Below, piece after piece: positions 1-64,000 of a stretch of 64,000 bases of DNA (positions within the stretch are counted from its first letter, which is position 1; each line of letters starts with the position of its first letter). A program made the position numbers and the translations under genes. The stretch is taken from positions 86,762 through 150,761 of the forward strand of contig CDMY01000244.1 in the NCBI GenBank assembly GCA_001179505.1, in the 5' to 3' direction. A model generated the notes under the pieces. That model was given only the letters and a program-made list of their open reading frames with translations. It was not told the DNA's origin and made no database searches. The DNA is from Vitrella brassicaformis CCMP3155 (Eukaryota > Protista > Chromerida).

Positions 1-105
1 TCGGGAAAGGGAGACGTCAGGCCGGACTCCCTGGCGTAACCTGGCCACCCATAGCCATGATCACACACAAGGAGACGAGACAATCAGTGATCGATCATCG
101 ATGCC

Positions 106-139
<34 letters not shown>

Positions 140-269
140 CGTGCGCTGTGGTGTGCTGCGTACCACGTGGCGTGGCAAACGCCTCGTTGTTGTCCTCCAT
201 CTCCAAGTTGGGGGTCTTGGTGTCCACGGCCGGAGCAGGAACATTATCAACAGCGTAGCCGAGCGGCAT
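1..269 (-). CDS. 5' part of an unidentified gene running off the left edge (exon 1 MPLGYAVDNVPAPAVDTKTPNLEMEDNNEAFATPR, then a microsatellite intron)
   Basis: ATG at 269 on the minus strand with plausible coding sequence. It ends at a GTACGC donor near 162, followed by a (GACA)n-rich intron. The gene is divergent from the NPC1-like gene. Confidence 0.4.
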
Positions 270-913
270 GGTTTCAGCGGGAGAGTAATGGGCAGATGTG
301 GTGGGCTCGTATATATCGACAAGACGGGACGAGGATGCGATAGCTGCGATAAAGGGGTGGCAGGTTGAATGCCGACACAGTTAGACAAGCAGACGAGACG
401 ACAAGACACAGACACGCAGGCAGGCAGTGAGGGGCAGGGCCTTTCCTATACAGATGCCGCTGGGCACAGCAGATCAGATCTCCTCGCACGGATAGATCTC
501 GGACAGAGAGCAGTCAAGCGCAAGCACACAGTTGCCAGTCAGATTGCAGCAACCCCACCAAAGACACACAGAGAGAGAAAAAACGAATGGACAGTTGGGG
601 AGAGCTCTCTCTCTAGCTCGCAGACAGAGCGATCCGAGTTGCGAGCGGTCTCTCTCCGAGCTCTCCCCGGGTGTCTTGCCTCCTGCCACGCCCACCACCC
701 TAGCAGCTGCTGTTGATACTTTCCCCGAGGCAGTTTAATCATCCGGCTTCCCTTCAAGGCGACAGAATATCGTCAGTGACTGCGGCCATCCCATCATCGC
801 ATCGCAACGGCGTGGCTGGCGTGACTGACAGCACCTCTTGTCGCAAGCTGACCACCTCGTCGCAAGATCTTGTCCCTGCTTGCCTGCCTCATCCGCCATT
901 ACTGTCAGTCCCG

Positions 914-3900
914 ATGTTCGCGACGTGGAAGGGTCGTTTTGTGGGGCGCATCGAGAGGTTCTTTTACAACTACACGTGCTTCGTCTACCGGCACCCATGG
1001 AAGTTCATCTGGGTGACTCTGCTGCTGTCGCTGTCTGTGGGGACCCTCACCTTCTTCCGTCAGAAGGAATTCGACACCGAGATCAACTTTGCTATGCCAG
1101 ACAGCAAGGCGGTCAAAGCAAGGTGAGCCAATCAACCCTCCGACGGTTCATGGCATCCGTCAGACATGCTTGCTTGCTTGTTTCTGATGGTTGGTTGTGT
1201 GACGTGACAGGGAGTTGTACGAGAAGCATTTTGGTCAGTGGCCCCGGGATGCGGCCGTCGTGGCGTCGGCGGTGGATCCTGATGACAACCTGCTGACCAA
1301 GGAGCACCTGGATGAGCTCAGGGCGCTCACAGACGACATTGCCAATGTCACAGTGAAAGTGGACGGCAGGAGCTGGAGATTCGAGGATATTTGTGCCCGA
1401 GATGGGACGGGCGAATGCGACATGGCCACTGTACGCACACACAGCTGATGCTGTGCCACGCACAGGCCAGACAGCGATAGGCTGGCACCCTCACACACTG
1501 CTCTGCTGGTGTGGTTTGTGTGGGCGTCGATTGGTCAGGTGTTCATGGTGTATGGTGAGGACAGCGAGGACCGGTACGGCACCCCTCTCAACTACCCCAG
1601 ACACCCCTCCATCCGCCACGGCGGCCTGTTCCCCTGGCCTGTCGCCTTCCTGATGGGCAACATCACTGTCGAGGACGTCAACGGTCGGCAGAAGGCCACC
1701 CGCGCCAGCTCATTCATCTTCCGCTGGGCAGTGACCCCTGATGCTGCACCAAAAGCCGCTATTCTCCAGTGGGAGAAGGCCTTCCTGCACAAGGTCATGG
1801 ACTGGACCCCAGAGTTCCGCGACAAGCATGGTATTGAGCTCCTTCGCTACGCACGGAGGACACCAGGTACGTAAGGATGGGTGGATTTGATGCGACACAG
1901 ACGTGACGAAGGTGATTTCTTCCTTTCTTTCTTTCTTTCTTTCTTTCTGTGTGTGTGTGTGTGTGAATGTGCAGAGGATGAGCTTGCCAACAGTTTCTAT
2001 CCGCTGATGGAGTTTCTCATCCGCATGGGGTGCTGTGGTCTGGTGGTGGGCATCTACTGTGTTGTGGCCAATCTGTCGGGATTCGGCAACGGACACAAAT
2101 CTAAGTAAGTCAGTGACACGGTCGGACGGTGTGTGCAGCTAGCTCACCTTGTCCGTCCGTCCGTATAACTAACTGTTCATCTCTCTCTCATCCATCGTCT
2201 GTGTTCAGGTTGGTCCCCGCCATCATGGGCCTGGTGAGTGCGGTCCTGGGATCCTTTCTGGGCTTCGGTATCGTGTACAGTGCCGGGTTCAAGCATGTGG
2301 TGACGATGGAGGTGACCCCATACCTGTGCATGGGCATCGGCGTCAACGACCTCCTCGTCATCCTCAATGCATACGCACCCGCTTCCCAAATCGAGGCAGA
2401 CCCCATGAAGAAGTGCGCACGGACCATGAAAGACTCAGGTACGGGGGGGTGGACCCACTCGCACGCACACACACGGCACCACGTTTGCCCATACACATCG
2501 GCGGCCACTCATTGGTGTGCGCGCCGTGCTGTGCTGTGCTGTTGCTGTGTGTACGTGCAGGTTTGGCTATCACGATCACCACCCTGGCCAACGTCATCGC
2601 CTTCGGCATTGGTGCGTCTACTGGGTATACGGCTGTGGTCAATTTCTGCGTCCTCACTGCCGTGGCCCTCGGCTTCGTGTACATCTATGCCCTGACGTTC
2701 TTCCTCCCCTTCCTCTGCCTCGACGCCCGCCGCGAGGCCTGCAGCCCCCCCTCATACTTGAAAGGCTACTTTGGGGTGGGGCGTGGTGGCACTGCCAAGG
2801 GCGACGCCACCCCCTCGACCAACATCATGAGCGGCGACAGCAGCAAGCCCGAGGTGTCCCCTCCCGCCTCCACACAGGCCTTCTCGCCGCAACCCGAGGG
2901 CGACCGAGACATCGCCTTCCCCACCATCGAGACCATTGACCTTGGCCCAAGCGGAGACTATGACGTGGAAGAGGCCGGCAAGACGACCACGCTGACGCCA
3001 ATCAGAGAGGAAGAGGAGGCATCCGATGCCGCCGAGGCCGTCACTGAAATCAGTGCCGTGGCCAGTGGCGTCCACGAGCTGGTGGCCCTGCAGGTGCTGC
3101 AGCAGGAGGACCGCATCCAGCAGAAGCTGCGGCAGAGGCGGCAGAGGCGGCAACCGGCAGCCGGCAGTGCAGCGACACACGAGGCCAATCATGCTCCCGA
3201 TGTGGAAGCGCAGGCGCCCCGCCAAGAGAGCGAGGCAGACTCCAAGACTGCCGGTCCCCCCTGCAGCGGGTTCTTCTCTGTCCAGCTGGCCAAGCCCGCC
3301 GATAGCAGCCCCGTATCTGTGGACGTGGAGGAGCCCAGGGGCCTTCACGGCAAGTGGATGCGGCTCTACTTCAGACGCTTTTGGGGCAGGTGGCTCACCA
3401 TCCCAGCCGTCAAGGTACGTGAGAGAGAAGAGAGCGAAACCAACCTGCCGCACAGCCAGCCGGCGTTTGTACGTATTGTGTGTTTAGGTGTTTGTGGTGG
3501 CGCTGTGGTTGACCTACGTGGGTTTGTGTGGGTTCTCGGCCTCCAAGTTGCGTGTGGAGTTTGAGGTATCGAACACGGCGCCGTACGGCTCTTACTTCAT
3601 CGACTTCCTCGGCGGTGTCGACGAGGCCTTCGGAGGGTTCAACCTTCCTGGGGTGTTGCTGTACTCGGAGAAGCAGCATTGGTGGACCAAGGCCACTCGG
3701 GAGGCCTTCATGGAGTTCGAGGACGAGCTGACGCGGGTGGAGGGCGTCCACCCTGAAACACAAAGCGGCCTCTATAGATTCTACGAGTTCTACAGTCGCA
3801 CCCCAGAGCTCCTGCAGGAGCTCAACGAAATGGAGAATGACCCCAAGGCATTCTCTGACAAGTAAGTGAGACAGATACACAGGCAACAGCAAATTTCTCC

Positions 3901-5012
3901 TACTTCATCTGATGTCACCGAGTGTGTGTGTGTGTGTGTGTATGCGGTTTGTCTGTTCTGTTCAGGTTGCGTCAGTGGATGAACAGGACCATGATCACCA
4001 GCACGCCCTTCAAGCTCTTCAAAACCGACTTCAACTTCAACGATGACGGTACGCGCACAAGCTAACGTGGCAGCCTCCCTCCCAGCCGAGCCGAGCCAGC
4101 ACCTTGATGATGCGTCTTTTGTGTGTGTGTGTGTGTAGGTGAGTTGGAGGCCTACAAGACCAAGTTCTTCATGCGGGCGTACAGCGACCCGCCCCTGGGA
4201 GGCGCACCCCTCATGCAGCGCATCCGCGATAAGTGCGACAGAGTGAAGAGGGACCACGGCATCACGGTGGCCACCTTCACCGACGCCTTCGTCTACTACG
4301 AGAGCGACCTGATCCTGGTCCCACAGACCCTCGTGCAGCTGTCCGCCGCCCTCGTGGGCGTCCTCCTCGTCTCCATCTTCCTCCTCCACGGCGCCATCAC
4401 ATGCGCCCTGGTGCTGGTCATGCTGATCAGCATCGACCTGGGCGTGTTCGGCTTCATGACTGTGTTCGACCTGCCGCTGAATCTCATCACCTCCATCAAC
4501 CTCGTCGTCTCCATCGGTTAGTGTAGTGAGTGTGTGTGATCACGCCACCGTGCCATACGGCACACGAAGCGACGGCGTGTCTGTACTGTATGTATGGCGG
4601 CCTGCCGGTTGTCTGTCTCGTGTGTGCAGGGTTCTCTGTGGACTTCACCACCCACATCTGCCACGCCTACACGCTGGCAGTGGGGCGCACACCAAACCAC
4701 CGTATGGTGGAGACGATGGCGCTGATGGGTGCCCCCGTGTTCAGCGGCGGCATGTCCACCTTTCTCGCCTTGACGCCCTTCCTCATCGTTCAACGCTCAT
4801 ACTCATACGACTCGTGGTGCCTCATGATGATACTGGTCGTGGCCTGCGGCGTCCTCCATGCGCTGGTCTTCCTGCCGGTCATCCTCTCCCTCCTCCCCAT
4901 CAGCAAGGCCAGGAACCGCACCAATAGCCAGCCCAATCAGGCCCCGACTGAGGCGCGGGGGCAGGCTGCCAAGGGTCAAGACAACAAGGGCGCTGTGTCA
5001 CTGCCGGCGTAA
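914..5012 (+). CDS. Patched/NPC1-family (RND) sterol-sensing-domain membrane protein, NCR1/PTCHD3-like; multi-exon
   Basis: Spliced exons give an N-terminal TM (KFIWVTLLLSLSVG) and an SSD (TPYLCMGIGVNDLLVIL...TMKDSGLAITITTLANVIAFGIGA). A second TM bundle follows (NLVVSIGFSVDFTTHICHAY; MGAPVFSGGMSTFLAL), with stop TAA at 5010-5012. Confidence 0.9.
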
Positions 5013-7441
5013 TTGATCATTGGACTGGTGTGTGTGTGTGTGATACCTCGTGATGCGTGTCCTGTTCTTGTGCATAACCGTGGGTGACTTGTTTTGGCTG
5101 GGCTGTTTGCACGCTTGCAAACAGACATGCACGGCTGGCTGGTTTATTGGGGGGTGCGTGGGTTGCCCGGCGGTGCGGTGCGGTGCTGTGCGGTGCGGTG
5201 CGAAAATCTCTTCGACTGCTGGTCACTCAGATGTTTGTGTGACCACTGGGGCGGCCGTGGGCGTGGCGTGCATGTGTGCGTGTGGGGTGATTGGTGCCCA
5301 GGCTGCTCTTTCCCTTTTTCAACGACCCACCCCCCACCCACCCACGAGTTGGACTGGGAGGGAGGGAGGGAGGGAGGAAGTCTTTTTGGTGGGTCTTTTG
5401 TGGCTGTGCCGTGCCGTGCCGTGCCGTCCGTTGGTTAGTTAACCTGGTATGTACCAACCAACCAGTAGAGGGACGGATGGGATGGACCAGCGTTGGTTGT
5501 TTTTTACTCTTGAAGGATCGTTTCTACGTACATGATACACTGACATGATACACACCCGTACGTACGTTACAGTATGTACAGTCGCGTACACGTGAGTGAG
5601 TGTGGTTTGGTTGTGTGAATGAATGAATGATGGATGTACTCGATTTTGTCAAGTCCCTCCCTACTGACTGTACAGAGGAGTAGTCTCGTGGAACTTGTGT
5701 ATCGAGCTATCGAGCTATCTCTCCCTCCTCCTACTTTCCCTTCCCCTCCCTGTCTCTTGCCTGCATGCTTGCGTGTCAGCTCAGCTGGGTAGGTAGGTAG
5801 GTAGATGGATGAGCTGTGTGGCGTCTCTTGTGTTTGGACCGACGGACGGACGGATGAATGGATGGATTACGTGCAGTACATGCGCGGAAGGGACGACGAT
5901 CAAATGAATCCTTTTTCTATGCGTATCGGCGCACATCAATCCAATCTGCCCAAACATACTTTTCTTCATGCTTCACGCAGGCACCGTTGAGAAAGCTGGC
6001 TCATGTCTCGGACGTTCACCCATTCGGTCATCGACACACACACACACACACACGCACACACACATGATAAACGTCAATTCCGCCGCACATCCCTCCCCTC
6101 GTCCGCCCGCCCACAAGAGTGCCTCTGCTCAGCGCCTTTGTAGGTCGGCAGAGCTAAAACATGAGCCTGCCTCCTCTGTCTACTGCAGATCCGTCTGTTT
6201 CGATCACAATCGTATGGAAGAGAAAAGGAAAGTAAGTAGCGGTGTTGTGTTGCTTACACTACTACAGACACGTCAATATGTCAAAACAGCTTCGTGTTTT
6301 GTAGGTGCCCTGTTGGCTACACACAGTATTGATTGATTGAGTGGAGCTGTCTCCCATGCATAGATGTCCGTCCACTTTGCTTTGTCGTCAGTCACATAAT
6401 GGGTATCAATCATATCATCCACGCGTACAGCCAGACAGGTACGCGTAGCTCTGCGCGCGTATATGGTGGAAGACAGACAGACAGCCCTATTCGCTTTGTC
6501 GTCATATATCAGTGTATATCTGATCTGATCTGCTGTATGTGTGTTTGTCTATGCAGTGGACTGCAGTGCACAACTAACTTGTATGTATGTCTGTGGGAAA
6601 GAGGGAGGGGGGGGAGGCAGGCAGGCAGGCAGGCGTGCATGGATGCGAGGCGATGGGCCAGGCAGGTAGGCAGGACAGGATAGGATAGGATGCACAGCAC
6701 ACAAAGCCGAAAAACGAATCGATCCCTCGGTTGTCACCCGCATCGTATGCAGGTATGCATGTACATGCATGTATATGTATATATGTATGTGTGTGTATAT
6801 GTATGTGTGTGTATGTCCCCATGTAGCCTTAGTCATCATCGTCTGTCTGTCTGTCTGTCTGTAGGAAGGAACGCAGAAACAATTAAATTAACAGAAATCT
6901 TGGCGCCACCGGTCCGTCCGTCCATCAGAGAGAGATGAAGGTGTTGTGGTGCGCACGGAAAAACAAGGATCAGTCGCACAGCACAGCATGACCCAGCCAT
7001 GCACCGACCAACCAGTCCACCAACCAACCAGCCAGCCACAGCTGGTAAGGTATGTAGGCGTGTAAGTATATATCTATGTATGTATGTGTATGTGAATCAG
7101 TGTGTATGTGAATCAGTATCATCTGATCTGCTGCAGACGCGGCGCGCGCGCGTCGACGTCGCCGTATAGACGAGTAAAGTAATATCACATGCAATCCTTG
7201 AACTCATGGAATGAATCATCGACTGATGGGCACTCTATCTCTCAGGCGCGGTGGGACACGTCATGACGACAGGCGAGTGGTCTACTGTCACCCGTCGTCG
7301 AATTACGTGTTCTTCCAGTAGCGCGCGCCACATCGAATATAACACAACAGCAGCCTCCAGCCTCCTCACTACCGACAGACACCAAAAACGCAAAACCTAC
7401 CTGACGTTTGTGTGTGTATGCCTCTCGCAAGACAGACAGAA

Positions 7442-7472
<31 letters not shown>

Positions 7473-8762
7473 AAGTAAGGATGACATCAGGTGCACCCAT
7501 AAACCACCATAGTTTGGTGATGGACATAACACAAGAGCCAACAGAAACACATGTATGTATGCAATGTGCCCACGCCCCACTCACCCGGCCCTCCCTCCCT
7601 CCCTCCCTCCCTCCCTTCGGCCCACTTGCCCCGACCCGACCCCACCCACTCCCTCACTCACCGACGGCATGGCATGCACACGTACACAAAAATACTTGTA
7701 CAGAGGCAGGCAGTCATCAGGTGAGTGTGTGAGTGTGTGAGTCAGTCAGGGCACAGCGCGATGATCTCTCTTTCCACTCATACAGTCAATACATTCAGTT
7801 GATCCAATCCGTCACCAACCAGCAGAGAGTCAGGTAGGTATATACACTCTATAAAATCAGCGACCCAAAGAGATGCAGTCACCGCTCAGCTAGCCGTACA
7901 CACACACACACCAACACACACATATACACCCCCCACACCCCCACCTCCGGCCCTCTGTGTACACACCGACATATGTAGATCAGATCAGTCATGGATTCAT
8001 CGCACTCACCCACTCACTCCCTCAGTCATCGAACAACCAACGACCCGGAAGGTGCGAGGACAGACAGACAGACAGACAGGCAAGTAAGCAGCAGGCAGCA
8101 GACGTTTCAAGGCATGAATTCATTCAAGGCATGAAGGCTGGCTGGTACACACACACATACATACACACATAGGTAGGTAGGCCGGTACTTTCAGGGACAC
8201 AAAAAGGGTATGAAGGCGCACACGGACGGTACACACTATACACCTTAGTCATTCCTGTGGCCTTCAAAACTTACACACTCACACCCAGCGACAGAACTGG
8301 CCAGCCAGCGAGCACAGTCGTCCGAGCAATCAATAAGTAGGGGAGGGGAGGAGGCAGGGAAGGAGAGGAGAGAGGACACAAGAGGCAGGCAGTCTGGCAG
8401 GCAGGCAGGCAGGCAGGCAGAAAAAGGGGAAGGGATGCCGGGATTCGTCTATCCTCACTCCATCCATCTGACTGATATCCACGCGCAGGACCGTGTGGCT
8501 GTCTGTCTGGCTGTCTGTCGCATCGCTCATCCACCCACCCATCCATCCATATCCCATCCACCCGCGGGAGGGGCCCGACCCACTAGATGGACAGGCCGTC
8601 CGCGTCCGTCAATCGGCCGACCGACTATGTATCTATGTACGGTACGTAGTCCATCGACCGATCGACCGACCAACTCACCCATCCACCCAGCAGGCCACAG
8701 GCCCCCTCTCCCCCACCTAGTCAAGCGTGTGCGATGGTGTCGGTCGTCTTGGCTTGATCCAG

Positions 8763-10333
8763 TCAGTTGGCCATGCCCGCCGACACGCGCAGGCCAAGCC
8801 GTGCCCTGGCCAGTCCATGCAGGTGGCGGAGTCCCCTGCTGATGGGCGAAGCTGAGGGTGAGGAGGGCGGTGACTCGCCCCCTGCGGCGCCGTCCGCCCC
8901 TGTGACCATCTTGTCTTCGCTCTTGCCCTTGCCCTTGCCCTTGTCACCGACCAGGAGGGACCTCAAGGCCCTCCCGAATTCAGCGACGAGCACCTCGCTC
9001 TTCTTCTGCATGTTCTGATCAATGGGCGGATGGACAGACAGACAGGCACACACACACACATGTCGGTCGGATGTCAGTCACGTCTCTGTCTGTGTCTGTC
9101 TGTGTCTGTCTGTGTCTGTCTGTCTGTCGCTCACCGGAACATAGTTCTTGACGTAGAACTGTCCGAAGAGGAGTGCGTACGAGAAGTACATGAGGAGGGC
9201 ACACAGGGCGTTGTTGTAGTGGACCGGGTCGCCCGTCGCCTCAGGACGCAGCATGGCCGATACCGTGATGCCCACACCAACAAACATCTGCACGACAGTG
9301 ATACAGCACAGGCGACTTTCCATAAGCCTTGCTCTTTCCGTGCCTTCCTTCCTCGTGTGTCTCCCTCACCTGGCTGAGCTGGGCGGAAGTGATGAAGGGT
9401 CGCAGCTTCTTCAAAACCCTGATAGATCGATACGTACGGCAGGCAGACAGGTCAGTCAGGTGTGCTCACGTGGGTAGGTGGGCTCGGTGACTGACTCACC
9501 TGTTTTTGGCGAAGAGTGCGGTGAGGGCGTAGTAGAGGTACATGACGCCGTGGACGCAGAGGTTGATGAAGGCGAACTGGTGGGCGAAGGCGACACCCAG
9601 GTGAACTGCGCTCCAGCAATACAGGGCCTGAATGAAGCAAGGGAGGGAGGGAGGGAGGACAACACACACACGCACGCACACACACACACACACATCCGTA
9701 TGACAACAGAGAGCCTCTCCCTGTGTGTGTGTGTCAAATGTGTGCGTCCATACCACGGTGACGTGGTGGTACGCGTGCAGGAAAGTGATGGGTCGCTTCC
9801 TGAGTGCCAGCAGCACCGTGTCGCCGAACTCAATGAGCTTGCTCACCGCGAACCACACACAAATCGCACGAGTGGTGGGCTGAAGTCAACGCACCCGAAG
9901 ACAAAGCAGTTGGACACAGATCCCATTGTCCTCCCCGTCGGTGCTGTCGGCTCACCTTGTAGTCCTTTTCGTGCTTGGCTGCCGTGAAGACCAGCTGCCA
10001 GTCGTCCAGAAGCTGTGTGTGGAGACGCACACAGAACAGACAGAGAGGCCATGCAGAGCCCCGCCTGCTATGTCTGTGTCCCACCCACGTGTGTGTCTTA
10101 CTTACCACGAGGGCAACGCCGAGGATGGAGAAGAATGAGAGGGCGAGGTTCCATGCGCAGATGAACGGCTTGATGGGCAGCGGCTCCCGATTCCGCATCC
10201 AGTGCCGCAGCGAGAATATGACCGGCAGATAGAGAGCGATGCACCCCAGCCACGGCAATCGAAAGTACTCCTCAGTGCGAAACCCGCTGCCTTGCGTCCA
10301 GTAGTCATCGCTGAATGGCGAGTAGGGGGCCAT
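8763..10333 (-). CDS. ELO: Fatty acid elongase (ELO/GNS1/SUR4 family)
   Basis: Motifs WNLALSFFSILG, FAVSKLIEFGDTVLLALRKRPITFLHAYHH (HxxHH box), NLCVHGVMYLYYA, ITVVQMFVG and MYFSYALLFGQFY lie across canonical introns. Confidence 0.93.
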
Positions 10334-10601
10334 CTTGCTTGCTTTCTTCTCGAGGGAGAGGGAGGGACTCGAGGGAGGGAGAAGCACGGCCGCTGAAACT
10401 GAAGGGAGGCGAGGAAAGATATCTATCAAAGCAATCAAAAAGATGTCAGCACAAGGACAAGTAGGAAGATGCAAAAGAGCAAAAGCCAGCCTGTGTGTGA
10501 CAGACCTGATTGTGTAGAGACGAGACCGCTCGCTCCGATCTAACGCATCTCCCCCCTGCGAACTCGGAGAGATCGGAGACCGAATGCGAGCTTGCTCTCT
10601 C

Positions 10602-10660
10602 AAACCCTACGGGGTTAGGGATGAGAATCAGGGTTCAGAGTTCAGGGTTCGGCACCCTAA
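10602..10660. repeat. Degenerate telomere-like tract (AAACCCTA, GGGTTAGGG, CAGGGTT) upstream of the elongase
   Basis: Read directly: caaaccctac ggggttaggg ... cagggttc ... cagggttc. Confidence 0.6.
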
Positions 10661-10684
10661 TCCCATGAGCCGGTCCACCCACGC

Positions 10685-10741
10685 GGCACGGTGTGAATCG
10701 CGTCAGCCATACTTAGCTTAAAAGCCACAGACATGCTCGAA
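10685..10741 (+). repeat. Dispersed repeat of about 55 bp, copy 1
   Basis: ggcacggtgtgaatcgcgtcagccatacttagcttaaaagccacagacatgctcgaa is nearly identical to 13596-13649. Confidence 0.85.
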
Positions 10742-11248
10742 GCAGTAGGCGTACCATGCAGTCAACGAAAGTTCAATGTGTGGATGAGTGCCCATCAACC
10801 GTGTATATCGCTCAATTCATGAGCCGGTCAACCTCATCCACACATTCATTCATTCATTCAGGCACGTACACACCAAGAGAGTCTGTAAGCAAGTCTGTAT
10901 GGACACGGACATGCAAATGGATGTAGTCATTGCAGTGAGGCCAGGCAGAGGACCACTATCACATATGTACACACCGCCGCCAACCGGCCTGCCTGCCTGT
11001 CTGCCCGTCGCGACAGCCATCCATCCATCCATCCATTCATCGATCTGCCAACCTCAGTCAGACCCGCTCGCTCACTCAAAGGCCGCCCTTCGAAACGACA
11101 ACAAGGAAAGTGGCTGTCCGGCCGGATGCACTCACTCACTGCACTGCACTGCACAGCCGCAGCTAGCTGTCCCTCCCCTCCCTCCCTGTCCCCATCTCTG
11201 TCTATCTGTCTCTGTGTACGTGCAATCAGTTCTGAGTCGCTCGATCGG

Positions 11249-13362
11249 TCAGGTGCCCTTTGGCCGCCACACTTGACGTGTCCTCTGTCTGTGTCGGCCG
11301 GTGTGCCCCTTGCCCGCCCTCATCGGCCGTCTGTCGTCTGCATCTGCGCCCTGGTGTTGTCTGGGTCTGTCTGCCGGACGGGGCGGCGGTGTGTGCGTGG
11401 TTGTGTCGCTCGTGTGGCTGCCGGTGCTCCTCGGTGAGGCTTTCTCGTTGGGTGAGTGGCTGTGGGGCGACTCCGGTGCGGGCGATGACGGACAGCACTT
11501 GAGTGGTGTTGGGAGGGGGGCGGGGTGGGCTGGCGAGGGTGAGGCCATGGGCGTCTGTTTGGGGGCGGATGGCATGTCAGATGGAGCAACATTTGGTTGG
11601 GCGGCGGTGGGCTCTGAGGGGTCGGTGGGCGGCGACAGCCAGGGATGCTTCAGCGCAACATCGGCTGACAGAACACATCACATCAATTAATGAGCTCACT
11701 CAGCCACCGACCTGACCAGCGCGTGTAAGTGCGTTCGTTAAGTTACCTGAGGCGACACGGTCCCGTTTGTCGTACGCCAGGAGTCCTCTGATGAGGCTCT
11801 TGGCCTCCTCGGACACACCATCGCTGCGACGGAACTTGACGCCCTGCACACAACACAACACACAACACACACAACAGACGTACACACACAGACGTAGGGC
11901 TGGCTGGCTGGCTAGTTTGGTGGACTGACTGACCTGCCTCATCTGAGCGAGAGCCTCTTTGGCCCTCTTGCCGCGGCTGTCGATGCGGAACGGAAAGCGG
12001 CGGGTCAGCATGGCGTATCTGACCACACCACAACACACACAGAGAGTGACACAGACACCAATCAGCTCAGCTGGTCATCCAGCTGTCTGTCGCTCTATGG
12101 TGTGTTTAGGTGTGAGTGTTGTGGGCTCACATGACGACGCCCATGGCCCAGAGGTCGCTCGCTGGCGAGTAGTCCAAATCTGTCAGGCACTCCGGCGCCT
12201 GAAGGGTTAATGCAAGAAGGGAAGGCGCCCACCCACACCAACACTTAGTCAAGTGCAGTGAGTGAGTGAGTGAGTGAGGTGTGGTCAGACAGACAGACGT
12301 ACTAGGAACTCGGCCGTGCCGCAGAGGTATCTTGGCTTGCCCATCTGGCTCGTGAGTGCGTTGTCGAAGTCGATGAGCACCACCCGCCGGCCGGCCGTCA
12401 TGATGTTCCGTAGCGACACGTCGCCATGAGTTATCTGAAGGCATCCCACACACACACACGACACACACAGAGAGCGAGAGAGAGGGCATAGAGAGGGGCG
12501 GTAGCCACCACATGGTGCGTGTGGGTGGAGTGCAGTGCAGTGGAGTGCGTCCGTACCCCGGCGTTGTGCAGTTTCCTGAGCCCTCTGAGCGCCTCTGCGG
12601 TGATGTGTGTGGCCTCGTTCTCTCCGCCAATGGGCCGCTGGATGTCCTTGCCGTTGACCCACTCCATGAGCACATAGAACGACTGTGCGTCCTGGAAGAG
12701 GCCCGCGACGCTGCAGGTGGTCCTGCCCCACGGCACTGCCAAAATGGCGGCGTACTTGGCCTTGAGCTCCTCCTCGGTGAACAGAGAGCTGGCGTCGCTG
12801 CAGGCAAGGATGTGCGACACACACAGGTGCAAGGACCAGTCGGTGTGGCGTGTCGATGTGAGCCGCCCAATGAGTGACTAACTGACTGACTCACCGGTAG
12901 AAGTCCCTGGGGATGACTTTGACTGCACTGTAGCAGCCCTTGAAGACCGAACTCTCAACCTTGTATATGGACCCAATACTGTTTGATGACACACACACAC
13001 ACAGAGGTGTGGATGGCAATCGAACGTTGACTGTCTGTCTGGTCATTGTGTCGGTCGTCCTTGCTGACCCGCCGCAGTCCGCCGCCCTCGCCGCGCCGCC
13101 GTCCGTCCGATAGCCATTGAGCCGCAACATGTCTTTGAACGAAGCGTACGTCTGCATTCACACAATACACACACGACAAACACACAGACTGCCACTCAGT
13201 TGATGCACTCATTCCTCCCTTCTTGATGCACTCATTCCTGCCCTCACTGCAGTCAGTCTCACTGCAGGCGGGCTCACTCACCTTGAACGGCCGCACCAGT
13301 CTCAGCCGTCGCTCAATGCTGTCCTCTGCCGCCGCCCCCTGACCCATTTCTACCGATGCCAT
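11249..13362 (-). CDS. Ser/Thr protein kinase, atypical non-RD type
   Basis: Spliced motifs: GSIYKV, AVKVIP, HGDVSLRN, VLIDFDNA, YLCGTAEFLAPE, SDLWAMGVVMYAML, AKSLIRGLLAYDKRDR and ALKHPWL, followed by a Pro/Ser-rich tail. The start codon and last exon are less certain. Confidence 0.85.
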
Positions 13363-13516
13363 CGTCGACTCGACGAGGGATGAAAATTGGTGACGGTGGT
13401 AAGCCAAAGCGAATCTGTATCGCTCCAGCGGCTCTCTTGCAATAAACACGACAAACGAACCAACACAGAGAGAGGCTTTGGAGAGAAGGAAAGCCACAAC
13501 AACGATGAGAGCCAAA

Positions 13517-13586
13517 TCACCGTGGCAGAATTTAGGGTTTAGGGTTCACCGTGGCAGAATTTAGGGTTTAGGGTTTAGGGTTTTGG
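13517..13586. repeat. Interstitial telomeric (TTTAGGG)n inside a 29-bp tandem duplication
   Basis: tcaccgtggcagaatttagggtttagggt occurs twice (13517-13545 and 13546-13574), followed by a further ttagggtttt. Confidence 0.9.
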
Positions 13587-13595
13587 AACCCTGAT

Positions 13596-13649
13596 GGCAC
13601 GGTGTGAATGCGTCAGCCATACTTAGTTTAAAACCCACACATGCTCGAA
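13596..13649 (+). repeat. Dispersed repeat of about 55 bp, copy 2
   Basis: ggcacggtgtgaatgcgtcagccatacttagtttaaaacccacacatgctcgaa matches 10685-10741. Confidence 0.85.
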
Positions 13650-16004
13650 TTTGAAAAGAAGGGCGTGAACGGATGAAGCAAAAGGCCTGTTCCTCTCCAT
13701 CAGCAAACCGTGGCCGACCTCACTCAACACGAGACATGGACGAGACGACAAGACACTCCACTGACGGAGGAATCATCTGTGGTTGTTCTCGTGAGAAAAA
13801 TGTGACAAAGGTAAGCAAAGAGAGCGGTGCCCTGCGCTACGTATCAGTAGATAGATAGAAAGCAGCCAGCCATCATCGGCCAGCATTTGGTGACATACTG
13901 ACTGCACGTGAGTACTCATAGCTGGTGAGCTAGCCTGTCTGTCTGTCTCAGCTTTGTTGGCCTCCGGCGTTGGCATCCCAGCAGATGACTCAAGGAATCT
14001 ACCAAGAACCCTCAGCAGAAGACGTCAAAGCCGTAGACACGATACTAGTGCACCGTTCAATCGCAGACAGGGAGTGTTGGCGAGACGAACTACTCACCCT
14101 GTCGACACAACACGGTCATGCACTTTCAGGCATCGCGACAAGAACAAGCCATCGATCAGCACAGGGACGTCTCTCTCTCCAAGACAGTCACTGTACATAA
14201 AGATATCGACAAGACGGCGGATGGATGTGAGGAAAACGTCTGGGTGCCACATGTGTGTGCGCGCGCGTGCTGGTTCCCGAGCGACCACCCCACACAGCCC
14301 TTTAAAAGAACTGAATGAATGTCCACCGACGTGTCCGTCCGTCGTGAGGACGCAACAGGTCGGGTCGACCATTCACTGCTCAAAACGCATCCACACGCAC
14401 GCACGAGCGCACCTCAAAGTGCTCAAAGGGTCGACGAGTCCTCCCCATTCCTCCCTCCCTCACAGGCGCCCCCCCTTCCCCACATTCCCCACACTCACCC
14501 CCGCACCCGCAACCCTACGAAGAGAGCCAACCAAAGGCACGTGTTAACTGAACCATAGTAGCGGGCGAGAGCACACAGACACCATAGACACAGCGCCTCA
14601 CTTTGTGGCCCCGTGGGTGGGTCTGTGTGTCTGTCTCGCCATGTGTGCATCCATGCCTCGCACTCTATCTCTTCGTCTGTCTCCCTCCCCGGCCACAACG
14701 CGGCCCGCCAGTGAATTCAGTCAGTCCACATACGATCGATATCTATGGATCGTCGCGCGGCCTAGTCTCTCTCTGTGACGCAACTACAGAAGAAAAAAAG
14801 AGCGAGGGACGGTATCTGGGAATCGAGCTCCCCCGCGCGACTGTGCATTAACGTACTCAGCCAAGTCGTCTGTCGACGCACAACACAGCGACCGAGGGCA
14901 TCGCGTATGCATGACACACTCGTGTGAGTACATATCTTTGAGTGTGTCTGTCTGTGAGTGTATGTAACTTCGGCACAGCAAAAAAGAAGTGATCAGGAGG
15001 ATAGCCAATCAACAAGCCAGCCAGCCAGCCAGCTATAGAGATCGGATACTGGGTAACAAGGTGGGAAAAAGACCACGGAGCAAACAGAGAGGGAGCGTTA
15101 GGCATGCACATGAATGGCAGCAGGGCCAGTGCAACAGCATCGGCGTCGAGAAACAAGGGAGTCAAAGGCTCCCTTGCCCCACCCCCTTCAAAATGTCAGA
15201 AAACCCTTTCCCCCGTCCATCCCCACCCTGTCAAAACAACACAACGTTGACACAACAGCACACCCCATCCAACCCCTCATTCAATCAAAAACGCGGCGAT
15301 GCGTTGCAACGGGCCAATTCCCCCACCCGTCCTGTCTGCAGGACGGCAGCCAAACGCCCCCCCTCTCTCTCATCGTCACGAAAAGTCATGTTCTGTCTGT
15401 ACACACGGCTGGCACGTTTGGTGTCCGTGCTTTGCCCTGCCGGCTGGCTGGCTGTGGGTCGTGGTGCGTCCACGATTGGCTGTTGACTATAAGACTCTTC
15501 CGCTACCTACACACGCAAGAAAAAGCGCATCAATCACCGAAGACCGATGCATGACAAACAAACGATCGACAAGACGGGCAGCCAAGCCATGGTTAGTATG
15601 TACACAACGGATATGGAACAACCACACCGAGCGAGCCAGCCAGCCTCCCTCCCCCCAGCCCATCCTTACACGTACGTCAGACGTACACGCATTCATAGGC
15701 ATGAATCGGTCGAGGATTGCACGCAGATAGACAAGCTGGAAGGCGGGCAGCTGGGTGGGCAAGCAGGCACGCGGGCAGGTCACTCCATACGCATACACAG
15801 AGCAAATGTGTAGACGGACAGCACAGTCAGTCGAGCACGGTGTGCCCATGCATGAGCACTGCACGAACATGCATTGCACCAACGGACAGCCACGCAGGAC
15901 AACACAATACATACACACGCGTACAAAAGCAGCCAAATCCACATGGAATCGATCAGCCAGCCCCATACACACGCCTGGCACGCGCGTCATTCATTGATTA
16001 CGTA

Positions 16005-17383
16005 TCACCACCCGAAGGGCGGGTATTTGGGTGGCTGTTTGCCTGGGTGTAGCCACCGCCAGAGCAGCCACGAGACGACGGGCATGATGGTGTAGGCGAT
16101 GACGATCATCTCGATTGGCAGGATGATGGCCGTGCTGAGAGCGGAGTGGGTGCCCTGCTCGGCCAGAAACACACCCAGGGTCTCCGTGAAGAGCCACACA
16201 ATTGGAAACCATCCGATGAACAGAGCAAGCACCGTCTTCCACCTGACAATCAGAAAGGATCAGTGGAGTACTTTTGGGTTTTGTCTATCGTCTGCCTGTG
16301 TACCTGGGTGTGCTCTTGGGTTGGAACGGCGGGAAGACGATCCAGTCGTCGTGCGCCTTGGTGATGTCCACAGCCACGCGGTCGCAGAGGTGGTTCACAC
16401 GTGACATGAACGACGACAGCTCCTCGCTCTGCTCCCAACTGACGCATCAACACGACACACCACACATGGGTATGCTGTTTGCTGTGCCTGCATCTCATCC
16501 ATCTCTGCGTGTATGCTTGCATACCGTTTGAGGTTGCTGAGTCCGTGGAACTTGACGATGATGACGAACTCGTGCAACCCTTTCCGCTGGGGAACGATCA
16601 CAGTGAACCCTGCTTTGCACAGAACCAACATACGAGGTGCGAGAGAGAGGAGTTAAGGACCTCGTCGATGCGTGCGTGTCTTTCCTGACTCACCGGCGAA
16701 GCCAGGGAAGCCTCGTGCCTTCCGCTGGCAGATCGACAAGTGACGCACAAACTCCTCAGTCTTGGCCGCCTTCACGACCCTGATACAACATCCATAGATA
16801 CACAAGCGTCGGCCGCTCATCTCTTCCCGCCCGCATGCATCTCCTCGCTCTCACCTGCTGATGACTTTGGTGACGACGCCCTCATAGCTGAAGCTGATCT
16901 GTCGTCTCAGTGCGATTTCTTCCAGAGGGTAGTCCCACTTGCCACCAACACCAGCAGCAGCGGCCGCCGCATCCTTGTCCAGAAACCGACGCAGGAGCTT
17001 CCCAGACCGGGTGATGAGCTTCGGCACACGCTCCGCAAGATCCTTCTGACTCTGCAGCAACCACAACCACCGGCCATCACAAAATGAGTCGCGACCAATC
17101 AACCATCGTTTGTGCTGACCTTAAAGAATCGCCCAAGTGGTCTTGGCTGCTCCGGCGGCTTCAGTGTGTTGGACTGCTGCCCTCCTACTGTGGTGTGGTC
17201 AGAGGATGTGGCTGAGGAGGAGGCCTGTGAGTGGGTAGGGCTGGTGTCTTCATTGTTTTGCTGCTTCCATGCCGACGACACGATGGTTGTGGCCGACAAA
17301 ACAGCGTCTTGCTCGTCCGCTCCATCGGGACGCGGGTCGGGCAGTTGAAGCGCCGATGGGCGAGGAGTCGTGTCTGGCGTCAT
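16005..17383 (-). CDS. Antibiotic-biosynthesis-monooxygenase-like (dimeric alpha-beta barrel) domain plus two C-terminal TM helices; resembles the bacterial COG3224-type family
   Basis: Phase-consistent splicing gives VTKVISRVVKAAKTEEFVRHLSICQRKARGFPGFAGFTVIVPQRKGLHEFVIIVKFHGLSNLKRWEQSEELSSFM...DDWIVFPP...STPRWKTVLALFIGWFPIVWLF...IMPVVSWLLWRWLHP. The family was recognised from pattern memory, not from a search. The start codon is uncertain. Confidence 0.72.
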
Positions 17384-17733
17384 TTGATTGACTACAAAAT
17401 GCTGCAACCATGCGGTAGACGCCTGAATGACTTGAGACAACGGACCCAATTTTCTCAGCTCGCAGTTGGGCTGTCGCCGTCACTTTCGCAACGGACACCT
17501 TCTTCACAGACCTACACCTACAGGGTGTCGTGATCGACGACACCGCGTCGATACCGAGAAGGCTTTTGCTCACCGGCAGACAGTCAAAGGTATGCACTCC
17601 CTCACACACAGATGAAACAGGCGTCCAGGGTGATGGGCACGTGACAACAGTAGAGATTGCTTCATTCACTTTGTTTGCTTGGCTGTTTGCTTGTGATTGG
17701 TGCGGGTGTTTGTGTCAATGAATCAATCAATTG

Positions 17734-20700
17734 ATGAGTCAGTGCGTTGAGGACCCGTTGAGGATGAATATGAACGTCAGACGGGAGCAGTCAGGGCCGG
17801 GCGGGGACCATGGCAGGTTCCTGGAGCTGCTCAAGAAACAGATTGAAGCAAATCTCAAGACATCAAGTAATGACACACAGCACCTGATTGAGGCGATGCA
17901 TTCACTCACCACGGGAAGCACGGCTGTCTGTCATGTTGGGTGTGCTGTCTGTTCGTGTGTGTGTCAGCTCACGGCGAGCAGTCGGCTCCCATGACCAAAC
18001 GGGATATGTTCGACCTCAGCCAGTTCCAGGTCCGCACAGCCATTCCACCCACGTGTTTCCTTGCCACACACGGCTTGCTTGTCTGTGTGTGGTGCACAGG
18101 ATGAGTATGCGTTCGAGCACTCCATCTCGCAGTACGGCATTCAGGTCAAGTCGCTATATCACAACGCCAGCCCCGCCGTCCTCTACGAGCTGGCACTCAA
18201 GTACGAGGCCGGCTCGTACATCTCTGACACAGGGGCACTCATGTGCAGCTCCGGTCCGACGCAACAACACCCGCACGACACACACAGCCGTCCTGCCCTG
18301 CGCTGCCTGTGCCATTTGCCCGTGTGTGTTTGCGTGATGCAGGTGTGAAGACCGGTCGTTCGCCGCAGGACAAGCGTTTGGTGGAGGAGTCTACGAGCAG
18401 CGATGACGTGTGGTGGGGTCGCGTCAACATCAAGCTGAGCGAGGCCTCGTACGCCACCAACCGCGAGCGTGCCATCGACTACCTCAACCTGCAGGAGCGG
18501 CTCTACGTCGTCGATGCATTCGCCGGATGGGACCCTGAGTACCGCGTCAGGGTCCGTGAGCTGAATGAAGGACAGACGTACGGAGGACGCACGTCGGTGG
18601 CTCACTGTGTGTGTGTGTGTGTGTGTGTGTAGATTCGTGTGATAGCGTCGAGGGCGTACCATGCGCTGTTCATGCAAAACATGCTAGTCATGCCGACAAA
18701 AGAGGAACTCAAGGTGGGTGAGACAACAAATGCCAGATGGGCCGCTCGAGGAGCAGATGAATGATCGATGCTTTGTCTGTGTCTGTGTTGTATGTGTGTG
18801 TGTCTTTAGAACTTCGAGCCCGACTTCATCATCTACAACGCGGGCAGTTTCCCCGCCAACCGATACGCCGACGGCATCACGTCGCAAACGGCCGTGCTGC
18901 TCCACTTCGGCAGAGGTAACCACACACGCACACACACACACACACACACACACCGACACGAACAAGATCAGAGGTCGGCGTTCATTCACGTGTGACGTGT
19001 CCATTTACGTGTGTGTCAGGTGAGATGGTGTTGCTGGGTACGCAGTATGCGGGTGAGATGAAGAAGGGCGTCTTCACGCTCATGATGTATCTCATGCCCA
19101 AGATGGGGCAGCTGCCCCTGCACTCATCATGCAACGTTGGTACGCGCACGCATACGCACACAGGTGCACCCATGAATGCCGGACACACCTACGCCAACAC
19201 GCCATGGCTTGTCAGGTCCGGATGGCGATGTGACGCTGTTCTTCGGCCTGAGCGGCACGGGCAAGACAACACTCTCAGCGGACCCGCGGAGGTACACACA
19301 CTGACATACACTCACTCCACACCAACAACACGCCATGCATCGCTGTTCGTGCCTGGTGATTCTGTGGGTCATGGCCAGGAGTTTGATAGGTGACGACGAG
19401 CACGTGTGGACGGACACTGGTGTGTTCAACATTGAGGGCGGGTGCTACGCCAAGTGCATCGGGCTGAGCCACGAGAAGGAGCCTGAGATCTACGACGCCA
19501 TCCGCTTCGGTGCCGTCCTCGAGAACGTGTGCTTCGACATCGACCAGAGGAACCCGGACTACGACGACACGGGCGTCACTGGTGGGTGAGGGATGAAGGC
19601 AGCGCGGCGCATTGGGCAGAGGGAGAGGGGGGGTGGCTGGCCACACTCAGGTCGTGTATGCATATGCGTTCAGAGAATACTCGTGCGTGTTACCCGCTTC
19701 AGCACATCCCGAATGCCATCACCCCCGCAGTGACACAGACACACCCCACAAACATCATCCTGCTGGTGAGCGAGGGGAGGACAAACCGCATCAGGGCAAC
19801 ACATAACGATTTCGATTTTGTTGATTGCCTTTGTCGCCGTGTGTGTTTGTCAGACGTGTGATGCGTTTGGAGTGTTGCCGCCGATCGCCCGGCTGACGCC
19901 CGAGCAGGTCATGTACCACTTCATCAGCGGATACACCGCCAAAGTCGCGGGCACCGAGCAGGGCATTACCGAACCACAAGCCACTTTCTCTTCCTGCTTC
20001 GGCGCGCCATTCCTCGTCCGACACCCTATCGTCTATGCCGAGATGCTGGTACACACGCCAACAGAGAGAGAGAGGGAGGGGGGGCGGGGAAGCGAAAGGG
20101 AGGTGAATGGATGTGTCATGTGTGTGAGTGGTGTGAGCAGGCGGACAAGTTGAAGGCGCACAATGCGGCTGCGTGGCTGATCAACACGGGTTGGGTTGGG
20201 GGTGGGTACGGCAAGGGCAGCCGCATCAAGCTGCGGTACACACGCGCCATGATCGACGCCATACACGACAAGGCACTCGAGGACGTCGAATACGAGGTCA
20301 GTCAGGGGAGGCCTCGGCTGGCACAAGTTGGCCAACGATGGTGGAAAACAGGGATGTGCGTGTGTTGGTGAGTGTCGTTGCAGACGTCCCAGATCTTCAA
20401 TTTGTCGGTGCCCAAGCACGTCCCTAACGTGCCTGACGACGTCCTCATGCCGTCACGGTACAGGGGGGAAAAGAGACACGGTGCCGCTAGTGTCAGTGAA
20501 ACATATGCACGGTGTGTCTGTGCTTGTTTTGTCTCGTGTCAGGTCGTGGGCCAACAAGACCGAATACATGTGAGAACAGGCCACACACGGACAGAGAGAA
20601 AGAGGGGAGATGAATCGATTGGACGTGAGTATTCCCTTCTCGCGCTCAGGAAAGCGCTGTCTAAGTTGTCTCAGCTGTTCGTCAAGAACTTCGAGACATA

Positions 20701-21042
20701 CGCCGACCAGTGCCCACCAGAAGTGCAGGTACGTCTGTCTCCACACCGTGCCGTGCCCATACACTATTTATTACTCACACAAAACGACTCTGTCTTCCTC
20801 TGTCTGTCAATCAGCACGCGGGTCCGGTGACGTCTGGAAAGCTGCCCCATCCGCCTTCTAGCTCAGCCATGGCCCACCTCCAATCGCCTCAGCCCTCTCG
20901 TGGGGCCAGCCCCCGGGCAAACGAGACGGAGCCACACCCGGAGAACTTCCCCGAGGACATTTCCAAAGGTGGCAGGCTGGAGCTCACGGGCGTCGAGGGC
21001 GTCCTCAACGGCGTACACAAGACCAAGACGGAGGTCAAGTGA
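17734..21042 (+). CDS. pckA: Phosphoenolpyruvate carboxykinase (ATP)
   Basis: Motifs [106 protein letters not shown] and WLINTGW. The true 5' end is uncertain. Confidence 0.97.
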
Positions 21043-22666
21043 ATGGATGGCAGTGTCTGTCAATGGCCTGCCTGTTTCGTGTGTGCGTGTGCGTGCGTCC
21101 GTGTATTCGTGTGTTTGTGTGTTTGTGTGTGGTGAGGGGTAGAGCTCGTGGATGTGTGGCGTGTGCGCAAATGGGCGTGTGTCATGATTTCCGCGCGTGT
21201 CTGGCCGGTGTTTGCGGAAGGTTCTGTGGGGGGTGGCCTGCTGCGGGACACGGTGGCCAGCCAGTCGTGTCCCTGCAGTGGCTGAGCATCCCCAACAGCA
21301 CCCTACGTGAGCACCCAACCAAGACACACGCACCTGATCGAGGGCAGATTCTGCCCAGCTGCGAGGGAGGTGAAAAGTTGAACTGACGAGCGAGCGAGCG
21401 TCCTCAGCGAGAGGAAGGAAAGCAGCACACTGATTTTTCCGTCCAACTCTCCTCTCACGCGTGTACGTACGACAGACAGACATACAGAAGTAACTAACTA
21501 AGTGTCTTCCTTTTTCGACCGTGGCGTGCAAGGAAAGGGGTCGTCGTGGTGTCGTCGTTCTTACGTGAGATGAGAGTGGGGGAAGGGCATCATCTTGGGG
21601 AGGGGAGGGATGGGCCTTTGGCCCGTCCAGCACCGACCCGGGGTGATTTTTCGGCCCAGCAGGAGTGTGTAAGGATGGGTGGAAGGAGAGAGAACGATAA
21701 AGGGGGATCGAAAGAACAGCGTATCGTATTTTTTGGTGGGAGTATGGATCACCGACTTCAAGTGTGGTCGGTCGTCTGTCTTAATCAATCGTCGCTACTT
21801 ATCATGCCACGTAGTGTGGGGGAGGGGGGGGGGTGGGCGTATGTGTAGAGTAGAGTGGCTGGCTGGCTGACAGGACAACACAAATAAGACAGGCTGTGGC
21901 TTTCTCAGCAACAGGGGTGCTTCGGGCACGCAGGGCGCGGCAGAGGGAGGGAAAGGATCGTACACACACAGAGAGAGGGGAGGGGCAAACGCATTGACGC
22001 ACTTTCCTGTGAGTTGTGCACTGACGGCGACTGCATGGTGACGGCATCTCCAACGGGTTCTCAGTTTCATCGATTTGCACTTCACTGCAGACCGGCAATT
22101 CGAGAGCTAGAAGGGGACGTGTCGGATGCGGTTGCTCTCTGTGGTTGGAACGAACAATGGGATGAGATGAGAGGGCAGAAAGGGTGCTCCGAAGGACGCA
22201 CACGCCCATGCACAGACGTTGATGAGATGGCTGTCGTGTGCTTGGTACGATGTATGTATGAGCTATCTATGTCCACTTTTTTTCCACAAATGATCGATCG
22301 TGTTCGTTCGTCTGAGCAAAGGGCTGACTTGACTTCATTTATGCTTTGGTTGGTTTGCTGGTTGCCTTGGTGAACTTTGCTGGGTCCGCACCGACCGACC
22401 GCACAAGCAATCCTCATGAGCCCTCAGTAGCTAGACTAACCACACCACCATACAGCGAAGTTCGCTACAAAGCCGTACGTATCACAAGACGAAATGTGCA
22501 TCGCATCGATACTCTACCAGCAGGCAAGCGACGCATCGATGCCGGTGCCGAAGACCAGGCAGACACTCACTTCTTCCTTGTTCTCTCCCTCCTGTCCCTG
22601 CCGGCCTTTCTCTCTGCCGCCTGTGGGGGTCCGCTCCCCAGCGACATGGAGCGACCCACACCCAGA

Positions 22667-23531
22667 TCAGGCAGGTTGGTTCTCGGATACCTGTGAACCA
22701 CACAACGCATACCATACACCAGCCGTCGCCATGTGGTTGCTTTGGGAGGGTGGCCACTCACTTGAAGCAGTGCGTCTCGTTGAAAATGCGGAAGCTGAGA
22801 CACACAGCATCCATCAAGGGGAGATGCAGACAACAAACAGCAGTGGACATCACCACAGCAGTGACAAACTTACTGCTCCAGCATGGGCAAGTACTCGATC
22901 TGATCCTTAGGCCGCCATTCCTGCAAACACGCAGAGCAGAGGCGAATCAACTGCCGGCCAGTCGACTGGCGTGCAGTATCTCCCGTGTGCTGATGACTGA
23001 CTCTGTTTTGTTCTAGGCACTGTTTGTGCAGGCTGGCCTCCACACGACACTGCAGCATCCTCTTCCCGTGACCAGCAGTCCGATGGCTGCACACACACGG
23101 ACGATGACAACGACAGGCGCATCACGCCACACCCATACATATTGCAGGATGCATCTGTCTGCAGCAGTGCCTGCCGACAATCAGCTCACCCTCTTATGCA
23201 GTACAAGTAGTTCTTCCTGCAGTGCAACAAGACAAACAACACAGACCACACGAAAACAAGCAAACATTGTAGGCCCTCCCTTTCAGCGGTCCGGCACGGC
23301 CTGCCTGCCATGTGTGTCTGTCCGTGTCTGCCTGTCTGTCTGTCTGTCTGTCTGTCTGTCTGCCTACAGGGTCTTCATGCACGGGTGTTCATCTGAGGGG
23401 TCCCCCTCGCTGCGTTGGATGCGGGCGGTGATCGTCTTGCCCTGCCAGTGCTCGGGCTTCGGAAACGCCTGATACAACTCAAACACAGGCTGCAGCAGAC
23501 GATGCGAACGCCGCTTTGATGCGCCGTTCAT
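22667..23531 (-). CDS. Small (126 aa) twin CX9C (CHCH-like) protein, probably mitochondrial intermembrane space; 6 exons
   Basis: All five introns are GT-AG and phase-consistent (exons 23531-23368, 23216-23190, 23086-23002, then three short exons). Translation: MNGASKRRSHRLLQPVFELYQAFPKPEHWQGKTITARIQRSEGTPSDEHP-C-MKTLKNYLY-C-IRGHRTAGHGKRMLQ-C-RVEASLHKQ-C-LEQNREWRPKDQIEYLPMLEHFRIFNETHCFKVSENQPA*. Confidence 0.78.
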
Positions 23532-23571
23532 ACTCCCAGGGGTCTTCTCACATGCGAGCTTTAATCCCTAC

Positions 23572-23590
23572 ACCCCTAAGCCCTAAACCT
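23572..23590 (+). promoter_or_regulatory. Telo-box-like motif (CCCTAAGCCCTAAACC) in an 85-bp divergent promoter
   Basis: Lies between the ATGs at 23531 (-) and 23617 (+). A regulatory role is inferred. Confidence 0.45.
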
Positions 23591-23616
23591 CTCGTCTTGG
23601 GAGAAAGCAACTAACG

Positions 23617-26600
23617 ATGGAGCCCTCTGGAAGGGACCCTCCCACAGGCCACAGTGGCCATTCCCGTCGGTCCATTGCTTTCAAGGACTTCTCTGACATT
23701 TTGAGTTACCTCGCGTCACGTGTGCGCAGCATTGATCCGTGCGATGGGAGCTATGATGACCTGGAGGCCATCGAGAGCGATCTGCAGCAGCTGCAGCAAG
23801 CGCACATCACCCACCAGATCCTCAGACTGCGGGCCGGAGAGGCCATCGTGCTGCCGGGGAGAAACCAGAGGATTGCACCCGCTGACATGCCTGGTGAGAC
23901 GAGAGAGAGGGGGGAGGAGCTGATGGCTGTGTGTCTGGGAGGGAGGGAGGCAGCTGGATACATACGTCTGGTGACGACGCGACATCTGGTGCTCCCGTCT
24001 GTTGCGTGCGATGAATGTTGTCGATGCAGAGTTCCTGAGTTTGCTTCGTGCGGACCGTCTGCCTGTCTCACTGACCCACGTGGGCCTCAACGCGCTCCCC
24101 AATGGCCCTCCCTCGGACCTCACACTCTTCACACACAGCGGGGCCATGGCTGCCCCACCACCACCAGTGGCCCTCGAGGGCCCTCCAAGCGACAACCAGG
24201 AGCCGTCAGCCGTCAACTCACCCGTGCTGTCTGGCCGGCCGCCCAGCCGCCAGAGCAAGGTCGCATCAGCTGCGCCGGCACTCCCGCCTGTTCCCGCAGT
24301 CTCTGTGTTCAAACCGTCCAAGGCGCCGGTCAAGCGGAGTCTCTCCAACGAGAACGATGAGCGGAAGGAGAGCCAGGAAGACGCTGCTGCTGCAGCAGGG
24401 GGACCGGAGAGTGCGGCTAAGAGGATGCGCGCGGGCGATGTGGGCGTGTCGGCCTCGTCATCGGGTCGTCGAGTGATCAAGTCTGTGGATGATGACATCG
24501 ACGACGACGATGAGGTCATCCGGGGGTTCACCCTCAGCAAGGGGGTCAAGAAGGAGCGCGACCTACAGCAGCAACAGCAGCGAGAGCAGGCCGATACCAT
24601 CGACCAAGATTTGATTGGGATTGTGTCCTTGTCGCGCGACCGCGGCAAAGACAAGAAGGCCAAGAAGGCCGAGAGAAAGGAGGAGAGGGAGGGGGAGAGA
24701 GGGGAAGAGGTCGGCCGCGAGAGCAGGGGCAGCGTGGACGGCCAGCAGCAGACCAAGGCTGACGGTGGTGTCAAGATCATGAAGCTCAAGAAGGTCAAGA
24801 AGAAGAACCGCCTCAAGAAGAGTCCAGACCGACACAACGAGGGAGAGGCACTATCGGGTGGGTCGCGCACACGCACACGCACACGCACACACACACAGAA
24901 AAGACAGTCACCCGCCCTTCTCGCGTCTCTCTTTATTCTGTGTCAGGTTCGTCCAAGCCCTCTGTGTCACAGCCATCGTCCTCCCAGCCAACATCATCTC
25001 CCCCCAAGCCGGCAGCAGAGAATCCATCAACCATGAGTGTGTCTGGGCCGTCGCCCCCGCCCTCCTCGGAGAGACCCCCTCAGCCTCCCGTGCCCTCGTC
25101 AGAGAAGAAGTCGGTCTTCTCCCTGCCGCAGATCAAGCGCAAGGACAAGGACAGCAAAAAGAAAAAGAAACCCACTCCTGTCGTTGCAGTAGCAGCCACA
25201 GCCGCCACCACCACCACCACCAGCCACCACCAGGAGCCGGCACGCGTGCCCTCTCCCCCGCCCCCGCCGCCACCCAAGGACACATCGACCTCCCGTGCCA
25301 GCGATGCAGACCGCACTAATGACGACCGGGGCCGCGACTCGCCGCGCCGGCAGTTTCCGTGGTCGCGTGAGTCACGTGCATCACGGACGTCTTATCCGTG
25401 GGAGCGTGACCGTCGCGGGTCGTCCAACCGATGGGACAAACGGCACAGAGACCGAGACCGGTCGAAATCTCGCGACAGAGACCGCTACGACCGGCGTTAC
25501 TCGCGGAGCCCCAGGAGGGAGAGGTCGAGGGGCCGACGGGATCGTGACGAGAGGAGCCGCGAGAGGGACATGCGGCGGCGATCGAGAGACAAGGGGCGGT
25601 ATGACAGCAGGGAGAGGGACCGGTCGTGGGACAGGCGTCGTGATAGCAAAGAGAGGAGCCGTTCGAGGTCATCGGATTACCGACGCCGGACACAAGACAG
25701 CGGTGGGCCGTCCTCGCCTTCCCATGCCCCATACGAGGGCGACAACGACCGATCAAGACAGAGAGGTAACGCCGCCCACACACACGTGCCGTCTCGGCAT
25801 TCCGGCCTCATTCATTCATTGATGCTTTTGTCATATATCTGTCTGTGTGTGCAGATGTCTCGGTGGCCCTCGCTCCCTCTCCGACCCAGGAGATCGCCAG
25901 TCTGGTGCAGCAGCTGGCCCAACAGCAGCAGCAGAAACAGCAACAGCAGCGACAGGCTGCTGCTGCAGCCGCCGCGGCGGTCATCGCTGTTGCGGCAAGC
26001 AAGGCGGCCGTATCGCCTTCTGTGAGTCCTGTCAATGCACCCCCATCCCGCATTCCCGGGCTGTACTCAGCCGTCTCCCACCGAGTGGCGCCTGACGCCG
26101 TGTCGCCATCAGTGAGGGGACAGCCACCACCTCCCCCTCCCCCGCCCCCACCACCGCCTCCCCCTCCACCCCCTCCAGAGGACAAGCGCCCATATGGAAG
26201 GTGAGTGTGACCACACTCCCGCCGGGCTAACATGCATGTGTGGGTATGTGATGTGTCCTCAGGGGCAGGCGTGAGAGCTACGGCCCCCGAGGCGGTCGCC
26301 ACACGCGGCAGCATGGTGACCAAGGGCCCTCATCGTGGAACAGACACCACCGAGGGGTGCCGCGCAACCTTCCCAACCTCCAGCAAGTCTACCAGCAGCA
26401 GCAGGGGCCCTACCCGCCCCCCCAGCCGTCCCAGCCCCACTTCCCTCCACCTGTATTGATTCCACCGCCCTCAGCCCATCACGCGCCGCTGCGTCGTACC
26501 GACTCGGGTGCGTCAACTGGGCGCCGTCGCTCGTACTATCCTGAGAGGGAGATGGCTCCTCCCAGCAGCAAGCCGGCCGCCGCTCCGTCGTATACGATGC

Positions 26601-27261
26601 CAGACGAGAGCAAGATAGCCCGGCTGGCAGCGGCCTTGAGCAAGAGTGGCGGTGACGAGGACGAGGGAGACGAGGAGGAAATCATGGGCCCCTCGCCGTC
26701 TCCAACACCGGGTGAGCAAAGCAAGCTGCCCTGCCCATCCACATGTACTTACTGTGCTGTCGGCAGCCGCATCGCATTGATTGCCATTGGTACTTTATTC
26801 CGTGTCAGGCTCCGATGACCCCGCGCCACCTGGTGTGGAGCAGTCCCGGGCCCGGTCAGCTGCTGGCAAGAGCACCAACACAGGCGGCAGTGGCCCTCCC
26901 GCCCCGCCATTCGCCCAGTTCGCAGCCTTGTCCAAGTTGTTTGCGGAGGGCAAGGTTCCCAAGCTGCCTCCCCCCGTGCCGCCTGCCGTCTTGGCGCAGA
27001 GCATCGCCGGCAGCGACGTGGCCAAACAGATCAACGGACACAACCAAAGCAGCACCGACCTACTCAAGGTGAAGGGCTTGGGGGTGGGCAGGGCAGCCAT
27101 GGAACGAACACTGTTGGCGTGAGTAGGTGGTGGAGATGGATCTCGGGTGTGGAGAGTTTGTGTGTGTGTGTGTGTGTGCGTGCCTTCAGTTGTTGAAGAT
27201 CGCGAAGCTGCTGCCACCGCAGGGCGGGACCGGCGGGGGAGCCAGCAGCAAGACTGGATGA
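23617..27261 (+). CDS. Large low-complexity protein with Lys/Glu-rich, RS/RD-dipeptide, poly-Gln/Ala and poly-Pro tracts; possibly an RNA-processing nuclear factor
   Basis: Long exons are joined by canonical introns. RDRDRSKSRDRDRYDRRYSRSPRRERSR tract, a poly-Pro run, and stop TGA at 27259-27261. Confidence 0.7.
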
Positions 27262-27761
27262 GCCAATCCAATCACTCTGTCAGCCGACACACAAAGGACC
27301 GACTGTGTAGACAGACGGGGCGGCTAGCCGGCCGTGCCGTCACACACATTTTCGCATCCATCATGACTGAATGGGGCCGGTGTGGTGTGCGTCCATTCTC
27401 GCACGGGTTTTCTGGGTCGGTCGGTTGATTGGTCTGTCTGTCTGATGGTGTGGCCGATGGGCGGATTGGAGTGACCGTAGGTACGATGAGTGTGTCTATT
27501 TGCCCAGCGAGCGAGGCTTTTAACAGACCAGCCTGACCGTGACTGTGTCCATGAGTGCTGCGCAGTTGTGCAACCAAGCAGAACACTCACTGTCTTGGGA
27601 GAGGCATGTCACCTCGTAGCTCGCACGAGAAGCAGAAAAGAGGAATGGCAGGCGAAGAAACAGCTTTGTAGCCTACAGAGTTTGTTGGACATTTCTTTCT
27701 TCGCCGCGTTTCCGTCCATTCCCTCCCCTCCCCCTCTGGTGGGCCACAGCAGTCGGTGGCG

Positions 27762-29548
27762 ATGGCTGATCTGGAGCTGGAGGACGCGTTACGTGCCAAG
27801 AAGCGGCTGGAGGACAAGTCCAAGCCACTGGATACCGCTGATCTGCTGGCGGTGCTGCGTCAGCTGGAGAAGATCAACATGACCCTCGCCACCCTCCGGA
27901 CCACAAAGATAGGCAAGACGGTCAATGCACTCAAGCAGCACCATGACCCGGACGTCAAACGACTCAGCGCCAAGCTGGTCGTCGCCTGGAAGAAAGTCGC
28001 TGACGCAGGTGGGGTGGCTGGCTGGGAGGGACAGTCAGTGACAATCAGCCAGTCGCGTAGCGTGTGCGCCTTCGCTCCAGCCATGTGTCTGCCATGTTTG
28101 TGTTGGTTGGTTGCTTGGTTGGTTGTTCACTCAGGCAAGAGCAGCGGCGCGAGTGCAGTAGCTAAGGGTGCCGCGAGTGCAGTAGCAGTAGCTGCTGCTG
28201 CTGGTGGTGGCCCGGCCCTCTCGCCTTCGGGTCTGTCGGATTCCTCTCCGTCGCCCAACCACCAGCCTCTCCCCAATGGGGTCCCCGTTCCCCCCAGGCA
28301 GCCCGACCGGCAGCGGAGCCAGCCCAGCTCAGCATCGAGCGGCGGCATCGGCGACGCCTTCAACGAGTACCCTGGCGAGCGGTGCGGACAGCACGACAGG
28401 GACAAGGTGAGTGAGCAAGTCGACACAGACATACGAGACGCCCAGAAAGCATCGAGTGTCTGTGTGAGTTGGCGTGCAGGCGCGCGCCAAGTTGTGGAAG
28501 GCGTTGTGGGAGGGCTGTCCTGAGCACGTCAGAAGTGGCACACGCGAAGAGGCCGCACAAGTAGCCGGTAACTAAGGCAACCAATGGACAGAGAGATTGG
28601 ACGGCGGGAGGCTTCGGTTCCCCCCCCCACCCTCCCGCTGCATGTGTGTCTGTGTCTGTGTCTGTGTGTGTGACTGCCAACAGCGTCCATCGAGCGGTGT
28701 GTGTATGAGCGCTTTTTCCAGTGCCAGGAGATCGAGCGGCTGCAGCAGGAGCTCAGTGCCATGCAGCAGCTGCACGCCAATGCCATCGCACCCAATCCCA
28801 AACACGACGAGCTCATGCGCAAACTCGACAGCCATCGCGAGGAGGCCGCCAGGGCACAGAAGCCATACCTCAACCAACTCAAAGTCATCAAGTACGCCAT
28901 GCCACCACCCACACACACGCAGAGGGAGGGAGGGATGCATCACTCACAAGTTGTGAGTTTTCTTCATTCAGCTTCAACTTTGCTGACGTCAAGAACTTCG
29001 AGTTGAATGCGCGTGTCTTGTACGGCGACATCACGCCCGAGAAGCTGGCCAGGATGTCATCGCAGGACATGGCTTCTAACGACAAAAAGGCCGAACGGGA
29101 CAAACACAGACAGGTCAACTGAAATAAATGGATGCAAACCACACACCAAACCAAACCACCACACCACCTATGTGTGTGTGTGTGTGACTTTCAGGAGGCG
29201 GCCGAGGCGGCTGAGAGCGACTGGCACATGCGGAACCTGGTGCAGGCGAGCGGGACGTTCCAGTGCTTCAAGTGCAAGAAGCGACGGACCACCTTCTTCC
29301 AGCTGCAGACACGATCCTCTGACGAACCCATGACCACGTAAGTAAACCACACACACCATCCATACCATACATGTACCCGCGCTCACTCCCGAGCAGCTAG
29401 GATAGCTGCTCTGCCGAGCAGCTAGGATAGCTGCTCGGGCTGCATTGCATTGCATTGCCGTTGCTTAAGCTATCTGTGTGTCGTGGTGTGTTGCGTGTGT
29501 GGCAGTTTTGTGACGTGCCTCGAGTGCAGCAATCGGTGGAAGTTCTAA
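27762..29548 (+). CDS. TFIIS: Transcription elongation factor TFIIS
   Basis: N-terminal TFIIS domain (LRTTKIGKTVNALK...LVVAWKK), a central domain, and a Zn ribbon ([40 protein letters not shown]) with the catalytic DE intact. Confidence 0.96.
29388..29439. repeat. Tandem pair of 21-nt hairpins forming a larger inverted repeat in the last TFIIS intron
   Basis: gagcagcta-gga-tagctgctc at 29391-29411 and 29416-29436; the outer arms cccgagcagcta and tagctgctcggg are perfectly complementary. Confidence 0.85.
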
Positions 29549-30117
29549 TTACACTTTCGCGACACGGCCAGACAGACAGACAGACACAGAAAGTGGAGAC
29601 CGACAGCGTGGCCATTAGAGGGGGAGGGGGCGATTGGGGAAGGGGAGAGAAGACAGACCAGCAAGCAGGGCCTTTCTGCCCTGTGCTTGCAATGAGTGGA
29701 TGCATCCATTGGTTGTGTCCAGTCCGGGGGGGTGCGGAATGTGGCCGGCCGGCTGGCTGCTGGCATGCATGGTGGCAGGGGGCGGTGTGTCTGTCTGTCT
29801 GTCTGTATCCCTCCCTGTGTGTCTCTTCCTGCCTCAGATGGCTGACTGACGGACGGACTAACAGGGAGGGAGGGACCCCTGCGTTGTTGCAGTGGTTGGT
29901 TGACTGGCATGCATTGCATTGCATGTCTTGCATGATGAACATCTCAGAATGCCTCACTCACACGATACGATGGATGGCCATATGGCCATTCATTCATATG
30001 TGCTGTAATGTATCTAACCCATCGACGTGTCCAGATGGACGAGTCGCGTCCGCACACCCTCACTCACCGTGTCAATTACGACACTACAGCACACCACAGC
30101 ACACCACACTGCCTACC

Positions 30118-33100
30118 CTACCCCCCAGCCGCTGGCCCCCCTGCAGGCTCGCCACCCCCCTGCCCACCCCCGCCACTCCTCATGCGGCTCTCCATCTCAC
30201 TGGATGCGAACGCCGCCACGCTGGCGTCACACTCGGTGATGAGACAGTTGGGCCAGCGAGTCTGCAGCGCCGCCTCGAGCGTCACCTCGTACCGGTCGCC
30301 CTGTGCGAAGGTCTGGTCGATGTCACTCAACTCTACCAGAAACCGATGGAGAGACGGACCTGCAGGGCAGGTGGAAACATACACGGGAAGGAGGAGGACG
30401 ATAGATAGGTCAGGAATGTGAGTGGGCGGCGTGGGTGTGTCCATGTAGGCAGGTACCCTACCTGGTGGGTCTTGTCCGTCGAAGTGATAGAGTGTCATCT
30501 TGCGGGGCGGAACGGCGTCGCTGACAGCAGACGCGCCGCCAGCTGAGGTCACACACACAGGGAAAAAACGGCATCCATGCCGTCTGGTAGCATGTTGTAG
30601 TGTAGTGTAGTGTCTTGTAGTGTGTGGGAGTGCACTGGCTGACCTTGTTGTGCCCTCTCCATGACGCGTTTGGTTCGGAAGAACTCCAGGAAGTCATGCC
30701 ACAGAATGATGCTGCCGTCCTGCACCCACCGCACCCACAACCGTATACATACATGGACACAATCAACAAATATTCATGGTGAGGTGGGGTGTCCCGCCCC
30801 GTCGTCCCCTCCATCCATCCATCTCGACATCCACCTGTGTGTTTTGGACTACGTGCTTCTTGGCCTCCTCGAAGTGCTGCACCAGATCTGACAGACACGA
30901 CACACCAACACCCACCGGACAGACAGGACATCTCTCTCAACCCACATCATGATACATACAATTAACACACCCATGCTATGCCCTGCCCTGCCCTGCCCAC
31001 CCCACATCACATCCAGGCCTTCTGTACTTACTTGCAGCGGTGAGAAGTGCGAAGAGGTTGTCGCTCTTGACGAACCCAAACTGCTCGGGGTCGAACTGAC
31101 GAAACGCCTGAGTCGCATCCTGATCGACACACACCACACCACACCACACGACACGACACACGCGGATGGGCGGGGTGCGTGACACTCATCTCATCTGACT
31201 ACACATGCATGGTGAGGTGAGAGTGAGGTCCCTCCCTGGCTGGCCTGGCCCACCCACGTTTTGCATCTTGACGTTTGGCGGTAGCTTTGAGACGGTCGGG
31301 TCGAGTGAGAAGAGGGTGGTGTAGTGGTTGGGGGAGCCCAGCACCCACAGGGGGTGGATGGGGTGCTTGTAGTGCACACCCACCTCCAGGTAACGCATCG
31401 CCTCCACCTCACTCAGGTAACCAACCAACGGCTCGCGATCCACACCCCTGCAGAGGGAGGGGCATGTGACGTATGCATTGCACACACTCAGGCCGGGCCG
31501 TGTGCTCTGTGCTGCGTGACGGTGGTCTGTCTGTGTGGTTTGTTTACTTGAGGAGCATGCCGGTGCTGGGATCGTCCCCCAGGAACTTCTGGCCATCGAA
31601 GCAGTTGGAAGTGGCCTTGCCGATCAGCAACAAATTCACCAGCTCCTGCAGACAGACAGACAGACAGACAGACAGAAGGCCCAGAAGGCCCGTCAAATCT
31701 CCCAAGTCCGTGTCTGTCTGTCCTTGTAACCACCCCCCCACCTGTGAGCAGTGTCCGAATCTGCCGACCAGCGGGACTGTCGCATCGTCCATGTCACCCT
31801 TTACCTGACGCATCAATCAATCATGTGACGGGAGGCAGATGTGCCAGGGTGGATGGATTCTCTTGTTTGCCGTTGTTGCGCATGTATGTTGTGTTGTGTT
31901 GTGTTGTGTTCATTTCACCTCCTCTATGGTCCTGGTGAGAACGAGTGATAGCACCAGTGCCAGCACTGAGGGGGCGGGGCGCAGCAGGGTGTCCTGATGC
32001 TTGTGGTAGAAGGCCATCACATCCTGAACCCTCGTAAAGGAGGCTACCCTGCAGGCAATCACAGCACAGCACAGAGATGAACCAGAACGAATGTGGACGT
32101 CCACACATGGACAGTACGGAGCGAAGAAAGCCCTGTTGTATTGTGTTGTGTGATCTACCTACCATGCCTTTGCGCCAGCCATGATGATGGACACGTCAAG
32201 CTGGTCGCTCCCGCCGCCCTCTCTCGAAGCCGCCACCATCTGATATCCATGACACACACACACCGTCACACAGAGGCACCGATACGTCCGTCCGTCGCCC
32301 TGCTCACCGCCTGCATTTGTTCCGTGTCTTGGCCTTTGGGGCCCTGCAGCATGACCACCCTGTAGGCGCTCTTGGACGTGGCCTGGTAGATGAGCTGCGC
32401 GATGGCCTCGATCAGGTGACCCCACCTGTCGCTCTCGAGCCGCGGGTGGCTCGACAAACTGATGGGGTGGTCGCTGCTCGCATCGCCTGATGCTGCTGCT
32501 GCTGCTGCTGCTGCTGACGATGGTGGCTGGTGCTGCTGGCCGTGGCTAAACAGGATCTGCTTGAGTATGAAGCACTGCAGAGGTGCGAGTACGCCACATG
32601 GGCCGCCCTGCTTCTGCTTGAGTCCCCACAGAGTCCGCTCCTCACTGCTGAACTCCAAACCCTGACCCAGCCTGTAGACACAGACAGACAGACACGTACA
32701 AACAAATGGCCGCCAGGCGTATGTCAGGTATGTGCCTCTTGGTGCATACGTACGTAAGGTACATACATACCATCTGATGACGTCGTCGAGCTGTGGGTTG
32801 TTGGCTCCCTCCCCAAGGACCACCTTCATGACCTCCACCAGCTGTTGGTCCGTCAGCCTCTCCATCCCCTCAGGCACCTCACCGGTGGCAGCCGACCCCG
32901 CCCTCCCTCGGTCATCCTGGGCGCTATCGGTCGTCTTGGCCCGCTTCACAGCCGCACCGGCATCGTCCTCTGAGCCGCCCCTGGCCTGCTCAACCACCTG
33001 CTGGAAGGGCACCAGGGTGTCGTCAGGGGACTTGTCGGTCAAAGATGGCTGCTGCTGTGACCCAGTGGCACTCGCAAGAATGGCGTCGAAGTTGATGTCC

Positions 33101-33528
33101 GTCGGGGCTGCTGGCTGGGCGGATGACGATGGCTGGCTGGCCTGCTGCTGCTGTGGTGGCTGAGGTGCGCCTGGTGGGGCGGCCTTGGAGGAGGACTCTG
33201 ACTCAGCTGCACACACAACACACGGGGGAGAGGAACAGGGTCGCGAGTGAAGGTCGTTGGTCGGCAAGAGATCTCATATCGCGGTTGTATGTATCACAAT
33301 GGCTGACCTGTTTGTAGTGAGAGCTGTATTGCCCGCTGCAGCATCTCATCTTCCGTGCCCTGCTGCTCGACCACCTGCCTGATTTATGAGAAAGAAAAAC
33401 ACAAAACGGCAAGTGGTGAGTGACACCGGCTCTCTTCCCCTTGTCATTATGTCGACTGCTTACTGCTGGTTGGCCTCCTGCAGTGACAGCCGAATGGCGC
33501 GTTCGAGCTCAGCATCCTCGTCGTTCAT
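30118..33528 (-). CDS. MINDY-3/4-type (DUF4205/FAM188) deubiquitinase with two N-terminal UIM-like motifs and an EF-hand-like insert
   Basis: Catalytic Cys motif GLKQKQGGPCGVLA, then LLIGKATSNCFDG, VGYLSEVEA and His motif WVLGSPNHYTTLF. EF-hand-like AFRQFDPEQFGFV; C-terminal LYHFDG and LEAALQTRWP. Exons 1-2 encode MNDEDAELERAIRLSLQE and EDEMLQRAIQLSLQ. Confidence 0.88.
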
Positions 33529-33787
33529 CCTCGGAAGTAGTCGACGACACGCCTCAACGCCGAAAGATCTCCAACGCTTTGGCTAAGGAGGGGAGAAGAA
33601 GGTCGCAAGAAGCGAGCTCAAAAGTGCGAGCTTCAAGCGACAGATCTGCCTCGGATGGCCACGTGCGATGGCATCTGTGTTGTGTGTAGTCAAGGCTGCC
33701 TACGCAGCACTGATCCTTTGTTTTGAGATCTCTTGCACAACAGGCCTGCCGCACCATCGCATCTCGTTCATCCTCCCCCGGCCCGCT

Positions 33788-35421
33788 ATGACGCGCTGTC
33801 AACCGCTAGCTGCAGAACCATCATCGTCGGCGACGCTGCCCGCCCCGCCGGCCCCGCCGTCGACAGCCGTTGATGAGGACAGCGAGGCGAGAATGAAAGA
33901 CTACCTCGAGCAGATAGACCACTATGCGCACTTCTACTCACGTAAGTAAGCTAAGCGGCCAGTCAGTCAGCTCGATAGATGGGATGGGATGTGTGTGCAT
34001 TTATGGAGTATGTATGTATGTATGCAAGGAAGGCAAGCATGGCATCGAATGGCTGGTTAAGTCATGTGTCACACTGTGTGTGTGCTGATATCTATCAGCG
34101 TATGACAGCCCCGACTACAACATCATTCCCAACCCGATGATGAGTGCCCCGGTGGGGACCAGCCCACGGCTGATACTCATCAGGCACGGCAGATCCACCT
34201 GGAACGTCCAGGTTAGCCAACCAGAGGGAGATGATCTACACAATCCAATCACATGCGCAATAAATCCCTATTTGCGGTGCGGTGCTGCAGGGCCGCACAC
34301 AGGTCAGGTCAAGCAGTAGTGCTGTGCTCGGGGCGTGCCCCTGAAGTGGTGAGTGACATGTTTTGTTTGCAGGGCTGGGCGGATCCCCCTTTGCATGACA
34401 CAGGCCACACCGACGCACGCCGCAGTGCACTCAAGCTGCTCAAGCTGAGACCAATGGTCGAAACGGATGTCATCTTCTGCTCTACACAGGTAAAAACCTA
34501 ATGCACACGCAAATTCCCCAAAGTCGGTTCTCACTGCCTTGTCGGTCTGTTCGTCCGTGTCGCCTTCCCAGATGCGTGCACGGCAGACGACTGAGTACGT
34601 GATGGAGGTGCTGCGGACTCAACGGAGAGTCGAGTACGGAGAGGACGCCGTCGACTTCCCACTCGTATGCCGCACTGATGCAAAGCTGCCACATCTTGCT
34701 TCTTCTCTTCTCTCTCTCTCTCTCTCTCTCTCTTTCACTCCGATCTCTCAGCGTGTCAAGTACGACAACCGTCTGCGCGAGCGTCACTACGGTGCCTTCT
34801 CCGGCCACCTGAAGTCTGACAATGTGGAGCGATTCGGCGCGGAGTTGCTCGAGGAATGCCGCAAGGGCGCATTCGCCAAACCGCCATACGGTCGGTGAAG
34901 GAGACGTCACAGGGGTTCACGAATGAGACGACGCACTATGTCTGTGCAGGTGGCGAGCCATTTGTGCCGAATGGCCACGAGAGTCTGAAGGATGTGCAAG
35001 ACCGAGTGTCGCCTATGTGGAACGATGAGTTCCGTGCGCGGCTCGAGAGGGGCGAGGACGTTGTGGTGGTGGCGCACAACAACCTCATCCGCGCCCTCAT
35101 GACCTTTGTCGACCCCGAAGTGAAACTTGACAACATCTACAGGGTAAATGCAACGAACAGAGAAGAAAGTCTGTCTGTCTATCGGTCGCGTACCTCTCTC
35201 CCTCTCTCCCTGGTTGGGTTGTCTGTCTGGCTGGGTGTCTGCAGGTTCCTGCGCCCAAGCAGGACACCCCGTTGGTGTTTTTCCCCGCCGGGTGTCACGA
35301 CCCCGAGAAGTGTGGGATCCTCGAGATGGTTGACCTAGAGAGGGAGCACTACCTGTCGTTCGTTCATGAGAAGAAGGACGTCGATGAGAAACAGATCTGG
35401 CTCGATGTGCCCTACGACTGA
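33788..35421 (+). CDS. Histidine phosphatase superfamily, cofactor-dependent phosphoglycerate mutase-like
   Basis: LILIRHGRSTWNVQGRTQGWADPPL (needs the 12-nt exon 34291-34302), RARQT, RLRERHYGAFSG, ESLKDVQDRV and VVVVAHNNLIRAL. Confidence 0.88.
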
Positions 35422-35763
35422 CTGACTAGCTTGTGGTCTGTCTATTCGCCGCTGAGTGCATGTTGTGTGGTGCATAAATCGAATCGGGCAAATGTATGTA
35501 TGTGTAACTAGGGATGTATACAATGCTCGCCCGATAGACAGATCGACAGACAGAGAGTATACTGGGGTGAGGGAGGGGAGGGGATGGATGAGTTTTTGGC
35601 ATGCTGCATGTCTGTCCGTCTGTGTGTGCCATGCCGTATGGGTGAGAGACGGACATTTCTTTCTATCGTATAGGTTATGTACAAGTATGAAGTGACCTCG
35701 GTCGGTCCCAAGCATGCTTCATTCAGCACCAGACAACAGTCGCCCCACTACTCCCCTCCCCCC

Positions 35764-38108
35764 TCACACCACACGAGCACCACTTTTCTTGTTGTGAATT
35801 CTCGGCAGCTCATTCCCGCCCTCCGTACCTTCCTTCCCAGGTGGAATAATGCCCTTCCTCATGCAAGCATTCACCAAGTGCTGCTGTGCCGTCCCGGGCC
35901 TCGTCCTTCCAGGCACGCTGGTCCTGTTTGGCCTGGCCTGCCTGGCCGGCAGCCGATGACACGATGCATACCTTGATGAAGCTGTGCGTGGGGGTGTGGG
36001 CAGCCAGTGGATGTGTGACGCCCCAGTAGAGGGCCGGGAGGGGGGAGGGCCGACGGCTGCGTGGGGCAGCATCTCGAAGGGGACTGGCTGGATGTCACCT
36101 GACCGGATGAGGTCCTTGTAGTCTGCCAGCGGGACACAGCACAGCCGCCCGTTGCATAGTGCGATGGCGAAGGGGTTGGAAGGTCCCGCCTCGGCCTCCT
36201 CTCCCGCCGTATCAGGGGATGCCTCCTTCTTCTCCTCGCCAGCGGCTGGTTCCTCCGTTGCCTGCTCCTTCTCCGGCTGTGTCTCGTCGGCTGTCTTGGG
36301 GGCTTCAGCGGGGGCCGCCTGGCTCCTCTTGTCTTCAGCAGCCTCGCATTCGGTCTTGGTGGCTCCTGTGGCCGTGTCGATCCTGCCACTTTTCCACGCC
36401 TCCTCGAAAGACTCATCCAGAGGGTCGACGTCTGGATGCTCTGGGGGAGACGAAAGCGGAAAGAGACATTCATGCCATGCAAGGGTCGAGGCTAGTGCTT
36501 ATTTACTTACCCAAGAGCCACTGCAAAGCGGAGGCACGCGCACAAACGAGGAAAAGAGGAACACACGGGAAAGGATGCATTAGAGAGGAAGCCAGATAGA
36601 TGGATGGACGGTGTTGGTTACCTACCTTCCAGTCTACGAGCTGGAATACAGGCTGCGATTTGGCCCGCTCCATTTGCCGCTGGTTGATGTCATCCCACAG
36701 CATTTTGTTCCTGAAGGACAAGTTGCCAGCCAACTCAACACCGATTCAGGCATGGGCCTCCCTCCATTGCTCGCCGCCCGACTGGCTCACCTCTGCTCGT
36801 TCGGGATTGTCCCTGCCATCACACGAGCTGCAAACAGACAGGGGGACCGGCATACGTGTCTGCCGTTTCTTGATGACACTGTGTGTGTGAGATGGATTAC
36901 CTGAGTTGTCCTTGTGTCGCTCTTTGCCCATGTTGGTCCTCGGCCGCGGGGTCCATCGGGTGGCAGAGGTGAACTCCTGCATGCACATACGCGCAAATAT
37001 GTCGGTCTGGTTCTTCAACCAGTCTTACATGCATACCTCTGTGTAGTGCGGCGTGCCCTCGAATCTCAATCCTGTCGCGCTGGGGATGTATATCGGCCGC
37101 ATCGACTCACCACTGAACGCCACACACATACAGGGCAGGCGATGATGCAGCTGACACACGAAGGGGCCTACTGTATGTCTCGCAGAGGGAGGGGCCTGTA
37201 CGTCTCGTGTGTCTCCGATATGAGCCGCATCAGGTGGGCGTCGTCACTCACGTGTTTTTCCTGGATCGGCTTATAGGACTCTGCACACACGGCGGATTGA
37301 CGCAATCCATGCACGGGTGCGTGTCCCCTGCTGACCTGGTGGTCTGAACGAGACATAGGGTGTGTAGGCAGCGCGATGAGTCGTCCGCTCCTGAAACCGC
37401 AAATGGTAGAGTAGACACCCCAGCCAGTCTCCAAAGGCGCCATCGTCTTTCTGCCGTGGCTTTTTCATTGCACCATGTCGATGGTATGTACTTACATCAA
37501 GCTTGTATTTGTCTCTGCGATGCATCGGATTGGACTTGGGCGGAGCAAAAATCTGTGCCAGCTCCTGCAGCGCCAGTCACCCTCCATCCATCCGATGGTT
37601 GACCGCCTGTCTGTGTTCCCTCCCTGTCTGTCTCCCCAGTTACCTTGTTGACGGCCACGCCATCCAGTGGCAGCTCCGTGTAGTCCATGGCGTACCGACA
37701 CATATTCCTCGCCCAGAAAGGCGCCACATTCTTGCTGCCCCTCCACTTCAGTTTGTAGTCATGGATATCCGTGCAGCTCTTGCCCCTGTAGCCGGCCTTA
37801 GCGACGGGATCCAGCCCCGGGAACTGGGTGGCGGTGCTGGTGGTGAAGAACAGCAGTCTCCTCACCTCTGGCGGCAGCTGGGGGAGACGCAACCGCAGTG
37901 CAAATGGACAGTGAAATGAAGCAGATGCGGTCGACTGACCTTGGAGTGGGATGCAGGAATGAACCCGACCGAACGCAACAGCTCTTCCTTGAGTTGTCGG
38001 TTCAGCGGCACCTGCACGCACCTGTGAATCGGCATCCTCTTCTCGCTCCGTTTTGCCTCGGATTCTTACCTTGCCGCTGACGTTTGTCGTGCTTCTGCTT
38101 CTTTTCAT
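35764..38108 (-). CDS. Hypothetical multi-exon protein with short T-x-x-(R/H)-x-x-Y-like repeats and an acidic region; possibly a flagellar microtubule-associated protein
   Basis: Chain of short exons with canonical splice sites (MKRSRSTTNVSGK / VPLNRQLKEELL / ...ERTTHRAAYTPY / GTPHYTEEF / NKMLWDDINQRQ / NPFAIALCNGRLCCVPLADYKDLIRFIK). The 3' end is uncertain and this could be two genes. Confidence 0.5.
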
Positions 38109-38130
38109 CTTTCCCCCTGTTGACGTCGGA

Positions 38131-38160
38131 ACCCTTGACCCCAACCCTAACCCTAAGCCC
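38131..38160 (+). promoter_or_regulatory. Telomere-like CCCTAA motifs in a divergent promoter
   Basis: acccttgaccccaaccctaaccctaagccc lies between the ATGs at 38108 (-) and 38291 (+). Confidence 0.45.
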
Positions 38161-38290
38161 CACGCTCGCACAGGGAGCAATCACAATCAATTGACTTACA
38201 CCTGCATCTGAGCGCCTTCGAATGGCATTGATCTGAGCTCCGTTTCCAGCGAACCGCAATGGATAGAATTGTGTGACCTTCCGCAACGCA

Positions 38291-41200
38291 ATGCCCTACA
38301 CCAAGAACTTTGTTGGTGTTGCCGTCGAGGAGGGCGGCCGGAGGGTCGTCGTCACTGTCAACGATGAGACCACAGCGGCGGATGTGCTGAACAAAGTGAG
38401 TGACCGACCACAGGGACGGCCATCACAATTTGATGTGTTCATCTGCTTGTTGATTTGTGTGTGGCGACTCACTGCTGTGGTTTGGTTGGAGCAGGTCAAC
38501 TCGAAGATTGCGACCAACCCCGCCTTTCAGGCCAATCGCACCCAGCGGCTGGTCGTCGAGCACCTGCTTGTCAACGGCGACACCTTCGATGCCGACATCA
38601 ACATCAGAGAAGCATGGTGACGAGAACAGCACAACAGCAAAACGCACACGCCGCCCATTCTTCTCTGTTCCCCTCTTGCAGCGAGGATGGTGATGAGTTC
38701 GTTGCCGTTCCGGCATTCGTCCCGCCCCCCGCCCCACCACCAGCTGCGGCTGCCGCCTCAGCGGCACCCCTCCCCCGCGGGCAGAAGCGGCCCCACGAGA
38801 CCGACCGTGCAGACCAAGGAGATGACAACAGCCACCAAGAGGCAGGGCACAAGGCCAAGCAGCTCAAAGCGGCACCAGCTGCTGCGGCCGCTGCTGGTGG
38901 TGGTGGTGGTGCGGCTGCGGCTGGTGATGCGGGCGAGGGTGTTGGTGTGGGGGAGGGGAAGGGGCCAGAGATCGTCAAAATGGAAACAGACGAGGAGGAA
39001 ACAGAGGTGCACCCAACACACCATACGACAGGCGGCAGAGCTCATTCTGTGTGTGTCCATTTGTGTGTGTCAGGTGTCGTTCACGTACGCCACCCTCGAC
39101 CGCACCAACACCATCAGTGTGTCCAGCAAGGCCACGGTGGACGAGTTGAGGCAGCAGATCCTGGAGGAGGAGCTGGCCCTGCAGGACATCCCGGCGGCCG
39201 CCGCTGCCAGACCCACGCGCAAGAACAAGAAGACCGTCGACATCGTGCGGTCCAACGTGCGTGAGTTCGGAGCGTGTGGGGACCGTGACGGCGACTGTCG
39301 GTGGGCGGTGGGGGCCAAGATGGCCTATCGATTTGGCGAGGCGGACCTAGTCAATCGCACTGACTGTAAGGACGGCCACACAAGACGACACATGAAGATT
39401 GACCCACACACCGGGATGGCTGTGTGTGTGGTCCCTCCCCCTCATCAGTTGCTGGTAGTGATGACCGTTGTGGGTTCTGTCGTCAGCCGTTGGAGGCGGT
39501 GTGTCTGCGGTGCCCCCAGGGCGGCGACGACGGGGGTGCGGCAGGCGCGATGGCGTCCGGGTTGACGCTGGTGACGGTGGGCAGCGGGGAGGGGCCCAAG
39601 AAGCTGCCGGTGGCTGACGGCTGCCCCATCGTCAAGAACACATCATGCAACCACAAATTCCACTGTAAGGGGCAGGGGGGGGGGGGGGNNNNNNNNNNNN
39701 NNNNNNNNNNNNNNNNNNNNNNNNNNNNNNNNNNNNNNNNNNNNNNNNNNNNNNNNNNNNNNNNNNNNNNNNNNNNNNNNNNNNNNNNNNNNNNNNNNNN
39801 NNNNNNNNNNNNNNNNNNNNNNNNNNNNNNNNNNNNNNNNNNNNNNNNNNNNNNNNNNNNNNNNNNNNNNNNNNNNNNNNNNNNNNNNNNNNNNNNNNNN
39901 NNNNNNNNNNNNNNNNNNNNNNNNNNNNNNNNNNNNNNNNNNNNNNNNNNNNNNNNNNNNNNNNNNNNNNNNNNNNNNNNNNNNNNNNGGGGGGGGGGGG
40001 GGGGGGGGGCGACAGACATGCACTGACAGGCTAACATACACACATTGGTTCGCCTCTCTCTATCGCGTTTCAGGGCACTGCCTGTGCAGGCATTTCGAAG
40101 CGCGCATGAAGACGACCGGCCTGCGCACCTGCCCGTCGTGTCAGACCTACTGGCACTTCAGCCTGCCCCAGCCGCAGACCGCCACAGCTGCGGTCGGTGC
40201 CACCAGTTTCGACCTGGAGGTGTTCCTGCCGTCGTCGACAGTGTGTGGTGTGGGGGGCGGCCAGGCCGACTGGCAGCGGGCAGTCATCAGACTCAACAGC
40301 AACACCACACGCAAGTAGACATACACCATGGGTGGAGGAAGACGATGTGTGTACTGCATGTGTGGCGTGTGTGGTGTGGTGCAGACAGTTGTCGGAGGCG
40401 TTAGCTCGTGCACTTGGATTCGATGCCACCCAGTGGGGCCTGCGCGTCCTGCGCGTGGGACAGGTACACACATCGTCAATGCTCTCGCCCAGTGATGCAC
40501 AAACCTAACCTTCCTGTCTGCCTTGATGCGTGTGTGTCTGCAGTTGACCATCCCTCTCGGCTCGATTGCCCTGCACGAGTCTCTCGAGTTTGTGGGCATC
40601 AAGCTGCGGGCGATATCCCAGATCATCACCTACCAGCGGGGCGGCTCGGCGGCGACCCTGCCGTGCATCACGGCCACTCTGAGCACGGCTCGACACCACC
40701 CCCTGACGGTGAAGCTCAAGCTGCAGCTGCCTGTGGGCTACACCGTCAAGCAGGGCACACAGACGAGCCGACAGATGGAGTTGGTGGCGGCCAGTGACCA
40801 CAAGCTCAAGACGCTCAGCCACAGGATACACAAAGCATCAGGTGAGGGAGCCCATCCATAGTGGGGGCTGGAAAACGGGATCAGATGCGCTGCTCGTCTT
40901 GTGTGCCAGGCTTGTTGTCGGATCGTGTTCGCCTGTCGTTGCGTGAGGAGGGTGACAGCGGTGAGATGCGCCTTCGCGACCCCCGCTTGAGCGTGGTCGA
41001 CATCATCGCACTCGTGCTGGGCCGCAGCAGCACCGACGACAGCAACAAGACCATCAACCTGACCGTGAGTGAGGCATCGGCGGAGGATGCTCGTTTCCTG
41101 GTGGACATACTCAGGTGGGTTACAGACGTCAACCAAAGACACACACCGCCACACACGCCTTCCAATGGATGGCTTCCCTCCCTGTGTCTTCAGTGCTTAC

Positions 41201-42683
41201 CATCGCATGCCCTCGTACAGCGGCAAGTGGACAGTGCAGCAGCTCATCGACCACCTCAAGTACGTGCCGGCCCTCTCACCCGACGTGACGGCTTACGTCA
41301 ACGTCCGCCCCGCCATGGCCCTCGCCACCAGCACCAGCGAGGAGGACAGTGGCCCGGCAGAGGCGCCCGCGGCAGCAGCGGCCGCTGCTGCCGCTGCGCC
41401 AGCGGCGATGGACACGGAAAGCGATGGTAAGGTGATTGACGTCGACAGCGAAGACCGAGAGGATAGCGACGAGGACGACGGGGGCCAGGAGGGAAACGAA
41501 TGCCTCGATGTAGGGCAAATCACAAACACTGCTGGGGGATGACACGATGTTTTCCTGTGCGTCAGGCTGTGTTTGCGGCGTCGTCTCATTGGGGGCTGCC
41601 GATGAATGTCAAGAACAACGTCAAGAGGCAGACCTCCAAGGGCGTCAGTGACCTCCTGGCCTCCCTCTATGTGCTGGCCGAAAAGGCCGACCCGTCATCC
41701 GTCAACAAACTCACAGGTGCATGGGCAGGCGGGAGGGAGACACCAGCAGTTTGTGTCATCATCTGATGTCGATTCATCGGCTGTCTTTGTCCTGCAGGTC
41801 ACCTCCGTGCCGTCGTGTCCTTCCCGCCCGCTGTGTACGCCATGCGTGTGATCCTGTCGGCCAAGACTGGCTGTGCCAAGCAGATCGGACCGGCAGACAA
41901 GGCCCTCGTCGCCAGGGTCATGTTCAAGGTACGCGCCGAGGAGAGGTGTTGCCATTTCACCCCAGGGCCCACCCGTGCCTCGCTGTTTGTTTTGCAGTTG
42001 CTTCGCGAGATGGCGCCATCGACCATTCCCGACGAGCACTTGTTCGAGCACTCTCGAGTGCTGCTGAACGTCCTCGCCAGTCGCGCTCGCAGCCAGGATG
42101 CCGACACGGAGACCTACCGCAAGGTGCCCCTCACGTGCACCGCCTCCCACACCCGACTCACCCACCCATTCTACAGCGAAAGTGTCCAGGAATCCAACCT
42201 CACAGGTGGGCTGGGTGCATCAGGCGACACTAGACGAACAGTCGCAAGATGGCATCTGGTCTCTATATCCCCTTTTCAGTTCGCAATCGTCTGTTGAAGC
42301 TGTGCAATGGCCTCCGCGACGAGTCCATGACGTCGTCATCTTCGGCATCAGTGCCCTCGCCGTCCAAACACATGGCCCTCTTGCTGCAGGCGACCCCAAC
42401 CGGCTGCATGGAGGTGCTCGTGTGGCTGCCGCCCGAGGACGAGGCCATGGACGAGGGGCCCATGGCCGCGGCGTCGCGCAGCCTGTCGTACCAGTGGGCG
42501 ATGGTCAAGAAGGACGCCGCCAACCCGAAGGAGGTCAAGTGCCTGCAGCTCGTCAGTCCGGCCGCCCTGGGGCAGGCGCAAGCTCCCGCGCTGACCATCG
42601 ACGAGGACCTTCGCACGGCAGTGTACAGAGGTCGGTCACCGAGACGAAATACACACGACGGAAACGCTGCCAGAGGCCTTGCG

Positions 42684-42714
<31 letters not shown>

Positions 42715-45700
42715 AGGCATGGAGCCGTGTGGGAGTGGCCGCATGATGTACCGCCCCGTATTTGGGTGTGAGTCGGTGTTCGATTTGAGCGCCCTGGCCG
42801 ACAAGGTGTCGGGGTACATTGAAGAGATGGGCGAGGGCGAGCTGGCGGAGCAGCAGATCAACGAGGCCATCATCGTGGTGCTCGACTGCTCCACGTCAAT
42901 GTGTGAGCGCACCACGTTCGGCAAGGACGGGTACGATGAGGACTTCTGGAAGAAGAGGGAGGAGGAGGTCAAGCAAGGCTGGGACCACACCGATCCAGAG
43001 GACGACTCCCCGGTAGGCACACCGGGCAAAGATACTATGCGAGCTTCATGTATGAGGGCATTTTGTCTGCTGGTGTGGCCGCAGCAAGCTTTGGAGGCTG
43101 CATTGAAGAAGTTCCGCAACTACCCGGCCATACGGGAGATGCGCTCGTGTGTGGTGCCCCTCAGCCAGCGCAGACACATCACCGTCGAGGCCGCCGCCAA
43201 GCGGGTCATCCAGGAACTCTGCAAGCTCGTATGCCAACCGATATGACACAAGCAAAAGGCTAGCTGGCTGGCCGGCCCACACACACTCATCTGGCTGTGC
43301 TGTGCTGTGTTGGCGTGTGCAGAATCGCTTGGATGTCGCGTTGCAGACCAGCAGAAGAAGCTCCATATTCTATGGCGGGGTATGCACAGCTGTTTGTTCG
43401 CCTGTGCGATCCACACCCACCTGTGTGCCTGTCTGCCTGCAGGATCGGCGTGACAGGCTGTCTGACGAGAACACGACTCGAATGATGACCAAGTACACCG
43501 ACCGCTTCGTCGCTGCCCTGCTCGAGAAGGTGCCGCGCGATGGCCACCCGATCGTCCCCGACGACCCCAACGAACCGCCGCCAGAGTTCATCTGCCCCAT
43601 CACTTTCGACGTCATGAAAGTAACCTGCCACCAGCACACTCACCAAGTCAGAAGGGCCTCTCACCTTCTACTTGTGCTTCCCAGAACCCCGTCAAGGCCA
43701 GCGACGGAATCGTGTACGACCGCGAGGCCATCCAAAAGGTGAGTGCATCCGTCCATCAGGCAGGTGACACTGATGGGGCCGTGTGTGCTATGATGTGGTT
43801 TGTAATGGTGCAGTGGTGGGACTCGGGCAAGCGCACGTCTCCGCTGAACGGCCGCATGCTCCAGCACAGCATCTTCGAACCCCAAAATGAGCTCAAGGTG
43901 CGCTGTCTGACATGTATGTGTACCATCAAAGAATGGCCCCTGCATCCTGTCTGTCCTCCCTCCTTCCTTTCTATGTCAGGAGCGCATCACCAAGTGGCGG
44001 GGCGAGGAGCAGCCCGAGGCAGAGCCGGCAGCAGCCACCAGCCGCAGACCCCGTCACCACAGAGGAATCGGTGAGTGTTGTGTTGTGATAGGCACATCCC
44101 TTTTCCCTTCCGTGCCGTGCTGCAATCAATCTGCCTTGGTTGTCACACACACAGGGGGTGACGACGACGGATGGGACAGACTGACCCCTGCGCTTCTGAT
44201 GGTCAATCTCACGGATAGCCCTTATCGCGAGTATGTGCACTCACTCGTCCAGCCAGACACCAAGCCCAATATGTGCGTGGCGTGGATGGTGTATTGTGTG
44301 TGGTCAGCATGTGGCGGAACTTCCATGACGTCTTCCCCTTGGTTGTGCCATCGACTCTCACCGTGGTGGGTGCGCCCTTCATCGCACAACGGCAAGACGG
44401 GATTGCATGCATTTTGGTTTTTTCTTTCCCCTGTGTTGGCTCGTGTGTCAGGAGGGTCTTCGCTTTCGGCTCTGGGCCCATGCATCACATCTGGGCCTCT
44501 CCGAGGGGTATCTCCCCAGCCGCACCTGCCTCTGGGGGAACCTCGAGAACAACGGTCAGGATGTTTGATGACCACCGAACGGCCGCAGAGGCAGTGGATG
44601 AATGGGTCGGCTGTGCTGTGCTGTGCTCTGCCCTGCTGTGTTTTGAAGGGGGCGACAACTATAGGATCGGTAAGCGTCTGGACGACCGTCACGACCACGT
44701 CTGCTCAGTGACACACCACGGCCACCCTCAATCGCTCGACGCTCGCCGCACCAACTGGGGCGAGTTCCTCAACCAGCAGGCGGCCGGGTCGGTGTGGCCG
44801 TGCGAGCCAAGACCCATCAACGAGGAGTCACTCATGCGCAGACTCCACGTCGTGGCACAGCTATTCTCGGTAAGTGAGTATGCAAGCAGGTGGCTGGATG
44901 ACTGGGTCGCCTCTATTGCATGTCCCTCTGTCTCTCTTGCTCCCTCAGACGCTGCTGAATCGCATCGAGGCCTACGACACCCCCAACTGCCTGGGGCTCA
45001 TCCTCTTCTCTGACCGAACCAAAATCAGATACACATGCCAACTCAGTAAGCAAGACACACACCGCACAGCGACACCTACACATGGCCCCACCTTTCCCAA
45101 TCTGCTGTGGCGTGCTGTGCTGCAGGTCCGTATCTGGAGCGTTTCAGGCGTGCTGTTGACGACGCGACATGGGACGGCGAGACCGCCATCTTCGACGCCG
45201 TCAAGCGGGCCCGAGAGGAGCTGGTCAAGTGGAAGGCCGCCAAGCCCACGAGGGCGAAGGCCCAGCTGCGCATCATCGTCCTCAGCGACGGAGAGGACAG
45301 CCAATCGGAGACCACCTGGTTGGTACAAACTGCAGGACATCTGACACGTGGCCCGCAGTGGTGAGAGCATTGCTGACGTGTGGTCTGTGCAGGTTCTCAG
45401 AGGCGAAGGCGCTGCGTGAGAGCGATGTGCTGTGCGACGCCGTCATGATAGGAGGCAGAAACAACGACCAGGTCGGCCAGGAAGATACGGTTCTCTCGAC
45501 CAGAGGGTGAATTGTGTGTTCTGTGGTCAGTTGAAGTACCTGGCCAAGGCCACCGGCGGCTATGTGTTCAAGCCCGACTCGATCCGCAGTGCACTCAAAC
45601 TCTGCGAACTCGAAGTCATGCTCAGCGGTAATTAAGGCACTCAGTCAGGCCCTGCATTCAACAAAGCCCCATTGCTCATCCTCCCCGCCACCCTTGTGTG

Positions 45701-46987
45701 TGTGCAGCGTCCGAGCGGCCGCCCAACCTGCGGCCCGACTCCCTCCCCAACAGCGAGTTCATGTGTTCGGCGCTGCTCGGCAACTCCATCCGCTTTCCCA
45801 TCGACGTGTGCAACGACACCACCGTCCCTCCCCGCCGCCAGGTGGCCCAGCTGCAGGCCAACCAGACATTCCGCAGCCTCGCAGCCGCACTCCAGGCCAA
45901 CAAGCAAGCAGATGAAGACGGAGAGGGCGGCCAGGGGCAGGGAGAGGGGTCGCAGTGGGTGGGGGGCAGGCGCCAGAGCGCCCGCATAGCGTCGCATGGC
46001 CATGCGGCTCAAGAGGGAGGGGGTCAGGGGGCGGCACGTGTGTCGGGTGGTGGTGGTGAGGGCGGCGGTGGCAACCAGGAGCGCACTCGTCGCCTGATGC
46101 GTGAGATGCGGGGGCTGCTGCAGCATCCCCACCCGGCCGTTGACGTGTACCCATCGCAGACGGACATCGGCTTCTGGCGCATCGTCATGGTAATCTGGGC
46201 AACACAAAGACGCCGATGCCAGGGGCCGACGTGTGCAATGTGTGTGTGTGCAGGAGGGTCCTGACGGTACGGTGTACAAGGACGGCACGTGGCTGCTGTA
46301 CATGATCTTCCCCGCCGACTACCCCAACCGACCCCCCGAGCTGCGCTTCGAGACGCCCATCCAGCACGCCAACGTCAACGCATACGGCAAAATCTGCCAC
46401 CCCATACTCGGACGCGCCTACACCACCGACAGGTGGGGTAAATCACCACCGCACACTCATCAACCGTCCTCTCATGTGTGTCTGCACATTGGATGTGTGC
46501 AGTACTGTGAGAAGCATTCTGGAGAACGTCTACGGCCTGCTGCTCAACCCAGGTCAGACACACCCCAACAGTGTCGCGTTTCTTCGCTGCACACTCTCCC
46601 TCTCCCCTGCTGTGTGCATGTGTGTGTGTGTGTGTGTGTGGATTGCTGAAGACTACGTCGACCCCGTGGACAGCACCCTGGCCATGGCCTTCTACCAGGG
46701 GCAGGGTGACTACGAGGCGCGCATCGTTCAACACGTCCGACAACACGCCAGACGCACCAGACAGCAGTGGAAGAACACACTCACCGCAGAAGGTAGCTCA
46801 GCACTCGACCCACACACGCGCAAATACACAAAATACATGCTGCTGACTGAGTGTATCCCATGTGTGCTGTGCAGGTGGAGAGGCGCCCGGCGCTGGCGCT
46901 GGCGCTGGCGCTGCGGCTGCTGCAGCAGCTGCAGCTGGTGGTGGTGGTGATCCCTTGGCAGGCCGACGCACACGCCAGGGACGATGA
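38291..46987 (+). CDS. Giant ubiquitination enzyme: Ubl-like N-terminus, RBX1/APC11-type RING-H2, vWA domain with inserted U-box, C-terminal UBC (E2) domain
   Basis: RING-H2: DDRCGFCRQPLEAVCLRC...CPIVKNTSCNHKFHWHCLCRHF...RTCPSCQTYW. vWA MIDAS: IIVVLDCSTSM, with the rest later (GLILFSD, GETAIFDA, IIVLSDGED, AVMIGG, LKYLAKATGGYVFKP). U-box: [54 protein letters not shown]...EGPDGTVYKDGTWLLYMIFPADYPNRPPELRFETPIQHANVNAYGKICHPIL. Exon phases were traced by hand and are continuous. Confidence 0.85.
39689..39988. other. Assembly gap (300 N) flanked by poly-G runs, inside an intron
   Basis: A run of N with G homopolymers on both sides. The donor GTAAGG at 39665 and the acceptor at about 40072 join in phase. 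Confidence 0.99.
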
Positions 46988-47171
46988 ACGCAGAGAGATA
47001 TGTACACACAGACACAGAGGGGACGGGGAGGGGAGGGGAGGCATGGCCGACATCCGACTGCATCTGGACTCATTCGTCCGAGACCAGACTCGTATTTTTC
47101 GGGCATACTATATGTGTATTTAGCGGGAGTTTTCTACGTGTGAGTGCAATGAATCCGATCCGGAGGGTTCC

Positions 47172-47186
47172 AAAACCCTAAACCCC
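47172..47186 (+). promoter_or_regulatory. Telo-box-like AAACCCTAAACCC about 130 bp upstream of the LONRF-like ATG
   Basis: Read directly: caaaaccctaaacccc. The function is inferred. Confidence 0.45.
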
Positions 47187-47315
47187 AGGGCTCTGATGAG
47201 GCTGTAGTTGGTTATCTTGTGCTCTGCTTAGACCATACGGTGGAGATGGTCTAGATCAACACAGGTCGACTCAAGCGTGGGGACTCGAGAGAGGGCTCGT
47301 AGCAAACGGGTTGCG

Positions 47316-49767
47316 ATGGATCTGGATCAAGACGCTGCCGCCAGTGTGTTGGACCAAGACGGCAAGGAGGAATCTTCTTCGTCCATCCCGCGGGAGCTGG
47401 AATGTGCCATCTGTAAGCAACGAAGGGCAAGACAGGAGAGGACTTTGCGAGAGGACGGCTCAAAGGGTCTGGTACGGTATTCTGCAGGCCTTCGGCTGCT
47501 TCTAGAGCCCATCACGGTGTCCTGCGGCCACAACTTCTGCCGGTAAGGACGCAGACTGGGGTATCATTATGACGACGTCGCCGACACTGCGCGACTAAAA
47601 GAGGACAACGACAAAGCCCTCTCTCACTCTTGTTCTGGTTGTTGCAGTCCATGTCTAGCGAAGGCGCGTGAGCACCGGCCCGTGTGTCCGCTGTGCCGGC
47701 GTCCCACCGGCAGTAACGCCAATATCAACAAACTGCTCAGTCAGCTCATTCAGGTGTGGAGCAACGGACAGGAAGGCGCACAAGAGAAGTCACAGAGCCC
47801 ACACGCAGCTAGGGGTGTGTGGCTGTGTGAGCAGACGCACTACCCTGCTGAGTATGAGGCGAGGAAAGCCGACCACATCCGGGAGGAGGAAACAGCTGGT
47901 GCGACAGACAGACAGACAGACAGACAAGCTGGCGGATGGACCATACGAAGTATCTTATTTCAGATGAGGAGAGTCGTGCCAATCGTGCCGCATCTGCCCA
48001 GTCGCAGTCCCAGGCCGCCATCGCACTGCTGCCCGTCATTGGTTCGTCCGTCTGCCCGTCGCCTCTGTTCCCGGGGGAATCCGCCATCCTCAATCTGCCA
48101 CCGGTCAGCCCCTTCGCCGGATGGATTGACAGAAAACACGCTGACACACGGTTGAAGGTCTGTGTGTGCAGAGGTGGCAGTCGCTGGTGAATCATGCCGT
48201 CGAAGGCAGTCTCCGGTTTGGCATGGTGTCGAGCGGCTGGGCTGATGTCATCAACCAGCAGCAGCCGGAGGTCGGCCCGGCCGCCCCAGAACCACCGGCT
48301 GAGAACATACAACAGCAGCAGGGGGCTGCTGAAGGTGCGCAAGCGAGCGTGGGTGTGGCTCGATGTCATGAGGGTCTTCATGTGTTCAGGTTTGCGGCAA
48401 AGACATGCAGCGGCATCCTCGTCTGCCGCTGCTGGTGCTGCTGGGACGGGACCTGCCTCTGCCGCACAGGCGCCTGCATCGTGGCGAGAGGCGCCTGATC
48501 GTCTCGGGATGCTGGTAGAGGTGAGTGGGCTGATGGGTCAACGTGCGTGGTGGTCGAGTCAGTCTTAATGGCTGGATAATGACCTGGATGCATTAGTTGC
48601 CTCGAGGCTATGCCCGTGAGGCCTCTAACTCTCTTGCTGACTGTTGATTGCGTGGGGCATATGCCATGTCCATCCGTGCCGTGCACGCTGTCGTGCACTT
48701 CAATCGTGGCTTCCTTGTTTGGTGCAGATCCAGGCCACGAGCATCTATGACGGCGGCATCAGGCTCAGGTGGGTCATTGATATACACAATCCAGTCGATA
48801 CAAAAGACGGCATCCTGCAATGCACCAGCATCAGTGCATCTGGCTATGTGTGTGTGTGTGTGGTCGCCACAGGGTGAGGGGGCTGTTCCGTTTCCAGTTG
48901 GCGTTGAGGGGCGAGTCTGCTGCATCGTCGGCAGCATCGTCGTCGGACTCGCTGTCATTCGGACAGGTCGACGTCATGCCGCACGAGATCGACGGCAACT
49001 ACCCTGTTGGCCGAACCACACCCATGTAAGCTTCAAATATACTGTCCCCCCCGGTGCACTGGGCTGCACACGTCTGTCTCCCTGTGACATTTGCATCAGG
49101 TTTGATGTTCCGCTCGAGCATGTGCCGGCCCCCTCTCCGTCAGAGGAGGACCAAGACTGCGCCGAGGGCAGCCCATCGGGGTTCGCGGGTGCTGCTGACC
49201 TGGCCCGCAAGCTGTCGCAACTAGTGGACGCACACATGGCCAATCTAGGCACCAGCGCACGTATTACATGAGTGAAGGGTCCACAGCTCCCATTCAGTGA
49301 CCCACGTGTGCATGTGGTGGCTGTGCAGGTATCCGTCTGGAGCGGAAGTTCGGTCCTTTGCCGCACCCACGGTGGTCGACGTCAGTGGACCTCGAGAACT
49401 ACAGCTTCGCGGTGAGGAAGACGCCTGACGTACACGTGTTCTGTTCTCAACAAAAGTGTGTGATTTCCCTTGTCTCCTCATTCAGATAGCTCATCGTGTG
49501 GAGGCGAGTGGCGCCCAGCGATGGCAGTGGCTGCGGGGCACGTCGACCATCGACCGACTGCAGGACCTTACAGACCGATTCGAGAGAGCCAGACGCGGCA
49601 CCCTGGTGTTTGCTATCGACGAGCCCAACACGGTGCTGGCGGCTTTGCGTTTTGATGATGCCCGCTCGAGCGCATTGCTGCTGCTGGCCCTGGTGTTGGT
49701 GCTGATCGGGCGGTTCATCTGGATGCAGAACGTGCGCACTCAATTCATCGAGTACGAGTACTACTAG
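47316..49767 (+). CDS. LON peptidase N-terminal domain and RING finger protein-like E3 ligase with a C-terminal hydrophobic segment
   Basis: [34 protein letters not shown]...CPLCR, followed by HYPAEYEARK. LON-N-like region: LLPV...LFPGESAIL...LVNHAVEGSLRFGMV. C-terminal end: RWQWLRGTSTIDRL...SALLLLALVLVLIGRFIW. Confidence 0.82.
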
Positions 49768-50192
49768 TAGTGCCGTGGCGCTTACATCTGTGTGTGCAAA
49801 TAATGGTGCGGCGACCACGTGACTGTATGTATTCACGGTTGTATACCATTCTGTCGGGGCACTGACCAGCTCACGAGAGTCGACTGCTGTGCAGCGGAAA
49901 GAGCGCTTTCAGGAGCCCAGCTGATATGATTCAAGTATAGACGGCGATACGGACAGACGCACGATGAAGAGCGACAGAGACACATCGCCTGCATGCCTGT
50001 GGTGGACTCAGTGTGTACATCCATCTGTGGCACACTTCTGTGGCCACAACGCGCACTTCTTGCCCACAGCAGCTGCGGCCTAACATAATAATGTCATATA
50101 TGGCGAGAATTTTTCAGAACGATATCGCGAGACGGAGACTGGGCGAGAATTGGGGGACGGATTTTGCGACATTGGGACAAGGATTCTGACAG

Positions 50193-53052
50193 ATTCAAAG
50201 TTGCCCCTCGTTGGCCTTGGTTTCGATCAGAGTTGAAGCGGCAGACTCACAGCACACTAGCAACAGCCGCAGCCGTTACTTTCCTGTTGGGCATGGGAAC
50301 CTGGTCTTTTACGAAACATCCGCAGGGGAGGATCGTGCGGTAGGCGCACACACCACATCAATGGAGGCACACCGTCTCTTGCACATGTGTGTTCTTGCGC
50401 GTTTGCAGTTGTCACAAGAATTTTGGAGCAAAGCGGACCTTGAACGTTGTCACTGTCGTGCTGTCCTTGTTGCAGCGGGGTGTGGGAAGTCCTGGCGTCT
50501 GAACGTGCTGGCCCATGCCCAGGATACGTGGTTCCTCGCCTTTCTGGCGGAAACCGTTGGCTGTGAGAGTGGGGTTGAGATCGGCACCGATAGCGAAACC
50601 ATCGACTGTCTTGCCGGCCTGGTCAGCTGAGCTAGCCACGGCTGTGTGTATTCCCATGTGTCTACACACACAAACACGCGTCCGTCTTGTCTTCTTCTCT
50701 GTCCGTCAGACTGAGATTGATGTTTTGACGGAGCTGAGTTCCCAGCACTCGCAGCAGCCGGCCCCCCGTCCGCTCCTGAGTCGCATCGCCCGCACGCTGA
50801 GCACGGCCTTCAGACTCTACAAAGACGACGAGGATGATACAGGTGGGGGTGAGAAATCTTCCCATCCACCTCACGCAGACAAAGACAAGATACGTACGCA
50901 CGTGTGCTCTTTTTCGTCTTGCCGACCTCTACGGTTCAGATGAGGACAGCAAGGAGAAGCCGATTAACGGTGAGGACGGGGCGGGGAGTGGGGCACCACC
51001 AGCACCACCTGCACGAGAGTTCAAAGGCCGAGGCAAGCCAGCCACGGGCAAGCCGCCGCTGCCCCCCACATGGGCGGAGGCAAACAGTGTCACACTACCT
51101 GAGGGTACAAATGACCAACTTGAATGGACACTCTGAGAGTGGGTGCATTTGTTTTCTGTCTGTCTGTCTGTTCGTCTATCTATCTGGCTGGCTGGTGGCA
51201 GCGCTGCGCTCTACGGTCCTCCTATACGGGCTGCTCAACGCGGATCTGTCGCCCATACTCAATGAGGAGCGCACAGCTGTAAGCACGGCAACGCAAAGGA
51301 ATACATACACGTCTCACCTGTACGTGCAACCATTGCACGCCCTGCCCTGCTGGTGTCTCTGTCGTGTCACAGACTGCTGATGATGAATGACACCATGACA
51401 GCAAAGCCGTCACGCGGCTTTGTGAAGCCATGCAGTGCCCTGGCCGAGCTGAAGATGGTGGACGGCAGCAACAGCAGAAGCATCCAGCTCACCAAGCGCC
51501 TCGGCAGCGGCAGCACAGCGCCAGTCTTTCTCGGCCGCTCGTCCCTTCACGGCGCTGCCAGAGCGTACAAGCTCGCTATCGAGCCCAGGCAGCGCCCTGA
51601 CGGAGCGGCGGCGACTCCCGAGGACGTTAAGGCGTTGGTGGTCCGTCTGCCAGCGGGAGTTCGCCGTCGATGCGCAGAGGTACCGGGAGGTTCAGTGGAG
51701 CATGCAGCAGAACGGGCTGGCCAGCGCGCCGTTTCTGCGATGCTTCACCTGGAGGGCGGAGAGGGACGGGGGCGCGACGTACAGAGAGAGCGGAGCGGGG
51801 GAGGCAGACAAGTGTCTGTACTTGGAGCTAGACCTGCTGCCCGGTAGACAAAACGAAGAAGAGGGTGCGGCGCCTTGGGTGGAAACGTGTGTCGAAACAT
51901 TGTCTTTTTTGGCCATTCTTCATCTCTTGCAGACTCGTATGCGTCGCTCAACGAGTACGTGTGGAACCAGGGCAGGGACTTCCTGACCATCGACAACTAC
52001 TACCCCTGCAGAAGGCCCGACGACCACGAGGGCATCCTCGAGAAGCTCATCGAGTTTGTCAGGGCCTTCAAGCGGGCGGCAGTGGCCCACCTGGTGGCGC
52101 ATGACATGGGTTTTGTCTGCGGGGACCACTACATCAACAACGTATACATCGATACCAAGCCAGTCCCGTCAGGTGAGAAGGAGACGAACAATCGAACACC
52201 CAGCTTTCTTCTGAGGTACTCCTGTCCTTTCGTTAGACATGCTCAAGGCCACGGAAATCCTCGCCGCCATCAGGACCGCCACCTCCCCCACCACCACTCC
52301 GTGGGAGGCGCTCAGCGTGGTGCTGATCGACCTGGCCAACATGTTCCTCATGGACGACGATTTGCACACTCAAAACCACCCCCGAGAGCCCGTCGCCCGT
52401 GTGCCGTGCAGGAAGGACGCCCAGGACGCCGCCGCACAGCTGCCCACCCACACTCAGTTCCATGCGGCGCCAGAGCAGATTATCCTGCACGTGCACTACT
52501 TGATGGAGGACAAGGACGCCACGTCAGGCATTGGTGAGGGCACGCTCAATTCCCCCTCCCTCCCTCGCATGGACGTGCATGCCTGTGACACAACATGGTG
52601 TGTCTCCGTTTGTGTGTCTCCCCTTCAGGTCATCCATCGGTCAGATCCGCCAGGAAGCTGCACCGCACCCTCAAGAAGCAGCGGCTGATCGAGGGGTCGT
52701 CGCGGCGCGAGGCGGATGTGCTGATCGGCCAGCTCACGCCTGTGTTCGGGCTTGGCCTCGCCTTGTCGAACGCCATCGGGGGAAGGATGTGGCAGACTGC
52801 CCTGGCCAGGCGCGAAGGTGACGCGAGAACGGCTACGGCGAGCAGCAGATGGTGACGGCGTTGAACTGGGACGAGACCGTCCAGACCCGCCCCATCTTCG
52901 ACGACCGCGAGCCGCGTCATCTGCACCTGAGGACATTAGAGCGCGGCCTGGAGTGGCTGGATCATGCCATCAAGAAGCTGTCGGCCATCGCAGCAAAAGG
53001 CGCTCAATTTCGATCAGGGGGAGAGGGGTACCTTGGGAGAGATGGTGGATAG
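50193..53052 (+). CDS. Divergent protein kinase with an apparent 1-nt frameshift near 52822 (pseudogene or assembly error); 5' end unresolved
   Basis: LGSGSTAPVFLG, ARAYKL, HDMGFVCGDHYINNVYI (D-x4-N), VVLIDLAN, FHAAPEQ and PVFGLGLAL. A subdomain-XI-like segment (MVTALNWDETVQTRPIF) is in a different frame. Confidence 0.6.
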
Positions 53053-53571
53053 TCTGCATGAGGTCATGGTTTTCTTGGAGGGTCAGAAGGCCGGCAACCC
53101 GCGATCTCCGCCGATTGCGGACGAGCCCAAGAGGAGACAGCTAGAATGTGTGTGTGTTCCATCGCAGTTGCGGTGCGGAACAGATGGTGTCTCCATCGCT
53201 GCTTACGTTTTATATTTGCTCGGCTCGTGAACACCATTTTACGCACAGCGTATCGGACTTCAGCAAGGATGCGCTACGCTGTCTACATTTTATGTCAGCT
53301 GGATTTGAAGGCTCTTTTCGACGCACCGCGCGGGGACACTCGTCAGCTGGCTAGTGCATGACAGAGAAGACACTGCATCGATAAGATAAGTGAATGTCTG
53401 TTGCTGGATGGGCTTCATGGATGACGTCAGCACGAGACAAGGCAAGCAAACAAAGCAGGAGGGAGCAGGAGTCAATGTAGGTAGGGTAGGGAACGATAAT
53501 GATATCAACACACACATGCACGCAGCCCAGCACGGCACGACACAGCGTGGCCCAGCAGATCAGATCATCAA

Positions 53572-55604
53572 TCATCTGTTCTTGTCTCTGGGGGAGGGAG
53601 GTGACGACAAGGCCACGAACTGGAAACAAAATACACAAAGTCGGACACGCGAGTACATCTGCGCGGGGGGCAGCGACGGACCCCCGCCAGAAGAATAACC
53701 CGCCCCGACACGCCTCCGCCTTGGCCGCGGCGTCTCCTCGTCGTCGTCCCGTAGGGCCGTTGACGGCTCATCCTTATCTCTCAGCCACCCCCTCTCCCTC
53801 TCCCCGCTGTACTCCTCTGCCCGCCATCTGTCGCGCAGACGCCTCACCGTCGCGTGTGTGACAACTCCAGGCAGGTTGTCAACCACATAGTCCATCTCAC
53901 ACAACCTAACACACCACACCACCATCGCGGCCATGCCTCGCGGCTTTCCATGTCTTTCGCTGTGTGTGTAGTGTATTGTTTACCCGCACTTGGCCCGCTT
54001 AATGCCGAAGATCTGCTGCTGCTTTCGTTGGTCGGCCTCCGTCTCAACATCAGCGGGCCTGGACGAGGGCACTCCCGCACTCTTGGTGCGCCGCTCTGCC
54101 TTGTCCTTGAGGCTCTTCATGCGACTTCTCTGGAGGTCGGTGCGCTCTGCTGACGGTGAGGGTGGCATGGAGCAAGGCGCGGTGGGCTGTGAGGGGCGGA
54201 GGGTGCGGGGGCTGGCCGCCAAATCCTCCAAAGGTTTGAGGACCGACGAGTCCTCTGCGAACTTTCGCGCTGCCTTGTAGCGATTGTGCACATACATCTT
54301 CTCCTCCTGTCTGTCCAATACCTGCTTGATGCATGGAAGACCCACATCGCATTTATGGGCAAGTGCCTGTCTCACGTGTGTGTCTTTGGTGTCTGTCTCG
54401 CTACTGACCATCTTCACTTTAGCGTAGAGTGCGTCGGCTTGGCTTTGTTCATTTCTGAAGGCAGCGGTGTCCAGCTGTAGCTGCTGCAGCTTCCAGTTCT
54501 TCTCTTGCAACTGATACACACGCACACACAGACACAAACAGAGACAGACACGACACCATCATCTTCCGATCGCCCTCCCTCCGTGTGTCCGCTCCGAGCG
54601 CGCCTCACGTTCTTTTCTCTCTCTTTGTGCTGCTCATTAAGCTGCCCCTCACGCTGCTTCAGATGTTCAAATCTCGCGGCGTCCCTCTGCTCCCCCCTGG
54701 CCAGCAAATCCTCCTTCCTCTGCTGCATCCACTGCTCCGCCCGAGCGATGTTCTCATCATACCTCTCCAGCAGCCGCCTCCCCCGCGCAACAGCCTCCTC
54801 TCGGTGCTCTCTCTGCGTCTCATGGGCCCGCAGCTGCGCCAGGAGGCTCTTCTGGCTGAGGTCTACCTGCAAGGCGGCGATCGTCTGCTTCCGCGTCTTC
54901 TGTGCGATATCCGATTGTGCGAGAGATTTGGCCAGGTCGTCCAGCTTCTTCTTGCTCTCGTCCTTGGCCAGGCTCTTCCGGCTCTGTGTGGCGGAGCTCT
55001 TGCGCAGCTCGGCGGCCTCCGATCGGGCGGTGAGCTCCTGTCTCCTCTCGTCCCTCTTCTCTTGGCGGCGCCTGACGATGGCCTCTGACCGCTCCCGCAT
55101 CTGGTGGTCCTTGTCCATCCGCCGCTGGTGCCAGTACTCCCTTTGCGCCTCCCTCTTCTGCTGCAGCTCCCTCTCACGGTCGTTCCGCCGGATGGCCCGG
55201 GCCTCCTGGATAACCAGCCGCCTGAACTCGGCCTCTTGCTCTATCTTCCTCTGCTCTAGCAGGGACGCCTGGATGCACTCCCTCTCCCTCTTGATCTCCC
55301 GCTGGAGCAGCGCGTCCCCAGCCCGCTTGTTGGCCTGCCGCCTCTGTCTGGCCTCGTACGCCTCGGCAGACCGCTGCTTGAGCCTTTCTTGCGATTCTTC
55401 AAGCCGCCTGGTCTTGTCCAACTCATAACGGGCGCTCAGCTCGGCCGCGGTCGACGCCACCTCGGCCTTCTGGAGCAGATGGCGCTGCAGAGAGGCCGAT
55501 ATACGGAGCATGGTCTTGGCCGGGTTGGGTCTGCATGGCACCAGGGATGTGGTGATGGCGTCGGTGTCTTCGCCGTGGTGGGGGATGGAGGGGGCCTCAG
55601 CCAT
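53572..55604 (-). CDS. Long coiled-coil (trichohyalin-like, E/R/Q/K-rich) protein
   Basis: The first exon is an ORF of more than 300 aa of helical charged sequence, followed by 2-3 phase-compatible exons. The 3' end is uncertain. Confidence 0.7.
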
Positions 55605-56123
55605 CTGACAAAAGGAAGGGACGACAACAGCGAAATCGACGGAAACAAACGAGTCGATTATGGCTTAGCTCGCAAGCCCCCTGAGCTCGCATCGTGTTTT
55701 CCCTCCTGGTCTTCCCTGTAAGCCTCTTTTGGCGGAAGTTGTGTGTGGTGGGGGAGAGATCCGTCGCAAGGTTCGAGGCTCGCAGAAGCGCAGCTGACTT
55801 GTGACCGACTTTCCGACATCCGTGGGACCGGTCTTGATCCTACAAGGCTTTGGTTGCCGCCGTGTTTGTGTCTACGTACGTGCAGTACATCGCTTTCTTT
55901 AACCTCATCCGTGTGTCCAACACCTGTGACTGACGCCCTTCTTTTGAAGCGCTAGCTGCGGGAGTGTGTGATTCGCCTGATAGGTACGTACGTCATATGT
56001 CAAAGGCAGCCAGGTGCACAAACGCACATTCTGTTCCTCCCTCCGGCCTGGCCTGTGTGACGCTGCCTGCGTCCTTCAGGTGTCTGCCAGTCTGTCTGTC
56101 TGTGGGTGTGTTGTGCGTCATCG

Positions 56124-57311
56124 ATGACGACGTACGTCAAGGAGCACACGTTTGAGCATGACTGGGGCACTGTCACGAGCGCCCACTGGCGCAAGTACCC
56201 CAACTCTCTCCAGCCGCACGTCGTACAGGTCGACACCGTCAACCGGGAAATCGACCCAGACAACATGAGGTAGGTGCGGTGCGTCCACATGCAGAAAGCA
56301 GCCACTCGACCACTCACCCACACCACACACGCTCATCCACGCTTCCGCTGCCTGTGTGTCTGTGTGGTGTGGTGTGGTGTGGTGTGTGTCAGGTTTCGCA
56401 CTCGCCGTTTGTTGTCGCTCAAGTACCGCATCCCGTCGTGGGTGCAGATGCTGTTCGGCTTCAAGCTGGAGGGGCTGGCCGTCGAGGAGGCCGACTGCGA
56501 CCTGCTCAACGGCACCCTCGTCCTCCGCTCCCACAACCACACGTTCAGGTCGCTCTTCCGATGCGACGAGACGTGCACTTACAGGGTGCACCCTGACAAT
56601 CCACAGTGGTCAGCCAGTACTGCTGGCACATGGAAGGGCTGCTGGATCGACCGACGACACGATGGGTGCTCTGTGTGTGTGTGTGTGATTGCAGGACGTT
56701 GTATCGTCAGGAGGCGTGTTACCACGTGATGGGCTTCGGCAAGACCCTCGGCAAGCGGCTGGAGAAGATGGCCATACAATCTGCAGGCGAGAAATCGGAC
56801 AGGGTGCGTCAAAACACACACACACACACACACACACACGACATAGACACATCCAGCCATCCCATCGATCCGCTGTGCGTGCGTGTGTGTGTGTGTGTTG
56901 GTCATTCAGGGTATCGAGGTGGTGTCCGCCCTGGCCCAGCAGATCCAGGAGCACGACCCTCTCCCCCCGTTCACCATCCCCACCAGGAGGCCTCCAGACA
57001 ACACGCAAACCGACGCCACAGCCGACAACGGCAACAGCCCCTCCCGGCTGCCATCTTCCCTCTCCGCCTCCCCAGTCCCCTCCCAGTTCCCATTTTTCCC
57101 CTCACTCTGCCTCGCGTCTTTCGCCAGCTCCCTCAACTCGCTTCTGGGGAGGAGGCATCATAGTCAATCTGGCGAGGACAGGGGGGCCGCGCTCAGCGCA
57201 TGGTGGGGCACGGGAGTGGCCGTGGCGGCCGCTGCGGGGGGGCTGAGGGCGCGGTTGTTGTCCACGGGCAATGCGGTGGGGCGATCGATGTCTTATGCAC
57301 TTTTCTATTGA
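56124..57311 (+). CDS. PRELI/MSF1 (Ups/PRELID) mitochondrial lipid-transfer protein with a C-terminal extension
   Basis: MTTYVKEHTFEHDWGTVTSAHWRKYPNSLQPHVVQVDTVNREID...RRLLSLKYRIPSW...LRSHNHTF...ETCTYRVHPDNPQWTLYRQEA...RGIEVV. Confidence 0.9.
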
Positions 57312-57810
57312 GGGGTCGAGTAGAGGGGGGCCAGTGGGGGGATGTGATGGCATGGCTGACTGGCAGAGTGAGGGAGAGGGAGAGCCAAGGCAAGGCAAGG
57401 CAGGCAGGCCGTGTGAGTATTTTTGTGGCCGGCGGTGTGATCCTCACTCTAATACTAGAGCGAGAGATGAATGAGATGGGCGGGTGGGGTGTGGTGGGGC
57501 TCAATTGAAGGAGGAAGGCTGGTGTGCTGGGGTGGAGTGTGGTGTGGTGTGGTTGGGGAGAGGGGGCTTGATGAGCTGTCGCGTTTCTGCAGCTTGATGA
57601 GTGAACTCCCTTTTCGCCTTCCCTCCCTTGTGTTGGTGTAAGTGTCTGGTGCTGGCGCTTGTGTCGTCAGCAGCTGCACCATCGGCCAGGTTCAGCTACT
57701 GACGGCACGGGTGGCTGCTAAAGGCGCAGCACCGCCAAGGGGGAAGGTCGGTGTGGCCTGGATGACGGACTGCGAGGCAGACAGACAGTCTGTGTTTGGC
57801 ACTGGTATTC

Positions 57811-57879
57811 GAGCGGTCCTCCTAATGTGTGAGGGTCTTCCTGGCGAGCGGTCCTCCTAATGTGTGAGGGTCTTCCTGG
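57811..57879. repeat. 35-bp tandem duplication
   Basis: gagcggtcctcctaatgtgtgagggtcttcctgg occurs twice. Confidence 0.9.
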
Positions 57880-59120
57880 GCCTGAAAGCCTGGAGTTTGT
57901 CTGGCGTCTCGGTGTGTCGAGGCAGTAGACTGACTACGGGCAGGACGGCACAGGAAGGGCACCACACACACGGGGGATAGAGATTGAGACACTGCTATGG
58001 CGACAACACACAAAGGAGTGAACCGCTGCTGAGAGGATGCGACATGGATGGATGGATGGATTGGCCAGCAAACTCGAGCTGTTGAATTGTCACGTACGTA
58101 CGTTTAAGTAAGGCATGCACTGCACGCTCACACACAGCGAGCCATGAGAGAGTGTCAATCAATGTCTGGCAGTCAACCATGCCATAATATAACAGACAGA
58201 GCACCCAGCTGACAACATGCATGCACCACACACGGACCATGCACCTAGACAGACATGCACATGCACATACACATACACACACAGACAGCTACCGATCGAT
58301 GCGATCATCTTCCTCCCTCCCTTGCTCACTCCTTGCTGCCGCAGCTAGCTACAATGCTGGAGCGAATTGGCCACCTACCTACGCGTGGCAGAAACCACCT
58401 GTCTTCGTCCATGTATGTCGTCGGAAAAGTAACACGTTCGGTATGCGCGGTTCACCATGCGCTCCCCGTCCCTGTGCTGCCCGCATTTGTGCGTCGCCTT
58501 CTCTACCAGGCCGCAACGGCACAAATCTGAGCGTGGGATCACTCACATCTGTGATGTTGCTGGCTCGTCCAAGAGGCAATGCTCGACGCGAGGTTACACA
58601 GGGAGGTCAGAGGGATTGGCTACATGCCGCTTCGTCTCGTCTTCTCTGTCTGTCTGTCTACTTATCTGTCTTGATCAAAGGCCAGCCACTTGGCCGACAG
58701 ACGGGCTTTGTCTATCGGCTCTGCTCTGATCTGCTCTTCTCTCGCTTTATACGCGCACAACACCTCACATCAACATCACCATCACAAGCGGACCGCTCTT
58801 AATTAGCACGTACACAACACGCCCACACATAGACGACATAGAGGCATGACACACACAGCCATGCACAGCCAGACAGACAGACAGGTCTGTACGCTCTTCC
58901 TTCACTCTTCACTCTTCCTGAAAACACACACTGAAAAGACTGATAGGCGAAAAAGCTGACTCACTCAGCCATCCATCCATCCACCCGACCGACGCTAAGC
59001 AGAGAGGCCTCCCCTCACCCCTCATGTCATTGTCCGTCTGTCTGTCTGTCACGAGCCAGCTGTTCAGTTGGTCCGTCAGTATGGAATACCATCGGGGCGA
59101 CCATCAGTAGGTGGGGTGGC

Positions 59121-59655
59121 TCAGAGCTCGTCGTGGACGACGGGCTTGCTGGCCTTCTCCTTGACCCACTTGAGCAGACCCTCAGTCGTCCTGTGGTGAT
59201 AACGGGCGGACATATAAGAGTGTGGGTAGAAATGGGGTCACTTGGCTGTCTGTGGCGTGCGAGCATCCTTACCTCGCCCCGTTATATTTCGATGGGCCCT
59301 TGGCGCCGGCAGGGATCCAGAAGATAGTCGGGAAACTGACAATCACACACACACACACACACACATGCGCACACACACGTGCTTACGACTCATGGGTGGT
59401 GGGCGCCTCTCCCACCGCAGCATAGCATAGCCTTCATTACTTACTTACCCGCTCCAGTCAAATCCCTCGACAGGTGACTCGTTGGCTGTGCCGTCCATCT
59501 TGGCGACAACGATGTGGTCGATGGACGCCTTCTGGAGCTTCTCGGCGAACTCCTTGTAGACAGGCTCCAGCTTCTTGCAGTGGCCGCACCACGGCGCGTA
59601 CACCTCAAGCATCACATCCTTGTCGTCACGCAGCACTGACACACACACATACACA

Positions 59656-59695
<40 letters not shown>

Positions 59696-61506
59696 CGTGT
59701 ATGGATGCTGGCGTGTGTTGTGTGTTGTGTGTTGCCAATGGATGGATGGATGCGTGTACCCATTTCCTCGAAGTTTTTGGCGACGACGACCTTGACAGCC
59801 TCGTCGTTTTTCTCGGGGATGGCCTCGCTCTTGATGGCCTTCTCCACCTTGCCCGCACTGACGTCCTCCAGGAAGGACACGAGCTTCTCAGCCTCGATGG
59901 CCAGCTCAGTGGGGTACACGTAGCGGCCCGACTTCTTCTGCACGACTACGGCCGGGAACTCGCTCACGCCGAGCGCATCTGCACACACACACACACACAG
60001 AGGGAGGGGGTGAGCCTGTGTGTTGGTGGTGGGGTAGGGTGGTGTGGTGGGTGGTGGGTGGTCTGTGTGTGTTGGTCCCTCCCCCTCACTCACTCTCTGC
60101 GTGGCTGCCGAATTCCTCCGTGTTGAGGTGGACCATGGAGTAGCTCTGTCTGAACTTGGATGCGGCGGACCGCATGGCGTCGCCGTGCTTCTTGGCGTCG
60201 TCGGGCGACATGCACGCCCACACCAGGTCTTGCGAACGAGACACGTACTTGCTGTAGTTCTGATATACATATGGATGAGATGACCACACAGTCAGTCAGA
60301 CCACACGCAGACTGGCGTGTGTGTGTGTGTGTGTGTGTGTGTGACCTCTCCGCTGATGGCGCCGAAGAGTGGGAAGGACTCGTCCTTGACGAAAGCCTCG
60401 ATCTCATCGGCAGACTGGCGACACACATGACATGGACACAGGTCAGGTGGTGGAGACGACACATACACGTGACACGTGACATGGACACAGAGGTGTGTGT
60501 GTGTGTGTGGGAGCTGCTCCTCTCCTCTCACCTTGCCGGTGCAGGTGGTGGGGTCCTCGTCGGTCCTGTAGGCAATCACCTCATCCTTCGCGTCACCGCT
60601 CACCACAGCAATGAACTGACACACACACACACACAGAGAGAGATGACCACCACAGCCACTCTCCCTTCCTCCGTATGTATCTCCCTCACTCACCAATGCG
60701 AGGTCCCTGTTCTTGTCTGCGACTTTTTCGTATGTCTTGAAGAGTTCTGCCTCCTGGTCCTTGACGAACGCCACCATGAGGATGTCCTTATCCTTCTTGA
60801 GCTTCTCGAGCTCCTCACCCGTCACCACACGCACCGCAGGTCCCGTGCGCTTCTCAATCCACTCTATGATCGTCGGCTCCTGCCAGCCAGCCAGACACAG
60901 ACAAAACAACGAGACACACGCACACACAGACACAGACACAGACACAGACAGACAGAGATGGAGACACACACACACACACACACACACAGACGTGCAAAGC
61001 TCGTCTCGCTCGTCGCCCACAGGCTGGCTCACTGACTGACCGTCCTGCCTCCGTCGTATTCCTCGGCTTGTCCGTTTCTGAAGAACTTGATGGTGGGGTA
61101 TCCCCTGACCTCGTACTTCTCCGCCAGCTCCTTCTCCTGCGTGGCGTCCACCTTGGCCAGAGGCGGACCGCCGCTCTCCTTGAGCTTCTTGGCGGCCTTC
61201 TCGTACTCGGGAGCCAAACGCTTGCAGTGACCGCACCACGGCGCGTAAAACTCTGAGGACCGTCAGTCACACCACACGTCACACATCAACCACACAGAGA
61301 GAGAGAGATGTGCGCAAGATCTGGTGAGGCAGCGTCAGGGTGCGTGTGTGTGTGTGTGTGTGGTTACCGACGAGGCTGAGAGGGTTCTGCTCGATGAAGG
61401 AGGTGAAGTTGTCGGTGCCGAGCGTCACGACGGCCTCCTCATCCTCCGCACGCACGACGGCGGGTGCCGCGAGACAGATGGCGAGCACACTGATGACAAG
61501 CTTCAT
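59121..61506 (-). CDS. PDI: Protein disulfide isomerase (a-b-b'-a'), ER resident
   Basis: Signal peptide [20 protein letters not shown], two YAPWCGHCK active sites, [16 protein letters not shown] and C-terminal HDEL*. Confidence 0.97.
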
Positions 61507-61947
61507 GGCGGCAAGATGAGAAGAGATGTGGCAGATGCGGAGCTCAAGGCGCGTGGCGGAGGGGGAGCGGAGGGGGAGGAGGGAGTTTCAGCAGCCACGT
61601 TTGTTCCTCACGTGTGATCGCGATTTTTCAGTTTCACGGCAATTAGTCCTAAAGTCCGAAGACACTTCGCTCTCTCCCTTCGTCTCTCTGCTCGCAGAGC
61701 GAGTCAGCGGAGCGTCAAGCCTTGATAGATCTATCCATTGATCTATCGGTCAAGATGCACTTCGCCCCCCGAAGCATAGGCAAACGATTGCACTGAGACG
61801 ATGGATGCCATCCATCACTGGGGACGCTCCCTAGTACAACACAGTGCCTGACTGACCGCAATGTCCTATAAATCAATCGATGGATAAATCAATCATCAGA
61901 TGTCTGAGTGTATGTCGGTCGACCGACATAGCACGTCGACGCCTCCC

Positions 61948-63630
<1,683 letters not shown>

Positions 63631-64000
63631 GGCGGATGAGTGAATCGGTAGATCTGTCAAGGGCTGATGCTCTGCGCTGCGTTGCTGAACGGGGAGGGAA
63701 AAGGGACAGGGAAGAGGCGTCGCGCGATCACGAAAAGCTCGCAGCTAAGTCAGAAGGGATGTCGGTAGATGAGAGTGGCTGTGGAGGATCGCTGTCGTTG
63801 CCCGTTAAGGCAACAGATGAGCCAGAGGGACGGTTCACGAGAAGGAGGGACAGTTCGGAGTGCTCAGGGTTCTCAGCATGCAGTTGCATTACACGGCGGG
63901 ATCTACCCCAACACACGCAGCCTCTCACACCCCCTCTCGCACTGTGCTGTCCTTCTGCATCGCATTACAGCGATCTCCCCCTCTCAAACAGGTATCCGCA

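Follow-up and report, generated by a model that had tools for sequence, protein, structure and literature searches.

A resident, intron-rich gene of Vitrella brassicaformis encodes a Mimivirus R795-type protein with RING-H2, U-box, vWA and UBC modules in one chain

Does a single polypeptide of Vitrella brassicaformis combine two kinds of E2-activating module with an E2 of its own, and would such a protein be new? This question is raised by positions 38291-46987 on the + strand of the window, the 64,000-nucleotide stretch of DNA analysed here. Splice modelling by dynamic programming and hand curation showed one gene of 34 exons and 33 GT..AG introns, which starts with the ATG at 38291 and stops with the TGA at 46985-46987. 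The introns are 56-99 nt each, apart from intron 5, which holds an assembly gap; exon 4 ends at 39365. Two automatic splice models were dropped, the first of which left introns in the coding sequence, while the second excised false introns from low-complexity coding sequence. The spliced product of 1943 aa is identical at every residue to the public Vitrella protein CEL96755.1 / A0A0G4EK28 (P0064). Its modules are arranged as Ubl-like segments, an RBX1-like RING-H2, a conserved region, the first vWA strand with the metal-binding (MIDAS) motif, the U-box with a second Ubl, the remaining part of the vWA, a linker and the UBC domain. We hold this identity and architecture with high confidence, because the model translation equals the annotated protein, Pfam recognizes its domains, RNA joints and a homologous paralogue intron support the splicing, and viral and metagenomic proteins share the same order. 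Taken as a whole, the locus is very probably a resident, intron-rich, expressed nuclear gene belonging to the Mimivirus R795-type family ('bifunctional E2/E3 enzyme').

P0064 does bring together in one polypeptide the four modules named in the original prediction, namely a RING-H2 of the RBX1 type, a U-box, a vWA and a UBC domain. In the profile search of the spliced protein, the U-box (68.3 bits), vWA (38.1 bits) and UBC (96 bits) scored above the Pfam cut-offs, while the RING and the N-terminal Ubl stayed below them. The N-terminal region (38291..39271, +) contains two possible beta-grasp segments, aa 1-75 and 185-250, with low-complexity sequence between them. The ubiquitin-like character predicted for this region finds some support in the sub-threshold matches (OTU1_UBXL, 18 bits; ubiquitin, 13 bits) and in a strand-strand-helix pattern that AF2 predicts at low confidence, but not in the pLDDT of 44 for residues 1-600 or in the hhalign probability of 2% against the true ubiquitin domains of relatives.

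The RING-H2 (39469..40141, +; aa 289-376) is split by intron 5 and carries a 36-residue insert. The three-zinc pattern of RBX1 is complete, with a ligand at each of its 12 positions (C289, C292, C300, C303, C340, C348, H350, H353, H355, C356, C373 and C376), which agrees with the extra-ligand RBX1/APC11 type proposed originally, although zf-rbx1 matched residues 287-377 over its full profile with only 20.8 bits (cut-off 31) and zf-ANAPC11 reached 23.3 bits (cut-off 25). Residues 283-382 matched residues 89-180 of the Terrestrivirus homologue (BLAST, 5.6e-10) and also the Mimivirus protein (6.6e-5). The RING of the Mimivirus homologue in turn matched human RBX1 (3.8e-12), and the 25 best of its solved matches are all RBX1 or RBX2. 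RBX1/RBX2 and APC11 are small stand-alone subunits binding cullins or APC2. They share the full ligand pattern with the Vitrella RING, whereas the latter is internal to a 1943-aa chain, insert-bearing and under the Pfam cut-offs; judged by its sequence, it is not an RBX1 orthologue. Further downstream, a family-conserved region (41483..42856, +; aa ~725-1060) precedes the first vWA strand. No Pfam family matched this region of P0064, while BLAST with residues 725-1090 retrieved P0019, P0043, P0058, P0066, P0083, P0084 and P0092.

The vWA domain is split. Its first strand and the D-x-S-x-S-M MIDAS motif (42866..42901, +; aa 1064-1075, pLDDT about 90) are situated ~390 residues upstream of the rest of the domain (44837..45718, +; aa 1457-1626), which supplies the MIDAS residues Thr1519 and Asp1554, and the U-box and a Ubl lie in between. 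Consistent with this arrangement, the Pfam VWA match on P0064 (residues 1460-1610) covers only profile positions 18-167. The best solved vWA match, that of TFIIH p44 (8ebu_E, Z 21.8), aligns over 183 residues that are scattered between model residues 61 and 627. The MIDAS set (D-x-S-x-S, Thr and Asp) is complete and invariant or nearly so in the family alignment, where no variation is seen at Thr (T520), at Asp (D555) or at G556 and D558 in LSDGED, and the motif lies upstream of the U-box and Ubl in all 18 members reaching this region.

The canonical U-box (43578..44009, +; aa 1225-1294) scored far above its Pfam cut-off of 21.4 bits and aligns with the plant PUB12 U-box in the PDB (5.5e-14), including the C-P-I and S-P-L contact motifs. 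An exon-by-exon Pfam scan missed it, since the domain is split over three exons; RNA joints cross its three introns. The following Ubl (44190..44680, +; aa ~1327-1404) is degenerate, with a beta-grasp-like order predicted by AF2 at pLDDT 66-82, and occupies the site of a true ubiquitin domain in relatives. P0010 and P0091 possess a Pfam-significant ubiquitin domain between U-box and vWA, and in P0008 and P0019, both without a U-box, a ubiquitin domain stands ahead of the vWA. In the paralogue P0001, which keeps RING and UBC, the nested U-box and Ubl are cleanly lost, and the Pfam VWA match is contiguous (profile positions 2-166). Alternative splicing was rejected as the source of this insert-less form, because P0001 is encoded at another locus, where one and the same exon contains the junction.

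The UBC (E2) core at the C-terminal end (46091..46731, +; aa 1751-1886, UQ_con) matches UBE2A at 4e-26. As claimed originally, the HPN motif is varied to HAN (46365-46373), and the catalytic Cys1831 is encoded by the TGC codon at 46395-46397, within HAN-VNAYGKIC.

How might these modules work together? We tentatively propose a self-contained E2/E3 unit. E1 would load ubiquitin onto Cys1831, after which the U-box and/or the RBX1-like RING would bind a UBC domain, either their own chain's or that of another copy of the protein, and favour discharge. The conserved metal site of the vWA may bind a carboxylate of the substrate or of a partner, and as the MIDAS loop is immediately followed by the inserted U-box and Ubl, an E2-activating module would adjoin this binding face. 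A different division of labour is also conceivable, in which RING and U-box would serve chiefly to bring in free E2s in trans, as ordinary E3s do, and the cis UBC would perform another step such as chain extension or priming, making the protein a two-E2 relay instead of a self-activating unit. This would fit the U-box, which most resembles plant PUB U-boxes whose structures were determined together with free UBC8-type E2s, and the E2 loop contacting RINGs, which is T-T-D in the cis E2 versus S-P-A in UbcH5, the other contact loop being Rad6-like. The T-T-D loop and the sub-threshold RING scores also count against the self-contained unit. The retention of RING and UBC without the U-box in P0001 points the same way, since it suggests that RING and U-box are not interchangeable copies of one function. 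Conservation of the all-module fusion from giant viruses to protists, on the other hand, argues for a cis relationship, and we consider recruitment in trans possible but rather unlikely.

The absence of the canonical Pro of HPN could also indicate a dead, UEV-like pseudo-E2, leaving the protein only an E3 or scaffold. The catalytic residues speak against this: His, Asn and Cys do not vary among 18 family members, whereas the middle residue of H-x-N varies family-wide, Cys being the commonest and Ala, Val and Pro also being found. HAN is therefore normal for the R795-like family. In addition, the predicted fold matches active E2s (UBE2D2; Z 22.7, rmsd 1.1 Å). Loss of catalytic function is thus improbable.

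The original prediction considered the full combination possibly undescribed, which turned out not to be so. Mimivirus R795 (Swiss-Prot Q5UQ40, 'Probable bifunctional E2/E3 enzyme R795'), listed as one product of 1297 aa, has a zf-rbx1 RING-H2, a ubiquitin-like domain, a U-box, a vWA and a C-terminal UBC in the same order; its Pfam vWA match likewise lacks the first strand, and the BLAST and Foldseek matches are collinear. Terrestrivirus and several long metagenomic proteins share this order too. A Hokovirus protein matched the U-box-to-UBC part by Foldseek (990 columns, 1e-52), and an ESM Atlas cluster with U-box, vWA and UBC has 458 members. The architecture is hence largely described and widespread already, and many protists have the combination. 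Relatives from Cafeteria and a brown alga showed the U-box/vWA/UBC core only. P0064 shows the features of the R795-like family, namely the homologous RING-H2, the U-box inside the vWA, the full MIDAS and the C-terminal H-x-N/Cys UBC. Because the same combination is already catalogued as R795, the Vitrella protein is, by sequence comparison, a new member of a known E2/E3 family. It exceeds R795 in length by ~650 residues, has additional Ubl-like and low-complexity segments in its N-terminal part, and differs further in the RING insert and the 33 introns; identity to the viral homologues is about 24-47% over the aligned parts. In the literature, we found no functional study of R795, vWA+UBC or mimivirus U-box proteins, and the only mention found of the name R795 was in the gene list of an eel transcriptome paper; papers on Toxoplasma CSAR1 and on PARP architectures had no bearing on the protein.

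The close architectural relatives in Mimivirus, Terrestrivirus and Hokovirus might suggest that the locus is a recent giant-virus insertion and not a host gene. We regard this as very improbable given that the gene has 33 spliceosomal introns, at least 15 of them confirmed by RNA, that its G+C content is the same as in the remainder of the window, and that the Vitrella genome contains at least three paralogues. Moreover, in the vWA+UBC tree, whose deep branches lacked resolution, the viral sequences group together in a clade (100/100) that excludes the two Vitrella sequences, and a virus-to-alga transfer was rejected owing to this separation.

The spliced RNA contigs of runs X6 and X7 support the host gene model directly. 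At least 15 GT..AG joints, from 41717 to 45707, fall exactly at modelled introns, and the contigs connect exons of the first vWA strand, the U-box, the Ubl and the vWA. A contig of 1504 nt matches in pieces to exons 15, 16, 24 and 25, the intervening introns being marked by joint depth, and a loose contig end at 46190 coincides with the first position of exon 31. Within the compared region, 40250-46249, which begins after exon 6 and was covered by short contigs, the RNA supports splicing through the U-box, vWA and UBC parts. The assembly gap (Ns 39689-39988), located in a poly-G tract between two G runs of intron 5 (39665..40073, +), does not break the polypeptide. The intron splits the codon T|GG, and the joined reading NHKFH-W-HC completes the RING motif across the gap, while the paralogue locus L001, which aligns with both gap flanks, shows a 91-nt intron that is free of gaps and splits the same codon; the true length of intron 5 is probably about 100 nt, as this comparison suggests. 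That neighbouring genes were fused into one model, for instance across the gap, is largely refuted and hardly credible, for although no RNA contig spans the whole gene and the comparison began after exon 6, the RING motif and the paralogue intron bridge the gap, the depth of run X7 is even across the whole 6 kb, and the Mimivirus protein is a single product with the same domain order.

Several known systems resemble parts of this protein. UBE2O and BIRC6 contain no RING or U-box and are not known to have a vWA. What they have in common with the Vitrella protein is a UBC core set in a very large protein that brings along its own parts for binding substrate. The 60 best solved matches to the UBC domain included neither UBE2O nor BIRC6, and the likeness is functional only. 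PMC12818219 describes the two as the sole E2s known to work independently of an E3. TFIIH p44/Ssl1 (vWA and zinc fingers) and the plant RGLG ligases (vWA and RING) also couple a vWA to ligase-type zinc modules, and ESM Atlas neighbours include Ssl1-type vWA clusters; in contrast to the Vitrella protein, p44/Ssl1 and RGLG have no UBC, and their vWA is not interrupted by a U-box and Ubl. RING and U-box occur together in UBOX5/UIP5, and U-box and vWA in Monosiga Mb_UBOXa, called an ancient protist gene, with a UBC reported for neither (Marin 2010, PMC3087547).

The split vWA with nested U-box and Ubl is newly noticed here, as are the H-x-N form of the E2 motif throughout the family and the clean loss of the nested insert in P0001; no paper describing such nesting was found in the literature. 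We speculate that the hallmark of the family may be this insertion after the vWA metal loop and not the domain list, so that metal-dependent substrate capture would gate the built-in E2/E3 reaction; this is a doubtful but concrete structural hypothesis that the split vWA provides. Catalogued since the Mimivirus genome, the R795 family unites in one chain an E2, E2-activating modules of two kinds and a domain for metal-dependent binding, and Vitrella contributes cellular members that are expressed, among them a natural variant lacking U-box and Ubl. If the proposal is true, the family would stand alongside UBE2O and BIRC6 as a third class of E2/E3 hybrid with a mechanism of its own.

In the window, where G+C content is about 58% and short GT..AG introns are numerous, a splice model obtained by dynamic programming, scored on codon usage and then curated by hand, divides the plus-strand gene at 38291–46987 into 34 exons, from the ATG at 38291 to the stop codon at 46985–46987. 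Comparison with the database protein showed that the translation is identical to P0064, the 1943-residue product listed for Vitrella brassicaformis CCMP3155 (CEL96755.1; UniRef A0A0G4EK28) under the automatic name 'RING-type E3 ubiquitin transferase'. A HMMER search with exon 30 against 1.84 billion representatives recovered P0001, a 1568-residue near-copy encoded at locus L001, and a search with P0001 in turn led to P0064. At two introns the acceptor is AAG (44646–44648 and 46649–46651) where CAG would be usual, and introns 14 and 32 contain (GT)n microsatellites (42688–42714 and 46618–46640). Telomere-like short repeats are present just upstream of the start codon (aaccctaaccctaa, 38143–38156) and some 190 bases beyond the stop codon (aaaccctaaaccc, at about 47174–47186).

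Exon 4 ends at 39365 and is followed by intron 4 (39366–39448), while intron 5 (39665–40073) harbours an assembly gap of Ns at 39689–39988, flanked by two G runs. The codon split by this intron consists of T, after ...NHKFH, and GG, before HCLC, and thus encodes Trp, so that the RING-H2 core reads uninterrupted as NHKFH-W-HC. At L001, which lies on another contig of this assembly, the intron that splits the identical codon is ungapped and 91 nt long, and its two ends align to the flanks of the gap. This shows that the gap is a collapsed or unreadable G tract inside an intron and that the gene is unbroken.

RNA contigs were compared over 6 kb (40250–46249, with 42678–42724 skipped as a repeat), a stretch lying between exon 6 and the AAG intron end at 46649–46651. 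Among the sequencing runs that hold the locus, X6 and X7 gave spliced contigs; those of X5 are unspliced, and X5 therefore appears to be DNA. The 15 listed joints (of 23) from X6 and X7, located between 41717 and 45707, are all GT..AG and all fall at intron borders of the model, including the unusual AAG acceptor at 44648. Parts of one 1504-nt X7 contig fall on exons 15, 16, 24 and 25, and this contig's depth of 61.7 is shared by all the joints listed between 43011 and 44948. Hence, this contig appears to join the exon of the first vWA strand, via the U-box and ubiquitin-like (Ubl) exons, to the vWA. Contigs with an end at 46190 run on into the first bases of exon 31, and X7 depth is even over the 6 kb; none of the contigs spans the whole gene. 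Combined, the identity with P0064, the RING reading across the gap intron and the spliced joints at model borders support the original prediction of one gene encoding one polypeptide at 38291–46987.

Using P0010, a metagenomic relative, as the query, we retrieved proteins whose Pfam content comprises zf-rbx1, U-box, vWA and UQ_con. The matches included a 'RING-finger-containing E3 ubiquitin ligase [Acanthamoeba polyphaga mimivirus]' and a 'putative bifunctional E2/E3 enzyme [Terrestrivirus sp.]'; Swiss-Prot Q5UQ40, 'Probable bifunctional E2/E3 enzyme R795', belongs to the Mimivirus cluster. In the Mimivirus protein, Pfam places zf-rbx1 at 73–128 (60.5 bits), a ubiquitin-like domain at 211–274, the U-box at 682–747, VWA_2 at 917–1016 and UQ_con at 1137–1270, and the same order is found in the Terrestrivirus protein and three long metagenomic proteins. 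By fold, the best match among viral proteins is a 1329-residue Hokovirus protein (990 columns aligned, 1e-52). The suggestion that the combination was undescribed is therefore refuted by R795 and these relatives.

In P0064, Pfam recognizes the U-box (residues 1225–1294, 68.3 bits), VWA (1460–1610, 38.1 bits, covering only profile positions 18–167) and UQ_con (1751–1886, 96 bits), while zf-ANAPC11 (23.3 bits) and zf-rbx1 (20.8 bits) score below the cut-off. Nevertheless, the RBX1 three-zinc pattern is complete in the RING (C289, C292, C300, C303, C340, C348, H350, H353, H355, C356, C373 and C376), with a 36-residue insert between ligands four and five. The RING of the Mimivirus relative matches human RBX1 at 3.8e-12; the top 25 of its matches to solved structures are all RBX1 or RBX2, and APC11 comes next. 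The P0064 RING matches that of Terrestrivirus at 5.6e-10. Taken together, the full set of 12 ligand positions and these comparisons confirm a RING of the RBX1 type, although the protein is no RBX1 orthologue. About 30 residues ahead of the RING, exon 4 encodes a Cys-rich segment, C252...C259 (39275–39298), that may bind a further metal ion. C259 does not vary within the family alignment, and the sequence at that place is C-x-C in most relatives. The best match of the U-box is plant PUB12 (5.5e-14), to which the contact motifs C-P-I and S-P-L align. Of the five modules first proposed, RING-H2, U-box, vWA and UBC are thus present, while the N-terminal segments can be called ubiquitin-like only tentatively.

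The UBC core matches UBE2A/Rad6 most closely (4e-26), and its model superposes on UBE2D2 with a Z-score of 22.7 and an rmsd of 1.1 Å. Its catalytic Cys1831 (codon 46395–46397) lies in a family motif, H-x-N-[VI]-[NS]-x-x-G-x-[IV]-C, in which the His, Asn and Cys never vary across the family alignment and the middle residue of H-x-N is most commonly Cys and otherwise Ala, Val or Pro. The retained Cys and the change of HPN to HAN were both correctly noted; HAN is a family trait and not a sign of decay.

In most members the Pfam vWA match starts at about profile position 12–26, which leaves the first strand and the D-x-S-x-S motif of the metal-binding site (MIDAS) outside the match. All 18 members whose sequence reaches the region have a hydrophobic strand followed by D-x-S-x-S-M far upstream, preceding the U-box and/or ubiquitin domain. 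The P0064 strand and motif occupy residues 1064–1075, about 390 residues ahead of the remaining vWA. The exception to the late start is P0001, which lacks the residues matching about 1054–1410 of P0064, with the junction in one uninterrupted L001 exon, and whose Pfam vWA is contiguous (profile positions 2–166). In an AF2 model of P0064 residues 1000–1943 (mean pLDDT 71), the upstream strand reaches a pLDDT of about 90, and the vWA of TFIIH p44 (8ebu_E) aligns over 183 residues (Z-score of 21.8) spread over model residues 61–627, a range comprising the upstream strand, then the insert, then the remaining vWA. These three observations support the assignment of the upstream strand to the vWA. In the family alignment, the MIDAS residues (Asp, Ser, Ser, Thr and Asp) show little or no variation. 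We think that the nesting of U-box and Ubl within a vWA is a modestly novel structural observation.

Vitrella has at least four family members, P0064, P0001, P0065 and P0088. P0001 (L001:3001–9727, CDMY01000158.1) is about 88% identical to P0064 in the shared parts and keeps the RING and UBC but has neither U-box nor Ubl; loss of this insert of about 350 residues restored a contiguous vWA. X7 contigs carry P0001-specific variants, indicating that P0001 is expressed too. P0065 (1273 residues, 42% identical) ends inside the U-box, and P0088 (1112 residues) is a C-terminal-type fragment whose match to P0064 is confined to residues 1276–1552, from the nested Ubl into the vWA; both lie on other Vitrella contigs and may derive from a single third paralogue that assembly or gene calling cut in two. 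When the vWA+UBC region is placed in a maximum-likelihood tree, the viral sequences group in a single clade (100/100) and the two Vitrella proteins in a separate one on a long branch, with deeper nodes lacking resolution. A recent viral insert is contradicted by the 33 introns and host-like composition, which point to a resident gene.

Beyond the parts, order, conservation and expression of this architecture, which are observed, what is established for E2s, RING/U-box E3s and vWA domains suggests how it might work. E1 would charge Cys1831 with ubiquitin, and the U-box and/or RING would bind the UBC domain, in cis or of a second molecule, promoting ubiquitin discharge. The MIDAS site would bind a substrate or partner through one of its acidic groups, and the nested Ubl may fill a surface of the E2 that binds ubiquitin. 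In the main alternative to this scheme, the RING and U-box would work with free E2s in trans.

A U-box+vWA gene has been described as ancient and of protists, and UBOX5 holds RING and U-box together (Marin 2010, PMC3087547). The U-box/vWA/UBC or vWA/UBC core also occurs in Cafeteria roenbergensis, the brown alga Nemacystus and several AlphaFold DB clusters, and an ESM Atlas cluster of 458 members combines U-box, vWA and UQ_con. We found no functional study of any R795-like member in the literature, and the P0064 gene thus joins a known, functionally uncharacterised kind. Chordata is the commonest phylum listed for the largest ESM Atlas cluster, and an eel transcriptome includes a gene annotated as R795 by similarity in a list of immune-defence genes (PMC5560681), suggesting that the family may reach vertebrates.
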